Program-made: the position numbers and the translations under genes
Part shown: in pieces, positions 1 to 64,000 of the stretch
Layout: every line of letters starts with the position of its first letter
Position numbering within the stretch: the stretch's first letter is position 1
Notes under the pieces: generated by a model
Databases searched by the model: none
What the model saw: the letters and a program-made list of their open reading frames with translations, nothing else
Told to the model about the DNA's origin: nothing
From: Candidatus Binatia bacterium
GTDB taxonomy: Bacteria; Desulfobacterota; Binatia; DP-6
Assembly: GCA_041496545.1 (NCBI GenBank)
Contig: JBGQET010000011.1
Span: forward strand, 3,731-67,730
Reading direction: 5' to 3'
Length of the DNA: 64,000 nt

Positions 1-1179
1 TCCGCCGCCGAGGCCGAGACCTTCTTCAAGATGCTGGCCAAGGCCGAGCGCCCGCTCCTCTACGCCGGCGGCGGCGTGATCAACTCCAACGCCGCGCCCG
101 AGCTGCGCGCCTTCGCCAAGCGCTTCGGCATCCCCGTCGTCACGACGCTCATGGGGATCGGCGCGGTGGACACGACGGACGACCTCGCGCTCCGCATGCT
201 CGGCATGCACGGCACGGCGTTCGCCAACTACGCCGTCGAGGACTGCGACTTCCTCTTCGCCGTCGGCTCGCGCTTCGACGACCGCGTCGCCGGCAAGGTG
301 AAGGAGTTCGCCCCGGGCGCGAAGGTCGCCCACCTCGACATCGACGCCTCCGAGATCGACAAGGTGAAGCACGTCGACTGGGCCCACGTCTGCGACGCCA
401 AGATGGGGCTCGCGCAGCTCCTCGAGGCCGGCGCCGGCTTCAAGAAGGGCTTCGCCAAGTGGCGTGCCCACGTGAACGACCTCCGCGGTCGCCACCCGCT
501 CGGCTACAACCGCGACTCCAAGCTCATCCAGATGGAGTACGTGCTCGAGACGCTGAACCGGATCACGCAGGGCAAGGCGATCGTCGCGACGGGCGTCGGC
601 CAGCACCAGATGTGGGCGGCGCAGTACATGGACTTCGTCGACGCGCGCACCTTCCTCACCTCGGGCAGCATGGGGACGATGGGCTTCGGGCTGCCGGCCG
701 CGATCGGCGCGCAGGTCGCCAACCCGGGTAAGCTCGTCATCGACGTCGACGGCGACGGCTCGATCCGCATGAACTACGGCGAGCTCGAGACCCTCACCAC
801 CTACGACATCCCGGTGAAGGTGCTGCTGCTGAACAACCTGGGCGACGGCATGGTCCGCCAGTGGCAGGACCTGTTCTACGAGAACCGCTACTCCGGCACC
901 GACAAGACGCTCCACAAGAAGGACTTCGTGAAGGCGGTGGAAGCGGACGGGTTCCAGTTCGCGAAGCGGGTGACGGAGATCCCGGAGGTCGCGCCGATGC
1001 TCGCGGCGTTCGTCGGCTTCCCGGGGCCCGCCTTCCTCGAGGTCATGGTCGACCAGAACGCGCACGTCTACCCGATGGTCGCCCCCGGCATGGGCTACAA
1101 GGACATGATCACCGGGAAGTGGATCCCCGGCCGCGAGCAGGGCCCCAAGGGCGGCGACGAGCCCACGGGCTACTTCTGA
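1..1179 (+). CDS. ilvB: Acetolactate synthase large subunit (5' end outside window)
   Basis: Frame open from base 1; LGMHG, RFDDRV, GVGQHQMWAAQ, GTMGFGLPAAIGA, ThDP motif GDGS...NN, GMVRQWQ. Confidence 0.95.
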   Translation, partial: SAAEAETFFKMLAKAERPLLYAGGGVINSNAAPELRAFAKRFGIPVVTTLMGIGAVDTTDDLALRMLGMHGTAFANYAVEDCDFLFAVGSRFDDRVAGKVKEFAPGAKVAHLDIDASEIDKVKHVDWAHVCDAKMGLAQLLEAGAGFKKGFAKWRAHVNDLRGRHPLGYNRDSKLIQMEYVLETLNRITQGKAIVATGVGQHQMWAAQYMDFVDARTFLTSGSMGTMGFGLPAAIGAQVANPGKLVIDVDGDGSIRMNYGELETLTTYDIPVKVLLLNNLGDGMVRQWQDLFYENRYSGTDKTLHKKDFVKAVEADGFQFAKRVTEIPEVAPMLAAFVGFPGPAFLEVMVDQNAHVYPMVAPGMGYKDMITGKWIPGREQGPKGGDEPTGYF

Positions 1180-1185
1180 GCTAGC

Positions 1186-4599
<3,414 letters not shown>

Positions 4600-4752
4600 G
4601 GAGGGCTCCTTCCGAGCGCGCAATAACACGGGCGACGCTTCGTCCGAAACCCCAAAGGCGCCGGACGCAACAAAATTTCGACCGTTGGGCCGTTGGCCGG
4701 GCACGGGCCCGGGTGGCGGTCGCGACGCAGGGCGGCTAAAAGGAAGAAACCG

Positions 4753-7512
4753 ATGTCGGACGTCGATGCCGTGGCCCTTGCCAACAAGGAGTACGTCGCG
4801 GAGCAGTACCGGCGCTGGCAGGAGGACCCCAACGCGGTCGACGAGAAGTGGGCGCTCTTCTTCGCCGGCTTCGACCTCGCCGCGGGCGGCAACGGCGCCG
4901 CGGCCGCCCTCGCCGCGCCGGCGGTCGCGGGGCGCGGCCCCGACGTCGCCGAGCTGGTCCACTCCTACCGAGAGCTGGGGCACCTCGTCGCGCACCTGAA
5001 CCCGCTCGAACCGCAGCCCGTCGGCCACCCCCTGCTCGACCCCGCGGAGCTCGGCTTCTCGGAGGCGGATCTGGAGCGCGTCGTCGAGTGCGCCGGGTTC
5101 CGGGGGTGCGAGCGCGCCCCGCTGCGCGAGCTGATCGCCCGGCTCCGCGCGACCTACTGCCGCACGCTCGGCGTCGAGTATCTCCACATCCAGGACAAGG
5201 ACCAGCGCGAGTGGCTCCAGGAGCGCATGGAGCCGACGCTGAACGACCCGCAGCTCGACCGCGACGCGCGCCTCGAGATCCTGAACGCCCTCGTGAAGGC
5301 CGAGGGCCTCGAGCTGTTCCTCCAGGCTCGCTACCCCACCGCCAAGCGCTTCTCGCTCGAAGGCGGCGAAGCCTCGATCCCCATGCTCGACGCGCTCATC
5401 GAGACGGCCGGCACGCTCGGCGTGGACGAGATCGTGCTCGGCATGCCGCACCGCGGGCGGCTCAACGTGCTCGCCAACGTGCTGCGTAAGCCCTACGAGA
5501 TGATCCTCGCCGAGTTCGAGGGCAGCCTCCTCGCCAGGGAGGCGACCGGCGACGGCGACGTGAAGTACCACCTCGGGTACTCGCGCGATCACACCACGCG
5601 CGCCGGTCACGCCGTCCATCTCTCGCTCAGCCCCAATCCCAGCCACCTCGAGGCCGTCGACCCGGTGATCGAGGGCATGGTCCGCGCCAAGCAGAAGCAC
5701 AAGGGCGACGGGGACCGGGGCCGCGTCGTGCCCGTCCTCCTGCACGGCGACGCCGCCTTCACCGGTCAGGGCGTCGTGTTCGAGACGCTCTGGCTCTCCG
5801 AGCTCGACGGCTATCACACGGGCGGCACGATCCACGTCATCGTCGACAACCAGATCGGTTTCACGACGTCCCCCCGGTCCTACCGCTTCACGCCCCACGC
5901 GAGCGACGTCGGCAAGATGCTCGGCGCGCCGATCTTCCACGTCAACGGCGACGACCCGGAAGCCGCGGTGCAGGCGGCGCACCTCGCGATCGGCTTCCGG
6001 CAGCGCTTCAAGAAGGACGCCTTCATCAACCTGCTCTGCTACCGCCGCCGCGGCCACAACGAGCTCGACGACCCCACCTTCACCCAGCCCGTGATGTACA
6101 AGAAGATCGCGCAGCATCCGACGGAGCTCTCGGTGTACCGCGAGCGGCTGGTGCGCGACGAGGTCACCACAGCCGAGGACGTCGAGGCGCGCGTCGCGGA
6201 CGTGCGCGAGATATTGGACGCCGCGCAGCAGTACGCGCGCGACTTCATGCCGCGCCAGCCGGTGTTCGCGTTCGGCGGCTTGTGGAAGGGCCTCGGCTGG
6301 GCCGGCGAGGACTGGAGCGCCGACACCCGCGTGCCGCGCGCCGCGCTCGACGAGGTGGCGCGCGCGCTGGTGCGCGTCCCGCCCGGCTTCACGCCCCACC
6401 CGAAGGTCGCGCGCATGATGGAAGAGCGTGCCGCGATGGCGAACCCGGGCGCCAAGATGGACTGGGGCGCCGCCGAGGCATTGGCCATCGGCTCGCTCGT
6501 GCTCGAGGGCGTCCCCGTGCGGCTGAGCGGGCAGGACAGCGGGCGCGGCACCTTCAGCCATCGCCACGCCGTCCTGCACGACGTCGAGAACGGCGCCACC
6601 TACGTCCCGCTCGACCACGTCCGCGCGGAGCAGGCGAAGTTCACGGTCTTCGACAGCATGCTCTCCGAGAACGCCGTCCTCGGCTTCGAGTTCGGCATGA
6701 GCGTCGCCGACCCGTGGGAGCTCGTCATCTGGGAGGCGCAGTTCGGCGACTTCGCCAACGGCGCGGAGGTCATCATCGATCAGTTCCTCGCGAGCTCCGA
6801 GTCCAAGTGGCAGCGGATGAGCGGCCTCGTGCTGCTCCTCCCCCACGGCTATGAGGGGCAGGGGCCCGAGCACTCGAGCGCACGCCTCGAGCGCTTCCTG
6901 CAGCTCTGCGCCGAGGACAACATGCAGGTCTGCAACTTCACCACCCCGGCGCAGTACTTCCACGCCCTCCGCCGCCAGATGCACCGCAAGTTCCGCAAGC
7001 CCCTCGTCGTCATGAGCCCGAAGAGCCTCTTGCGGCACAAGGCCGCGGTCTCGACGCCGGAGGAGCTCACCGACGGCACCTTCCAGACCGTGATCGACGA
7101 CGTTGCCGTCACGGGCGCGCCCGAGGCGGGCGTGACGCTCGACCGCGCCCGCGTCACGCGGCTCCTCCTCTGTAGCGGGAAGGTGTACTACGCGCTGCTC
7201 GCCGGGCGGCGCGAGCGCGGCCTGGACAACGCCGCCATCGTCCGCGTCGAGCAGCTCTATCCCTTCCCGGCACGGGAGGTGGAGGCGATCTTCGCCGCCT
7301 ATCCGCAAGCGAAGCAGGTGTACTGGGTGCAGGAGGAGCCGTGGAACATGGGTGCGTGGCACACCATGCACCGGCGGCTTCACCGGATCCTGCCGGAGGA
7401 CCGCACGCTCAGCTATGCGGGGCGTCCCGAAGCGGCGAGCCCGGCCACCGGGTCGTTCAAGATTCACCAGCAGGAGGAAGCGGAGCTGGTACAGGCGGCG
7501 TTCGCGCGCTAG
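4753..7512 (+). CDS. sucA: 2-oxoglutarate dehydrogenase E1
   Basis: KRFSLEG, GMPHRGRLNVL, GDVKYHLG, NPSHLEAV, HGDAAFTGQG, RLSGQD, WEAQFGDF, HGYEGQGPEHSSAR. Confidence 0.97.
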   Translation: MSDVDAVALANKEYVAEQYRRWQEDPNAVDEKWALFFAGFDLAAGGNGAAAALAAPAVAGRGPDVAELVHSYRELGHLVAHLNPLEPQPVGHPLLDPAELGFSEADLERVVECAGFRGCERAPLRELIARLRATYCRTLGVEYLHIQDKDQREWLQERMEPTLNDPQLDRDARLEILNALVKAEGLELFLQARYPTAKRFSLEGGEASIPMLDALIETAGTLGVDEIVLGMPHRGRLNVLANVLRKPYEMILAEFEGSLLAREATGDGDVKYHLGYSRDHTTRAGHAVHLSLSPNPSHLEAVDPVIEGMVRAKQKHKGDGDRGRVVPVLLHGDAAFTGQGVVFETLWLSELDGYHTGGTIHVIVDNQIGFTTSPRSYRFTPHASDVGKMLGAPIFHVNGDDPEAAVQAAHLAIGFRQRFKKDAFINLLCYRRRGHNELDDPTFTQPVMYKKIAQHPTELSVYRERLVRDEVTTAEDVEARVADVREILDAAQQYARDFMPRQPVFAFGGLWKGLGWAGEDWSADTRVPRAALDEVARALVRVPPGFTPHPKVARMMEERAAMANPGAKMDWGAAEALAIGSLVLEGVPVRLSGQDSGRGTFSHRHAVLHDVENGATYVPLDHVRAEQAKFTVFDSMLSENAVLGFEFGMSVADPWELVIWEAQFGDFANGAEVIIDQFLASSESKWQRMSGLVLLLPHGYEGQGPEHSSARLERFLQLCAEDNMQVCNFTTPAQYFHALRRQMHRKFRKPLVVMSPKSLLRHKAAVSTPEELTDGTFQTVIDDVAVTGAPEAGVTLDRARVTRLLLCSGKVYYALLAGRRERGLDNAAIVRVEQLYPFPAREVEAIFAAYPQAKQVYWVQEEPWNMGAWHTMHRRLHRILPEDRTLSYAGRPEAASPATGSFKIHQQEEAELVQAAFAR

Positions 7513-7535
7513 GGGACGCGGCGGGGAGGGGCGGC

Positions 7536-8738
7536 ATGGCGTTCGAGGTGCGCATCCCGACTCTCGGTGAGTCCATCACCGAGGGGACGATCACGCAGTG
7601 GCGAAAGCGCGAGGGGGAAGCCGTCGCGCCCGACGAGGTCCTCCTCGAGCTCGAGACGGACAAGGCGAACAACGAGCTCACCGCCGAGCGCGGCGGCGTG
7701 CTCCACATCCTGAAGCCGGAGGGCACGGTCGTCACCCCCGGCGACGTGGTGGCGACGATCGACGAGGGCGCGACGGCTCGGCCCGAGTCGGCGTCGGCGC
7801 CGCCGCCGCGCGCCGCCGCGCCCGAAGCACGCCGCGAGCCCGCGCCGCTCGGCCCCGCCGTCCGCCACATGGTCGCAGAGCACCACCTCGACCCGGCGAC
7901 CATCCCCGCCTCCGGCAAGGGCGGCCGCCTAACCAAGGCGGACGTCGTCGAGCACCTCGAACGCGACGTGCCGGCGCGGCCGGCGGCTCAACCACCCGCG
8001 CGCGCGGAGAGCCCCGCGGCGGTCGCCCGCGTCCTCCACGAGGGCGAAGAAGCCGTGCCCATGAGCCGCATACGCAAGCGGATCGCGGAGCGGCTCGTGC
8101 AGGCGCAGCACACCGCGGCCATCCTCACCACTTTCAACGAGATCGACATGAGCGCGATCATCGACCTCCGCGCCCGCCACAAGGAACGCTTCCAGAAGAC
8201 CCACAGCGTGGGGCTCGGCTTCATGTCGTTCTTCGCGCACGCCTGCATCTCGGCGCTGCGCGACATCCCGGCCATCAACGCCGAGATCCGCGGCGACGAC
8301 ATCGTCTACAAGCACTTCGTCCACCTCGGCGTCGCGGTGGGGACGGAACGGGGGCTCGTGGTGCCGGTGATCCACCACGCCGACCGCATGACGTTCGCCG
8401 AGGTCGAGCGCGAGATCCTCCGCCTCGCGGGCCTGGCGCGCGAGGGACGCCTCTCGCTCGACGACCTCTCGGGCGGCACCTTCACGATCTCGAACGGCGG
8501 GGTCTACGGCTCGCTCCTCTCCACGCCCATCCTGAACCCGCCGCAGAGCGGCATCCTCGGCATGCACAAGATCGAGAAGCGGCCGATCGTCGTCGACGAC
8601 GAGATCGTGATCCGTCCGATGATGTACGTCGCGCTCTCCTACGATCACCGCATCGTCGACGGCGGGCAGGCGGTGACCTTCCTGGTGCGCGTGAAGGAGC
8701 GGATCGAGGATCCGGCGCGCATGCTCCTCTCGGTCTGA
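7536..8738 (+). CDS. sucB: Dihydrolipoyl succinyltransferase E2
   Basis: Lipoyl domain ETDKA, E3-binding GKGGRLTKADV, catalytic SYDHRIVDG. Confidence 0.96.
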   Translation: MAFEVRIPTLGESITEGTITQWRKREGEAVAPDEVLLELETDKANNELTAERGGVLHILKPEGTVVTPGDVVATIDEGATARPESASAPPPRAAAPEARREPAPLGPAVRHMVAEHHLDPATIPASGKGGRLTKADVVEHLERDVPARPAAQPPARAESPAAVARVLHEGEEAVPMSRIRKRIAERLVQAQHTAAILTTFNEIDMSAIIDLRARHKERFQKTHSVGLGFMSFFAHACISALRDIPAINAEIRGDDIVYKHFVHLGVAVGTERGLVVPVIHHADRMTFAEVEREILRLAGLAREGRLSLDDLSGGTFTISNGGVYGSLLSTPILNPPQSGILGMHKIEKRPIVVDDEIVIRPMMYVALSYDHRIVDGGQAVTFLVRVKERIEDPARMLLSV

Positions 8739-10145
8739 ATGCCCGACGCGGCGCGGTTCGACCTGGTCGTGATCGGCTCCGGGCCCGGTGGCTACGTGGC
8801 CGCCATCCGGGCCGCGCAGCTCGGACTCCGCGTGGCGTGCGTCGAGAAGGAGAAGGCGCTCGGCGGCACGTGCCTCAACGTCGGCTGCATCCCGTCGAAG
8901 GCGCTGCTCGACTCGAGCGAAATATACCGCCACACCCAGCGCGGGCTCGCCGTTCACGGCGTCAAGGCGAGCGGCGTCGAGCTCGACCTGCCGGCGATGA
9001 TGGCGCGGAAGGACAAGGTCGTGCGTGGGCTCACCTCGGGCATCGCCGGCTTGTTCAAGAAGAACACGGTGACGCCCGTCGTCGGCAGCGCGCGCCTCGC
9101 GGCGCCGGGACGGGTCGCGGTGACCGGCGCGAGCGGCGAGCAGACGCTCGAGGCGGAGCGCGTGCTGATCGCGACCGGCAGCGAGCCGACGCCGCTCCGC
9201 CACCTGCCGTACGACGGCGAGCGCGTGATCGGCTCCACCGAGGCCCTCACGCTCCCGCGCGTCCCCGAGCGGATGCTCGTCGTGGGCGCCGGCGCCGTCG
9301 GCCTCGAGCTGGGCTCCGTGTGGAGCCGGCTCGGCGCCGCCGTCACGGTGGTCGAGTTCCTGCCCCACATCGTCCCCTGGGCCGACCGCGAGATGGGTAC
9401 GCAGCTCCAGCGCGCGCTCGAGCGCCAGGGCATGCAGTTCCGCCTCCAGACCTCGGCCCGCGGGGCCGCCCGCTCGGAGCGCGGCGTGCGGGTCACGCTC
9501 GCCGCGGCCGCCGGCGTGAGTGAGGAGGTCGAGGTCGACGTCGCGCTGGTGGCCGTCGGCCGCCGGCCGTACACCGAGGGCCTCGGCGCACGCGAGCTGG
9601 GCGTGGCCTTCGACGACAAGGGCCGGATCGTCGTCAACGAGCGCTTCGAGACGAACGTCCCGAGCGTGTTCGCAATCGGCGACGTCATCCCCGGCCCGAT
9701 GCTCGCGCACAAGGCCGAAGAGGAAGGCATCGCCGCCGTCGAGATGATGGCCGGCCACGCCGGCCACGTGAACTACGAAGCGATCCCCAACGTCGTCTAC
9801 ACCTGGCCCGAGCTGGCGAGCGTCGGCATCACGACGGAGGAAGCCGCCACCCGTGGCGTCGCGGTGAACGTCGGCACGTTCCCGTTCCGCGCCAACGGCC
9901 GCGCGCGCTGCATGGAAGAGACCGAGGGCGGCGTCAAGGTGATCGCCGACGCCCGCACCGACCGCGTCCTCGGCATCCACATCCTCGGCCCCCGCGCCTC
10001 CGACCTGATCGCCGAAGCAGCCCTGGCGATGGAGTTCGGCGCCAGCGCCGAAGACCTGGCGCGCACCGTCCACGCCCACCCCACCCTCCCCGAAGCCGTC
10101 AAAGAAGCCGCCCTCGCCGTCGCCCGCCGCGCCATCCACATCTAG
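8739..10145 (+). CDS. lpdA: Dihydrolipoyl dehydrogenase E3
   Basis: GSGPGG, GGTCLNVGCIPSK, HAHPTLPE. Confidence 0.97.
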   Translation: MPDAARFDLVVIGSGPGGYVAAIRAAQLGLRVACVEKEKALGGTCLNVGCIPSKALLDSSEIYRHTQRGLAVHGVKASGVELDLPAMMARKDKVVRGLTSGIAGLFKKNTVTPVVGSARLAAPGRVAVTGASGEQTLEAERVLIATGSEPTPLRHLPYDGERVIGSTEALTLPRVPERMLVVGAGAVGLELGSVWSRLGAAVTVVEFLPHIVPWADREMGTQLQRALERQGMQFRLQTSARGAARSERGVRVTLAAAAGVSEEVEVDVALVAVGRRPYTEGLGARELGVAFDDKGRIVVNERFETNVPSVFAIGDVIPGPMLAHKAEEEGIAAVEMMAGHAGHVNYEAIPNVVYTWPELASVGITTEEAATRGVAVNVGTFPFRANGRARCMEETEGGVKVIADARTDRVLGIHILGPRASDLIAEAALAMEFGASAEDLARTVHAHPTLPEAVKEAALAVARRAIHI

Positions 10146-10148
10146 CAG

Positions 10149-10173
10149 TCGCCGGCCGCGAGGCGGCCGGCGA
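10149..10173. terminator. GC hairpin between convergent genes
   Basis: 11-bp stem TCGCCGGCCGC/GCGGCCGGCGA with loop GAG; no U-tract. Confidence 0.5.
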
Positions 10174-10178
10174 GCCGA

Positions 10179-10994
10179 CTACTCGCCAGTGAACCGCGGC
10201 GGCCGCTTCTCGACGAACGCCGCCATCGCCTCCATCAGGTCGTTCGACGGGAAGAAGGCGGAGTTCCACACCGCCACGTAGTCGAGCCCCTGCGCGACCC
10301 TCTGCGCGCGCGCCGCGCGCAGCACCGCCTTCGTGCCCTGCACGGCGAGCGGCGAGTTGGCGGCGATCTCGGCCGCCATCGCGCGCGCGGCGGCGGCGAC
10401 GGCTTCGGCGTCGGGGAGGACGTCGTTCACGAGCCCGATCTCCTTGGCGCGCGCCGCGGAGATGTCCTTCCCGGTGAACGCGAGCTCGGCCACGTGGCCG
10501 TCACCCACGATGCCCGGCAGGCGCTGGAGCGTGCCGACGTCGGCCACGATCGCGATCTTCGTCTCGCGCACCGAGAAGACGGCGTCGGCCGCCGCGAGCC
10601 GGACGTCGCACGCCGTGATCAGGTCGATGCCGCCGCCGATGCAGTAGCCGTGCACGGCGGCGATGACGGGCTTCGCGCAGTCGGCGACGGCGGTGATCGA
10701 GCCCTGCATGCGCTTGATGGTGCGCCGGAGTCCCCACCGGCGCGCGGCCTCCGAGGCGCCCTCGCCGCCGACACCCGCGCCGAACGCCTTCAAGTCGAGC
10801 CCGGTGGTGAAGTGCGGCCCCTTCGCCGCCACGACGACGGCGCGCACCCCGGGATCGTCGGACAACTCCTGCATGATCGCCGGCAGGCCGTCCCAGAAGG
10901 CGGGGCCCATGGCGTTGCGGCGCTCGGGGTTGTCGAGCCAGAGGGTGGCGACATGGCCGTCGCGCTCGATGCGGAAGACCTGTGACGTGCTCAC
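10179..10994 (-). CDS. Crotonase / enoyl-CoA hydratase family (dienoyl-CoA isomerase-like)
   Basis: FTTGLDL, KPVIAAVHGYCIGGGIDL, ADVGTLQRLP; probable GTG start 10994. Confidence 0.9.
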   Translation of the reverse strand: MSTSQVFRIERDGHVATLWLDNPERRNAMGPAFWDGLPAIMQELSDDPGVRAVVVAAKGPHFTTGLDLKAFGAGVGGEGASEAARRWGLRRTIKRMQGSITAVADCAKPVIAAVHGYCIGGGIDLITACDVRLAAADAVFSVRETKIAIVADVGTLQRLPGIVGDGHVAELAFTGKDISAARAKEIGLVNDVLPDAEAVAAAARAMAAEIAANSPLAVQGTKAVLRAARAQRVAQGLDYVAVWNSAFFPSNDLMEAMAAFVEKRPPRFTGE

Positions 10995-11021
10995 GCGGGC
11001 CGCTATAGCGCCGCCCCCGCG

Positions 11022-11051
11022 TTGACGCCACTCCCCGCGCGGCGCTAGGGT
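11022..11051 (+). promoter_or_regulatory. Sigma70-type promoter, likely leaderless transcript
   Basis: TTGACG-18-TAGGGT, 7 nt before ATG 11059, no SD. Confidence 0.6.
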
Positions 11052-11058
11052 CCGCCCC

Positions 11059-11424
11059 ATGCCATCGATCACGGAGACGGTGACGACGTACGCCGCGGCG
11101 TGGGGCGAGCCCGACGAGGGGAAGCGCCGGCGCCTGCTCGAAGCGGCGTGGGCCGACGACGGCGTCTACACGGACCCGACGGTGCTCGTCGAAGGCCGCG
11201 AAGCGCTCGTCGCCCACATCGGGGGCTTCCTCGCCACGACGCCGGGCGCGCGCATCCGCGCCACGAGCGGCATCGACACGCACCACGGCCGGCTCCGCTT
11301 CACGTGGACGATGCACGCCGCCGACGGCAGCCTGGTCGTCGAGGGCGTCGACTTCGGCGTGCTCGCGGCCGACGGCCGCCTGCGGCGGATCATCGGCTTC
11401 TTCGGGCCGCTCCCCGCGGCCTGA
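11059..11424 (+). CDS. SnoaL/NTF2-like protein
   Basis: YAAAWGEPD, YTDP...GREAL, DGRLRRIIGFFG. Confidence 0.85.
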   Translation: MPSITETVTTYAAAWGEPDEGKRRRLLEAAWADDGVYTDPTVLVEGREALVAHIGGFLATTPGARIRATSGIDTHHGRLRFTWTMHAADGSLVVEGVDFGVLAADGRLRRIIGFFGPLPAA

Positions 11425-11427
11425 CCG

Positions 11428-11739
11428 TCAGCGCGCCGCCCGCGCCCGCCGCCGCAGCAGCTTGAGCGACGGAAAGCCGAGCGCGAGCGTCTGCCAGAAC
11501 CAGCCCGCCGCCGCGTCGAGCCCGAGCCGACGCGCGAGCCGGAGCGCGTAGAGCGCCTCGCCGACGTGCAGGAGCACGCTCACGACGAAGACCGCCTGCA
11601 GCAGTGGTTTGGAGAAGACGGCCGTCACGTGCGCCGACCAGAACGCGTAGGCGCCCGGGTGGAAGGCGACGATCGCCAGCGCGCCGAGCCCGCCCGCGAT
11701 GGCGATCCACCAGCCGGCGTGCGGGCGCTCGGGTGTCAC
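11428..11739 (-). CDS. Small membrane protein, TMEM254/DUF4499-like
   Basis: Hydrophobic helices; LHVGEALYA...WFWQTLALGFPSL; GTGA overlap with upstream stop. Confidence 0.7.
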   Translation of the reverse strand: MTPERPHAGWWIAIAGGLGALAIVAFHPGAYAFWSAHVTAVFSKPLLQAVFVVSVLLHVGEALYALRLARRLGLDAAAGWFWQTLALGFPSLKLLRRRARAAR

Positions 11740-12077
11740 TGGACCTGGTGCGCGCTCTCCTGGATCACCGGCGGGAAGGTGAACTCCTCGTCGGGCGGCC
11801 GCACGCGGACCGTTCCGGTGACCTGGACCTGCGTGCCGGGCGCGAGCGCCGTACCGTACCCGACGACCGCGATGGGCAGACCAGCGTCGCGGATCTCGTA
11901 GAACGTCTCCCCCTTGAAGCCGAGGGTCAACGCGTCGACGGTGCCGACCACGGTGACCGACTGATCGGCGAAGCTGGCCGGTGCGTCGAGGATCGCCTTG
12001 ATCGTCGTGGTGGCGGCACGGGCGGGCACGACGGCGAGCAGAGCGAGGGCGGCGAGCGTTGCGATGCGGATATGCAT
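11736..12077 (-). CDS. Secreted OB-fold-like hypothetical protein
   Basis: AGGAG SD; signal peptide ending ARA; VTVVGTV...YEIRD...VQVTGTV. Confidence 0.7.
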   Translation of the reverse strand: MHIRIATLAALALLAVVPARAATTTIKAILDAPASFADQSVTVVGTVDALTLGFKGETFYEIRDAGLPIAVVGYGTALAPGTQVQVTGTVRVRPPDEEFTFPPVIQESAHQVQ

Positions 12078-12206
12078 GGCGGCTCTCTCCTCGCGGGCGA
12101 CTGTAGCCGCGGGGCCGAGCCGGATGCAACCGAAAAGCTCGCTTCTTTTCGATTGACCGGGGAACCGCGAAGCTGTTAGCGGACACTCTCGTGGAGGGAG
12201 GTTCAC

Positions 12207-13904
12207 ATGGCTCGTCGCATGATCGCCGGCGCCCTGCTCGCATCCGTGCTCGCCGTTGCGCCCGCACGGGCGCTCCTCAACAGCGACCTCGCAACGGCCG
12301 ACCTCGGCGGCGGCTGCTACCCCACGGGCATCACGCCGGGCCTGCTCGACATGCTGACCCTAGTCAACCCTGAATGGGCCCCGGTGATGAACGGGATGAC
12401 CGTCGACTCGACGCCCGCCTACGTCCACGGCCAAGTCCTCGACATGCACGGTGACCTGAGCGGCGACTTCCCCGCCACGCACGTGCGCGCGGACTTCAAC
12501 GCCGACCTCGATGTCGACCCGGCCGACCTGGGCACCATCGCCACCGGCAACGACAACGGCCACGCGCACATCGAGTGGGAGGCGGGTGCGTTCCCCGCCT
12601 GGGCCTGGCCCGGCGAGGGCGACCGCATGGTCGTGCTCGGCCGGCTCATCTTCGACTGTGGCCACCCGGGCGCCATGCCGGGCCAGTGCACCGGGCACTT
12701 CATGCACCAGTGCGTGCTCGACTCGGACTGCCATCCGCCGGTCTGCGCCGAGTGCTTCGCGAACGAGTTCTGCATCAACGAGCACTTCGGCTACGGCTCG
12801 GAGATCCACCCCGTGTACGCGTCCGCCGCCATCCGCCGCGGCCGCGGCGGTCTTCTCTCTCCTTCGCCCCACTCGTCTCCGGTCCCGGTCACCAAGGCCG
12901 ACGTCTACGTCAGCGGCGACGGGGGCGGCGCCGGCGACCGGTGCATTCTCACGCACCGGGCGCTGCCGACCGACCTCCTGAGCGTCGAATGCTTTCCGCT
13001 CTCGCAGCGGGTCGCGCAGGTCAACGCTAGGGACTTCACCTTCGACCTCCCGCTTCCGCCGCGGCCGCCGCACACGCAGCTCCGGTTCCGGAAGATCCTC
13101 TACCCGGCCCCGGGCGGGCGTGGGGCGCGGGTGATGATCCGTCGCCGCCTCCAGGACCCGAGTCCCCACCTCGAGGTGACCGTCCTGATGACGAGACCCG
13201 TGGGCGGGCTCCAGCCGACGGGCTTCGCGGGCACGATCCTCGCCGGCTGGCAGAGGGACCCGACGCCGCTCACGCACGTCCGCACCAGCGTGACCGGCGT
13301 CGTCATCAACAATGCGCTCCAGCCCGCGACGCCGGTCGCGCCCAAGACCTGCTCGATCGCCAACACGCCGTGCGACACCGCGGCCAACTGCCCGAGCGGG
13401 GAATCCTGCTTCGGCCAGGGCCCGGTGAAGGCGTGGCAGCTCCAGACGTCGGTGAACGGGGAGTGGGTGGAGCTCGGCGGCCTCGGCTCGGTGAGCACCA
13501 ACGACGTGATCCCGCAGTCGATCGTCTTCGACCAGTACCTCAGCGCGGGCGACGGTGTGCACGTCGTCACGAACGGCGTCGCGCGCGAATGCGTCGACGC
13601 GCTCTACGACAAGTCCATCGCCACCGACCTCGCCAACCTCGGGTTCAACAAGGGCCTCCTCTGCCTCAACTCCACCGCGCACAACGCCGGCACGATCGAT
13701 GTCACGTACGCCGGTCCGGACTTCGGCGCTGGCCTCGGCGGTACGATGGACTACGCAACCCAGAGCGTCGGCGGCCAGGGCGGCCACTGCTCGCTGACGA
13801 CGGGCCTGCTCTGCCTCGTGAACGAAGACTGCCCGTCCGGCGAGAGCTGCACGACGACGGGTGGCGCGTTCTCACTGAGCTACCGCATAGAGCGGCTTCC
13901 GTAG
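12207..13904 (+). CDS. Secreted Cys-rich hypothetical protein (565 aa)
   Basis: GGAGG SD; signal peptide; three 4-Cys modules; EWE, DCGH and EIHP motifs. Confidence 0.85.
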   Translation: MARRMIAGALLASVLAVAPARALLNSDLATADLGGGCYPTGITPGLLDMLTLVNPEWAPVMNGMTVDSTPAYVHGQVLDMHGDLSGDFPATHVRADFNADLDVDPADLGTIATGNDNGHAHIEWEAGAFPAWAWPGEGDRMVVLGRLIFDCGHPGAMPGQCTGHFMHQCVLDSDCHPPVCAECFANEFCINEHFGYGSEIHPVYASAAIRRGRGGLLSPSPHSSPVPVTKADVYVSGDGGGAGDRCILTHRALPTDLLSVECFPLSQRVAQVNARDFTFDLPLPPRPPHTQLRFRKILYPAPGGRGARVMIRRRLQDPSPHLEVTVLMTRPVGGLQPTGFAGTILAGWQRDPTPLTHVRTSVTGVVINNALQPATPVAPKTCSIANTPCDTAANCPSGESCFGQGPVKAWQLQTSVNGEWVELGGLGSVSTNDVIPQSIVFDQYLSAGDGVHVVTNGVARECVDALYDKSIATDLANLGFNKGLLCLNSTAHNAGTIDVTYAGPDFGAGLGGTMDYATQSVGGQGGHCSLTTGLLCLVNEDCPSGESCTTTGGAFSLSYRIERLP

Positions 13905-13980
13905 CGCCCGCACCCACGCGGTCGCCGCCGCGACGAGAGGGTGGACCCACCCACTCGAGCCGCGCTATGCGGCGAGCACC

Positions 13981-14952
13981 ATGGACTACGCCCGCCTCGG
14001 CCGCACGCGCCTCACGGTCAGCCGCCTCTGCCTCGGCACCATGAACTTCGGCCCCCTCACCGCCGAAGCCGACAGCTTCGCCATCATGGACCGCGCCCTC
14101 GACGCCGGCGTCAACTTCTTCGACACCGCCAACGTCTACGGCTGGCGCACGGGCGAGGGTGTCACGGAGCAGATCGTCGGCCGCTGGCTGGCCGAGGGCG
14201 GCGGGCGGCGCGAGCGCGTCGTCCTCGCCACCAAGGTCTACGGCAAGATGGGCGAGGGGTCGAACGACCGCGGCCTCTCCGCGTACCACATCCGCCGCGC
14301 GTGCGACGAGAGCCTGCGCCGCCTCCAGACCGACCGCATCGACCTCTACCAGATGCACCACGTCGATCGGGACGCGCCCTGGGACGAGATCTGGCAGGCG
14401 ATGGAGCAGCTCGTGACGGCGGGCAAGGTGCTCTACGTCGGCAGCAGCAACTTCGCCGGCTGGCATCTCGCCCAGGCGAGCGCGAGCGCCGCCGCCCGGC
14501 ACTTCCTCGGCGTCGTCTCCGAGCAGTGCCTCTACAACCTCGCCGCGCGCACGGTGGAGCTGGAGATCCTGCCCGCCTGTCGCGGCCTTGGCCTGGGCGT
14601 CCTGCCGTGGAGCCCGCTCGGCGGCGGGCTGCTCGGCGGCGCGCTCGCCAAGGGGGAAAAGGGACGGCGGGCGAACGAGCGCCTGCGGCGCAGCGTCGAG
14701 AAGCACCGCGCCGCGCTCGAGGCGTACGAGGGGCTCTGTCGCGAGCTCGGCGAGGCGCCTGCCGACGTCGCCATCGCCTGGCTCCTCGGGCGGCCGGGGG
14801 TGACGGCGCCGATCGTCGGCCCGCGGACGATGGAGCAGCTCGCGGGCGCGCTGCACGCCCTCGACGTCCGGCTCCCGCCCGACGCCGTCGAGCGGCTCGA
14901 CCGCATTTGGCCGGGTCCCGGCGGCGAGGCGCCTGAGGCGTTCGCCTGGTGA
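13981..14952 (+). CDS. Aldo/keto reductase
   Basis: CLGTMNFG, FDTANVYG, SLRRLQTDRIDLYQMH, PWSPLGGG. Confidence 0.95.
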   Translation: MDYARLGRTRLTVSRLCLGTMNFGPLTAEADSFAIMDRALDAGVNFFDTANVYGWRTGEGVTEQIVGRWLAEGGGRRERVVLATKVYGKMGEGSNDRGLSAYHIRRACDESLRRLQTDRIDLYQMHHVDRDAPWDEIWQAMEQLVTAGKVLYVGSSNFAGWHLAQASASAAARHFLGVVSEQCLYNLAARTVELEILPACRGLGLGVLPWSPLGGGLLGGALAKGEKGRRANERLRRSVEKHRAALEAYEGLCRELGEAPADVAIAWLLGRPGVTAPIVGPRTMEQLAGALHALDVRLPPDAVERLDRIWPGPGGEAPEAFAW

Positions 14953-14984
14953 GCCGCGTTGCTCCGGGCGGAGCGCGGCGGTAA

Positions 14985-16187
14985 ATGATCGGCATGCTCC
15001 AGCGGCTCCATCACGACGGCGCGGTCGACGCGGACGGGCACGTGCTCGAGCCGCCCGACCTCTGGGACCGCTACCTCGAGGCGCGCTGGCGCGACCACCC
15101 GATGGGCGTGCGCAAGGACGCGCAGGGGCTCGAGTACCTGGAGATCGACGGGCGCGAGTCGAAGATGGTTCGCCGCGGGCTGCCCGGTGGTCTCGGCGCG
15201 ATGGACCTGGTCGGGGACATCCCGCGCCCGTCGCGCCCGCCGTCGGGCCTGGCCTACCTCGACAACGCCGGGCTCGGCGCCTTCGACGCCAAGGAGCGGC
15301 TCGCGCGGCTCGACCAGGAGAACCTCGACCTCGCCGTCCTCTACCCCACGCTCGGCGTGCTCTGGGAGGCCGAGTGCGAGGACCTCGCGCTGGCGCAAGC
15401 GTACACCCGCGCCTACAACCGCTGGATCGTCGACTTCTGCCGCGACGGCGCCGGTCGGCTGGTACCGATCGCGCACGTCTCGCTCGGGCTCCCGGAGGAG
15501 GCGGAGCGGGAGGTCACGCGCGCCGCGCGCGACGGCGTGAAGGGCGTCTTCATCGCGCCTTTCGTCATGACCCGGAAGGCGCCGGGCCACCCGGACCACG
15601 ATCGCGTCTTCCGCGCCGCCGAGGAGGCGGGCCTCCCGATCGGCATCCATCCCACGTTCGAGCCCTTCTGGGCGGCGCCGGGACGCTTCGGGCGCATGAC
15701 GGACGCGTCGCTCTCCTTCATCATCAACGTGACGGCCGCCGACGCCGTCCGCCACGCGTTTACCTCGTTCTTCCAGTTCGGCGTCTTCGACAAGTTCCCG
15801 CGTCTCAAGGTCGTGGTGCTCGAGTCGGGCGCGGGGTGGATCGGCTACTGGCTCGAGCGCATGAACACGGTCTACGGCACGCCGCTCGGCCGGAACGTCC
15901 CGCTGCGGGAGAAGCCCAGCGTCTACTTCCGGCGCCAGTGCTGGATCTCGTGCGATCCCGACGAGCGCTCGCTCGCCGGCGTCATCCCGCTCGTCGGCGA
16001 GGACCGCTTCTTCTGGGCCTCCGACTTCCCGCACCCCGACCACGCGCCGCGCTACCTGAGCGAGCTCGAGGAGCTGGTCGGCATGCTACCGCCCGCCACG
16101 GGCTGGAAGCTGATGAGCGACAACGTACGCGCCGCGTACGGTCTGCCTCAGCGCTCGACGACGACCCCGCGCCAGAACGCGACGTGA
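14985..16187 (+). CDS. Amidohydrolase_2 family protein
   Basis: DADGHVLEP, YNRWIVDFC, WASDFPHPD; start may be 14994. Confidence 0.9.
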   Translation: MIGMLQRLHHDGAVDADGHVLEPPDLWDRYLEARWRDHPMGVRKDAQGLEYLEIDGRESKMVRRGLPGGLGAMDLVGDIPRPSRPPSGLAYLDNAGLGAFDAKERLARLDQENLDLAVLYPTLGVLWEAECEDLALAQAYTRAYNRWIVDFCRDGAGRLVPIAHVSLGLPEEAEREVTRAARDGVKGVFIAPFVMTRKAPGHPDHDRVFRAAEEAGLPIGIHPTFEPFWAAPGRFGRMTDASLSFIINVTAADAVRHAFTSFFQFGVFDKFPRLKVVVLESGAGWIGYWLERMNTVYGTPLGRNVPLREKPSVYFRRQCWISCDPDERSLAGVIPLVGEDRFFWASDFPHPDHAPRYLSELEELVGMLPPATGWKLMSDNVRAAYGLPQRSTTTPRQNAT

Positions 16188-16432
16188 TCCTTGATCTTCC
16201 GCGCCGCGTTCGTTGGTGCGGGGTAGAACCACGCCGCGTCCTTGTTGGTCTGCCCGTCGACCACGACGTCATAGTAGCTGGCCATGCCCTTCCAGGCGCA
16301 GCGGGTGTGCGTCGCGCTCTCGCGCAGATGGCGGCGGTTCACCCCCTCGGGCGGGAAGTAGATGTTGCCCTCCACGTCCTCGAAGCGATCGCTCTGGGCG
16401 AGCACGACGCCGTTCCAGGTGGCACGCGGCAT
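16148..16432 (-). CDS. DUF427 protein
   Basis: EGNIYFPP, CAWKGMASYY, AAWFYP, HVAFWRGV. Confidence 0.9.
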   Translation of the reverse strand: MPRATWNGVVLAQSDRFEDVEGNIYFPPEGVNRRHLRESATHTRCAWKGMASYYDVVVDGQTNKDAAWFYPAPTNAARKIKDHVAFWRGVVVER

Positions 16433-16509
16433 GGGATCGAGCCTCCCCGGACGGTGGACAACAGTCAAGACCCTTCCCCGACCGCCCCGCGCGTGCGACA
16501 GTGCGGGGC

Positions 16510-16833
16510 GTGGACGGCCAGGAGTTCCTGAAGCGCGCCGACGAGTGCTTGCGGCGGGTGGAGACGTGGCTCGGGCGCCTGGACGAGAACGAGGTCGACT
16601 TCTCGACCGGCGACGGCCTCGTGACGATCGAGTTCCCGGACGACGCCCGCTTCGTGCTCAACCGCCAGACCGCCGCGAGCCAGATGTGGCTCGCCGCCGG
16701 CGCCCGCGCCTGGCACTACCGCTGGGACCCGGCCCGCGCCACCTGGGCCGACGACCGCGACGCCCACGAGCTGTGGACCCGCCTCGCCGAGGTCGTCGGC
16801 GGGAAGGTCGGGCACTCCGTCGACGCGCCGTAG
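16510..16833 (+). CDS. cyaY: Frataxin-like iron donor CyaY
   Basis: GLVTIEF...FVLNRQ...QMWLA...HY; GTG start. Confidence 0.88.
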   Translation: MDGQEFLKRADECLRRVETWLGRLDENEVDFSTGDGLVTIEFPDDARFVLNRQTAASQMWLAAGARAWHYRWDPARATWADDRDAHELWTRLAEVVGGKVGHSVDAP

Positions 16834-16847
16834 CGCGCCGAACCCGC

Positions 16848-17300
16848 CTACGCCCCGTCGGGCAGTGGAGCGAGCCTGGCCTTCGTCTCGGCGATGTCGA
16901 ACACGTGTATCAGGTGGCGTAGGCAGTCGGTCTCGCTCAGGAGCCCGACCAACGTTCCGTCCTCCACGACCGGCAGACAGCCGATCTTCTTGTGGAGCAT
17001 GGTCTCCACCGCGCTCCGGACCGTGGCGTCGGGCGCCACGGTGAACACGTTGGTCGTCATGACCGCGTTGACCGCCACCGTGGCGAGCCACTCACGCTCC
17101 TCGCGGCGGGGAAGCTGGAGCAGCGAGGAGAGGCCGGCACGCAGCAGGTCGCGGTGCGAGAGGATGCCGACGAGGCGTCCCCGGCTCACCACCGGCAGAT
17201 GGCGGATTCGGCCGAGCTGCATGATGTCCTGCGCGAGGTCGAGGCGGTCGCCGACCTCGAGGGTCGTGACCTCGCGCTCCATGAGCTCACGGACGAGCAT
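16848..17300 (-). CDS. Tandem CBS domain protein
   Basis: IRHLPVV..GRLVGILSHRDL; IGCLPVVEDGTLVGLLSETD. Confidence 0.92.
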   Translation of the reverse strand: MLVRELMEREVTTLEVGDRLDLAQDIMQLGRIRHLPVVSRGRLVGILSHRDLLRAGLSSLLQLPRREEREWLATVAVNAVMTTNVFTVAPDATVRSAVETMLHKKIGCLPVVEDGTLVGLLSETDCLRHLIHVFDIAETKARLAPLPDGA

Positions 17301-17312
17301 GCCCTTCGCGGA

Positions 17313-17328
17313 TTCAAATTGCGTGCCG
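17313..17328 (-). promoter_or_regulatory. Possible sigma54 promoter for the CBS gene
   Basis: CGGCAC-N5-TTGAA on minus strand (imperfect -12 element). Confidence 0.35.
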
Positions 17329-17524
17329 ACGAGACCGCCGCCATGGCGCGACGGCTCCTTCGCAAGGTCGGGAAAATCGGGCGCGTCCCAATCCGCGGGC
17401 GCGGAATGGCACGACGCGGACCGCGTGGTGGTTGCGGCGCCGGCATGCCGAGCAGTTGCGCCGTTGCGGGACGCGCCGGTGGCCGGGTAGCATCGAGTCT
17501 GCGGTGCGGTGACGGGGCGAGGTC

Positions 17525-18982
17525 ATGGAGGTTGGGGGCATGAGGTCCTGGCGCGGAGCGATGGGCGGCGCGATCCTCGCCGCCGTGGCGAGCGGCCCGG
17601 CCCCTGCGGCAGCCGCGGGCGCCACGGTCCTGGCGCCGTCGTACGACGGTCACTTCGCCGCGGTCCGGCCGCGCGCCGCGGGGCTCGTCGTGGCGGTGTT
17701 CACACAGACGAGCCACGCGGTGAAGGGGACGGTCACCATCACGCTCGACGAGCCGGAGCTCTCCGGCGACTACGCCGTGACGGGCCGCGCGCAGGGTCGC
17801 CGCGTCACGCTCGCGGGTCGGGGCGCGGGCAAGCGGTCGCTTCGCTGGAGCGGGCGCCTGGTCGACGCCACGCAGCTCCGCGGCCGGGCCGTTCTCCGGG
17901 CGCCTCACCGCCGCCGCCAGGGTTTCCTCGTGCTCGTCCGGCGCATCGCCGGGGGCGATGCCTGCGACGCGTACTTCCGCGACGCGGTGATGGCACGCGT
18001 GCTCGCGCCCGTCTGCGCCAACTGTCACGTGGCGGGCGGGCTCGCGCAGGGGACCCGCCTCCGCGTCACGCTCGACGACCTGGTCGCGACGCGGGCGAGC
18101 GTCGACCGCGTGATCGACCTCGCGCGTCCTGCCGACTCGCTGCTCCTCCACAAGCCGCTCGGCGAGCTCGGGCACGGCGGCGGCACGCAGCTCGCGCGCG
18201 GTGGCGAGCAGATCGGCATCCTCGGCCACTGGGTGGACCTGATGGCAGAGGGCGGGTGCGTGAGCGGCGGCGGGCCGACCGGCGGCGGCGGTGGCGCGAG
18301 CGGCGCCGGTCTCTACGCGGCGCGCTGCGCCTCCTGCCACGGCGACGACGCGCGCGGCCTCCCGGGCCGGCCGAACGTCCGCTGCAACCCGAGCATCCAC
18401 GACACGGTCCGGCTGGGACGGCGCGGTCCGCTCGGTGATATGCCGCCCTTCCCAGACCTGAGCGATGCGGCCATCGCGGGGATCCAGCAGTACCTCGACG
18501 GCCTCTGCGAGGCCGGGGGCGCGAGCGGCAGTGACGTCTACGCCGGCACCTGCGCGCGCTGCCACGGAGCCGACGCGACCGGCACGGTGAGCGGTCCGAA
18601 CGTCCGTTGCGCCACGCGGGTCGAAGACGCCGTCCTCTACGGCCGCGGCCAGGTCATGCCGTCGTTCGCGTTCGGGGCGACGCGGCTCGGCGCGCTGGTG
18701 ACGTACCTCGACGCACTCTGCACCGCCGCAGGCGCGACGGGCGGGGACCTCTATGCCGGTAACTGCGCCAGCTGCCACGGCGCCACCGCCGCGGGCGGGC
18801 AGAACGCGAACGGGGTGCGTGGCGAGGGCATCCGGTGCGCGAGCGCCAACGATCTCGCCGAGAAGATCATGTTCGGCGAGGAGCGCATGCCGGCCTTCCC
18901 GCGGCTCGCCACGAACGCGAGGGTCCTCGCCATCGCGAGCTACCTCGGCGCCATCGGTCCGTGCACCGGCGGCGGTGACTGA
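17525..18982 (+). CDS. Secreted tetraheme c-type cytochrome
   Basis: Signal peptide; CANCH, CASCH, CARCH, CASCH; MP distal-ligand motifs. Confidence 0.88.
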   Translation: MEVGGMRSWRGAMGGAILAAVASGPAPAAAAGATVLAPSYDGHFAAVRPRAAGLVVAVFTQTSHAVKGTVTITLDEPELSGDYAVTGRAQGRRVTLAGRGAGKRSLRWSGRLVDATQLRGRAVLRAPHRRRQGFLVLVRRIAGGDACDAYFRDAVMARVLAPVCANCHVAGGLAQGTRLRVTLDDLVATRASVDRVIDLARPADSLLLHKPLGELGHGGGTQLARGGEQIGILGHWVDLMAEGGCVSGGGPTGGGGGASGAGLYAARCASCHGDDARGLPGRPNVRCNPSIHDTVRLGRRGPLGDMPPFPDLSDAAIAGIQQYLDGLCEAGGASGSDVYAGTCARCHGADATGTVSGPNVRCATRVEDAVLYGRGQVMPSFAFGATRLGALVTYLDALCTAAGATGGDLYAGNCASCHGATAAGGQNANGVRGEGIRCASANDLAEKIMFGEERMPAFPRLATNARVLAIASYLGAIGPCTGGGD

Positions 18983-19032
18983 CGCTGCGGGTCGGCTGGA
19001 CAATCGAGCGCGGAACTGCTCCTTGCTGCCTC

Positions 19033-19902
19033 ATGAAACGGATCGTGTGGGGAGTGGGGCTCGGAGCACTCCTGCTCGCCGGGCGTGTGGACGCGGTCGC
19101 CCGGGCGACGGCGCAGAGCGGGGTGGGACTCTACCTGACGTACTGCGCCCCCTGTCACGGCCCGACCGGCCGGGGCGACGGCCCCGAGGCCGCGATCTTC
19201 ACCCCGCGCCCGCGAAACCTGCGCGACGGCCTGCTCGATCGCTACGACACGCCAACGCTGGCGCGCACCGTCCGCGACGGCGCCGCGCTTCCCCTCGCCC
19301 TCGATCCGCCGGCACTCGAGCGACGCGGCGACGAGGTCGAGGCGATCGTCGGCTGGATCACGAAGCTGCCCGACGTGAACTGGGACCGGGTGTGGCACGG
19401 GCAGGACGTCTTCATCGACCGCTGCACGGGCTGCCACGGCGCCTTCGGTCGGCCCGATCCGACGTTGCCCGCGAAGCCGGTCGCGCCTCCCCGGGACCTC
19501 TCGGACCCCAAGTTTCAGGCGAGCATTACGGACGCCGACCTGTTGTCCGCCGTGCGCCACGGCCGCAAGGGCATGGCGCCCGTCAAGGGCCTCGAGCGAG
19601 AGGACGACGCGCGCGCGCTACTCGCATACGTCCGGACGCTCTCCCCGGGCTACATCCTCTACACGCGCTACTGCGCGAGCTGCCATGGCGAGGACGGCAA
19701 GGGCGGCGACCTCGTCGATCCGGGCCTCGTCCCGTCCATCGCCTTCGACCGCGACTACGTCCGCACCCATGACCCCGAGCGGCTACGGGCCAAGGTGTGG
19801 CACATGCTCGCGGGCCAGCGCCCCGCGATGCCTCACTTCCGCGTGCGTCTGAACGAGGGTCAGGCGCGCGCGATCGTCGAGTATCTCAAGAAGACGAAGT
19901 GA
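19033..19902 (+). CDS. Secreted triheme c-type cytochrome
   Basis: Signal peptide; CAPCH, CTGCH, CASCH. Confidence 0.88.
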   Translation: MKRIVWGVGLGALLLAGRVDAVARATAQSGVGLYLTYCAPCHGPTGRGDGPEAAIFTPRPRNLRDGLLDRYDTPTLARTVRDGAALPLALDPPALERRGDEVEAIVGWITKLPDVNWDRVWHGQDVFIDRCTGCHGAFGRPDPTLPAKPVAPPRDLSDPKFQASITDADLLSAVRHGRKGMAPVKGLEREDDARALLAYVRTLSPGYILYTRYCASCHGEDGKGGDLVDPGLVPSIAFDRDYVRTHDPERLRAKVWHMLAGQRPAMPHFRVRLNEGQARAIVEYLKKTK

Positions 19903-19908
19903 GGCGGG

Positions 19909-20985
19909 CTACATGCTCGCCTGGACGTCGGGGTCCGTGCCGCGGCCGAAGCGGTCGCCGAAGAGGATGCCGACCTTGCGGTACTTGTCCTCGGTCCGCT
20001 CGGTGATGAGCCCGAGGCGCGCCAAGTTCGGCACCACGGTGTGCATGAAGACCTCGCTGTTGACCTCGGCCCACCGCTCCATGTCGAGGACCATCTGCAC
20101 GACGTTCTGCGGGTCGAGGCCGTAGCGGGGTGCGAGGTCGTTCAGCATGTCGAGCTGCTGGTTGGCGTTCAGCGTCTCGAGCACGCTGAAGGCGAAGTCC
20201 TCCATCTCGGCCATCTCCTCCGGCGTCGCCTCGCGCACCGTGCGACGCATCGTCAGGATGCCGAAGGCGGCGTGACGCGCCTCGTCCTGCTTGACGCGCC
20301 GGATGACGTTGGAGAGGAGCGGGTTGGTCGAGCCCTTCTGGATCAGGTCGAAGATGCCGACCGCCATGCCCTCGAACAGGCACTGCATGCCGAGCGTCTT
20401 CGTCTTCCAGGTGGGCGCGGCGAGGAGCTTGTCGAGCAGGACTTTCAGGGTTCCCCCGATTGGGTAGATCGTGCCGATCTTGCGCTGGAGGAACTTGGAG
20501 ATCACCTCGACGTGCCGCGCCTCGTCGGCGACCTGCGAGGCGGCGTAGTACTTGGCGTCGAGCGTGGGGCAGGAGTTGGTGAGCTGGCCGCAGAGCTGGA
20601 GCGCGGCCTGCTCGCCGTGGAGGAGCTGCGAGAAGGTCCAGGCGAACTCGTCGAAGGACGCGCGCCGGCAGGTCTCGTCGTCGGCGCCGACGTGGGCGAG
20701 GATGGACGGCAGGAGCTGGAGGTCGGTCTTGGGGAGGAACCACTCGTCGCGCGGAAAGGGAGTCGTCCAGTCGATGTCGGTCTCCGCGTTCCACTGGCCG
20801 AGCTTGCCCTTCTCGTAGAGGGCGCGGAGCTCCTCGACCTCGCTGGCATAGTTCCAGGTCCAGTGGAGGTCGACCGGCACGTCGACGTCGATCTCGCCGC
20901 GCAGCGCCTCGAGCTTCTTCTCGTCGATCTCGACGATCTCGAAGTCGCCGATCTTCTTCCGGTAGTCCGCGAGGATCTTCTCCAT
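19909..20985 (-). CDS. Ferritin-like diiron protein (AurF-like)
   Basis: HGEQAA, DEARHV, EGMA, DEARHAAFG; GGAG SD before ATG 20985. Confidence 0.85.
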   Translation of the reverse strand: MEKILADYRKKIGDFEIVEIDEKKLEALRGEIDVDVPVDLHWTWNYASEVEELRALYEKGKLGQWNAETDIDWTTPFPRDEWFLPKTDLQLLPSILAHVGADDETCRRASFDEFAWTFSQLLHGEQAALQLCGQLTNSCPTLDAKYYAASQVADEARHVEVISKFLQRKIGTIYPIGGTLKVLLDKLLAAPTWKTKTLGMQCLFEGMAVGIFDLIQKGSTNPLLSNVIRRVKQDEARHAAFGILTMRRTVREATPEEMAEMEDFAFSVLETLNANQQLDMLNDLAPRYGLDPQNVVQMVLDMERWAEVNSEVFMHTVVPNLARLGLITERTEDKYRKVGILFGDRFGRGTDPDVQASM

Positions 20986-20999
20986 GAAGGTCTCCCGTG

Positions 21000-21644
21000 T
21001 CAGCGTGTGGGCCGCACGACCAAGCCGAAGCGAAGCAGGTCGCGCAGCTCGCGTTTGCGGCGGCGCACCTCGGCGCCGTCGAAGATGTCCTTGCCGAGAA
21101 CCTCGGCGCCGAACTCTCCCGACGCGAAGGGGAAGACGGCGACGCCGACCAGCGTCAGGAGGAAGTGCGGCACGTGGGCGGCGCGGAAGCGGCCGGTGCC
21201 CATGCCCTCGCGCAGGAGGCCGCCGACGGCCGCCATCATGCTCGCGATGGCGCGGTGGGCCTCTTGTTCCTCCGGCATGTTGCCCGCCAGCTCGTCGTCC
21301 TCGAACAGCGAGCGGAGCAGCAAGCGAGCGTAGGTCGGGTTGGCGGCGAGGAGGTCGACCAGCTCGTCGCACCACCGCTCCAAGCGGGCGAGCGGATCGC
21401 CGCCGGCGGCGAGCGAGCGCATGAGCCGCTCCTCGATGCGCGCGAGGATGCGCGCCGCGGCGGCGGCGTAGAGCTGGGGCTTGCTCCGGAAGTGATGGAA
21501 GAGCGACGACTTGCCGAGCCCGACGGTCTCCGCGATCTCCGCCAGCCCGACGCCGGCGTAGCCGCGCTTGGCGAACAGATGCTCGGCGGCGTCGAGGATC
21601 TTGTCGCGCGAGCTCTGCTCTGCGGCTGCGGTGATCGTGCTCAG
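21000..21644 (-). CDS. TetR/AcrR family regulator (probable CTG start)
   Basis: In-frame HTH RDKILDAAEHLFAKRGYAGVGLAEIAETVGLGKSSLFHHFRSK lies upstream of the first ATG (21422). Confidence 0.85.
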   Translation of the reverse strand: MSTITAAAEQSSRDKILDAAEHLFAKRGYAGVGLAEIAETVGLGKSSLFHHFRSKPQLYAAAAARILARIEERLMRSLAAGGDPLARLERWCDELVDLLAANPTYARLLLRSLFEDDELAGNMPEEQEAHRAIASMMAAVGGLLREGMGTGRFRAAHVPHFLLTLVGVAVFPFASGEFGAEVLGKDIFDGAEVRRRKRELRDLLRFGLVVRPTR

Positions 21645-21659
21645 GGAATCCGCTCCCGT

Positions 21660-21709
21660 CCGACCGGTCGGTCGGGTCCACCATTCCGCTCGGTCGGGCG
21701 CGGTGTCAA
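21660..21709 (-). promoter_or_regulatory. tetR promoter with palindromic operator
   Basis: TTGACA (21709-21704); 12-bp palindrome CCGACCGGTCGG at 21660-21671. Confidence 0.55.
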
Positions 21710-21754
21710 GCGGGGCTGGCGTTCGGATGGCACAATGTTCATAAGACCGTCCGG

Positions 21755-22594
21755 ATGGAGGGGCGCGTCTGCGTGGTGACGGGGGCCAGCTCGGGGATCG
21801 GCCGGGAGACGGCCGCCGCCCTCGCCCGCCGGGGCGCGAGGGTGGTGCTGGTCTGCCGCGACCCGCAGCGCGGCGAGGAGACCCGGGCCGCGCTCATGGC
21901 CGCCACCAAGAACCCGAACATCGACGTGGTGCTGGCCGACCTGGGGTCGCAAGCGGCGATCCGCAAGCTCGCCGCCGCGCTGCTCGGCCACTACCCGCGC
22001 ATCCAGGTCCTGATCAACAACGCCGGCGTCCTGCACCTCCGGCGCACGACGACGGTGGACGGCGTCGAGACCGTCTTCGCCGTGAACCACCTGGCGTACT
22101 TCCTGCTCACCAACCTGCTGCTCGATCGCCTGATGGCGAGCGCGCCGGCGCGCGTCGTGAACGTCTCGTCCGACCTCCACCGGTGGAGCCGCATGAGCTG
22201 GGACGACCTCGGCGGCGAGAAGCGCTACCATCCGATGCGGGTGTACGGGCAATCGAAGCTGGCGAACCTGCTCTTCACCTACGAGCTGGCCCGCCGGCTC
22301 ACCGGCACGGGCGTGACGGTCAACGCCGTGCACCCCGGAGCGGTCGCGACCCGCCTCGGCCACAACAACGGCCGGATCGCGGCGCTGCTCGCGAGGGTGC
22401 TCGCGCCCGTGCTCCGCTCGCCCGCCAAAGGCGCCGAGGCGTCCCTCTACGCCGCGGTGGCGCCCGGGCTGGACGGCGTGAGCGGCAAGTACTTCGTCAA
22501 CTGCAAGGAGCGGCGCTCCTCGAAGGAGTCGTACGACACCGAGGCGGCGCGCCGGCTGTGGGAGCTGAGCGCGCGCATGACCGGGCTCGCGTGA
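21755..22594 (+). CDS. SDR oxidoreductase (retinol dehydrogenase-like)
   Basis: TGASSGIG, NNAG, VNHLAYF, YGQSK. Confidence 0.93.
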   Translation: MEGRVCVVTGASSGIGRETAAALARRGARVVLVCRDPQRGEETRAALMAATKNPNIDVVLADLGSQAAIRKLAAALLGHYPRIQVLINNAGVLHLRRTTTVDGVETVFAVNHLAYFLLTNLLLDRLMASAPARVVNVSSDLHRWSRMSWDDLGGEKRYHPMRVYGQSKLANLLFTYELARRLTGTGVTVNAVHPGAVATRLGHNNGRIAALLARVLAPVLRSPAKGAEASLYAAVAPGLDGVSGKYFVNCKERRSSKESYDTEAARRLWELSARMTGLA

Positions 22595-23439
22595 CCGCCC
22601 GGCACGCGCGCTTCGCGGGCGCACACGGCGTCGCGCTCGCCGGCGACGCACACGGCGACCCGGCCGCGCCGCCCGTCGTCCTCCTCCACGGCGGCGGACA
22701 GACCCGGCACGCCTGGGGCGGCACGGCGACGGCGCTCGCGCGCCGCGGCTGGTACGCGGTCGCGCTCGACCTCCGCGGCCACGGCGAGAGCGCGTGGGCG
22801 CCGGACGGCGACTACACGCTCGACGCCTTCGTGGGCGACCTGCGCGCCGTGGCGGCGACGTTCGCGCGGCGTCCCGCCGTCGTCGGCGCGTCGCTCGGCG
22901 GCTTCGCGGCGCTGGTGGGGGAGGGCGAGGCGCCCGGCGAGGTCGCGGCCGCGATCGTCCTCGTCGACATCGCGCCGCGCGTGCAGACCGCGGGCGTCGA
23001 GCGCATCGTCGCCTTCATGACCGCCAGCCCCGACGGCTTCGCGACCCTCGAGGAGGCGGCGGACGCGGTCGCCGGCTACGTCCACCACCGCCCGCGGCCG
23101 AAGGACCTGGCCGGGTTGAAGAAGAACCTCCGCCTCGGCGACGACGGCCGCTACCGCTGGCACTGGGACCCGCGCATGATGAGAGGTGACAAGCGCATCA
23201 ACGCGCGCAGCGACCCCGACCGGCTGGAGAACGCGGCGCGCGCGCTCCGCGTCCCGACCCTCCTCGTCCGCGGCCGCATGAGCGACGTGGTGAGCGAGGA
23301 GGACGCGCGTGCCTTCCTCGCCGTCGCGCCGCACGCGCGCTACGTCGACGTGTCGGGCGCGGGTCACATGGTCGCGGGGGACCGCAACGACCGCTTCACC
23401 GACGCGGTCGTCGACTTCCTCGCCGGGGTGCGCGTCTGA
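22591..23439 (+). CDS. Alpha/beta hydrolase
   Basis: LHGGGQTRHAW, GASLGG, GAGHMVAGD; GTGA overlap. Confidence 0.92.
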   Translation: MTARHARFAGAHGVALAGDAHGDPAAPPVVLLHGGGQTRHAWGGTATALARRGWYAVALDLRGHGESAWAPDGDYTLDAFVGDLRAVAATFARRPAVVGASLGGFAALVGEGEAPGEVAAAIVLVDIAPRVQTAGVERIVAFMTASPDGFATLEEAADAVAGYVHHRPRPKDLAGLKKNLRLGDDGRYRWHWDPRMMRGDKRINARSDPDRLENAARALRVPTLLVRGRMSDVVSEEDARAFLAVAPHARYVDVSGAGHMVAGDRNDRFTDAVVDFLAGVRV

Positions 23440-23909
23440 CCATCCGCTTCGCCCGGCCGGAGGACGCGGAGATGATCCACCGCTTCGTCGTCGGCCTCGC
23501 GGTCTACGAGCGCGAGCCCGACGCGGTCGAGGTGACACCCGCGACGCTCCGCGCGCAGCTCGCCGGCCCGCGGCCACCCTTCGAGTGCCTGCTCGCCGAG
23601 GTGGACGGTGTCGCCGTCGGCTTCGCGCTCTTCTTCTCCACCTACTCGACGTGGCGCGGCCGCACCGGCCTTCACCTGGAGGACCTCTTCGTCGACGAGG
23701 CCCACCGCCGCCGGGGCGTCGGCCGGGCGCTCGTCGGGCGGCTCGCCGCGCTCGCGCGCGAGCGCGGGTGCGCGCGCCTCGAGCTCGCCGTGCTCGACTG
23801 GAACGCGCCCGCGATCGCCTTCTACCGCGCGCTCGGCGCCGTCCCGCTGGAGGAGTGGACGACGTACCGCATCGACGGCGCGGCGCTGCAAGCTCTGGCG
23901 TCGAAGTAG
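23436..23909 (+). CDS. GNAT acetyltransferase (diamine acetyltransferase-like; probable CTG start)
   Basis: YSTWRG..GLHLEDLFV, RRRGVG, VLDWNAPAIAFY; LTIRFARPED lies upstream of ATG 23472. Confidence 0.88.
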   Translation: MTIRFARPEDAEMIHRFVVGLAVYEREPDAVEVTPATLRAQLAGPRPPFECLLAEVDGVAVGFALFFSTYSTWRGRTGLHLEDLFVDEAHRRRGVGRALVGRLAALARERGCARLELAVLDWNAPAIAFYRALGAVPLEEWTTYRIDGAALQALASK

Positions 23910-23959
23910 CCGGAGGTCCGCTTGCGACTCGCGCGGGCCGCGGCCTAAAACGGACGGGT

Positions 23960-24565
23960 ATGCGTCTCGACGACCTGAAGCGCGAGCTGGTCGACATCTG
24001 CCACTGCGCGAGCGAGCGCTGGCTCACGGCCGGCTCGGGCGGCAACATCAGCGTCCGCATCCCGGGTACGGACCGCTACCTCTGCACCGCGACCGGGGTG
24101 ACGTTCCGGGACACCGCGGTCGAGAACGTGGTCGAGATGGACCTCGCCGGCATGCAGCACGGCGCGCGCGACTTCAAGCCCTCGAAGGAGTACCGCTGGC
24201 ACGCCGGCGTGTTCGCGACCTGTCCCGACGTGCACGGCGTCGTGCACACGCACTCGACCGCCACCATGGCCTTCGGCATCGTCGGCATGACGCCGCCCCA
24301 CATGACCGGCCAGGCGCGCGTCCACCTGGGGAAGATCCAGATCGTTCCCTACGCCGACGCCGGCTCCGAGAAGCTCCGCGACCTCGTGGTCGACGTCTAC
24401 CGGAAGGCTCCCGAGACGCGCATCGTGCTGCTCGCCAACCACGGCCTCGCGGCGACGGGTCCGACGCTCCTCGAGGCGTACAACCGCGCCGAGATCGTCG
24501 AGGACTCCGCGCTCGCGTACCTTCACTGCCGGATCCTGGGGCGCGAGCCGAAGCTCGACTTCTGA
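23960..24565 (+). CDS. Class II aldolase/adducin family
   Basis: GGNISVR, PSKE, VVHTHS, LLANHG. Confidence 0.92.
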   Translation: MRLDDLKRELVDICHCASERWLTAGSGGNISVRIPGTDRYLCTATGVTFRDTAVENVVEMDLAGMQHGARDFKPSKEYRWHAGVFATCPDVHGVVHTHSTATMAFGIVGMTPPHMTGQARVHLGKIQIVPYADAGSEKLRDLVVDVYRKAPETRIVLLANHGLAATGPTLLEAYNRAEIVEDSALAYLHCRILGREPKLDF

Positions 24566-24572
24566 GCCCGGC

Positions 24573-24815
24573 TCAGCGGTAGACGTCGAGCGGCGGCGGC
24601 GCGACGCGCGGGGGCGGCGCCACGCGCGGTGGCGGGGCGACGCGGGGCGGGGGCGCGATCGCCGCGGGCGCCGTCCTCGCGGGGTAGATCACGGACGGCC
24701 CCGCCGGTCGTCGCTTCGGCGGCGCACCGCCGCCGTCGCGGAGCGGTCAATACGCGTGCGCGGCGGCGGCTGCGCCGAGGAGCAGCACCAGCGCCAGGAT
24801 CGAGCGTCCGGCCAT
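24573..24815 (-). other. Small secreted Pro-rich ORF with in-frame TGA (pseudogene or recoded gene)
   Basis: MAGRSILALVLLLGAAAAAHAY*PLRD...APPPRVAPPPRVAPPPRVAPPPLDVYR*; TTGAAG-17-TAGCCT 6 nt before ATG. Confidence 0.55.
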
Positions 24816-24912
24816 CGGTTCAGGCTAGCGACCGGCCCGCCGAGCTTCAAACCGCGACCGCATGCCGGACGCCATGCTTGTCGGCGCCGCGCGCGTCGCC
24901 CTATGGGAAGGG

Positions 24913-25677
24913 ATGGACGCGCAACCGACGACCCTCATCACCGGCGCCAGCGGCGCCATCGGCCGCACCTTCGCCGAGACCCTCGGCCGCGAGGGCTGGC
25001 GGCTCCGTCTCCTCGACGTGAACGCCGGCGCGCTCGCCGAAACCGCCGCCGCGCTCGGGGGCGACGTCCGCACCGCCGTCGCCGACGTGAGCGACCGCGC
25101 GGCGCTCGAGGCGGCGGTGGCGGGCTTGCTCGGCGCCGACGGACGTCTCGCGCTCCTGGTAAGCTGCGCCGCGGTCCTCGGTCCCGGCACCTGGGCGACG
25201 CAGCCGGCCGACGCCTTCGAGCGTGTGCTCCGCGTCGACTTCCTCGGCACGGCGAACGTGATTCGCGCCTGTCTGCCCGCGCTCCGGCGCGCGCGCGGGC
25301 AGGCCGTGCTCCTCGCCTCGACGGCGGCCGTGCACGGCTGGCCGGGGCTGGCGGCGTACTCGGCCGCCAAGTTCGCGGTCGTCGGCTACTCCGAGGGGAT
25401 CCGCGCCGAGCTGGCGACGGACGGCGTCGGCGTGACGACCGTCTTTCCGCTCCTCATCGACACGCCGCTCCTCCAGGGCGCCGACATCCCGCCCATCCTC
25501 CGTCGCGGGCGGCGCCTGCCGCCCGACGCCGTCGTCCGGAAGGTGCTGCGCGCGGCTCGGCGGCGGCGCGCCCGCGTCTACGTGCCGGGCAGCGTGCGCG
25601 TGCTGCAGGCGCTCCACGGCCTCGCCCCGTCGCTGCTCGACTGGTACGGCAAGCGCTTCGGCCTCGAGCGCCGCTGA
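24913..25677 (+). CDS. SDR oxidoreductase
   Basis: TGASGAIG, YSAAKF. Confidence 0.9.
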   Translation: MDAQPTTLITGASGAIGRTFAETLGREGWRLRLLDVNAGALAETAAALGGDVRTAVADVSDRAALEAAVAGLLGADGRLALLVSCAAVLGPGTWATQPADAFERVLRVDFLGTANVIRACLPALRRARGQAVLLASTAAVHGWPGLAAYSAAKFAVVGYSEGIRAELATDGVGVTTVFPLLIDTPLLQGADIPPILRRGRRLPPDAVVRKVLRAARRRRARVYVPGSVRVLQALHGLAPSLLDWYGKRFGLERR

Positions 25678-25742
25678 GATCTCCGCCGGCGTTTCGCGCC
25701 GGCCGTTGACACGGCGCGCACCGCCGCCCTACACCTGCGGCC

Positions 25743-26921
25743 GTGGACCTCAGCCTCTCCCCCGAGCACGAGAAGTTCCGTCGCGGGCTGCGGGCGTGGC
25801 TCGCCACCAACCTGCCCCGGCCGTGGCGCGACGAGTTGCGCGACCCGCAGCACACCGAGGACAGCTTGATCGAGCTGCGCCGCGGTTGGCAGCGGAAGCT
25901 CTACGAAGCCGGCTACCTCGGCATGGACTGGCCCGCGCAGTGGGGTGGCCGCGGCGCCACCGCGGTCGAGAAGGCGATCTTCGAGGAGGAGCTGGCGCGT
26001 GCCGACGCGCCGTTGATCCTCAACATCCTGGGCATCGGCCTCCTCGGGCCCGCGCTCATCCACCACGGCACCGAGGCGCAGCGCCGCCGCTTCATCCCGC
26101 CCATGCTCTCGGGCGAGGAGATCTGGTGCCAGGGCTTCAGCGAGCCGGGCGCCGGCAGCGACCTCGCGTCGCTCCGCGCGACGGCCGCCGTGGACGGCGA
26201 TCACTTCGTGCTGAACGGGCAGAAGATCTGGACGACGTTCGGCCCCTGGGCCGACTGGATCTTCGTGCTCGCGCGGACGGACGCGAAGGACCGCTACGGC
26301 GGCATCTCCTTCATCCTCACCAAGCTCGACACGCCGGGGATCACCGTGCGCCGGCTCCGCCAGATCACGGGCGAGAGCGAGTTCGGCGAGGTGTTCTTCG
26401 AGGACGCGCGCGTGCCGCGCGAGAATCTCGTCGGCAAGGTCGGCGAAGGCTGGCGGATCGCGATGACGGTGCTCGGCTACGAGCGCGGCGCCGTGGCGCT
26501 GGCGTACTCCGCGCGCTACGCGCGCGACCTCGCCCAGCTTGCCGCCGCCTGCCGCGAGCTGGGGCGGATGAGCGCGGCGGTGCGCGAGAAGCTCGCGCGG
26601 CTCCTGGTCGACAACGAGGTCATGCGCGCCAACGGTATCCGCACGCTCGCCAACCTGGCCGCCGGCCGCGTGCCCGGGCCCGAGTCGTCGATCGAGAAGA
26701 TCTACTGGAGCGAGTTCGACAAGCGCTTCCGCGAGACGGCGCTCGACATCCTGGGGCCCGGCGGGCAGCTGCTGCGGACGGCGCCCGGCGCGCGCACCGA
26801 CGTCGACTGGGCGCGCGAGTTCCTCTGGACCCGCGCCGGCACGATCTACTCCGGCTCCTCCGAGGTGCAGCGCAACATCATCGCCAAGCGCGTCCTCAAC
26901 CTCCCGCAGGACGCGCGGTGA
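25743..26921 (+). CDS. Acyl-CoA dehydrogenase (catalytic-type subunit)
   Basis: WCQGFSEPGAGSDL, NGQKIWTT, TIYSGSSEVQRNII. Confidence 0.93.
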   Translation: MDLSLSPEHEKFRRGLRAWLATNLPRPWRDELRDPQHTEDSLIELRRGWQRKLYEAGYLGMDWPAQWGGRGATAVEKAIFEEELARADAPLILNILGIGLLGPALIHHGTEAQRRRFIPPMLSGEEIWCQGFSEPGAGSDLASLRATAAVDGDHFVLNGQKIWTTFGPWADWIFVLARTDAKDRYGGISFILTKLDTPGITVRRLRQITGESEFGEVFFEDARVPRENLVGKVGEGWRIAMTVLGYERGAVALAYSARYARDLAQLAAACRELGRMSAAVREKLARLLVDNEVMRANGIRTLANLAAGRVPGPESSIEKIYWSEFDKRFRETALDILGPGGQLLRTAPGARTDVDWAREFLWTRAGTIYSGSSEVQRNIIAKRVLNLPQDAR

Positions 26922-27970
26922 GGTTCGACCTCTCCGACGACCAGGAGCTGCTCCGCCGCTCGACCCGTGACTACTTCGCGGCCGAGTGGCCGCTCGAGAA
27001 GAGCCGCAAGGTCATGGAGCACGACCCGCGCGGCTTCGACCGCGCGGAGTGGCGGAAGCTCGCTGAGATGGGCTACCTGGGGCTGGTCGCGCCGGCGACG
27101 GCGGGCGGGCAGGGCCTGGGGGCGATCGAGCTCGCGATCGTGTGCGAGGAGATCGGCCGCGCGTGCGTCCCCGGTCCCTTCCTCGACGCCACCCTCGCCG
27201 GCGCGCTGCTCGCTGCCGGGGGCGGGCAGGACGCGCTCCTCGCGGACCTGGTCGCCGGCCGCCGGCTGGTCACCGTCGCGCGCGAGGACGCCGTCTTCGC
27301 CGGCGAGCGGCACGACACGACGCGCTTCACCGGCGGTCGCGTCCGGGGCCGGAAGTTCTTCGTGCCCTACGCCGCCGCGGCGGACGCGCTCCTGGTGACG
27401 ACGCCCGAGGGCGTCGTGGTGGTGGAGGGACCGGTCGACGCCGTCGCCGCGCCGACGCTCGACCTCGCGCAGCGCTTCGCCGAGGTCGCGCTCGATCATC
27501 CGGCGACGCTGCTCGGCTCCGCGGCGCTCCTCGACGGCGTCGACCGCCTAGCCGCCGTCGGCGCCGGGGGCCAGCTCCTCGGCATCATGAGCCGGCTGCT
27601 CGAGATGACGGTCGAGTACGTGCAGACGCGCCAGGCCTTCGGCCGCCCGATCGGCAGCTTCCAGGCCCTCCAGCACCGCCTCGCCGACATGCTGCTGCGG
27701 ACCGAGTCGGCGCGCTCGGCGGTCTACCGGGCGGCGTGGTGCCTGGCGACGGACGATCCCGACACGCGGCTCGCCTGCGCGGCCGCGAAGGCCTACGCCG
27801 GCGACGCCTCGCGCCAGGTGTGCGGCGAGACGATCCAGATGCACGGCGGCATCGGCTTCACCTGGGAGCTCGACGTCCACCTCTACTTCAAGCGCGCCAA
27901 GACCCTCGAGCAGCACTATGGCGGGACCGAGGTCCAGCTCGAGCGGGCCCTCGCGGCCGCCGGGTTCTGA
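26918..27970 (+). CDS. Acyl-CoA dehydrogenase (shorter partner subunit)
   Basis: RQAFGRPIGSFQALQH, QMHGGIGFTWE; GTGA overlap. Confidence 0.92.
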   Translation: MRFDLSDDQELLRRSTRDYFAAEWPLEKSRKVMEHDPRGFDRAEWRKLAEMGYLGLVAPATAGGQGLGAIELAIVCEEIGRACVPGPFLDATLAGALLAAGGGQDALLADLVAGRRLVTVAREDAVFAGERHDTTRFTGGRVRGRKFFVPYAAAADALLVTTPEGVVVVEGPVDAVAAPTLDLAQRFAEVALDHPATLLGSAALLDGVDRLAAVGAGGQLLGIMSRLLEMTVEYVQTRQAFGRPIGSFQALQHRLADMLLRTESARSAVYRAAWCLATDDPDTRLACAAAKAYAGDASRQVCGETIQMHGGIGFTWELDVHLYFKRAKTLEQHYGGTEVQLERALAAAGF

Positions 27971-27990
27971 GCGGACCCTGCCGCCGGCGC

Positions 27991-29871
27991 TCAGCTCCCC
28001 TTCGCCTTGAAGAGCGTCGCGGTGTTCTTCTTCGGCGCGCCGAACGTGCCCGCGAAGCAGGCGCCGGCGCCCGCCTCCAGCTCAGCGGTGACGGGCGCGG
28101 TGAGGCCGAGCTTCGACAGGTGCAGGTTCGGCCCCTTGCCGGCCACCGTCGCGGACGCCTTGCCCGCCTTGCCGGCCTTCAGGACGAGGCCCGTGAGCCC
28201 GTCGGAGGCGGCGCCCTTGTCGCGGTAGCGGAAGCCGCTGCCCTTCGCCGTCCAGCTTCCGCCGTGCGGCGCGCCGGCGCGCAGCACGAGGCGATCCGTG
28301 CCGCCGGCGCGGTCGAAGACGCAGAAGGCGTAGTCGGTGGCACCCGGAGGGTTGCCGAGATCGGTCGTCTGCGTCAGCGCGCCCTTCATCCACCCGAAGG
28401 CGACCCGGTCCTTCTTGTCGGGCGACTTGTCGACGAGCGTTAGCGAGGCCTGCTTCGCCTTCGTCGGGTGCCGGCAGTCCAGCCGCGGCTTCGCCACGCA
28501 GCCGGCGGTGGTGTCGCACTGCTCGCACGCCTGGCAAATCACGACCCGGCATGCGGCGTCGCAGCAGGCGCCGTCGACGCGGTCGCCGTCGTCGCACTCC
28601 TCGCCCGCGCCCACGACGCCGTCGCCGCACGGGTCGGCGAAGCGCCGGGCGAAGACGCCCTGGTTGCTCCCGTCCTGGCCGTAGCTGTTCCAGACCACGA
28701 CGAAGTCGCCGTCCTTGTCGCTCGCGACGGCGGGCGTGTAGCCCTGGTTGCCGGGCGTGTAGGTGTTCACCTGGAACTCCGTGCCGTGCCGCGCCCCGGT
28801 GCGGTCGAAGCGCTGCGCGAACACGCCGCGCGCGCTCCCGTCCTGCCCGACGCTCGACCAGGCGACGACGAAGTTCCCGAGCGCGTCGGAGGCCACCGTG
28901 GAGTACTCCTGCTCGCCGCCGGTGTGAGTGTTCACCTGGAACTCGGATCCGACCCGGCTGCCGTCCGCCGCGAAACGCTGCGCGAAGATGCCGGGCCCGC
29001 TGCCGTCCTGATCGACGCTCGACCAGGTGACGACGACGTTCCCGTCCCGGTCCGCGGCGACCGCCGGAAAGAACTGGTCCTTCGTGGTGTAGCTGTTGAC
29101 GACGAACTCGGTGCCGGCGGGGAGTCCGCTGCTCGCGTAGCGCCTTGCCGCGACGCCGTTGTAGCTCCCGTCGACGCCCTGGCTGCGCCAGACCACGACG
29201 AAGTTGCCGGCGGGATCGACCGCGACGCTCGCCTCCTGCTGGAAGCTCGTGGTGTAGGTGTTCACCTGGAACTCGGTGCCGAGCGGGTTGCCGGTCGGCG
29301 TGAAGCGCTGCCCGAAGACGCCGCTCGCGTCGCCGTCCTGCTGCAGGCTCTGCCAGACGACGACGAAGCCGCCGGCCGCGTCGACTCCCACCGACGGGTA
29401 GAGCTGGTCGTTGGTGGTGGTGGTGTTCACCTGGAACTCGGTGCCGCGCGGCGCGCCGGCGGCGTCGAAGCGCCGGCCGAAGACGCCGTGGCCGTCGCCG
29501 TCCTGCCCGTTCTGGCTCTCCCACACGACGTCGAAGGCGCCGCTCGCCTCGCACCCGACCGCGCCGACGCGCTGGCTTCCGGTCGTGAACGCGTTCACCT
29601 GGAACTCGCTTCCCTGCGCGACGCCGGCGCGGTCGTAGCGCTGCCCGAAGACGCCGAAGGCGCCACCGTCCTCGAGGGCGCCGTCCCACACCACGACCGT
29701 GTCCCCGGCCGCGTCCCGGCAGACCGCGCCGGGGTGCGCGAGCTGGATGTCGGTCGTGTACGTGTTCACCTGGAAATCGGGGCCGCTGGGGACGATCTCA
29801 GCGCCCGCCGCTCGCGCCGGGGCGACGAAGGCGAGTCCGACGCACCACGCTGCCCGCCACCCCGACCGCAT
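27991..29871 (-). CDS. Secreted repeat protein: seven xFQVNTYT repeats, Myxococcus-type Cys-rich repeat, Lys-rich C-terminal domain
   Basis: ~60-aa repeats GTEFQVNTYT..Q..SVA.D..GNFVVVW.S..QDG...GVF.QRF; CGDGVVGAGEECDDG. Confidence 0.85.
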   Translation of the reverse strand: MRSGWRAAWCVGLAFVAPARAAGAEIVPSGPDFQVNTYTTDIQLAHPGAVCRDAAGDTVVVWDGALEDGGAFGVFGQRYDRAGVAQGSEFQVNAFTTGSQRVGAVGCEASGAFDVVWESQNGQDGDGHGVFGRRFDAAGAPRGTEFQVNTTTTNDQLYPSVGVDAAGGFVVVWQSLQQDGDASGVFGQRFTPTGNPLGTEFQVNTYTTSFQQEASVAVDPAGNFVVVWRSQGVDGSYNGVAARRYASSGLPAGTEFVVNSYTTKDQFFPAVAADRDGNVVVTWSSVDQDGSGPGIFAQRFAADGSRVGSEFQVNTHTGGEQEYSTVASDALGNFVVAWSSVGQDGSARGVFAQRFDRTGARHGTEFQVNTYTPGNQGYTPAVASDKDGDFVVVWNSYGQDGSNQGVFARRFADPCGDGVVGAGEECDDGDRVDGACCDAACRVVICQACEQCDTTAGCVAKPRLDCRHPTKAKQASLTLVDKSPDKKDRVAFGWMKGALTQTTDLGNPPGATDYAFCVFDRAGGTDRLVLRAGAPHGGSWTAKGSGFRYRDKGAASDGLTGLVLKAGKAGKASATVAGKGPNLHLSKLGLTAPVTAELEAGAGACFAGTFGAPKKNTATLFKAKGS

Positions 29872-29915
29872 CCGAGGGGAAAGATAGCAGCTTCGTCGCG
29901 CGCCCGCGACCGACG

Positions 29916-30587
29916 TCACCCGTCCGGCAGCAGGTCGGCGAAGTGGAAGCCGTCGCGCGCGACCACGTCGCCCAGGCGGACGGCGATCGGCGCCGCGAAC
30001 ATGGGGCCCGCGTGGCAGAAGGTGTGGAACTCGCCCCGCTCGCCGCACGGGTCGACGGTCGCCGGCAGCTCGTCGAGGAGCGCGGCGTCGAAGCGGCGGC
30101 CGACGAAGCGCGGGTCGAGCTGCGCCGGGTCGACGCAGGTGAGCGTCGCGGCGAGCCCGCCGGCAAGCATGTCGCGCGCCAGACGGTCCGTCGGGCGCCC
30201 CCAGAGCGGGAAGAGCGGCTCGACGCCGGTGGCGGCGAGCGTCCGGATGCGGTAGGCGCGCACGTCGTCCAGGAAGAGATCGCCGAAGGCGATCGCCGTG
30301 ACGCCGTCGGCTCGCGCCCGCGCCACCGCCGCCGCCATGCGCCGCTCGTACTCGACGTTGGGGCAGGGCGAGGGGATCGGCACCGACCGGAGCGGCAGCC
30401 CGGCGGCGCGCGCCTGGGCGTCGAGCAGCTCGCGCCGCACGGCGTGCATCGCGACGCGATCGACGGCTTCGTTGACGGTGGTGAGGAGCCCGACCACCTC
30501 GACGTCGCCGCGCTCCCGCAGCACGTGCAGCGTCCAGGCGCTGTCCTTGCCGCTGCTCCACGCGAGCAGCGCGCGCGGACGCGTCAC
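29916..30587 (-). CDS. PP-loop ATP pyrophosphatase (DUF71 / diphthine-ammonia ligase-like)
   Basis: WSSGKDS, FGDLFL, DPCGERGEFHTF. Confidence 0.9.
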   Translation of the reverse strand: MTRPRALLAWSSGKDSAWTLHVLRERGDVEVVGLLTTVNEAVDRVAMHAVRRELLDAQARAAGLPLRSVPIPSPCPNVEYERRMAAAVARARADGVTAIAFGDLFLDDVRAYRIRTLAATGVEPLFPLWGRPTDRLARDMLAGGLAATLTCVDPAQLDPRFVGRRFDAALLDELPATVDPCGERGEFHTFCHAGPMFAAPIAVRLGDVVARDGFHFADLLPDG

Positions 30588-31759
30588 GGCCTCTCGACGA
30601 TCATCGCGACCGCCTCGCCGCCGCCGAGGCAGAGCGTGGCGAGCCCGCGTCGCAGATTCCGCTGCTCGAGTGCCGCGAGGAGCGTCACGAGCACCCGCGC
30701 GCCGCTGGCGCCGATCGGGTGGCCGAGGGCGATCGCCCCGCCGTGGACGTTGACGCGCGCCGGGTCGAGGTCGAGGGCGCGGACGGCGGCGAGCACCACG
30801 ACGGCGAACGCCTCGTTGATCTCGAACAGGTCGACGTCGGAGGTGCCGAGCCCCGCGCGCTCGAGGACCTTCCGCACGGCGTCGATGGGCGCGATGGGAA
30901 ACTCGGCCGGGGCGCGGCCGGCGGCGCACGCGGCGACGATGCGCGCGCGCGGCGCGAGGCCGTGGCGCTTCACCGCGTCCGCGCTCGCGACCACCACCGC
31001 GGCGGCGCCGTCGGCGAGGGTCGAGGCGTTGGCGGCGGTGATCGTGCCGTCGGTCTCGAAGCTCGGCTTGAGGCTCGGGATGCGGGCGAAGTCGACGCGC
31101 GCGGGCTCCTCGTCGGTGTCGACGGCGGCGGCGCCGGCACGTCCCGGGACGGCGACCGCCACGATCTCGTTTGCGAAGCGCCCGCCGGCGATCGCCGCCT
31201 GGGCGCGGCGGTAGCTCTCCGCCGCCCACTCGTCCTGCGCCGCGCGCGAGATGCCGGCGTCGCGTGCGCAGCGCTCGGCGGCGCGGCCCATGTGGAAGTC
31301 GTGGTAGGGATCCCAGAGGCCGTCGAGGATCATGGCGTCGAGCAGCGGGCCGGGTCCGAGCCGGTGCCCTTGACGCGCCCGCGGCAGGAGGTAGGGCGCG
31401 CGGGTCATGCTCTCCATCCCCCCCGCGGCGACCACCTCCGCGTCGCCGAGACGGATGGCCTGCGCCCCCAGCATGACCGCCATCAGGCCCGAGCCGCACA
31501 CCTTGTTGACGGTGAGCGCGCCGTGCGTGCGCGGGATGCCGGCGCCGAGCCCCGCCTGGCGCGCCGGCGCCTGCCCCAGGCCGGCGGCGATGACGTTGCC
31601 CATGACGACCTGCTCGACGGCGTCGGCGGGGACGCGGGCGCGCTCGACCGCGGCGCGCACCGCGACCGCGCCCAGCTCCGGCGCGGCGAGCGCGGCGAGC
31701 GCGCCGCCGAAGCTGCCGATCGGCGTCCGGGCCACGCCGACGACGTACGCTTCCCGCAT
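30584..31759 (-). CDS. Acetyl-CoA C-acyltransferase (thiolase)
   Basis: NKVCGSG, EINEAF, GHPIGASG, CLGGG. Confidence 0.95.
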   Translation of the reverse strand: MREAYVVGVARTPIGSFGGALAALAAPELGAVAVRAAVERARVPADAVEQVVMGNVIAAGLGQAPARQAGLGAGIPRTHGALTVNKVCGSGLMAVMLGAQAIRLGDAEVVAAGGMESMTRAPYLLPRARQGHRLGPGPLLDAMILDGLWDPYHDFHMGRAAERCARDAGISRAAQDEWAAESYRRAQAAIAGGRFANEIVAVAVPGRAGAAAVDTDEEPARVDFARIPSLKPSFETDGTITAANASTLADGAAAVVVASADAVKRHGLAPRARIVAACAAGRAPAEFPIAPIDAVRKVLERAGLGTSDVDLFEINEAFAVVVLAAVRALDLDPARVNVHGGAIALGHPIGASGARVLVTLLAALEQRNLRRGLATLCLGGGEAVAMIVERP

Positions 31760-31818
31760 GCGCGATCCTTTGCCCGCTTCCCCCACGTGCCGCAAGTGCA
31801 GTATATGCGGGCGACCCG

Positions 31819-33136
31819 ATGCCGAGCGCGCCTTCGAGCGCCCGTCCCCGCGCGGCCTACGCGCGGGCCATTCTGTGGTTCACGCTCGGCAATGCCGCGC
31901 TGCTGCTCGCCGACGGCTACGGCTACCTCGTCGCCCAGCCACCACGCACGGTCACGGGGTGGCTCTTCGCGCCCGCGGCACTGGCGGCGCAGCTCGCGGG
32001 TGGCGCGCTGGCGCTCGGCCTCTACCTCGACCGCAAGATCTACGCCCTCTTCCGCTATCACGTGAACGGCCTCGTGCTCGGCCTGGTGACGACGCGCGCG
32101 GGCTGGGAGTCGATGCAGATCGGCGACGCGGAGGTGGCGCTCGCGGTCGCGCTCGCGGTCGGCTTGCTGGCCGCCGAGCTGCTCGCCTACCGCCTGCTGC
32201 TGCGCCGCTTCCTCGCCGCCCCCCGCGTCGTGGCGGAGCGCACGGGGCCGGTGCTCCTCCGGCGCCTCCTCGAGCTGGGCCATCGGATCCGGGTCCTGTC
32301 GAGCACCCCGCTCGAGTACGCGGAGTTCCGGCGCACCGTCTTCGTCGACGTGCCCGACGCGATCCGCGACCGCGTCCCGGGCTCCGTCGTCGAGCGCGAC
32401 CGCGCGCTCGCCGACGACGTCGCGTCGTTCGCCACCGACGCGGACGACGCGCGCCCCTTCTTCGCCTTTCTACTTCCTCGACTCGACGCACGCGCCCTAC
32501 GATTTCCCGCCCCAGTTCCTGCGCTACGAGCCGTCCGCCGGCCCCTTCCTCTACCGCGAGGTCGCACCCGAGCGGCGCGTCGAGTTCTTCAACCGCTATC
32601 GCAACGCGGTCTCCTACGACGATCACCTGGTGGGCGACGTGCTGCGGCGGCTGGAGGCGGGTGGCCGGCTCGACGACACCGTGATCCTCGTCACCGGCGA
32701 CCACGGGGAGGAGTGCTACGAGCACGGCCACTGGGGGCACAACGCCGCGTTCACCCCCGAGCAGATCCGCGTCCCGCTCGTCCTGCACGTGCCCGGGCTC
32801 GCGCCGGCGGCGCACGACGCGCTCACCGGGCACCAGGACCTCGCCGCCACCTTCCTCGAGATGCTCGGGGTCGAGAACCCGCCCGCCGACTACAGCCAGG
32901 GACGGTCGCTGCTCGGCCCGACCGCCGACCTCTTCCAGGTGAGCTGCGGCTGGAACCAGTGCGCGCTGGTGGACGGCGCGGGCCTGGTCGTGTTCGGCAC
33001 CGAGCCGTACAACGCGCGCGGCCTCGACGTGCTCGACCCCGACTACCGCGAGGTCGCCGACCCGGCCCGCGCGCTCCGCGAGCGCTCGCTCGCGCTCAGG
33101 AGCCTGATGGCCGAGATGAGCGCGTTCCTGCGCTGA
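31819..33136 (+). pseudogene. YejM/PbgA-like membrane sulfatase-fold protein, frameshifted and apparently internally deleted
   Basis: TM N-terminus with DRKIYALFRYHVNG; frame change near 32470 into YFLDSTHAPY...YRNAVSYDD...TGDHGEE...WGHN. Confidence 0.7.
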
Positions 33137-35045
33137 GCTCGTGCACCGCGTCCACCAGGACGCGGACGTGGTCGAGCGGCGTGGGCGGCAGGATGCCGTG
33201 CCCGAGGTTGAAGACGTGCCCCGGCCGTCCCGCCGCCTCGGCGAGCACGCGGGCCGCCTGGGCGCGGATCACGTCGGGGGGTGCGAGGAGCACGGCGGGG
33301 TCGAGGTTGCCCTGCACCGCGACGTCGCCGAGGCGCGCCCACGCCGCGTCGAGCCCGATCCGCCAGTCGAGGCCGATCACGTCGCCGCCCGCCTCCCGCA
33401 TCGCCTCGAGCAGCGCCGCCGTCTGCGTGCCGAAGTGGATCACCGGTGTGCCCGGCGTGATGCCGGCGATCAGGCGGCGCGTGTGGGGCAGCACGAAGGC
33501 GCGGTAGTCGGCGGGCGAGCACACGCCGACCCAGCTGTCGAAGAGCTGCACCGCCTGCGCGCCGGCCGCGATCTGCCCGTTCACGTACGGCACGAGGGTC
33601 GCGACCAGGCGCTCCATCAACGCCGCCCACGCGCCCGGGTCGCGGTACATGAGGGTCTTGGTGTGGAGGTGGCTCCGCGAACCCTCGCCCTCGATCAGGT
33701 ACGAGGCCAGGGTGAAGGGCGCGGCCGCGAAGCCGACCAGCGGCACGTCGGCGGGCAGGGCGGCGCGGCTCCGGCGAACCGCCTCGAAGACGTACGCCAG
33801 CGACTCGGCCGGGTCGGCGTCGAGGACGCGGTCGACGTCGGCCGGACGGCGGATGGGCCGCTCGATCACCGGTCCCTCGCCGCGCGTGTAGCGGACGGGG
33901 AAGCCGAGCGGCTCGGCGACGACTAGCAGGTCGGAGAAGAGGATGGCGGCGTCGACCCCGAGGCGCTCGACGGCGTTGACCGTCACCTCGGCGGCGAGGT
34001 CCGGCCGCCGGCAGAGCGCCAGGAAGTCCACCTGCTCGCGGAGCGCCCGGTACTCCTTCATGTAGCGGCCCGCCTGACGCATGAGCCAGACGGGCGTCGT
34101 GGGCACGGGCTCGCGCCGGCAGGCGCGGAGGAAGAGGCTCTGCTCGAGCCGGGTCCGGGCGGCGGCGGCGTCGGCGAGCACGGGCGCCGGCTCGACCACG
34201 AGTGCGCGCTTCGCGGCCAGCACGTCTCGCGCGCGCTCCGCGGCCGCGCGCACGAGGTGCCCCATCTTTGGGTGCTCCGGCTCGCCGTCCACGGGCAGAC
34301 CGAACTCGCGCAGCATCTCGCTGGTCGTCGGGCCGACGGAGAAGACGGCGACGCGACCGAGCGCGCGGCGGAGCGCGCGCCCGCGCCCGTCGCGCTCGGC
34401 GATCTGCATCAGGTGGCTCACCTGTGCGGCGTTGGTGAACAACACGACGTCGGCGCGACCGTCGACCAGCGCGCCGACGGCGTCGGCGAGGGGTGCCGTG
34501 TCCTCGGGCAGCGCCCACTGGTAGACCGGCACGCGCGTCACGACGGCGCCGCGCTCGGCGAGCCCGTCGTAGAGCGCTTCGTTCGGCATGCCGTACTCCT
34601 GCACGGCGACGCGTCGGCCCTCGACCGGCACGCGCTCGTCGAGCAGCCGCAGCAGCTCGCGCCACGTGTTCGGCTCGGCGACGACGTGCGTCGGCGTGAG
34701 CCCCAGCTCGGCGAGCGCGCGCACCGGCTTGGGACCGCGGGCCACCAGCACCGTGCGGCCGAGCGCTTCGACGACCCGGTCGCGTCGCTCTTCCAGCGCG
34801 CGCACGAGCTGCCGGGTGCCGACGCCGGTCAAGAGCACGACGACGTCCACCTCCCCGGCGAGCAGCCGCTCGCCGAAGGCGAGGACCTCGGCGCGCGGGG
34901 CGCGCGGCACCTCCCGCAGCGCGGGCGCCACCAGCGGCTCGCCGCCCTGGCGGGTGATGAGGCTCGCCATCTCGGCCGTCATCCGGCTCTCGAACGCGAC
35001 GACGCGCAGGCCGGCGAGGCCCCTTCGCTCTGGCTCCGGAGTCAG
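33096..35045 (-). CDS. hemE: Uroporphyrinogen-III synthase / uroporphyrinogen decarboxylase fusion (probable CTG start)
   Basis: HemD part LRVVAFESR, RGPKP, VYQWALP, VGPTT; HemE part PVWLMRQAGRY, ILFSDL, QLFDSW, FNLGHG. Confidence 0.92.
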   Translation of the reverse strand: MTPEPERRGLAGLRVVAFESRMTAEMASLITRQGGEPLVAPALREVPRAPRAEVLAFGERLLAGEVDVVVLLTGVGTRQLVRALEERRDRVVEALGRTVLVARGPKPVRALAELGLTPTHVVAEPNTWRELLRLLDERVPVEGRRVAVQEYGMPNEALYDGLAERGAVVTRVPVYQWALPEDTAPLADAVGALVDGRADVVLFTNAAQVSHLMQIAERDGRGRALRRALGRVAVFSVGPTTSEMLREFGLPVDGEPEHPKMGHLVRAAAERARDVLAAKRALVVEPAPVLADAAAARTRLEQSLFLRACRREPVPTTPVWLMRQAGRYMKEYRALREQVDFLALCRRPDLAAEVTVNAVERLGVDAAILFSDLLVVAEPLGFPVRYTRGEGPVIERPIRRPADVDRVLDADPAESLAYVFEAVRRSRAALPADVPLVGFAAAPFTLASYLIEGEGSRSHLHTKTLMYRDPGAWAALMERLVATLVPYVNGQIAAGAQAVQLFDSWVGVCSPADYRAFVLPHTRRLIAGITPGTPVIHFGTQTAALLEAMREAGGDVIGLDWRIGLDAAWARLGDVAVQGNLDPAVLLAPPDVIRAQAARVLAEAAGRPGHVFNLGHGILPPTPLDHVRVLVDAVHELSAGTRSSRPSGS

Positions 35046-35106
35046 CGTGGCGACGACTACGGCCGGCGGTGCCGCCCGTCAAGGCGCCGGCCGGGCGGCT
35101 CGACGC

Positions 35107-36465
35107 TCAGGCGAGGTCGGGCGGGGTGACGCGCGCGATCCAGCCGCGGTAGTCGCCCTCGTAGCCGACGGCCTGCTGTCGCGCGCGGACGCGCGCGAGC
35201 AGGCGGTCGAGGGCGTCGGGCGCGAGCGGCGGCCGGCCGCGGACCCAGGTCGCGACCTTCGTCGCGGCACTGCGTGCGGCCTCGGCAGCCGGGTCGGGGG
35301 GTGTCGGCTCGGCGGCCTGGTCGCCGTCGAGGCCGAGGAACCGCTCGACGAGATGGCCGGTCACCTCGATGCTGTGGCGGCGCGACTCGGCGATGTTGCC
35401 CTTGCCCGTGACCACGTTGCCGGTGCTGAACACGGTGTCGTAGCCCTCGAGGCGGCCAAGGTGCGGGTCGAGCCAGCGGTAGAGCACTCCGTCCTGCGCG
35501 ATGCCGGGCATCTCCTCGGGGATGCTGCCGATCGAGCTCACGACGAGCGGCGCGCGCACGTCCTCGAACTCGCCCGGCGTCGGTACCGCGCGCCCCCCCT
35601 CGACGCGCGTGCGCTGGAAGCGGAGCCCGACGAGCCGGTCGCCTTCCGTGAGGAGCCCCACCGGCACCATCTGGGGGCGGACGCGGAAGGAGTACTTCTG
35701 CATCGCCTTCTCGAGGATCTTCCGCCGCACCGACTCGAACTTCGCGCGGCGCGCGTCGTCGGCGCCTTCGGGCGCGTCGGCTAGCGGCATGTCCTCGAGG
35801 CGCCGGCGATAGAAGAGCGTCGCGCCGGCGAGCCCGAGTCGCGCCCAGTCGAGGCCGTGCGCGGCGAGCACGGCCGGGATGCCCTCGTGCTCGAGGTGGA
35901 GCATGTCCTCGACGATGCCGCGCGCGGCGAGCGCGTGGCGCACGGTCTCGATCTGGAGCGCTTTCAAGACGTCGATCGAGGCGAGACCGCCGCCCACGAC
36001 GACGGCGCCGTCGGCGACTTCGTAGCGCGGGCCGGCGTAGTCGCGCTCGGTGTAGTGGTTGAACCAGTAGATGAACGGGTTCTGGTAGAGGAGGCCCCGG
36101 CCGACGAAGGCGTCGGCGCCCTCGATCGGCAGCGGCCGGTCCCGCCACGCGCCGTGCGCGAGCAGCACCGCCGTGAAGCCCCAGTCGCGCACCAGCTCGC
36201 GGAAGTCGACGTCGCGGCCGATCTTGGTGCGCGGCACGAAGTGGACGAGCGGCCGGGCGAGCCTTTCGTTGATGGTCTCGTACTCCTTGCGGCGGAGCTT
36301 CACGTGCCAGCGCGGGAGCCCGTCCTCGATCTTGCCGTAGGGACGCGGGTTCTGCTCGAACACGACCGCGACGACGCCGTGCTCCGCGAGGATGCCCGCC
36401 GCCTCGGCGCCGGCGGTGGCGCCGCCGACGACGGCGACCACGTGTCGGGAGGCGGGGGAGGGCAT
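35107..36465 (-). CDS. FAD-dependent oxidoreductase (ferredoxin-NADP reductase-like)
   Basis: VVGGATAG, FEQNPRPYG, VVGGGLASID, VSSIG. Confidence 0.75.
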   Translation of the reverse strand: MPSPASRHVVAVVGGATAGAEAAGILAEHGVVAVVFEQNPRPYGKIEDGLPRWHVKLRRKEYETINERLARPLVHFVPRTKIGRDVDFRELVRDWGFTAVLLAHGAWRDRPLPIEGADAFVGRGLLYQNPFIYWFNHYTERDYAGPRYEVADGAVVVGGGLASIDVLKALQIETVRHALAARGIVEDMLHLEHEGIPAVLAAHGLDWARLGLAGATLFYRRRLEDMPLADAPEGADDARRAKFESVRRKILEKAMQKYSFRVRPQMVPVGLLTEGDRLVGLRFQRTRVEGGRAVPTPGEFEDVRAPLVVSSIGSIPEEMPGIAQDGVLYRWLDPHLGRLEGYDTVFSTGNVVTGKGNIAESRRHSIEVTGHLVERFLGLDGDQAAEPTPPDPAAEAARSAATKVATWVRGRPPLAPDALDRLLARVRARQQAVGYEGDYRGWIARVTPPDLA

Positions 36466-36489
36466 CGGAGCGAGAATAGCGGAAAGGGG

Positions 36490-37353
36490 TCAGCGCGGGG
36501 AAACCGGGCGGATCAGGCCCTCCTGGGCCACCGAGACGACGTGCGTGCCATCGCGCGTGAAGAGCCGGCCGGTGACGAACCCCCGGGCGCCGTGGGCCGA
36601 GGGGCTCTCCTGGGCGTAGAGGAGCCAGTCGTCGGCGCGGAAGGGGCGGTGGAACCACATGGCGTGATCCAGGCTCGCCATCATGTAGTGGGGGTCGTTC
36701 CACGCGATCGCGTGCGGCAGCGTCGCGGTGTCGAGCAGCGTCATGTCGGAGGCGTACGCCACCACGCACTGGTGCAGGACGAGCGAGTCGGGAAGTCGTC
36801 CGTTGGTCCGGATCCAGATGAGCTGGTGCGGCGGCCGCTCCACGGGATGGAAGGGGTCGACGAACTCGACCGGGCGCGTCTCGATCGGCCGCGGGCGGCG
36901 CATCCAGCGGCGGATCTCGTCGGGCACGCGCTCGAGCAGTGGCTTCACGCGCTCGGCGTAGCTCGGCAGCGTGTCGGGGTCGGGCGCCGCCGGCATCGGC
37001 GTCTGGTGCTCTGGCCCGGGCTCGGACGGCTGGAAGGAGGCCGAGAGGTGGAAGATCGCGCGGCCGTGCTGGATGGCGACGACGCGGCGGGTGGTGAAGG
37101 TGTGCCCGTCGCGGATGCGGTCGACCTCGTAGAGGATCGGCTTCGCCGGGTCGCCGGGGCGGAGAAAGTAGGCGTGCAGCGAGTGCGCGACGCCGCGCTC
37201 GACGGTGCGCCCGGCGGCGACGAGCGCCTGGCCCGCGACCTGCCCGCCGAAGACGCGCTGCCGGTGCTCCTGCGGCGAGCGACCGCGGAAAATGTTCGTC
37301 TCCAGCTCCTCGAGGTCGAGCAGTGCGAGCAAGCCTTCGAGCGCGGACGACAT
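36490..37353 (-). CDS. tesB: Acyl-CoA thioesterase II
   Basis: VFGGQVAGQAL, HSLHAYFL, YASD, SLDHAMWFH, QEGL. Confidence 0.95.
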   Translation of the reverse strand: MSSALEGLLALLDLEELETNIFRGRSPQEHRQRVFGGQVAGQALVAAGRTVERGVAHSLHAYFLRPGDPAKPILYEVDRIRDGHTFTTRRVVAIQHGRAIFHLSASFQPSEPGPEHQTPMPAAPDPDTLPSYAERVKPLLERVPDEIRRWMRRPRPIETRPVEFVDPFHPVERPPHQLIWIRTNGRLPDSLVLHQCVVAYASDMTLLDTATLPHAIAWNDPHYMMASLDHAMWFHRPFRADDWLLYAQESPSAHGARGFVTGRLFTRDGTHVVSVAQEGLIRPVSPR

Positions 37354-37463
37354 GGGGGATCGTTTTCGCACGGCACGCCCGACGTTGCACGCGGGGAGGG
37401 TTGCGCTCGCACGCCTTCCGGACTAACCCTCCGCGCACGTCACCATCGAAGGAGGTTCTTCAC

Positions 37464-38201
37464 ATGACGATTCGTTCGCGCCTCGCGCTCGCCACCGTCG
37501 CCGCCGCCACGCTCCTCCGGGTCGCGCCCGTGCACGCGGCCGCCGACCTCGACTTCCGCGAGTCGCGCCTCCAGCACGTCTGCAAGGGGGGGAACAACGG
37601 CGGCAACGTCTGCTGCAACGACGGCGACTGCCCCGGCGGCACGTGCATCGTCGACTACCTCTCGACGAAGAAGATCTCCGGCACGCTCACGCTCGTCATC
37701 GACAACGACGTCAGCAACATCGACGGCGGCCGGCTCGCCGGCGTCCAGGTCCGCTCCCTCACCACCATCCTCGAGCTGAAGGGCAAGGGCCCGATCCTGG
37801 CGCAGACCTTCCAGAAGCTCGACGGCCAGAACCTCCAGAGCCTGGTGAGCGGCCTCACCGAGGGTCCGACGGACCAGTTCGGCTTCAACTCGAGCGAGGG
37901 GCTGCTGGCCGAGAACGCGCAGCCCGGCGGCGCCGGCACGGTCCTCGACGTGAGCTTCCTCTTCTTCCGCAGCGTCGACGACGAGACGTTGAAGGCGATC
38001 CGGCTGGAGGTCGGGCTCCCGCCGACGGGGCCCGAGCTGCTCGTCGTGCAGGGGGACAAGGCCAGCCCGGTGCGCTTCGAAAATCACTTCGCGCCAGAGA
38101 ACGCGGGCGACATCGACTCGCACGACAACGACCCCTTCTCCTCGGTCCTGCGTGCCAAGGTGACGCTGCGCTTCGTGCTGCCGAAGCCGCCGCAGTGCTG
38201 A
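37464..38201 (+). CDS. Secreted hypothetical protein with N-terminal Cys module
   Basis: AAGGAGG SD; signal peptide; CKGGNNGGNVCCNDGDCPGGTC. Confidence 0.8.
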   Translation: MTIRSRLALATVAAATLLRVAPVHAAADLDFRESRLQHVCKGGNNGGNVCCNDGDCPGGTCIVDYLSTKKISGTLTLVIDNDVSNIDGGRLAGVQVRSLTTILELKGKGPILAQTFQKLDGQNLQSLVSGLTEGPTDQFGFNSSEGLLAENAQPGGAGTVLDVSFLFFRSVDDETLKAIRLEVGLPPTGPELLVVQGDKASPVRFENHFAPENAGDIDSHDNDPFSSVLRAKVTLRFVLPKPPQC

Positions 38202-38213
38202 ACGCGGCGCCGC

Positions 38214-38864
38214 TCAGCCGCGCATGCCGGTGGCGGCGGCGGCCGGATGGAGGCTCGCCTCGGCGCTCGGGCGCGCGCGGACACGCTCGAGCCATCCGCC
38301 CACGTTCCGCAGCGACGGGTCGAGCGGCTGGCCGACGGACCCGCCGAAGTCGAGCGCGGCGTAGAGGATGATGTCCGCGATCGTGAAGCGGTCGCCGACG
38401 ATGAAGCGCCGGCCGGCGATCAGCGGGTCGAGCCAACGGAGCTTGTCGCGCACGATCGCCTTGAGACCGTCGGCCGCCTCGGGCAGCACGCGCATCCGCT
38501 CGCGGAAGAGCTCCAGACCCTCGGCGTAGCGGAAGCCGTTGTAGAGGTGCTCGGTGATGCCGAGCTCGACGCGACGCTGCCACATGCGGGTCTCCGCCCG
38601 CTCCTCGGGCGTCGTCCCGATGAGGGGCGGCGTCGGGTGGCGCTCCTCGAGGTACTCGAAGATCGCCACCGTCTCGCCGATCGTGCGGCCGTCGTCGAGC
38701 TCCAGCGCGGGCACCTGCCCGCCCGGGTTCTTCGTCAGGTAGACGCCCCGGCGGTTCTCCGCGCCGAGCAGGTCGACCTGCAGGCTCGGCAGCGTGAGGC
38801 CTTTCTCCAGGAGGAACATGCGGAGCGCGCGGGGGTTCGGGCCGAAGGCGTCGTAGACTTTCAT
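38214..38864 (-). CDS. Glutathione S-transferase family
   Basis: GPNPR, KNPGGQVPALELDDG, ETVAI, GDRFTIADI. Confidence 0.92.
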   Translation of the reverse strand: MKVYDAFGPNPRALRMFLLEKGLTLPSLQVDLLGAENRRGVYLTKNPGGQVPALELDDGRTIGETVAIFEYLEERHPTPPLIGTTPEERAETRMWQRRVELGITEHLYNGFRYAEGLELFRERMRVLPEAADGLKAIVRDKLRWLDPLIAGRRFIVGDRFTIADIILYAALDFGGSVGQPLDPSLRNVGGWLERVRARPSAEASLHPAAAATGMRG

Positions 38865-38940
38865 GCCGTGCCTCGTAGCACCCCGGCGCCCCCGGCTCCA
38901 GATCCTTCTCAAGGCGCGCGGCGTGCAGTAGAGCCTCTCG

Positions 38941-40275
38941 GTGCTCGACCGTCTGTTCGCGCTCCGCGCCCGCGGCACCGACGTCGCGACCGAGCTGCTC
39001 GGCGGCGCCACCACCTTCGTCACGCTCTCCTACGTCGTCGTGGTGCAGCCGGCGGTCATGGCGACGACCGGCATGGACGCCGGCGCGGTCTTCACCGCGA
39101 CCTGCCTGGCGGCCGCCGCAGCGACGCTCACGATGGGGCTCTGGGCGCGCTACCCCATCGCGGTCGCGCCGGCGATGGGGCACAACTTCTACTTCGCGCT
39201 CGTGGTCGCGGGGCCGGTCGCGGCGGGCGGGCTCGGCTACCCGTGGCCGGTCGCGCTCGGCGCCAACTGCCTCGCCGGCGTCGCGTTCCTCGTGCTGTCC
39301 CTGGTCGGGTTGCGGGAGCGATTGATCGACGCCATCCCCGACAGTCTCAAGCACGCCATCGCCGCCGGCATCGGGCTCCTGATCGCGTTCGTCGGGCTCC
39401 AGTGGGCGGGGCTCGTGCGCCGTGCGCCCGGGACGCTGGTCGCGCTCGGCGACCTGCACCAGCCGGCGGCAGTGGTGGCCGCGGGCGGCATCCTCGTGAC
39501 CGGCGCGCTCGGCGCGCGCCGCGTGCGCGGCGCGATCCTCCTCGGCACCCTCGCGACGGGCGTGGCGGCCTGGGCGGCGGGGCTCGTGCCGTACCACGGA
39601 ATCGTCGCCGCGCCGCCCTCGCTCGCGCCGACGTTCGCGCATCTCGACGTCCGCGCCGCGCTCCGGCCCGACCTGGTGCCGGTCGTCTTCGTGCTGTTCT
39701 TCCTGGGCCTCTTCGACACGGTCGGCACGCTCGTCGGCATCGCCGAGCAGGCCGGCTTCCTGGTCGACGGCCGGTTGCCGCGGGCGCGCGAGGCGATGGC
39801 GACCGACGCGCTCGGCACGATCGTCGGCACGGTGCTCGGCACCTCGACGCTCACGGCGTACGTCGAGAGCGCGGCAGGCGTCGCGGAGGGTGCGCGCACC
39901 GGCCTCGCCAACGTCGCGACGGCCGCGCTCCTGGTGGCCGCGCTCTTCTTCGCGCCGCTCGCGCGCATGGCCGGGACGCCGGTCCAGGTCGGCGACGCCA
40001 CCTGCTACCCGGTCGTCGCACCGGCGCTCGTCATGGTGGGAAGCTTCATGATCCGGGGCGTTGCCCGGCTCCGCTTCGACGACCCGCCGGCCGCGCTCGC
40101 TTCGTTCCTCGTGCTCGTCACCATGCCATTCACCTTCTCGATCACCGAGGGCATCGCCTTCGGGTTCATCAGCTACGCCGTCCTCATGCTGGCCGCCGGC
40201 CGGGCGCGCGAGGTGCACCCGCTCCTCTGGGCGTTCGCGGTGCTGCTCGCGGCCCGCTACGCGTTCCTCCTGTGA
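38941..40275 (+). CDS. NCS2/AzgA purine permease
   Basis: APAMGHNFYF, AGIGLLIAF, FDTVGT, YVESAAG..GARTGL, MPFTFSI. Confidence 0.93.
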   Translation: MLDRLFALRARGTDVATELLGGATTFVTLSYVVVVQPAVMATTGMDAGAVFTATCLAAAAATLTMGLWARYPIAVAPAMGHNFYFALVVAGPVAAGGLGYPWPVALGANCLAGVAFLVLSLVGLRERLIDAIPDSLKHAIAAGIGLLIAFVGLQWAGLVRRAPGTLVALGDLHQPAAVVAAGGILVTGALGARRVRGAILLGTLATGVAAWAAGLVPYHGIVAAPPSLAPTFAHLDVRAALRPDLVPVVFVLFFLGLFDTVGTLVGIAEQAGFLVDGRLPRAREAMATDALGTIVGTVLGTSTLTAYVESAAGVAEGARTGLANVATAALLVAALFFAPLARMAGTPVQVGDATCYPVVAPALVMVGSFMIRGVARLRFDDPPAALASFLVLVTMPFTFSITEGIAFGFISYAVLMLAAGRAREVHPLLWAFAVLLAARYAFLL

Positions 40276-40402
40276 AGGGCGCTCGGCGTTGACGGACGCG
40301 GCACGCCGGGCGTAGGGCATGGTCGATCACCAGCGGCCGAGGACGACTAGCCGGGGGCGCGCGCCGCGCGTCAGGACGGCGTGCTGCTGACGCCGACCCG
40401 CA

Positions 40403-41248
40403 TCAGAGCGTGGGCACGCCGCGGCGCGGGCGGCCGCGCGGGAAGGCGCGCTCGAGCCGGCACACGTCGTCGGCCGAGAGGCGGAGATCGGCGGCGGCCG
40501 CGTTCTCGCGCACGTGCGTGAGGCTCGACGCCTTCGGGATGGTGAACGTCCCCGGCTCGCGGACGAGGAAGGCGAGCGCCACCTGCCGCGGCGTGGCGCC
40601 GTGCGCGCGCGCGATGTCGGTCAGGACCCGGCCACTGGGAGTTGACGCCGAGGGGAAGTGCCCGGAGCCGAACGGGCTGTAGCCGACGAGCGCGACCTCC
40701 CACTCGTGGCACCAGCGCAGGACGGCGTGCTCGATGGCGCGCTCCTCCAGGTGGTAGAGTACCTGGTTGCAGGCGATCCGCCCCGGCCCCGCGAGCGCCT
40801 GCGCTTCTTCCATCTCGTCCACCGCGAAGTTGCTGACGCCCCAGAAGCGGATCTTGCCGTCGCGCACGAGCTGCTCGAAGGCGCGGATGGTCTCTGCGAG
40901 CGGATGGCTGCCGGGCCAGTGGAGCAAGTAGAGGTCGAGGCGGTCGGTGCCGAGTCGCCGGAGGCTCGCTTCGCAGGCGCTGAGCGTGGCGGTGAAGCTC
41001 GCGTTCCGCGGCAACACCTTCGAGGCGAGGAAGACCTCGTCGCGCCGCCCCGCGATCGCCGCGCCGACCAGCTCTTCGACTCGCCCCGTGCCGTACATCT
41101 CCGCCGTGTCCACGTGCGTGAGCCCCAGGTCGAGCCCGACCCGCAGCGCGGCGAGCGCGGCTCGGCGGTCGTCGCGCTCGAGGTTCCACGTGCCCTGGCC
41201 GATGACCGGGACGTCGACGTTCGTGGGTCCGAAGGCGCGTCGCGTCAC
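40403..41248 (-). CDS. Aldo/keto reductase
   Basis: IGQGTW, DTAEMYG, SLRRLGTDRLDLYLLHWP, GVSNF, IPKAS. Confidence 0.93.
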   Translation of the reverse strand: MTRRAFGPTNVDVPVIGQGTWNLERDDRRAALAALRVGLDLGLTHVDTAEMYGTGRVEELVGAAIAGRRDEVFLASKVLPRNASFTATLSACEASLRRLGTDRLDLYLLHWPGSHPLAETIRAFEQLVRDGKIRFWGVSNFAVDEMEEAQALAGPGRIACNQVLYHLEERAIEHAVLRWCHEWEVALVGYSPFGSGHFPSASTPSGRVLTDIARAHGATPRQVALAFLVREPGTFTIPKASSLTHVRENAAAADLRLSADDVCRLERAFPRGRPRRGVPTL

Positions 41249-41301
41249 GCTTGGGGGGCGTAGCACGGCGCTCGGTCGGTCGACATCGCGGGTGCGTGGT
41301 G

Positions 41302-41330
41302 TGGACACGACGCGGTCTCGCCGCTACCAT
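41302..41330 (+). promoter_or_regulatory. Sigma70-type promoter
   Basis: TGGACA-17-TACCAT. Confidence 0.6.
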
Positions 41331-41490
41331 CGTCGTGGGTTCCGTGGGTTCCCGACCGAGGCTCACACAGGCCTCGTGCCCGGGGCAGTCACCGGGGGTC
41401 GGGGCCGGGGGACGGCATCGGCGGTCGCCTCCCGGCGGCGGGGACTCGGGTCCCGCCTGGTTTCCTCGCCGAGAGAAAGGAGGTGGTCCA

Positions 41491-41535
41491 GTGACGATAT
41501 CCCCTACGGTGATCTGTGAGGTGGTGGCCTCCTAG
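41491..41535 (+). CDS. Putative 14-aa peptide MTISPTVICEVVAS
   Basis: GTG start directly after AGAAAGGAGGTGGTCCA; TAG at 41533-41535. Confidence 0.45.
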   Translation: MTISPTVICEVVAS

Positions 41536-41589
41536 GGCTGATCCATCTTCACGTCACTGGGTCACTCTTCGAGGACCCAGGCACCACCG

Positions 41590-41663
41590 GACCCCGATGG
41601 TTCCCCGCAGTCACCGGCGGGGGCGGCTGCAGGCCGCGATAAGCCATCGGGGTCTTATTTTAT
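41590..41663 (+). terminator. Terminator-like branched stem with T-tract
   Basis: GACCCCGATGGTT / AGCCATCGGGGTC followed by TTATTTTAT. Confidence 0.6.
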
Positions 41664-41836
41664 CTGGGGGCCCATCCGGTGCTCGCGTCGGGCGCGCGCG
41701 GCGCGCACCCGACGCTCCGCTCCTCCGATGCCCCCAGACCCCGTCGGCCAGCTCGGCCGCTCTCGCGGCCGGCCTCCCTTTAAGGAAGGGCGCTCGGGGC
41801 TCGGCGCTCGCGCGCGGACGCGCTCGCGGTCGGCTC

Positions 41837-42185
41837 TCAGTGCTTGCGTGTGGCGGGGTGCGGGAGCGTGTTGCCTTCGACGCGGGGCAGGTCGTCGGTG
41901 AGGTGAGCCGGTCGAGCTTCGTCTCGACGCACTGGTGGATGCGCGGCGGGACGCGTGCGGGGTCGTCCAGGGTGGCGATGGCGACGGAGTAGTAGCGGCC
42001 GCCTTGGCCCTCGAACCGGAGGTTCGAGCCGCACTCTCCGCAGAAGCAGCGGTTGCCTTCCGGCGAGGAGACGTACGCCTCGGGCGTGCCGCGGATCAGG
42101 TGGAAGGCGTCGCCTTCGACCCAGGCGTTGGCGCTGAGCGCCGCACCGGCTCGCCGGCAGCGCGAGCAGTGGCCGTGACGCGCGG
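41837..42185 (-). pseudogene. GFA/CENP-V family protein remnant
   Basis: GHCSRCRR, RCFCGECGSNL, IATLDDP; lacks N-terminal CxC and a start; frameshift near 41900. Confidence 0.7.
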
Positions 42186-42190
42186 AGCGC

Positions 42191-42331
42191 TCACGCAGCC
42201 TCGCGGAGAACGCGGGCCGGTGCGGATTGCTTCTCGATCGGGGACTCGGATCGCCGCGAGAACATCAGGACGGCGACGAAGGCGGCCGCGCCCCAGGTGA
42301 GCGGTGCCAGCCAGGCGATGGTTGCGAACAT
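42191..42331 (-). CDS. 46-aa single-TM small protein
   Basis: MFATIAWLAPLTWGAAAFVAVLMFSRRSESPIEKQSAPARVLREAA; SD AAAGGAGAGG. Confidence 0.65.
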   Translation of the reverse strand: MFATIAWLAPLTWGAAAFVAVLMFSRRSESPIEKQSAPARVLREAA

Positions 42332-42390
42332 GTTACCTCTCCTTTCCACGAGTGTCTCGGCACTCGTCGCTCTTCTGGTCCATTCCCAGG

Positions 42391-42406
42391 AGCAACGGGT
42401 GTGCCA
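42391..42406 (-). promoter_or_regulatory. Sigma54 -24/-12 promoter
   Basis: TGGCAC-ACCCG-TTGCT on minus strand. Confidence 0.75.
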
Positions 42407-42639
42407 CGCGCGCCGCACCGCTGGACGCGTGGAATTCCGCCCCGACGATGGTCGAGTGCATTCGATTTTGTGCAGGGTGCAGTGTGAAAATGTTGCAGCG
42501 GGGCGTGGCATCCCGGCCACAGCGAAGACGCCGCACGCCTCGGTACGGCGGTGGCAAGAATGCCCCGCGGCGCGAGCGTGCGCCGTCAGGCGCGGGCTTC
42601 ACGCCCGGAAGCATCACCGTCCTGCCGTAGCGGACGGGT

Positions 42640-43413
42640 TCACTCGTGGCGCGTCGTGATGCCGCCGTCCACCGGGATGACGGCGCCCGTCAGGTACGCC
42701 CCGGCGCGCGAGGCGAGATAGATCGCCGTGCCGGCCATGTCCTCGGGTTCGCCGATCCGGCCCAGCGGGCAGGAGCCGACGATCACGTCACGGAAGCGCT
42801 CGAGGGTCTCGTGCATCATCTTGCTCTCGAACGGGCCGGGCGCGATCGCGTTCACCGTGATGCCGCTCGAGGCGAGCCGATGGGCGAGGACGCGCGTCAG
42901 GTGGTGCACGGCGGCCTTGCTCGACGAGTAGGCGTATGTCTCCAGGGTCGGGACCTGGAGGCCGTCGATCGAGCCGATGTTGATGACGCGCGCCGGGTCG
43001 CCCGGGCGGACCGCTTTCTCGAGCAGCGGCAGGAACGCGCGGGTCAAGTGGAAGACGCTCTTCACGTTCGTGGCGAGGACCTTGTCCCACGCCGCGTCCG
43101 GGTACTCGCCGAGCGGCGCGCCCCAGTTGGTGCCCGCGTTGTTCACGAGGATGTGGAGCGCGCGCTCGCGCGCGGTGACTGCGTCCGCGAGCTGCCGCGC
43201 GCCGCCCTCGGTCGAGAGGTCCGCGGGCACGGAGACGCAGGTGCCGGCGCGCGACAGCTCGGCCGCCACGCGGTCGCATACGTCCGCCTTGCGCGAGGAG
43301 ATGTAGACCTTGGCGCCCGCCTCGACGAAGCCGCGCGCGATCATGAGCCCGATGCCGCGCGACCCGCCGGTCACCAACGCCGTCTTGCCCGCGATCGAGA
43401 AGAGGTCCGTCAT
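42640..43413 (-). CDS. SDR oxidoreductase
   Basis: TGGSRGIG, NNAG, YSSSKAA, NAIAPG. Confidence 0.93.
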   Translation of the reverse strand: MTDLFSIAGKTALVTGGSRGIGLMIARGFVEAGAKVYISSRKADVCDRVAAELSRAGTCVSVPADLSTEGGARQLADAVTARERALHILVNNAGTNWGAPLGEYPDAAWDKVLATNVKSVFHLTRAFLPLLEKAVRPGDPARVINIGSIDGLQVPTLETYAYSSSKAAVHHLTRVLAHRLASSGITVNAIAPGPFESKMMHETLERFRDVIVGSCPLGRIGEPEDMAGTAIYLASRAGAYLTGAVIPVDGGITTRHE

Positions 43414-43518
43414 GGGCGGCGACCATAGCTGCCAGCGGACCGCGAAGGGAAGGACCTCCGCACGACTCCCCCGCCGGCCGCTTGACTGCCGCGCGCCGAC
43501 CCTCCTAGCTTCGGCGCG

Positions 43519-44700
43519 ATGGCGACCTTCCGCTTCCCCGCCGGCTTCACGTGGGGCACCGCGACCGCGGCGCACCAGGTCGAGGGCGGCAACTGGAACA
43601 ACGACTGGTGGATGTGGGAGCACGACCCCGGCTCCCCCTGCCAGGAGCCGAGCGGCGACGCGTGCGACTCGTGGCATCGCTGGCCCGAGGACGTCGGGCT
43701 CCTCGCCGACCTCGGCTTCAACGCCTACCGCTTCTCGCTCGAGTGGAGCCGCATCGAGCCCGAGGAGGGCGAGTTCTCCCGCGCGACGCTCGACCACTAC
43801 CGTCGCATGTGCGCCGCGTGCCTCGAGCGGGGCCTCGAGCCGATCGTCACCTTCCACCACTTCACCACGCCGCGCTGGGTGGTCGCGCGCGGCGGCTGGA
43901 CGGAGCCCGCGACCGCCGACCGCTTCGCGCGCTTCTGCGCCCGCGCGAGCGAGAGCCTCGGCGACGTGATCGGCCGCGCCTGCACGCTGAACGAGCCCAA
44001 CATCGTCGCGACGATGGGCTACCTCTACACGATCTTCCCGCCCGGCGCGCGCGACCCCGAGCTGCGCCGGCGCGCCAACGACGTCCTCATCGCCGCGCAC
44101 CGCATGGCGGTCGAGGCGATCCACGCCGGGCCCGGCACGGCACCCGTGGGGCTCACGCTCGCGATGTCGGACTACCAGGCGCTGCCCGGCGGCGAGGCCG
44201 TGCGCGACCTCTACCGGCGCGACATGGAGGACGTCTTCCTCGAGGCGGCGCGCGGTGACGACTTCCTCGGCGTGCAGTGCTACTCGCGCACGCGCTTCGG
44301 GCCCGAGGGTATGCTCCACCCCGAGCACGGCGTGCCGGTCACGCAGATGGGCTACGAGTTCTGGCCCGAAGCGCTCGGCGCGACCATCCGGCGCGCCGCC
44401 GCCGTGGCTCCGGGCGTGCCGCTCCTGGTCACCGAGAACGGCATCTCGACCGAGCGTGACGCCGAGCGCATCGAGTACGTCGGGCGCGCGCTGCTGAGCG
44501 TCATCGACTGCCTGCAGGACGGGCTCGACGTCCGCGGCTACGTCTACTGGAGCCTGCTCGACAACTTCGAATGGGTCCTCGGTTACCGTCCGACCTTCGG
44601 GCTGGTGGCCGTCGACCGCACGACGCAAGCGCGCACCGAGAAGCCGAGCGCCCACTGGCTCGGGGCGATCGCGCGGGCGAACGCGCTGACCGTCGGCTGA
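43519..44700 (+). CDS. Glycoside hydrolase family 1
   Basis: WGTATAAHQVEG, YRFSLEWSRI, TLNEP, VTENG, WSLLDNFEW; TTGACT-18-TAGCTT promoter. Confidence 0.95.
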   Translation: MATFRFPAGFTWGTATAAHQVEGGNWNNDWWMWEHDPGSPCQEPSGDACDSWHRWPEDVGLLADLGFNAYRFSLEWSRIEPEEGEFSRATLDHYRRMCAACLERGLEPIVTFHHFTTPRWVVARGGWTEPATADRFARFCARASESLGDVIGRACTLNEPNIVATMGYLYTIFPPGARDPELRRRANDVLIAAHRMAVEAIHAGPGTAPVGLTLAMSDYQALPGGEAVRDLYRRDMEDVFLEAARGDDFLGVQCYSRTRFGPEGMLHPEHGVPVTQMGYEFWPEALGATIRRAAAVAPGVPLLVTENGISTERDAERIEYVGRALLSVIDCLQDGLDVRGYVYWSLLDNFEWVLGYRPTFGLVAVDRTTQARTEKPSAHWLGAIARANALTVG

Positions 44701-44730
44701 GGCACTTCCCAAGCAGGCCCGAGAAGGGCT

Positions 44731-46827
44731 ATGGCCCGTAGCATGCGAACCACTGCGATGCTCTCGCTCGTGGCGGCGCTCGCGGCCGCGGTCCCGGCGG
44801 CAGCCGCCGGACGCTTCGTCGTCGGCGCCGCCGCGGCCGACATCACGCCGCCCCTCGCCGCGACCGCCGCCTCGAACCCCGCCGACTGCGACGCGAGCGG
44901 GACCTTCACCGGCCCGCACCTCTTCTCGCTCGAGGAGCCGTACAAGGACCTGAACGGCAACGGCCGCTACGACGCCAACCCGGAGGACGGCGGCCCCGAG
45001 CCGTTCGTCGACTGCCCCACGCCCACCGCGAACGGCGGCGTGCGTCCGCCCGACGCCCGCTGGGACGGCATCTACCTCGACGGCGGCAACGGCCAGAACC
45101 GGATCCCGACGCAGGTGCTCGACCCGATCTGGGCGCGCTCGATCGTCGTCGGCAACGGCACGCACAAGATCGCGATCACGGTCGCCGACCAGGAGGGTGT
45201 CTTCAAGGAGATATGGGACCTCGTCCGCCAGAAGGTGCACGCCGACGGAGGCTTCGGCCTCGACGAGATGTTCATCAGCTCGACGCACGACGAGTCCGCT
45301 CCCGACACGATCGGCATCGGCGGCCCCAATCAGTTCACGTCGGGCGTCGATCCCTTCTACGTCGAGTTCATGGTGGCGCAGACGGCGCGCTCGATCGAGG
45401 ACGCCGCCCGGAACGCGCGCCCGGCGACGATCCGCTTCGGGCAGATCCATCCCGACGACCTGATCCCGTGCCATTCGTCGTACCCGTTCGTCGCGGACGA
45501 GCAGGTGGGGGTCATGCAAGCCCGGGACTCGAAGGGCCGCGTGATCGCGACGCTCATCAACTACGGCATTCACGCCGAGGAGCTGGGCTTCTCCGACGAC
45601 GACCAGGACCGGCTCCACCTCTCCTCCGACTGGCCGCACTTCGCGCGCCAGGCGCTCGAGCAGCGCTACGGCGGCGTCGCGGTGACGATGGCGGGTCCGG
45701 TCGGCTCGGTCGAGATGCCGAAGGTCTTCGACGGCCCCCGCTCCTTCGTTCCCACGGAGACGCACAGCGTGCCGGGCAACGGCGGCTGCCGGACGATCTA
45801 CGACACCGACGGTACCTTCGCGCCCTACGGCTACACGCTCTCCAACGAGCTGCGCGGCGAGCGCCTCGCGACCTGGGCGGGCCGGGCGCTCGACGCCGGT
45901 GCCGAGTCGCGGAGCAACACCATCGCCTTCGCGCGCGAGAGCCTCATCCTCCACCTCGACAACGAGCTCTTCCAGCTCGCCGGCTTGTTCGGCGTCTTCA
46001 CCTACAAACGGACCTACCTGGGTGACGTCCTCCAGCCGCAAGCCCCGAACGGCGCCGAGACCGGCGACTCGTCGAAGACCGACATCGGCTGGTACACGAT
46101 CGGCGACGCGCAGTTCGTCACCGCTCCGGGCGAGGTGTTCCCGTTCACCTACGAGCACGACTTCAGCGGCCCGGCCGACCTCGCGATCCCCCAGTTCGGC
46201 GGCGTGCACGGCTGGGTGCTGGGCGCGATGAGCGGGGAGTGGCGCTTCATCGAAGGCCTCGGCGAGGACATGCTCGGCTACATCTTCCCGCGCTCGAACG
46301 CGGTCGACGTGCCGACCCCCGAGCACCTGATGAACGACCCCGGTGACACCGACCGCTTCGGCTGCGGCCACTCCGACGACGGCGAAGCCGCGGCCGAGAA
46401 CACGGGCGACGTGGTGAACGACGCGCTGATCGCGCTCCTCACCCCCGCGCCCCACCAGCAGGTGCTCGTCGGTCGCTACGTCTGGCCCGACGGCACGCTG
46501 CACCGCAACCCGATCGGCGAAGGCCGCCTCGGCTGCGACGCGGCGTCACGCACCTTCACCCCCGCCCCCGGCGGGGGCGCGGTCGGCGTCTGGGTCCTCC
46601 CCCCCGGCAAGACCGACTTTGCCCCCGGCGTCGGGAACATCTATCGCGTCCGCGACTCCGCCGTCCTCGGCCCCGCCCGCCACCAGGCCCGCTGGATGAA
46701 CGTCCGCGGCCGCCCCCAAGACCAAGCCGGCACCCAGACGCGCGGCGTCTTGGTCGGCAAGCGCCAGCGCGTATGGGTCGACGTCTTCCCGGAAACGAGC
46801 GGCATGACGCGGATCCCGAGCGTCTAG
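44731..46827 (+). CDS. Secreted neutral/alkaline ceramidase-like protein
   Basis: Signal peptide; GAAAADITP, DPIWARS, STHDESAPD, NYGIHAE, TAPGE; EF-hand-like DLNGNGRYD. Confidence 0.65.
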   Translation: MARSMRTTAMLSLVAALAAAVPAAAAGRFVVGAAAADITPPLAATAASNPADCDASGTFTGPHLFSLEEPYKDLNGNGRYDANPEDGGPEPFVDCPTPTANGGVRPPDARWDGIYLDGGNGQNRIPTQVLDPIWARSIVVGNGTHKIAITVADQEGVFKEIWDLVRQKVHADGGFGLDEMFISSTHDESAPDTIGIGGPNQFTSGVDPFYVEFMVAQTARSIEDAARNARPATIRFGQIHPDDLIPCHSSYPFVADEQVGVMQARDSKGRVIATLINYGIHAEELGFSDDDQDRLHLSSDWPHFARQALEQRYGGVAVTMAGPVGSVEMPKVFDGPRSFVPTETHSVPGNGGCRTIYDTDGTFAPYGYTLSNELRGERLATWAGRALDAGAESRSNTIAFARESLILHLDNELFQLAGLFGVFTYKRTYLGDVLQPQAPNGAETGDSSKTDIGWYTIGDAQFVTAPGEVFPFTYEHDFSGPADLAIPQFGGVHGWVLGAMSGEWRFIEGLGEDMLGYIFPRSNAVDVPTPEHLMNDPGDTDRFGCGHSDDGEAAAENTGDVVNDALIALLTPAPHQQVLVGRYVWPDGTLHRNPIGEGRLGCDAASRTFTPAPGGGAVGVWVLPPGKTDFAPGVGNIYRVRDSAVLGPARHQARWMNVRGRPQDQAGTQTRGVLVGKRQRVWVDVFPETSGMTRIPSV

Positions 46828-47333
46828 CCGCGACGTGGCGCGGAGTCTGCTTCCCAATCGTCGCCGGATTCGTGCTCGGCGCCGCCGAGGCCGTGCAGCA
46901 CGCGGACGCAGCTGTTCCAGCGCAGCACGGCGTCGTCGTTGCCGGACGGACGCAGCTTCTCGGCTTCGGCGTAGCGCGCGAGCGCCTGCTCGAAGAGCGG
47001 CAGGATCGAGCGCACGGGGATGTGGAGCGCGACCTGCGCCTTCGCGTGTCGCTCGTGGGCGAGGCCGGTGTAGAAGGCGCGCTCGTAGGCGTCGCGGAGC
47101 TTGCCGAAGACGGCCTGCGCTTCGGCGAAGCGCGTGCCCGCGGCGCCGCGGAACTGGTCGGTGAGCGCGAGGCCGAGGGTGCGCAGCGCGAGCTGATGCT
47201 CGGGCACGACGGCCAGCACGTCGCGGCAGATGCTCTCCGCCTCCGCGGGCTGGTTCAGCTCGCGGTACTTGTCGGCCTTCTGGATGGCGGCCTCGATGCC
47301 GTCGGGGTGGAGCCGCTTCAGCGTGTATTCCAT
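46824..47333 (-). CDS. Helical TPR-like hypothetical protein
   Basis: YRELNQPAEAESICRDVL, LALTDQF, GNDDAVLRWNSCVR; follows sdhB. Confidence 0.8.
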   Translation of the reverse strand: MEYTLKRLHPDGIEAAIQKADKYRELNQPAEAESICRDVLAVVPEHQLALRTLGLALTDQFRGAAGTRFAEAQAVFGKLRDAYERAFYTGLAHERHAKAQVALHIPVRSILPLFEQALARYAEAEKLRPSGNDDAVLRWNSCVRVLHGLGGAEHESGDDWEADSAPRRG

Positions 47334-47340
47334 GGCGTCC

Positions 47341-48093
47341 TCACGCCGGCGCCGGCCGGCCGCGCAGCCAGTGCCACACCCGGCGGACCGGGTCGTAGAA
47401 GTCGTCCACCACGCGCTCCTTCAGCGGGATGATCGCGTTGTCGGTGATGTGGATCGACTCGGGGCACACCTCGGTGCAGCACTTGGTGATGTTGCAGTAG
47501 CCGATGTTGGCTTCGTCCTTCAGGTACGTCGTGCGCGAGCGCGTGTCGAGCGGGTGCATCTCGAGGCCGGCGGCGCGGACGAGGAAGCGCGGGCCGGCGA
47601 AGGCTTTCTGGTCGTGGTCGCGCAGCACGTGGCAGACGTCCTGGCAGAGGAAGCACTCGATGCACTTGCGGAACTCCTGCACGCGGTCGATGTCCACCTG
47701 CTGCATGCGCCAGGTGCCGTCGGGCGCGTCGGGCGGTCGGGGCGTGAAGGGCGGGAGGCGCTTGTTGACCTCGTAGTTCCAGGAGACGTCGGTCACCAGG
47801 TCCTTGATCACCGGGAAGGCCTTCATGGGCGCGATGGTGATGGGCTGGCCGGCCGGGAGCCGGTCCATGCGCGTCATGCACATGAGCTTCGGCTTGCCGT
47901 TCACCTCGGCGCTGCACGAGCCGCACCGCCCCGCCTTGCAGTTCCAGCGGCACGCGAGGTCGCTCGCCTGGTGCGCCTGCACGTGGTGGACGGCGTCGAG
48001 CACGACCATGCCCTCGTGCAGCGGCACCACGAAGTCCTGGAAGGCGCCCGCCGTGCGGTCGCCGCGGAAGATCTTGAGTGTCGCCTCGGCCAT
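47341..48093 (-). CDS. sdhB: Succinate dehydrogenase/fumarate reductase Fe-S subunit
   Basis: CKAGRCGSC, CIECFLCQDVC, CNITKCCTEVCP. Confidence 0.95.
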   Translation of the reverse strand: MAEATLKIFRGDRTAGAFQDFVVPLHEGMVVLDAVHHVQAHQASDLACRWNCKAGRCGSCSAEVNGKPKLMCMTRMDRLPAGQPITIAPMKAFPVIKDLVTDVSWNYEVNKRLPPFTPRPPDAPDGTWRMQQVDIDRVQEFRKCIECFLCQDVCHVLRDHDQKAFAGPRFLVRAAGLEMHPLDTRSRTTYLKDEANIGYCNITKCCTEVCPESIHITDNAIIPLKERVVDDFYDPVRRVWHWLRGRPAPA

Positions 48094-48114
48094 CGTCGGT
48101 CGGGACTCCTTCCC

Positions 48115-48510
48115 TCAGAGCTGATCGGGGTCGTAGCTGTCGAAGTCGAGCTGATGCTCGGGGATGCCGAGCGATCGGCCGTGGGCCTTAGGCTCCTCGT
48201 AGGCGGCCGGCTCGTCGCGCGGCACACGGAAGACGCGGGCGGCGAAGACGACGTAGTGGCTGGAGTCGTTCTTGAAGTCGGCGTACCAGGCGCCGCGCGT
48301 GGCGTCGATGGCGCCGGCGAGTCGGCGCGCGACCGCTTCGGCGCGCGCCGCCGGGATCTCGACGACGTGCATCGTCCACCGCGTGATCCACGGCGTCTGA
48401 TGACGCTCGGTCACGGGCTCCACCCGGGTCTTCACGATCGTCACGTCGGCGAGCACGGCCGGATCCGCCAGGCTCTCCGCGATGATGACGCCCTTGTACG
48501 TGCCGCTCAC
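48115..48510 (-). CDS. Hypothetical protein between sdhA and sdhB
   Basis: GVIIAESL, RWTMH, WYADFKN, GIPEHQLDF; GTGA overlap with sdhA stop. Confidence 0.75.
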   Translation of the reverse strand: MSGTYKGVIIAESLADPAVLADVTIVKTRVEPVTERHQTPWITRWTMHVVEIPAARAEAVARRLAGAIDATRGAWYADFKNDSSHYVVFAARVFRVPRDEPAAYEEPKAHGRSLGIPEHQLDFDSYDPDQL

Positions 48511-50318
48511 GTCTCGCCTTCGAGAATGCGCCGGAGCGGGTCAGGCATGGGCGGGATCGGCTCCTGGACGACGGTCATGCGGTCGCCGTGGCGGCGGACG
48601 ACGACGTTCACGGCGCCGAACGCCTTGTCCGAGTCCGGGAACTCGACGCGCGTGTGCGCGCCGCGGCTCTCGCGCCGCTCGAGCGCCGCGCGGGTCACCG
48701 CTTCGCTCACCGTGAGGAGGTTCTGGAGGTCGAGCGCGGTGTGCCAGCCCGGGTTGTACTGGCGGTGCCCCTCGACCCCGACGCGCTCCGCACGTGCGCG
48801 GAGCTTCTGCAGCTCGGCGAGCGCGGTCTCGAGGTCGTCCTTGCTGCGCGCGATGCCGACGTAGGTGCCCATCATGTCCTGGAGCGCTTCCTGCACGGCG
48901 TACGGGTTCTCGCCGCGGCGCTCGAAGGGCGCGAGGAGCCGGGTGGCGATGGCCTCCACCTCGTCGGTGCGGACGCGCGGGTCGCCGCCGTGCGCCTTCG
49001 CGTACTCGGCGGCGGCGTGACCGGCGCGGCGCCCGAAGACGAGGAGGTCGGAGAGGGAGTTGCCGCCCAGGCGGTTCGAGCCGTGGAGCCCGCCGCCGAC
49101 CTCGCCCGCGGCGAAGAGCCCGGCGACGGTCGCCGCCTGCGTCTCGGGGTGCACGCGGATGCCGCCCATCATGTAGTGCGTGGTCGGCCCCACCTCCATC
49201 GGGTCCTTCGTGATATCGACGTCGGCGAGCTCGTGGAACTGCTGGTACATGCTGGGCAGCTTCTTCCGGATGTCCTCCGGCTTCCGCCGTGATGCGATGT
49301 CGAGCCAGGCGCCGCCGTGCGGGGTCCCGCGGCCCTCGCGGACCTCCTGCGTGATGGCGCGTGCCACCACGTCGCGCGTGAGCAGCTCGGGCGGGCGGCG
49401 GGCCTCGGGGCGGCGGCCGGCGATCACGTCGGCGACCCAGCGGTCGGCCTCCTCCTCGGTGTCGGCGAAGTCGCCCTTGAACATCGCCGGGATGTACCGG
49501 AACATGAAGCGCTCGCCCTTGGAGTTCTTGAGCACGCCGCCCTCGCCGCGCACGCCCTCGGTGATGAGGATGCCGCGCACGCTGAGCGGCCACACCATGC
49601 CGGTGGGGTGGAACTGGACGAATTCCATGCCGATCAGGTCGGCGCCCGCGTCGTAGGCGAGCGCCTGCCCGTCGCCGGTGTACTCCCAGGAGTTGCTGTT
49701 GACCTTGTAGGCGCGGCCGATGCCGCCCGTCGCGAGGACCACGGCCTTGGTGCGGAAGACGACGAAGCGGCCGGTCTCCCGCCGGTAGGCGAACGCGCCG
49801 CTCAAGCGGTCGCCGTCTTTGAGCAGACGCGCGACGGTGGTCTCCATGTAGACGTCGACGTTCGGCTGCTGGACCGTCCGGTCCTGGAGCGTGCGGATCA
49901 TCTCGAGGCCGGTGCGGTCGCCGACGTGCGCGAGACGCGGGTAGGTGTGGCCGCCGAAGTTCCGCTGCAGGATGCGGCCGTCGGTGGTGCGGTCGAAGAG
50001 CGCGCCCCACGCCTCGAGCTCGTTCACGCGCGCCGGCGCCTCCTGCGCGTGCAGCTCCGCCATGCGCCAGTCGTTGACCAGCTTCCCGCCGCGCATGGTG
50101 TCGCGGAAGTGGACCTTCCAGTTGTCGCGCGGGTCGGTGTTGGAGAGCGCGGCGGCGACGCCGCCCTCGGCCATCACCGTGTGGGCCTTGCCGAGGAGCG
50201 ACTTGCAGACGAGCGCGACGGAGGCGCCCTGCGCCCCCGCCTCGATCGCGGCGCGCAGACCCGCGCCGCCCGCGCCGATGACCAGCACGTCGTAGGCGTG
50301 CGACTCGAACTTGTCCAT
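48507..50318 (-). CDS. sdhA: Succinate dehydrogenase/fumarate reductase flavoprotein
   Basis: GAGGAG, AHTVMAEGG, QFHPTG, EGVRGEGG, HYMMGG, HGSNRLGGNSL, RRESRGAH. Confidence 0.96.
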   Translation of the reverse strand: MDKFESHAYDVLVIGAGGAGLRAAIEAGAQGASVALVCKSLLGKAHTVMAEGGVAAALSNTDPRDNWKVHFRDTMRGGKLVNDWRMAELHAQEAPARVNELEAWGALFDRTTDGRILQRNFGGHTYPRLAHVGDRTGLEMIRTLQDRTVQQPNVDVYMETTVARLLKDGDRLSGAFAYRRETGRFVVFRTKAVVLATGGIGRAYKVNSNSWEYTGDGQALAYDAGADLIGMEFVQFHPTGMVWPLSVRGILITEGVRGEGGVLKNSKGERFMFRYIPAMFKGDFADTEEEADRWVADVIAGRRPEARRPPELLTRDVVARAITQEVREGRGTPHGGAWLDIASRRKPEDIRKKLPSMYQQFHELADVDITKDPMEVGPTTHYMMGGIRVHPETQAATVAGLFAAGEVGGGLHGSNRLGGNSLSDLLVFGRRAGHAAAEYAKAHGGDPRVRTDEVEAIATRLLAPFERRGENPYAVQEALQDMMGTYVGIARSKDDLETALAELQKLRARAERVGVEGHRQYNPGWHTALDLQNLLTVSEAVTRAALERRESRGAHTRVEFPDSDKAFGAVNVVVRRHGDRMTVVQEPIPPMPDPLRRILEGET

Positions 50319-51070
50319 CAGACGAGGCGGAGATCGGTAATGACGCCGGAAGCGACGAGCCGGACGTAGAGGTCGGCGCTGCACACGGTGGCGAAGCTGG
50401 TCCATGCGATCGCCATGTGGTGCTCGTTGAGCGCGCTCACGCGCTGCCAGACGCCGTGGCGCGCGCGGGTGCCCGCGGTGCACGAGAAGCAGTCGAGCTT
50501 GCCGCCCACGAGGTGGCGCGCCGAGTGGCAGGAGAAGCTGTAGAGCGTCAGCGCCGTCGTGTTGGCGAGGATGACGAGCGTGCCGACGCCGATGCCGAAG
50601 TGTCCGCCGAAGTTCGTGGCGTTCGCGACGTCGTGCCAGAGGAAGAAGAGGTAGATGAAGGTGATGTAGAAGAGGTAGCGGTGGAGGTTCTGCAGGATGA
50701 GCGGGAAGGCCGTCTCGCCCCGGTAGCCCTTGCCGCGCAGGTCGCCGACCGCGCACGCCGGCGGGTCCAGGAAGTAGGAGCGGTAGTACGCCTTCCGGTA
50801 GTAGTAGCAGGTGGCGCGGAAGAGGACGGGCGGCAGCAGGATGATGAACGACGGCGGGAGCGGCAGCCAGGGCACGACGATCAGCGGCGAGTAGAGCGGC
50901 GAGAGATAGCCGCCCACCTGGTACTGGGCGTTCTGGAAGGCGGCCCAGTTCGCGTAGGTGATCAGCGTGGCGAGCAGCAGCCCCTGCACGAGCGGCGGGA
51001 CCCACCAGAGATCGCGCCGCTCGGTGGCGGCGAAGCCGGTCGGACGAGCTTCGCGGGTCGCGACTGCCAT
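50318..51070 (-). CDS. Sdh1/type F membrane anchor subunit
   Basis: TM helices; FRATCYYYRKAYYR, PPACAV, QNLHRY, SCHSARHLVGG; TGATG overlap. Confidence 0.85.
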   Translation of the reverse strand: MAVATREARPTGFAATERRDLWWVPPLVQGLLLATLITYANWAAFQNAQYQVGGYLSPLYSPLIVVPWLPLPPSFIILLPPVLFRATCYYYRKAYYRSYFLDPPACAVGDLRGKGYRGETAFPLILQNLHRYLFYITFIYLFFLWHDVANATNFGGHFGIGVGTLVILANTTALTLYSFSCHSARHLVGGKLDCFSCTAGTRARHGVWQRVSALNEHHMAIAWTSFATVCSADLYVRLVASGVITDLRLV

Positions 51071-51221
51071 GCGGGCTCCTTCTCGGTGCGGGGAAACGCG
51101 GCGCGACGGAAGATAGTTGAAGCCCCCACGAGGGTGCAAGGTCGTGCTTGACGGGCGCCGCTCGACTGAGCTTCGGCGGAGCGCACTTGGCTCTGCTGCG
51201 CGCTGCCGCTACCTTCGTAGT

Positions 51222-52109
51222 GTGACGGTGGAGCCCGACTTCCCCGGCGCCGTGCCGCCCGAGCGCCGTTCGACGGTCGTGTCGGCGGGGCTCCGGCTCG
51301 GCTGCCTCGAATGGGGCGACCCGGCGGCCCCGCCCCTCGTCCTCTGCCACGGCATGTGGGACCACGCCCGGAGCTTCTCGGTCCTGGCCCCGCTGCTCGC
51401 CCGCCGCTACCGCGTGGTCGCGCTCGACGCCCGCGGCCACGGCGACTCCGACTGGGCCGCCGCCTACTCGTGGCCGAGCGACGTCCGCGACATCGTCGCC
51501 GTGCTCGGTACCCTCGGCCGGCCCGCGCACCTGGTCGGCCACAGCAAGGGCGGGGGCCAGGCGACGGACGCCGCGCGGGTCGCGCCCGACCGCGTGCGTC
51601 GCGTCGTCAACGTCGACGGTTTCGGCCCGCCGCCCTTCGGGCCCGAGGAGCCGCCCGCGCCCGCCCAGCTCGCGAAGTTCCTCGACGCCCGCCGCTCGCT
51701 CGCCGGGCGGAACGGCTGGCGCCCGTACGGCGCCCTCGACGACCTCGTCGAGCGTCGCCGGGTGCAGAACCCGCGCCTCTCGCGCGACTGGCTCCGCTTC
51801 CTCGTCTTCCACGGCGCGCGCGAGGCGGGTGACGGCTGGCGCTGGAAGGCCGACCCGCAGATGACGCACTGGACCGGCCCGTGGCGACCGGAGTGGATCG
51901 CGCTCAGCCACGCGCACGTCCGCGTGCCGATGCTGGCGGTCGTCGGCTCGGAGCCCGACACCTGGGGCCCGCTGCCCGAAGCGGTCCTCGGTCCCCGGCT
52001 CGCCGTCGTGCCGAACCTCACGCGCGTGACGATCCTCGGCGCCGGTCACTTCGTGCACGTCGAGCGCCCCGTCGAGACGGCGGACGCCATCCTGGATTTC
52101 CTCGACTGA
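51222..52109 (+). CDS. Alpha/beta hydrolase
   Basis: CHGMWDH, DARGHGDS, GHSKGG, GHFVHVE. Confidence 0.9.
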   Translation: MTVEPDFPGAVPPERRSTVVSAGLRLGCLEWGDPAAPPLVLCHGMWDHARSFSVLAPLLARRYRVVALDARGHGDSDWAAAYSWPSDVRDIVAVLGTLGRPAHLVGHSKGGGQATDAARVAPDRVRRVVNVDGFGPPPFGPEEPPAPAQLAKFLDARRSLAGRNGWRPYGALDDLVERRRVQNPRLSRDWLRFLVFHGAREAGDGWRWKADPQMTHWTGPWRPEWIALSHAHVRVPMLAVVGSEPDTWGPLPEAVLGPRLAVVPNLTRVTILGAGHFVHVERPVETADAILDFLD

Positions 52110-52714
52110 TGCGGATCGCACACGCCCGGCTCACCCTCGAGCTGCACGAGGTACGGCAGGCCGCGGGCGCGCCGCTTCTCCTGCTGCACGCGCTCGCCGG
52201 CTCGAGCGCCGACTGGGGCGGGGGCCCCGCGTGGCCGGGCGCGGTGTGGGCGCTCGATTTCTCGGGTCACGGCCGCTCCGAGCCCGTCGCCGGGGGCGCG
52301 TACACCGCCGAGTTGCTCGCCGGCGACGCCGACGCCGCGCTCGCGAAGATCGGCCCCGCCGCGGTAGCCGGGAAGGGTCTCGGCGCCTACGTCGCGCTGC
52401 TCGTCGCGGGCGCGCGCCCGGACGTGGTGCGCGCCGCGCTGCTTCTCCCGGGCGCAGGCCTCGCCGGCGGCGGCCCCGCGCCGTACCTCGACGCTTCGCC
52501 GGAGCCGCTCGAGATGACCGATCCCGCGCACACCTTTGAACGCGACGTGCGCCCGCCCGAGTACGCCGCGAGCTTCGCGCGCGCCGCCCGCCGGATACTC
52601 CTCGTCGAAGACGGCCCCGAGCCCCCGCCGTGGTGGAGGGCGGTCCGCCCACCCGGCGAGACCGTGGCGGCAACGGACGCCTTCTCCCGGCTGGCGGCCC
52701 GGGCGCGCGGCTGA
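52109..52714 (+). CDS. Short alpha/beta hydrolase-fold protein lacking the nucleophile Ser
   Basis: LLLLHAL, LDFSGHGRS, elbow GKGLG; TGATG overlap. Confidence 0.75.
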   Translation: MRIAHARLTLELHEVRQAAGAPLLLLHALAGSSADWGGGPAWPGAVWALDFSGHGRSEPVAGGAYTAELLAGDADAALAKIGPAAVAGKGLGAYVALLVAGARPDVVRAALLLPGAGLAGGGPAPYLDASPEPLEMTDPAHTFERDVRPPEYAASFARAARRILLVEDGPEPPPWWRAVRPPGETVAATDAFSRLAARARG

Positions 52715-52734
52715 GCGTCGGCCAGAGACCCGCG

Positions 52735-53331
52735 TCAGCCCCGTGCCCAGGCGAGCGCGTCTTCCAGGCGGTCGTTCCCCCAGAACAGCTCGCCGCCGAC
52801 GACGAGCGTCGGCGCGCCGAAGATCCCCAGCTCGACGGCGCGCTCCGTCTGCCGGCGCAGCATCTCTTTCGTCTCGGGCGCGCTCGCCCGCGCGATCGTC
52901 TCCTCCGCCGGCTGCCCGAGCCCTCTCAGGATCTCCCCGACGACCGTTGCCTCGCCGATCTCCCGATCCTCGACGAAGCTGGCGCGGTACACCGCGGCGA
53001 CGAACGCCGGACCCCAGGGAGCGTCCGCCCCGAGACACGCCACTCGCGCGGCCACGAGCGAGCCGCGCGGGAAGCGCGAGGGGCGGCGGAACGGCAACCC
53101 GTGCTTCGCGCACACGCGCTCCAGGTCGCGCCACATGTAGCGGCCCTTCACCGGATAGACGTTGAAGGGTGAGTCGTTCCAGCCCTGCGCCTGGAAGATG
53201 GGGCCGAGCAGGAACGGGCGCCACGCGAGCGCCACGCCCGCTTCACGCGCCAGACGCTCGACCCGGCTGGCGGCGGGATACGAGTAGGTGCTCGCGAACT
53301 CGAACCAGAACTCGACGGGCGCCGCGGCCAT
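52735..53331 (-). CDS. 2-hydroxychromene-2-carboxylate isomerase / DsbA-like (kappa GST)
   Basis: FEFASTYSY, WRPFLLG, GIFGAPT, FWGNDRL. Confidence 0.9.
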   Translation of the reverse strand: MAAAPVEFWFEFASTYSYPAASRVERLAREAGVALAWRPFLLGPIFQAQGWNDSPFNVYPVKGRYMWRDLERVCAKHGLPFRRPSRFPRGSLVAARVACLGADAPWGPAFVAAVYRASFVEDREIGEATVVGEILRGLGQPAEETIARASAPETKEMLRRQTERAVELGIFGAPTLVVGGELFWGNDRLEDALAWARG

Positions 53332-53390
53332 ACGGCGCGAGAGTGCCGGCGCGTGGAAGCTGGTGCAACCCGCGTGCCGCAATGGGTCGT

Positions 53391-54281
53391 TCAGCGGCCG
53401 AGCTTGCCGAGGATGCGGCTCACGAAGGCGTCGGAGATGCCGAGCCGCGTCTTCACCCTCGAGTAGAGCGCGAGCGCCGTCTTGTCGAGCCAGATGAGCG
53501 CGGCGGCGCGTGGACCGTCGCCCGGGCGGGCGCGGTAGTTGGTGGCGCGCGAGACGGCGTGCGGGTCGTCGTCGCGTGTATAGTAGTAGAGCGCGAGGCT
53601 CTTCCGCGTCACGCCGGGCGGGCACGCGAGCGCGTCCGGGTAGCCGTGGAAGGACGCGTCGGTCAGGTCGAAGACGACGGCGTGGTTCAGGAGCGGGCTC
53701 ACCTTCCGCACGCATCGTTTCATGCCGCGGTCCCAGAACTCGATCGCGCCGCGCCACTCGTCCTGCCAGCCTTCGTTCAGGAACAGGATCAGGTTCACGC
53801 GGCGGCGCCACCCCCGGTGGTAGTGGTGCATCGAGAAGTCAGTGTGCATGCGGAGGAAGCCGCCGCGCTCCGTCTGGTGCAAGCCGCCGCCCTCGAGCAG
53901 CGGGTCGGCCAGGAGGCCGGGGATGCCGGTGAGCGCCGACAGCCAGGCGCAGAAGGCGGGCGAGTTGAGCTCGTCGACCACGCGCCCGATGTGGGGCGGG
54001 AAGTCCCCCCGTTGCGAGCGGCCGAGCTTCCGCTCGTTGTAGTGCTTGTACTGGGTCCACGACCCGTCCCCGGGCCCCGGGAACTCGGCGACCACCCCGC
54101 GCACCACGGCGTCGTCCAGGAAGTCCGTCAGGTGGACGTGCGGGAACGGCTCGCCCCGGCGGTACTCCTCGACCAGCGCCGGCAGGCGGGTCTGCCAGCG
54201 GTCGTAGGGGAAGAGGCGTGTGGGGCTGCCGTCGCCCACCTCGGCGTGCTGCACGATGGACTCTCGTGCAGCACCGAGCAC
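53391..54281 (-). CDS. 2OG-Fe(II) oxygenase
   Basis: PFPHV, GGGLH, HTDF, SFHG, RKSLALYYY; start uncertain. Confidence 0.88.
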   Translation of the reverse strand: MLGAARESIVQHAEVGDGSPTRLFPYDRWQTRLPALVEEYRRGEPFPHVHLTDFLDDAVVRGVVAEFPGPGDGSWTQYKHYNERKLGRSQRGDFPPHIGRVVDELNSPAFCAWLSALTGIPGLLADPLLEGGGLHQTERGGFLRMHTDFSMHHYHRGWRRRVNLILFLNEGWQDEWRGAIEFWDRGMKRCVRKVSPLLNHAVVFDLTDASFHGYPDALACPPGVTRKSLALYYYTRDDDPHAVSRATNYRARPGDGPRAAALIWLDKTALALYSRVKTRLGISDAFVSRILGKLGR

Positions 54282-54322
54282 CCGGCGTCAAGCGCCAACG
54301 CCATGCGAGAGCGCGGAGGCTC

Positions 54323-55708
54323 TCAGGGCGCGGCGCAGCCGAGCATGCGCGCGCCGGAGCGCATCTCGCCGCCGACGGTGGCCTGCGAGCCGCCTCCGTC
54401 GAGGATGATCACGGTCACCGGGAACCGGCCGCGCCGGACCCGCAGCCGTCGCCGCGACGTCCCGGGGACGTGCACCGCGCGCGCCCTGGGACCGTACGTG
54501 TGCGCGCCGTGGACCTCGAACTCGCCGCCCGGTCCCCGCACGACGGTGCCGAGCGAGCTCGTTCCGTCGCCCCACCCGATCGAGGTGGAGAAGTTCGTGA
54601 GCCGCGCGAAGAACTCGTCCGAGGCGACGATGCTCGTGATGAGCTTCTCCGGGCTCGTGCCGCCGCGCAGCGCGCCGAGACCGGCGGCCACCTCGGAGGC
54701 GCCGGCCGCGCGGTCGAGGAACCGGCGGTAGAGGTCGTCGATGAGCTTCGAGCGCGCGGCATCGCTGGTGACGACGCCGAGCGCGACGTCGGAGCGCTTG
54801 ACGTTCGCGGTGAGCTGCGCCTGGAGCGCGGCGTGCGTCGGGGGGTCGATCGGTCGGCCGAGCACGGACTCGTACATCGCGTCGATGAAGCTCCCGTCGC
54901 TGCCGTCGGTGCGGGACACGTCGAAGTCGAAGGAGCCGAGGATCAGCGCCTCCAGATCGGGGGTGGGGAGACCCGCCATCATCAGGCTCACGCCGAAGCC
55001 GATCTCCGTGACGTCGGCCGGGCGGTGGAGGTATGCGGTGTACAGGCTGCGGACGAAATCGGCGCGGTACTCGAGGCTCGTCACGAGTATGGTCGCGAAG
55101 TCGCTGCGTGAGGTGCCGCCGTCGAGCGAGGCCAGCGAGTGCTCGAGGCTCACCGGGTCGGCGGGGCGGCCGAGGAGGTCGACGTAGGCCAGCTGCACGA
55201 AGCCCCGGTTGCCGCCGGGGTTGCCGTTCGGGTCGGCGTCGACGAACGACGCGACGGCGCCGCGGAAGCGCCGCCCCGCGGCGACCATCCGGCACGAGTG
55301 TGCCTTGAGCGGTCCGTCGGGGACGTCGACGTGTCCGTCGGCCGTGACCGCGAAGGAGCCCTGATCGCGCGACACGGCGGTGATGTACACGTGGAAGGTG
55401 AAGGCCCCCTCGTCGAGGTAGGTGTGGGCGCCGAAGACGTCGAAGCCGCCGCCGGTCCCCGGTCCCACGACGACGCCGTCGGAGGCGAGGCCGTCGCCCC
55501 AGTCGATGGTCGCGGCGTAGTCGCGGGCGGTGGCCGGCCCGGTGGCCGACGGGTCGTCGAACGATGCCACGCGCTCGACGAAGGGCGCGCCTTCGCCCGC
55601 GGTGAAGGTCGCCCCCGTCCCGCCCGCGCCGGCCGGCGCCGGCCGGACCAGGGCGAGCGCCAGGGCGGACACCCCCGTCACGACACACGATACCCACGTT
55701 CCGCGCAT
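54323..55708 (-). CDS. Secreted Ig/PKD-like + DUF4214 surface protein
   Basis: Signal peptide; IDWGDG...HTY twice; LY...LGR.AD repeats. Confidence 0.75.
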   Translation of the reverse strand: MRGTWVSCVVTGVSALALALVRPAPAGAGGTGATFTAGEGAPFVERVASFDDPSATGPATARDYAATIDWGDGLASDGVVVGPGTGGGFDVFGAHTYLDEGAFTFHVYITAVSRDQGSFAVTADGHVDVPDGPLKAHSCRMVAAGRRFRGAVASFVDADPNGNPGGNRGFVQLAYVDLLGRPADPVSLEHSLASLDGGTSRSDFATILVTSLEYRADFVRSLYTAYLHRPADVTEIGFGVSLMMAGLPTPDLEALILGSFDFDVSRTDGSDGSFIDAMYESVLGRPIDPPTHAALQAQLTANVKRSDVALGVVTSDAARSKLIDDLYRRFLDRAAGASEVAAGLGALRGGTSPEKLITSIVASDEFFARLTNFSTSIGWGDGTSSLGTVVRGPGGEFEVHGAHTYGPRARAVHVPGTSRRRLRVRRGRFPVTVIILDGGGSQATVGGEMRSGARMLGCAAP

Positions 55709-55786
55709 CACGTCCCCCGAGCGGGTGTATCGGCGGGGTGCCGGGTGGACTTGAGGTGGGCGGCCGAGGGTGGTCTCATCCGGGGC

Positions 55787-56500
55787 ATGAGCCTCCCGAC
55801 GGACCTCACCTCGTTCGCCGCCACCATCGTCCGCTTGGGCCGCGGCATCACGCGGCGCACCGACGCCGACCGGGCGCGCGAGCCCGCGCGGCTCCTCGAG
55901 CTCTGGGACTTCGAAGCCTGTCCCTACTGTCGAAAAGTTCGCGAGGTGCTCTCCGAGCTCGACCTCGACTACCTCGCCCATCCCGTGGCGCACGGAAGCC
56001 CGCGGCGTGCCGCGCTCGTCGCCCTCGGCGGCAAGACGCAAGCGCCGTATCTGGTCGACCCGAACACCGGCACGTCGCTCTACGAGTCCGACGACATCAT
56101 CGCCTACCTGGGGCGAACCTACGGCGCCGCGGAGCGGGTCGGGTGGCGGCTTCCCGTGCCGGGCTTCGTGAACGACGTCGACTCGATGCTCGCGAGCGCC
56201 GTTCGCCTGGGGCGCGGCGGGCGCTGCCGCGCGACCGGCGCCCGCGACGGCCTCCAGCCGCTCACCCTCTACAACATGGAAGGCTCACCGTACTGCCGGA
56301 AGGTCCGCGAGGCCTTGAGCGAGCTCGACCTCGAGCACGTGGTGCGCAACCTGCCGAAGGGGAGCCCCAAGCGGCACGAGCTGATCGAGCGGGGGGGCAA
56401 GATGCAGGTCCCCTACCTGATCGACCCCAACACCGGCCGGGAGATGTACGAGTCGGACGCCATCGTGGCGTACCTGCACGCCCAGTACGCGACCGCCTGA
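55787..56500 (+). CDS. Tandem glutaredoxin/GST-N domain protein
   Basis: Two repeats CPYC/SPYC-RKVRE.LSELDL...GGK.Q.PYL.DPNTG...YESD.I. Confidence 0.88.
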   Translation: MSLPTDLTSFAATIVRLGRGITRRTDADRAREPARLLELWDFEACPYCRKVREVLSELDLDYLAHPVAHGSPRRAALVALGGKTQAPYLVDPNTGTSLYESDDIIAYLGRTYGAAERVGWRLPVPGFVNDVDSMLASAVRLGRGGRCRATGARDGLQPLTLYNMEGSPYCRKVREALSELDLEHVVRNLPKGSPKRHELIERGGKMQVPYLIDPNTGREMYESDAIVAYLHAQYATA

Positions 56501-56542
56501 CGCGCGCTGGCCTCGGCCGCCCGGCGTTGCTATCAGACCCGC

Positions 56543-57751
56543 ATGATCGAGTGGAGTGAGCAGCATCTCCTCGTCCGCGACATGATGCGGAAGTTCATCG
56601 AGGCGGAGATCAAGCCGCGCCTCGAGGAGCTGGAGCACGGCGACACGCCGCCCTACGACATCCTCCGCAAGATGCTCGCGACCTTTGGGCTCGACGAGCT
56701 GGCCCGGCAGCGCTTCGCGCGTCAGATCGCGCGCGAGAAGACGGGGGAGCGCGCGGCCAAGAAGGAGGAGCGCGGAACCGAGGACATCGGCATGCAGCTC
56801 ATCCCCATCATCGAGCTCTGCCACTACTGTCCCGGGATGGTGACCGCACTCGGCGTCAGTGTCGGGTTGACGGCCGCCGCCATCCTCTCGCGCGGCACGA
56901 CCGCGCAGAAGGAGCGCTTCGCGCTGCCGCTCCTCACGCTGGAGAAGATCGGCGCCTGGGCCATCACCGAGCCGGGCTCCGGCTCCGACGCCTTCGGCGG
57001 GATGAAGTCGACGGCCCGCCGCGACGGCGACGACTACGTGCTGAACGGCAGCAAGACCTTCATCACCAACGGTCCCTACGCCGACACCATCGTCTTCATC
57101 TGCAAGCTCGACGACGGCGGCGACGCCAAGAACCGGAAAGTCCTCAGCTACATCCTCGACAAGGGGACGCCCGGCCTCACGCAGTCGAAGCCGATGCGGA
57201 AGATGGGCCTCCACTCCTCGCCCACCGGCGAGCTTTTCCTGGAGGACGTGCGCGTCGGCCGCGACCGTCTCATCGGCGAGACCGAGGAGGCGCCGGCGCG
57301 CTCGGCGGCCAAGGCGACGTTCTCGATGGAGCGCACGGGCGTGGCGGCGATGGCGCTCGGCATCGTCGAGCAGTGCCTCGCGCTCTGCGTGAGCTACTCT
57401 CGCACCCGCGTCCAGTTCGGGAAGCCGATCGGCGAGTTCCAGTTGATCCAGTTGAAGCTCGCCACGATGGAGGTCGCGCGGATGAACCTCCAGAACATCG
57501 TGTTCCGCCAGATCGAGACGGTGGCGGCGGGCAAGCAGTTGACGCTCGCCGAGGCGTCGGCGTGCAAGCTCTACGCGGCGCGGGCGGCGGTCGAGGTCGC
57601 GCTCGAAGCCGTGCAGCTCTTCGGCGGCAACGGCTACATGGCGGAGTTCCAGGTCGAGCAGCTCGCGCGCGACGCCAAGGTGCTCCAGATCTACGCCGGC
57701 ACCGACGAGATCCAGGTGTCGCAGATCGCCCGGAGCCTGCTCCAGGAGTGA
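56543..57751 (+). CDS. Acyl-CoA dehydrogenase
   Basis: AITEPGSGSD, NGSKTFITN, RVQFGKPI, QLFGGNGY, IYAGTDEIQ. Confidence 0.95.
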   Translation: MIEWSEQHLLVRDMMRKFIEAEIKPRLEELEHGDTPPYDILRKMLATFGLDELARQRFARQIAREKTGERAAKKEERGTEDIGMQLIPIIELCHYCPGMVTALGVSVGLTAAAILSRGTTAQKERFALPLLTLEKIGAWAITEPGSGSDAFGGMKSTARRDGDDYVLNGSKTFITNGPYADTIVFICKLDDGGDAKNRKVLSYILDKGTPGLTQSKPMRKMGLHSSPTGELFLEDVRVGRDRLIGETEEAPARSAAKATFSMERTGVAAMALGIVEQCLALCVSYSRTRVQFGKPIGEFQLIQLKLATMEVARMNLQNIVFRQIETVAAGKQLTLAEASACKLYAARAAVEVALEAVQLFGGNGYMAEFQVEQLARDAKVLQIYAGTDEIQVSQIARSLLQE

Positions 57752-57752
57752 G

Positions 57753-58319
57753 TCAGGCGCGCGTGGCGGAGGCCATCGCGCGCAACGAATCGGCGCGGAA
57801 GCGCTGCTGGAGGCGGCGCGCCAGCGGGTAGGCGAGCGTCGCCAGCACGCCGTGCGGCCGGGAGAAGGCCAGGATGTCGTACCAGACCTCGTCTTCGTCC
57901 CGGTGCCACTCGACCGTGAAGCGCTCCTCGCCGCGCTCCGCGTGCTCGGGCAGCGTACCGTAGGCGAAGCCGAATCGCTCGGCCTCGTCCACCACGTAGA
58001 CGATGCGCGCGGCGTTGAGCGACCACACGCCGAGCGCGCGCGTCAGCACCGCGACCGTCGTCCCGACCGCGATCGGCGCGTCGGGCCAGTGGAGGTCGAC
58101 CCACCCGAGCGCGAACATTCGCCACGTCCGGACCGCCGCGACGGCGCGCGCGAAGGTAGCCGCGCCCTCGCCCAGCCGGACCCGGGCGTGGTCGACGTCG
58201 TAGCCCGCGGGCGGTGTCGTCCGCGTGGCGCCGACGTCGGAGTACGAGAAGGGCAGGGGCGCCTGCGCGGCGACGAAGCGGCGGATCGTGGCCGCGTCAG
58301 GCCGGCCGAGCGCGTACAC
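57753..58319 (-). CDS. DUF1990 family protein
   Basis: FSYSDVGAT, GFAYGTLPEHAERGEERF, AFSRP. Confidence 0.9.
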   Translation of the reverse strand: MYALGRPDAATIRRFVAAQAPLPFSYSDVGATRTTPPAGYDVDHARVRLGEGAATFARAVAAVRTWRMFALGWVDLHWPDAPIAVGTTVAVLTRALGVWSLNAARIVYVVDEAERFGFAYGTLPEHAERGEERFTVEWHRDEDEVWYDILAFSRPHGVLATLAYPLARRLQQRFRADSLRAMASATRA

Positions 58320-58332
58320 GCGCGGCCGTCGG

Positions 58333-58803
58333 CTACGCGTCGCCCGCCGGCGGCGCGACGCCGCAGGCGACGCACCGGAACTCGCGCGCGCCGGCCGCAC
58401 GCCGCACCCAGATCTCCTCGCCGGCGCCGACCTCGCGGGCGCACGCGCCGCAGGTGGCCGGACGGTTCGCCACGACGCGTGTCCAGGTCGTCTCCGCGGG
58501 CTCCCGGAAGACGCGCTCGATCAGCTCGTCGACGCCCTCGGCGAGGTCGTTCAGCACGCCGCGGATGTCCTCGAAGACGCGGCGCGCGTCGGCACCCGTG
58601 GTCGGGCCGCAGTCCGCGGCCCGCGACCAGCGGCGCCAGTCGCGCGCCGCGTCGTGCGCGAACTCGCCGGCGTGCTCCGAGAGCCGCTCGGCGAACTTGC
58701 TCGCGTCGCGCGCCACGCGGCGGGCGAAGCGCTCGGCGGCGCGCCCGAGGTCGTCGAAGCCGCCGCGAGGCTCGTGGTCGTGGCCGCAGTGGGTGGTCGT
58801 CAT
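58333..58803 (-). CDS. Hypothetical protein: helical N-terminus + C-terminal Zn-ribbon
   Basis: AGGAG SD; ATGA overlap; CGAC...CVAC. Confidence 0.8.
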   Translation of the reverse strand: MTTTHCGHDHEPRGGFDDLGRAAERFARRVARDASKFAERLSEHAGEFAHDAARDWRRWSRAADCGPTTGADARRVFEDIRGVLNDLAEGVDELIERVFREPAETTWTRVVANRPATCGACAREVGAGEEIWVRRAAGAREFRCVACGVAPPAGDA

Positions 58804-59225
58804 GATGCGTTCTCCTTCCGGTGGGCGGCCGGCGTGCGCAGCCGGCCGATGCAGGTCGCACAGAGGAAGACGGGCGGGCCCGGACGGTCGCGGAGCCCCC
58901 GGTGGGCCTCGGCGCCGCTTGCGAGCGCCGTCTCGCAGCGCCCGCAAACTGCGCCGCGGTTCAGGATCAGCTCCTGCCAGCCGTAGACGTCGCTCAGCTC
59001 CTCCGCGCGGTGCGCGGAGCCGCCGAGGCCGCGCGAGCGCCGCGCGATCGCGAGGCTGTCCTCGACGATGTCCTCGACCAGGTCGAGCGCGCCCTCGAGC
59101 ACGTTGCGGACCAGCAGCGAGACCGGCGTCCGCCGCCGGCGCGCTTCGCGCTTCAGCGCCTCCTGGAGGTCGCCCGAGATCCGCGTGTGAAGCCAGCGCT
59201 CCTGGCGCAGGCGGTGGTGGCGCAT
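58800..59225 (-). CDS. Ribbon-helix-helix-like DNA-binding domain + Zn-ribbon protein
   Basis: WLHTRISGDLQEALKREARRRRTPVSLLVRNVL; CGRC...CATC. Confidence 0.8.
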   Translation of the reverse strand: MRHHRLRQERWLHTRISGDLQEALKREARRRRTPVSLLVRNVLEGALDLVEDIVEDSLAIARRSRGLGGSAHRAEELSDVYGWQELILNRGAVCGRCETALASGAEAHRGLRDRPGPPVFLCATCIGRLRTPAAHRKENAS

Positions 59226-59232
59226 GGTCTTT

Positions 59233-59260
59233 TTTGTATCACGTTGTGATACAGAGTCAA
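59233..59260 (-). promoter_or_regulatory. Promoter with perfect inverted-repeat operator
   Basis: TTGACT-16-TACAAA, 7 nt before ATG; TGTATCAC-GTT-GTGATACA at 59235-59253. Confidence 0.75.
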
Positions 59261-59414
59261 GACCCCTCGCGTTCGGCGTGATCAGCGACCTGCCCGTCCG
59301 GGCGCAGGTGCGCGGGTACCTCACGAAGGCAGCTCTTGCAACCCGCGTCCCACGTTGGGTCGAACATGAAGTGGTAGGCGGCTCGTGCGTCGGCCACCGG
59401 AACCGGACGCGGTG

Positions 59415-60341
59415 CTATCCCGCGCGCTCGAGCAGCGCGCGCGCCGCGGCTTCGACGCCGGCCGCGTCAAGGCCGTGGATGCGCAGCAGCTCGGGGTAGG
59501 GGGCGACCTCGGTGCAGAACACGTCGCGCACGCCGACCCGCGCGAGCCGTCCCGTGCCCAGCTCCGCCACCACCTCGGCCACCGCGCCGCCGAGCCCGCC
59601 GTGGATGGTGTGCTCCTCGACCGTCAGGAGCCGCCCCGTCTCCCGCGCCGCGCGCTCGATGGCGCGGCGGTCGAGCGGCTTCACGGTGTGGACGTTCAGC
59701 ACCCGCGCCGCGATGCCGTCGGCGGCGAGCGTCTCGTGGACGGCGAGCGCCGTCGCGACGGTGCTGCCCGTCGCGACGAGCGTCAGGTCCTTCCCCTCGC
59801 GCATGGTGACCGCTTCGCCGACGCGGAAGGGCGCGTCGTAGCCGTCGATCGGGGAGAGGAAGCCGAGCCGGATGTAGACCGGCCCCTCGGTCGTCGCCGC
59901 GGCGCGGACGGCGCGCATGCTCTCGCCCGGATCGGCGGGCGAGAGGAGCGTCAACCCGGGCACCGTGCGGAGGAGGGCGATGTCCTCGATCGCATGGTGC
60001 GTGGCGCCCCACGGACCCGCCTCCAGACCCGCGAACGGCGCCAGGAACTTGACGTTGTTCCGGTTGTAGGCGCAGTCGTCACGGATCTGCTCGAAGCCGC
60101 GCATGCTGACGAAGGGCGCCATGGCGAGGACGAAGGGCAGCATGCCGGCGTGCGCCAGCCCCGCCGCGACGCCCACCAGGTTCTGCTCGCTGATGCCGAG
60201 GTCGAAGTGGCGGTCGGGGAAGCGGGCGGTGAACGAGCCGATGGGGCCGAAGTCCTGGGTGCAGAGGACGACGTCGGGGTTCGACTCCGCCAGCTCGACC
60301 AGCACGTCGGCGGCGGACAGCGCGGTGAAGTAGCCGCTCAC
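59415..60341 (-). CDS. Transketolase C-terminal subunit
   Basis: GISEQN, GATHHAIED, GPVYIRLG, TVEEH..GGLG. Confidence 0.92.
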   Translation of the reverse strand: MSGYFTALSAADVLVELAESNPDVVLCTQDFGPIGSFTARFPDRHFDLGISEQNLVGVAAGLAHAGMLPFVLAMAPFVSMRGFEQIRDDCAYNRNNVKFLAPFAGLEAGPWGATHHAIEDIALLRTVPGLTLLSPADPGESMRAVRAAATTEGPVYIRLGFLSPIDGYDAPFRVGEAVTMREGKDLTLVATGSTVATALAVHETLAADGIAARVLNVHTVKPLDRRAIERAARETGRLLTVEEHTIHGGLGGAVAEVVAELGTGRLARVGVRDVFCTEVAPYPELLRIHGLDAAGVEAAARALLERAG

Positions 60342-61150
60342 CGGACCGCTTCCAGCGCGGCGAGCGTGGCGCGTGCCTCGTCCTCGGTGAGCGTCGTGTA
60401 GTGCGCGCGCGACGTCCCCTCGACGCCGGGCACGCCCTTGCCCTTCACCGTGTGGGCGACGATCGCCGTCGGGCCCTGCGCGGCGGGCACCGCTTCCAGC
60501 GCCGCGACGATCGCGCGCATGTCGTGGCCGTCGATCTCGCGCACGTTCCAGCGGAACGCGCGCCACTTGTCGGCGAGCGGCTCGAGCGGCATGACGTCGT
60601 CCACCGCGCCGCCCGCCTGGAAGCGGTTGTAGTCGACGATGGCGACCAGGTGCTCGAGGCCGAAGCGCGGCGCCGAGAGCGCCGCTTCCCAGACCGTGCC
60701 CTCCTGCAGCTCGCCGTCGCCGAGGAGCACGACCGTCCGCGCGCCCGTCTTCCGATGCTGCTCGGCCATCGCGATGCCGACACCGACCGAGAGCGCGTGC
60801 CCGAGCGAGCCGGTGGCGAACTCGACGCCGGGTGCGCGGAGGGTCGGGTGCCCGCCGAGCCGGCTCCCGGACATGCCGCAGCTCGACAGCTCCGCGGCGT
60901 CGATCTTCCCCATCTCGACCAGGCAGGCGTGGAGCGCGTGCACGGCATGCCCCTTGCTGAGCAGGAAGTGGTCGCGCGGTCGCGCGCCGTCTTCCAGACG
61001 GAGCCAGTGGAAGAAGAGCGCGGCCATGAGATCGGCGCACGACATCGCGCCGCCGAGGTGGGCGAACTGCGCCGCCGCCACGGTCACGACGTGGCGTCGG
61101 AGGACGGCGGCGCGGCGTTCGAGGGCGCGGACGGTGGCGGGGTCGACCAT
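60338..61150 (-). CDS. Transketolase N-terminal subunit
   Basis: HLGGAMS, LSKGHA, TGSLGH, GDGELQEG, TVKGKG. Confidence 0.93.
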   Translation of the reverse strand: MVDPATVRALERRAAVLRRHVVTVAAAQFAHLGGAMSCADLMAALFFHWLRLEDGARPRDHFLLSKGHAVHALHACLVEMGKIDAAELSSCGMSGSRLGGHPTLRAPGVEFATGSLGHALSVGVGIAMAEQHRKTGARTVVLLGDGELQEGTVWEAALSAPRFGLEHLVAIVDYNRFQAGGAVDDVMPLEPLADKWRAFRWNVREIDGHDMRAIVAALEAVPAAQGPTAIVAHTVKGKGVPGVEGTSRAHYTTLTEDEARATLAALEAVR

Positions 61151-61261
61151 CGGGAGGTTCGGGTTCTAGCGCCGGCCGGGGCGGAGGGGAAGGACTCGCC
61201 GGGTGGCTTCGGCGCACCGCGTCTTGCGACGGCTTCGTCGGCCGGGATAGGTTGCCGCCCG

Positions 61262-61528
61262 ATGACACCCGCGGACGCCGACGACCTCGTGCAGTTCGAC
61301 GACGTAGACGTGATCAAGTCCAACGGGCCGGCGCTCCTGTGTCAGATCGGCCGCCGCCGCGTCTGGCTGCCGCGCAGCCAGGTGACGGGCAAGCTCTGGT
61401 GCGCAGGCGACCGCGGCAAGCTCTTCATCCGCCGCTCCTTCGCGCGCGAGCAGGACCTGATCCCGGCGCACGCGCCCGCGCCGCCGCCGCTCCGCCTCGT
61501 GATCCCGCCCGCCGGCCTCCCCCGCTGA
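61262..61528 (+). CDS. Small beta-rich hypothetical protein (88 aa)
   Basis: ALLCQIG.RRVWLPRSQV...GKLFIRRSFA; TTGCGA-18-TAGGTT promoter. Confidence 0.65.
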   Translation: MTPADADDLVQFDDVDVIKSNGPALLCQIGRRRVWLPRSQVTGKLWCAGDRGKLFIRRSFAREQDLIPAHAPAPPPLRLVIPPAGLPR

Positions 61529-61568
61529 CGCGCTGGACGGCCCGCCCGGCCCGCGGTAGCACCCCGGC

Positions 61569-61964
61569 ATGCGCATCCTCCACACCATGCTGCGGGTGAA
61601 CGACCTCGACCAGTCGCTGCGCTTCTACTGCGACGTCCTCGGCATGAAGCTGGTCCGCCGCAAGGACTATCCGTCGGGCCGCTTCACGCTCGCCTTCGTC
61701 GGCTACGGCCCCGAAGATCAGCAGACGGTGCTTGAGTTCACGCACAACTGGGACACCGACCGCTACGAGCTCGGCACGGCGTACGGCCACGTCGCGCTCG
61801 GCGTCGAGGGCATCCACGACGCCGTCGAGCGTCTGCGCGCCAAGGGGGCCAAGGTCGTCCGCGAGCCGGGGCCGATGAAGCACGGCGGCTCGGTCATCGC
61901 CTTCATCGAGGACCCGAACGGCTACAAGATCGAACTGATCGAGCTGCGCGGCCGTCAGGACTGA
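61569..61964 (+). CDS. gloA: Lactoylglutathione lyase (glyoxalase I)
   Basis: [39 protein letters not shown]. Confidence 0.96.
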
Positions 61965-62572
61965 GCGCCGAACCGGCGCCGGAGCCAGTCGGTGATCACG
62001 CGGTTCAGCTCCGCGGGGCGCTCCTGCTGCGTCCAGTGGCCGCACGCGGGGATCATCACCGTCTCGAGGTCGGGGACGTAGGCTGGCATCGCCTCCGCCA
62101 TCTCGGGACGCAGCACGGGATCCCACTCGGCCGTCACCATCAGCGACGGCACCTCGATCCGGGCGCCGTCGAGCTGCGGGGTCGTCTCCCAGTTGCGGTC
62201 CATGTTGCGGTACCAGTTGAGGCCGCCCGTGAAGCCGGTGCGCTCGAAGGCGCGCACGTAGAGCCCGCCCCAGTCGTGGCCGACGAAGACGGCGCGCGCG
62301 ACGCCGAGCGCGTCGAGGACGCCGACCAGGTCGCCGGTCAGGTGGTGGATGTCGTAGGCGGCGACGTCGGCGGGCCGCGTCGTGTCCCCGTAGCCGCGCT
62401 GGTCGGGTGCTATGGCGCGGAAGCCGGCCGCGGCGAGCGCGGGCATCTGGTGGCGCCACGAGTAGCCCAGCTCCGGGAAGCCGTGGCAGAGGACGACGGC
62501 GGGCCCGTCGCCCTGCTCGGTGAGCGCGACGTCGATGCCGTTCGCGTGGACGATTCGGTGTGTGGACCTCAC
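61955..62572 (-). pseudogene. Epoxide hydrolase-like alpha/beta hydrolase with in-frame internal deletion
   Basis: CHGFPE; GHDWGG joined directly to LYVRAFERTGFTGGLNWYRN; GHWTQQE. Confidence 0.65.
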
Positions 62573-62585
62573 GAGCGCGTGCCTC

Positions 62586-63137
62586 TCACGCGCGACGCGC
62601 CGTCGCAAGCCGCATCCACGGGGGCCGGCGCTTCGCGACCCGCGCGAAGACCGGGCACGACCGCCGGTGCGCGCCGGGCAGGTAGCCGGTGCTCATCAGG
62701 AACTCGCCCGTGATCTCGCCCCCGGTGAAGGCGAAGGTGCGCTTGAACAACTTCACCCACTCGTCCTTCGCGAGCGGATGGTGCGCGTCGAGCCAGGCGG
62801 CGAAGGACCCGAAGTCGCGCCGGAGCGTCCAGAGCCGCTTCGCGTTCTCGATCGCGGCGTCGACCTTGAGCCGGTTCCGGATGATCGACGCGTCGCGGAG
62901 GAGACGCGCGCGGTCGCGCCGGCCGTAGGCCGCCACCCGGTCGAGGTCGAAGCCGTCGTAGGCGGCGACGAAGGCGTCGCGCTTCTTCAGGATCGTCAGC
63001 CACGAGAGCCCGGCCTGGTTGATCTCGAGCACGAGGCGCTCGAAGAGCCGCGCGTCGTCGCGCAGCGGGAAACCGTACTCCCGGTCGTGGTAGGGGCCGT
63101 GGAGGGGATGGCCGGGCGCGACGCGGCAGTAGCTCAC
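62586..63137 (-). CDS. tag: DNA-3-methyladenine glycosylase I
   Basis: YHDREYG, LFERLVLEINQAGLSW.TILKKR, IIRNRLKV.A. Confidence 0.92.
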   Translation of the reverse strand: MSYCRVAPGHPLHGPYHDREYGFPLRDDARLFERLVLEINQAGLSWLTILKKRDAFVAAYDGFDLDRVAAYGRRDRARLLRDASIIRNRLKVDAAIENAKRLWTLRRDFGSFAAWLDAHHPLAKDEWVKLFKRTFAFTGGEITGEFLMSTGYLPGAHRRSCPVFARVAKRRPPWMRLATARRA

Positions 63138-63221
63138 GAGCCGTCTCCCTACCGTCCGCCCGCCGCCGTCGCAACGCGCGGGGGTTGCGTCGGCGTGCCG
63201 TTGCGCTATCTCCTCGGCCCC

Positions 63222-63608
63222 ATGCACATCGCCCTCGTCTGCATCGCGCTCCTCGGTCTCCTGGTCTTCGGGCTCGGCCTGTCGGTCTCCATGACGCGCA
63301 ACTCGACGAACACCGTCATCGGCCACGTCCCCGACCCTGCCGACCGCCTCCACAAGCTCGTCCGCGCGCACGGCAACGCCGCCGAGTACGCGCCCATGAT
63401 GGCGATCCTCATCTGGGTGGTCGCGTCGCGCGGACCGTCGTCCTGGATGGTGTGGACGTTCGTCGCCGCCACGGCGTTCCGCTACGTGCACGCCGCCGGC
63501 ATGATCCTCTCCCCGACTCTCGCGCGCCCGCATCCGCTCCGCTTCGCGGGCGCGGTCGGCACCTACCTCGCCGGCTTCGCGCTCGTCGTGGCCACCCTGA
63601 CGGTATGA
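63222..63608 (+). CDS. MAPEG family membrane protein
   Basis: RAHGNAAEY; hydrophobic helices; RYVHAAG. Confidence 0.88.
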   Translation: MHIALVCIALLGLLVFGLGLSVSMTRNSTNTVIGHVPDPADRLHKLVRAHGNAAEYAPMMAILIWVVASRGPSSWMVWTFVAATAFRYVHAAGMILSPTLARPHPLRFAGAVGTYLAGFALVVATLTV

Positions 63609-64000
63609 CGATGGAGTTCGGCGTTCAGATCGGCGCGCTCGGATGGAGCGAGCTGCGCGACGTCGCGCAGACGGCGGAGGCCCTCGGCGTCCACACCATC
63701 TACTTCCCCGACCACCTGATCCACGAGGGCCCCGAGCGCAATCGCATGGGCCTCCCGGCGTACGACCCGATGGTCCAGGCGGCGGTGACCGCGGAGGCGA
63801 CGAAGCGCGTTCGCATCGGCCACCTCGTGCTCTGCAACCTCTTTCGCCACCCGACGGTGACGGCCCGGAGCCTCGCCACCCTCGACGAGCTGTCCGGCGG
63901 CCGGCTCGTCGCCGGCCTCGGCACCGGCTGGACGGAGACGGAGTTTCGCATGGCCGGCATCCCGCTGCCCGACATCGGCACGCGCTTGAGGATGCTCGAC
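63605..64000 (+). CDS. LLM-class flavin-dependent oxidoreductase (3' end outside window)
   Basis: FPDHL, RVRIGHLVLCNLFRHP, TLDELSGGRLVAGLGTGW; ATGA overlap; absent from ORF track. Confidence 0.9.
   Translation, partial: MTMEFGVQIGALGWSELRDVAQTAEALGVHTIYFPDHLIHEGPERNRMGLPAYDPMVQAAVTAEATKRVRIGHLVLCNLFRHPTVTARSLATLDELSGGRLVAGLGTGWTETEFRMAGIPLPDIGTRLRMLD

What the first reader, a model, noticed from the sequence alone, without database searches (positions are those of the whole stretch)
41302..41663. Self-contained structured transcript with an 18-nt anti-16S sequence, a 14-codon ORF and a folding switch
Seen: (a) promoter TGGACA-17-TACCAT. (b) 5' three-way junction closed by 41351-57/41397-403 and 3' three-way junction closed by 41590-602/41642-54 plus T-tract, each carrying an identical GCAGTCACCGG (41385-95, 41607-17). 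(c) AGAAAGGAGGTGGTCCAG (41474-91), then GTG-TISPTVICEVVAS-TAG. (d) 41482-96 can pair with 41552-66 (15 bp including G-U), hiding the SD and start, while the competing hairpin CTGGGTC/GACCCAG (41557-63/41574-80) would partly free them. Known: the typical 16S 3' end is CUGGAUCACCUCCUUUCU, so complementarity is 18/18 with one G-U, far beyond a normal SD and into helix 45. Inference: an undescribed RNA system, such as a 30S-capturing or hibernation RNA, a type I toxin-like mRNA, or a regulated micro-peptide. No downstream same-strand gene exists for it to attenuate.
Basis: partly seen in the sequence, partly recalled or inferred. Interest (0 to 1): 0.85.

Follow-up and report, generated by a model that had tools for sequence, protein, structure and literature searches.

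The report
Translated small RNA with 16S-complementary leader
This is a self-contained small-RNA gene, a distant relative of the uncharacterised sRNA Ms_IGR-5, that carries an 18-base match to the end of 16S rRNA and a tiny conserved reading frame, so it probably engages ribosomes to regulate something.

Summary
The element is not an undescribed family. Rfam's Ms_IGR-5 model (RF02471, "Actinobacteria sRNA") matches 41469-41661 end to end at 31.5 bits, below its 45-bit cut-off (E 2.6e-5). A motif search shows the same design in Mycobacterium and Micromonospora, which score above the cut-off. It also appears in Acidobacteriota, Methylomirabilota, Nitrospirota, Myxococcota and other MAGs, which no Rfam family covers.

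The shared core has four parts:
- a 16-18 nt complement of the 16S 3' tail, unique in this genome;
- an in-frame start codon;
- a 12-19 codon ORF;
- an internal SD-like GUGAGGUGG placed exactly 8 nt before the stop.

146 of 147 loci show the start, ORF and stop spacing; the exception is a chance hit. The peptide varies while the nucleotides do not, so the constraint is on RNA plus reading frame.

A helix between the SD-like box and a downstream CCACC box covaries. Masking of the main SD by a 16S-tail mimic, with a competing hairpin 2.4 kcal/mol away, is specific to this lineage.

No function is published in what I could search. My best reading is a ribosome-engaging, translation-gated regulatory RNA. 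The mechanism is inferred.

The parts
41302..41330 (+). Promoter-like site: -35 TGGACA (41302-07), 17-nt spacer, -10 TACCAT (41325-30). The start near 41337 is inferred, not mapped.
   Evidence: 1 site found, 0 expected from shuffles. Hexamers align in relatives.
41335..41352 (+). Tandem 9-nt duplication, GTGGGTTCC twice, at the predicted 5' end. Relatives have one copy. The second copy can pair with 41574-79 in the SD-masked fold.
   Evidence: The 5'-end helix is only 74% paired in relatives.
41351..41470 (+). 5' domain, the 'long form'. Junction stem 41351-57/41397-403 with hairpins 41358-63/41370-75 and 41379-83/41392-96. Then hairpin 41404-16/41424-36 with a conserved CGGCGG loop, and a hairpin starting at 41437.
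   Evidence: helices 90-94% paired with 3-8 compensatory pairs each. The Rfam model does not cover this domain. It is shared with Methylomirabilota-type relatives.
41474..41491 (+). SD1: an 18-nt complement of the 3' tail of this genome's 16S rRNA, with one G.U.
41491..41535 (+). Micro-ORF: GTG start, 14 sense codons (V/M-TISPTVICEVVAS), TAG stop.
   Evidence: In-frame start and fixed stop in 146 of 147 pattern loci. ORF indels come in multiples of 3.
41516..41524 (+). SD2: internal SD-like box GTGAGGTGG, ending 8 nt before the stop codon.
   Evidence: Invariant in 27 of 28 relatives, AAGGTGG in one. The stop lies exactly 5 codons after GAG in 146 of 147 loci.
41553..41570 (+). aSD1: a mimic of the 16S tail that pairs with SD1 and the start codon (41479-95).
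   Evidence: 16 pairs, 89% paired in relatives. Specific to this family.
41557..41580 (+). Competing hairpin CTGGGTC/GACCCAG (41557-63/41574-80), which would free SD1.
   Evidence: 2.4 kcal/mol above the MFE; 10 pairs, 90% paired, 3 compensatory.
41581..41588 (+). aSD2: the CCACC-containing box (GCACCACC) that pairs with 41520-27 inside the ORF.
   Evidence: 8 pairs, 89% paired, 3 compensatory. Cross-phylum covariation.
41589..41666 (+). 3' three-way junction and terminator. Stem 41589-602/41642-55; inner hairpins 41603-08/41617-22 (loop with conserved UCACC) and 41623-28/41632-37; interrupted U-tract from 41654.
   Evidence: 8 of 14 stem pairs compensatory, 95% paired.

Best explanation
What it is: a stand-alone, single-copy small-RNA gene of about 325 nt with its own promoter and terminator. 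It is a divergent 'long form' of the Ms_IGR-5 sRNA family, and that family is really a multi-phylum superfamily.

How I think it works:
1. The RNA is built to be engaged by ribosomes. SD1 pairs with the whole free 3' tail of 16S rRNA (18 nt).
2. A 14-codon frame is then translated.
3. When the stop codon reaches the A site, the internal SD-like box GUGAGGUGG sits at initiation-like spacing from the P site, so it can hold the terminating ribosome.
4. In the free RNA both SD-like boxes are paired with internal look-alikes of the 16S tail: aSD1 (CUGGGUCACC) and aSD2 (CACCACC).
5. 30S binding and translation must displace these look-alikes and so refold the 3' domain.
6. The RNA therefore reports or buffers ribosome or anti-SD availability. 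Its output is either trans-action of the freed C-rich boxes and loops or titration of subunits.

Shown: homology, anatomy, conserved frame, covarying helices, and transcription and ribosome footprints in relatives. Inferred: steps 1-6 above, that is 30S capture, pausing at the stop, refolding and the output.
For: Homology:
- RF02471 matches 41469-41661 over model positions 1-184 of 184, E 2.6e-5. It is the only match in the genome, E 3.7e-5.
- Loci found with the shared motif score 172.7 bits (Mycobacterium), 116.3, 98.5 (Micromonospora) and 55.9 (a Zixibacteria MAG) against the same model.

Conservation:
- blastn finds the element in 34 of 41 related genomes and 23 of 24 of the same family, over nearly its full length at 77-85% identity.
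- Against named loci only the element aligns, not its flanks.

Translation unit:
- 146 of 147 pattern loci have a stop exactly 5 codons after GAG and an in-frame ATG, GTG or TTG 7-16 nt after GGAGG. The pattern required neither.
- ORF indels come in threes.
- The codon before GAG is NGT (R, C, S or G), so the constraint is on GUGAGGUGG, not on residues.

16S match: 18 of 18, unique in the genome.

Structure:
- One search gives 101 pairs, 86% paired, 47 with changes on both sides against 24.2 +/- 3.2 in shuffles, with 16-26 in slid controls.
- SD2:aSD2: Watson-Crick extension beyond GGUGG:CCACC averages 2.29 nt against 0.35 +/- 0.06 (maximum 0.59) in 1000 permutations, in several variant classes.
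- There are two folds 2.4 kcal/mol apart.

Expression in relatives:
- RNA-seq validated in S. lividans (PMC8079986, passage).
- An sRNA transcription unit in S. avermitilis (PMC8780764, passage).
- NAD-capped, 'validated but uncharacterized' in M. smegmatis (bioRxiv 10.1101/2021.12.14.472595, passages).
- Significant ribosomal reads on MS_IGR-5 homologues in M. abscessus and M. smegmatis (PMC4974804, passage).
- Contigs of relatives covering 41473-41536 occur in RNA libraries of 4 studies. One 227-nt contig covers 41362-41586 with 14 differences.

Context: there is no conserved neighbour across lineages, and 5 of 5 other-phylum genomes hold one copy.
Against: - The Rfam hit is below the gathering score (31.5 against 45 bits).
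- There is no transcript, footprint or 30S-binding datum for this organism. The RNA-library evidence is contigs of relatives, and DNA carry-over cannot be excluded.
- SD1 masking is not a universal property. Over 111 unique elements the mean unpaired probability of SD1 was 0.28 against 0.30 for controls, lower in 57 of 111. Only this family shows the +31 partner.
- A first, looser test of SD2:aSD2 covariation was null, 7.76 against 7.73. The strict test counts related sequences that are not independent (for example 23 Micromonospora-type loci).
- The SD1:aSD1 helix and the competing hairpin each have only 3 compensatory pairs.
- 3-4 nt of the 18-nt match lie in helix 45 of 16S, which is paired in mature 30S (my knowledge of 16S structure). 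The CCAG may therefore serve internal pairing instead.
- No output, whether target, partner or phenotype, is known.
Confidence: 0.45

Rival explanations
1. It is a pure 30S or anti-SD sponge, or a hibernation-type RNA. The RNA exists to hold small subunits, or to shield the 16S 3' tail, through the 16-18 bp duplex. The tiny ORF only lets trapped ribosomes run off.
For: The 18-nt match is unique in the genome. The purine-rich 5' extension reaches exactly to the mature 16S 3' end. A second SD-like box lies close to the stop. Relatives' contigs reach a high summed depth in one soil RNA library, up to 26,290 at the core in X19; this is a weak measure.
Against: The start codon, frame and stop position are kept in 146 of 147 loci, more than a run-off path needs. 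SD1 is masked in this lineage. Nothing shows stoichiometric abundance. Part of the match lies in helix 45 (my knowledge of 16S structure).
Confidence: 0.15
2. It is an ordinary base-pairing sRNA. Its C-rich boxes and loops (CACCACC, UCACC) bind G-rich ribosome-binding sites of target mRNAs, and the SD-like boxes exist only to fold it.
For: C-rich unpaired motifs are conserved. Its relative is catalogued as an sRNA. Heterologous Hfq is named in the title of the paper the M. smegmatis sRNA studies cite as their source; I did not see its text. It is a stand-alone gene with a terminator.
Against: This does not explain the conserved in-frame start, the fixed stop position, or the 16S complementarity running to the very 3' end. 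Ribosome footprints are reported on homologues (PMC4974804, passage).
Confidence: 0.1
3. It is a micro-peptide gene, and the 12-19 residue peptide is the active product.
For: The ORF is conserved with a strong SD, and the C-terminal pattern x-E-V-[A/V]-x-x recurs.
Against: N-terminal residues and peptide length vary freely. The residue before E is R, C, S or G while its last two nucleotides are fixed. GAGGUGG is invariant at synonymous positions. The extensive conserved RNA structure outside the ORF would be unexplained.
Confidence: 0.08
4. It is a cis-acting leader, a ribosome-dependent attenuator, for a downstream gene.
For: In 13 Bryobacterales/Terriglobia loci the bL31 gene rpmE starts 217-335 nt after SD1 on the same strand. 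The gap after the U-tract was 32, 61 and 77 nt in the three loci where both were detected. In the 8 loci listed, the next sizeable ORFs beyond rpmE lie on the opposite strand.
Against: In the window the + strand ORFs downstream have no Pfam match. Neighbours differ between lineages: aminotransferase IV, THAP4-like, methyltransferase, aldehyde dehydrogenase, ABC transporter. One search found no recurrent same-strand downstream gene apart from rpmE.
Confidence: 0.07
5. It is a type I toxin-like mRNA with a metastable fold.
For: SD masking with an alternative fold resembles toxin mRNAs such as aapA1 (PMC6733600, search listing and abstract only).
Against: The peptide is 14 residues, not a membrane helix. 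No antisense promoter was found. The gene is single-copy and vertically conserved in a whole family. The peptide is not conserved.
Confidence: 0.02

Closest known systems
Ms_IGR-5 (Rfam RF02471, 'Actinobacteria sRNA', first reported in M. smegmatis)
   Same: The model aligns end to end. Both share the AAGGAGGUGGUCC leader, the GUGAGGUGG box, the CACC box before the terminator stem, and a stand-alone gene. Pattern-found relatives score above the family cut-off.
   Different: The window scores below the cut-off (31.5 against 45 bits). It has an extra 5' domain of about 135 nt that the model lacks. Its lineage is not labelled Actinobacteria: the nearest named record, identical over 1753 nt to a same-family genome, is a MAG labelled Deltaproteobacteria. 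No function is described for the family in the papers I could search.
Leader-peptide attenuators that also act as liberated sRNAs (for example rnTrpL of Sinorhizobium; PMC6614838, search listing and abstract only)
   Same: A short translated ORF sits inside a small, terminated, structured RNA, and translation decides which helices form.
   Different: There is no downstream operon here. There are no runs of regulatory codons. Nucleotides, not codons, are conserved. The SD is extreme and there is an SD-like box before the stop.
Internal SD-like elements that hold elongating or terminating ribosomes (prfB frameshift site, translational coupling; my knowledge, not from a call)
   Same: An SD-like box lies inside an ORF at a fixed distance from a stop codon.
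   Different: The spacing is relaxed, 8 nt to the stop. No second frame or restart codon is conserved (alternative-frame counts).
Mimicry or sponge RNAs (6S/Ms1 for RNA polymerase, CsrB for CsrA; Ms1: PMC4191392, search listing and abstract only)
   Same: A stable, structured, stand-alone RNA displays look-alikes of a partner's natural ligand. Here those are SD boxes and 16S-tail look-alikes.
   Different: The presumed partner would be the 30S subunit or 16S tail, and the RNA is itself translated. No binding is shown.
Extended SD motifs in mRNAs (S. aureus; PMC13009471, one passage)
   Same: Pairing extends beyond the canonical SD into the GAU of the 16S tail.
   Different: That paper highlights two extra base pairs. 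This element has 18 contiguous pairs, including the 3' terminal nucleotides and CUGG of helix 45.

Membership tests
Ms_IGR-5 (RF02471) | Covariance-model score at or above the gathering threshold (45 bits) | tested here: not met
   31.5 bits, E 2.6e-5 in an 801-nt search. E 3.7e-5 per genome. No hit at gathering in the window.
Ms_IGR-5 (RF02471) | Full-length alignment to the model with its conserved sequence boxes | tested here: met
   Model positions 1-184 of 184 are aligned. GGAGGUGGUCC, UGUGAGGUGG, the CACC box and the terminator stem are aligned at high posterior probability.
Ms_IGR-5 (RF02471) | Shares a diagnostic architecture with bona fide members | tested here: met
   The motif taken from the window retrieves loci that score 55.9-172.7 bits against RF02471. 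All have the same ORF and stop geometry.
Ms_IGR-5 (RF02471) | Discrete small transcript | tested here: inconclusive
   Promoter and terminator are predicted only. RNA-library contigs are of relatives. Transcripts are shown in Streptomyces and M. smegmatis homologues (PMC8079986, PMC8780764, bioRxiv 10.1101/2021.12.14.472595; passages).
Ms_IGR-5 (RF02471) | Actinobacterial host | tested here: not met
   A same-family genome is identical over 1753 nt to a record labelled 'Deltaproteobacteria bacterium' MAG. Pattern hits also come from Terriglobia, Rokubacteria/Methylomirabilota, Nitrospirota, Myxococcales, Thermodesulfobacteriota and Zixibacteria records.
Ribosome-dependent leader or attenuator | A regulated gene directly downstream on the same strand | tested here: not met
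   None is recognisable in the window. This is met only in 13 Bryobacterales/Terriglobia loci, with rpmE.
Ribosome-dependent leader or attenuator | A translated short ORF whose ribosome occupancy selects between alternative helices | tested here: inconclusive
   The ORF is conserved. The SD2:aSD2 helix lies in the ribosome's path. Alternative folds are predicted, not probed.
Type I toxin mRNA | Hydrophobic toxin peptide of about 20-60 residues plus an antisense or overlapping RNA | tested here: not met
   The peptide has 14 residues and a variable sequence. No promoter-like site lies on the minus strand.
tmRNA / tRNA-like | tRNA-like domain and tag ORF | tested here: not met
   ARAGORN found 0 genes in the window.

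The most novel reading that the evidence does not exclude
Ms_IGR-5 and its unannotated relatives may form a previously unrecognised, multi-phylum class of ribosome-engaging RNA. Such a single-copy gene would use two SD boxes, each masked by an internal copy of the 16S tail, to capture a 30S subunit and hold the terminating ribosome. It would thereby sense or set the pool of free anti-SD tails, for example to balance SD-led against leaderless translation, or to feed back on ribosomal-protein synthesis as its position upstream of rpmE in Bryobacterales hints.
Probability: 0.3. Interest if true: 0.9.

Novelty: new variant of a known kind. Interest (0 to 1): 0.68.

Why it matters
An sRNA catalogued since 2013 as an uncharacterised actinobacterial transcript turns out to have a strict, translation-centred architecture: an extreme SD, a micro-ORF, and an SD-like box 8 nt before the stop, masked by 16S-tail look-alikes.

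That architecture is kept in at least six phyla of mostly soil bacteria. The window adds a long form with an extra 5' domain and a clear bistable SD mask.

If the RNA does engage 30S subunits as designed, it would be a new kind of regulator acting on the ribosome's mRNA-recruiting tail. It is directly testable in M. smegmatis or Streptomyces.

At minimum, the Rfam family needs a wider seed and a note that it is translated.

Tried and rejected
- Rfam at gathering gave nothing in the window. tRNA/tmRNA search gave none.
- The canonical terminator scan found 0 sites, because the stem is a three-way junction with an interrupted U-tract.
- Cross-phylum synteny: no neighbour is shared beyond close relatives. 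The first clustering script timed out.
- Universal SD1 masking: not supported. An earlier version of that script timed out.
- The loose SD2:aSD2 permutation test, which allowed G.U and a 250-nt search space, gave no signal. It was replaced by a strict Watson-Crick test.
- Link to absence of ribosomal protein bS21: rejected. The bS21 family is present in G000 and in 3 of 4 other carriers tested, and absent only in the Mycobacterium genome.
- A second ORF or restart codon after SD2: alternative-frame stops are not conserved, and by eye no start codon follows SD2 in the Micromonospora type.
- The literature search with the 13-mers returned 924 papers because the sequence is the core of a common 16S PCR primer, so it was uninformative.
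- Searches for a described function and look-ups in PMC4633059, PMC9094748 and PMC12310071 found none. The original description (PMC3527728) is not held.
- Supplementary tables, for example the Ribo-seq dataset of PMC4974804 and the sRNA table of PMC10454040, were not opened and may hold expression data.
- Parts of the window without RNA-contig cover (before 41352 and after 41623) say nothing either way.
- Prevalence with the exact motif: 4 of 401 genomes of the window's own phylum, all four among the 14 of its own class. 3 of 81 genomes in an even sample of the Mycobacterium locus's phylum. One of those three, G454, is an unpublished genome, so that count rests partly on it. The motif is strict and these are lower bounds.
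Full report
**What is in the window.** Between a divergently transcribed aldo/keto reductase gene (40403-41248, minus strand; PF00248, E 3e-56) and a stretch with no recognisable gene lies a compact unit on the + strand.

It contains the only promoter-like site of the region, TGGACA-17-TACCAT at 41302-41330. About 330 nt of very stable predicted structure follows: -185.1 kcal/mol against -159.3 +/- 6.1 for shuffles, z -4.2. The unit ends in a three-way junction with an interrupted U-tract.

The 18-mer at 41474-91 is the reverse complement, with one G.U, of the last 18 nt of this genome's own 16S gene.

I laid the whole genome (4.7 Mb, 72.2% G+C) and scored all 17,757 GGAGG sites. Only this site and the antisense of the 16S gene reach 18 contiguous pairs; the runner-up is 14. 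The complementarity is therefore not a by-product of G+C content.

**It has a name, just barely.** Rfam at gathering thresholds reports nothing in the window. In E-value mode RF02471, Ms_IGR-5 ('Actinobacteria sRNA'), aligns over all 184 model positions to 41469-41661. The score is 31.5 bits against a cut-off of 45, E 2.6e-5, and this is the only match in the genome.

The model covers the stretch from SD1 to the terminator. The 5' domain (41351-41470) is outside it.

The literature I could reach treats the family as a validated but uncharacterised sRNA:
- It is transcribed in S. lividans (PMC8079986) and S. avermitilis (PMC8780764).
- In M. smegmatis it lies between MSMEG_5794 and MSMEG_5795 and is NAD-capped (bioRxiv 10.1101/2021.12.14.472595; PMC10454040).
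- It shows 'significant ribosomal reads' in M. abscessus and M. smegmatis (PMC4974804).

I saw only passages of each. No paper found describes its function, its 16S complementarity or its ORF. A 2025 review of dual-function sRNAs does not list it.

**Relatives.** blastn finds the element in 34 of 41 related genomes and 23 of 24 of the same family. Most same-family matches span nearly the whole ~320 nt of the element, at 77-85% identity. The aligned promoters, 5' domain, SD1, ORF and terminator are visible.

I searched one genome per species for SD1 followed within 15-45 nt by GTRAGGTGG. The hits were:
- Micromonospora, Mycobacterium, Nocardioides, Pseudonocardia and other Actinomycetota;
- MAGs labelled Terriglobia/Bryobacterales, Blastocatellia, Rokubacteria/Methylomirabilota, Nitrospirota, Myxococcales, Thermodesulfobacteriota and Zixibacteria.

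One hit (L047) is a chance match inside a gene.

Rfam's own model scores the Mycobacterium, Micromonospora and two other loci at 55.9-172.7 bits. It reports nothing for the Acidobacteriota, Nitrospirota, Methylomirabilota, Myxococcota and Thermodesulfobacteriota forms, and no other Rfam family covers them.

A genome of the window's own family is identical over 1753 nt to a record labelled 'Deltaproteobacteria bacterium', so the host is not actinobacterial by label. Between the window and the named loci only the element aligns, including part of the 5' domain at about 72% identity to Methylomirabilota-type loci.

Distribution is patchy:
- The exact motif is in 4 of 401 genomes of the window's phylum, all in its own class.
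- It is in 3 of 81 genomes of an even sample of the Mycobacterium locus's phylum (one of the three is an unpublished genome).
- 5 of 5 carriers from other phyla hold exactly one copy.

**The invariant core.** I examined 147 loci carrying the motif. In 146 of them, all but the chance hit:
- a stop codon falls exactly five codons after GAG, that is GAG GUG GNN NNN NNN stop;
- an in-frame ATG, GTG or TTG lies 7-16 nt after GGAGG.

The search pattern demanded neither. Peptides are 12-19 residues. Start codons are split evenly (49 ATG, 49 TTG, 48 GTG). Stops are TAG in 126, TAA in 10 and TGA in 10.

Only the C-terminal x-E-V-[A/V]-x-x recurs. The residue before E is R, C, S or G because its codon is NGT. 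Selection therefore acts on the nucleotides GUGAGGUGG and on the reading frame, not on a peptide.

GAGGUGG is itself complementary to the 16S tail. With the stop codon in the A site it would lie at about the distance from the P site that an SD has at initiation. That spacing argument rests on my knowledge of SD geometry.

**Structure.** On 28 relatives the structure with the SD-masked fold has 101 pairs and 86% of cells paired. 47 pairs change on both sides, against 24.2 +/- 3.2 in column shuffles and 16-26 when partners are slid. The best-supported helices are:
- the terminator stem: 8 of 14 pairs compensatory, 95% paired;
- the 5' domain helices: 3-8 compensatory pairs each.

The helix between 41520-27 inside the ORF (GGUGGUGG) and 41581-88 (GCACCACC) is 89% paired with 3 compensatory pairs.

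Across phyla, the bases after GGUGG change together with those before CCACC. The variant classes seen are CUG/CAG, CGG/(C)CG, UGA/UCA, UGC/GCA, UGU/ACA and UAG/(C)UA. The mean Watson-Crick extension is 2.29 nt, against 0.35 +/- 0.06 in 1000 permutations. This covers the 93 of 142 unique loci that have a CCACC in range; the others use variants such as CAGUCACC.

A looser earlier test was null, and related sequences inflate the strict one. I therefore call this helix well supported rather than proven.

A ribosome reading to the stop must melt this helix.

- In this genome SD1 and the start codon (41479-95) pair with 41553-70, whose sequence CUGGGUCACC copies the 16S tail. Forcing the competing hairpin 41557-63/41574-80 costs 2.4 kcal/mol.
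- In relatives both folds are equally compatible, 89% and 90% paired with 3 compensatory pairs each.
- Folding 111 unique elements shows this masking only in the window's family: unpaired probability 0.02-0.27 against 0.23-0.52 for controls.
- Methylomirabilota-type elements instead pair GGAGG with the CCUCC just before the stop. Actinomycetes pair GGUCC with GGAC inside the ORF. Overall there is no difference from controls, 0.28 against 0.30.

**Context and expression.** Neighbours differ between lineages and have no common theme.

The exception is 13 Bryobacterales/Terriglobia loci. There the bL31 gene rpmE starts 217-335 nt after SD1 on the same strand. The gap after the U-tract is 32, 61 and 77 nt in the three loci where both were detected. 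In the 8 loci I listed, the next sizeable ORFs beyond rpmE lie on the opposite strand. In that lineage the element may act as a leader.

For the window's organism I found only DNA runs holding the stretch. Four soil or sediment RNA libraries from four studies contain short contigs of relatives that cover the core 41473-41536. One 227-nt contig spans 41362-41586 with 14 differences. This shows presence in RNA libraries, not transcript ends or levels.

**Reading.** The element is a divergent long form of a widespread, single-copy, translated small RNA.

I think it works by engaging ribosomes. SD1 captures the 16S tail, the micro-ORF is read, and the SD-like box holds the terminating ribosome. 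In doing so the ribosome's tail replaces the RNA's internal tail look-alikes and refolds the 3' domain.

Whether the output is trans-action of the freed C-rich boxes, titration of subunits or, in some lineages, attenuation is not known. I put 0.45 on this reading.

The rivals, in order, are:
- a pure sponge;
- an ordinary base-pairing sRNA;
- a micro-peptide gene;
- a leader;
- a type I toxin, which is rejected.

Noticed in passing
window 41335-41352: A perfect tandem duplication of 9 nt, GTGGGTTCC twice, sits at the predicted 5' end of the RNA. Relatives carry one copy. It may shift the start site or the 5'-end pairing.
   Followed up: partly
window 42640-46503 (-): A 1287-codon ORF whose only Pfam matches are short-chain dehydrogenase domains in the last ~250 residues. 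The first ~1030 residues match nothing.
   Followed up: no
window 37885-40320 (-) and 38247-40292 (+): Two long overlapping ORFs on opposite strands, 811 and 681 codons. Neither has a Pfam match, so which is real is unresolved.
   Followed up: no
L039, L043, L045, L063, L076, L079, L082, L088, L099, L113, L123, L134, L145: In Bryobacterales/Terriglobia the element lies directly upstream of the ribosomal protein bL31 gene (rpmE) on the same strand. In the 8 of these loci listed the next sizeable ORFs beyond rpmE lie on the opposite strand. This may be a leader or attenuator use of the same RNA.
   Followed up: partly
L114 and L140 (element regions shown): These two elements carry extra sequence, estimated by eye at roughly 100-190 nt, between the stop codon and the CCUGGG hairpin. 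This shows a tolerated expansion site.
   Followed up: no
window 41480-41492; Methylomirabilota-type loci such as L069: SD1 coincides with the core of a widely used 16S rRNA reverse PCR primer (924 papers hold the 13-mers). In Methylomirabilota-type elements the identity extends through CCAGCCG. The gene is therefore a possible off-target priming site.
   Followed up: no
G436 contig C116 (element at 461-509, bS21 match at 4003-4164): In the Myxococcales-labelled MAG a bS21 gene lies about 3.5 kb from the element on the same strand. This is probably coincidence.
   Followed up: no
L083, L103 and other Mycobacteriales-type loci: In 7-8 related loci per gene cluster the element has conserved neighbours: a class IV aminotransferase-type gene and a GCV_T-type gene upstream, and a THAP4-like haem-binding gene and a DsrE-like gene downstream. 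This is lineage-level synteny only.
   Followed up: partly
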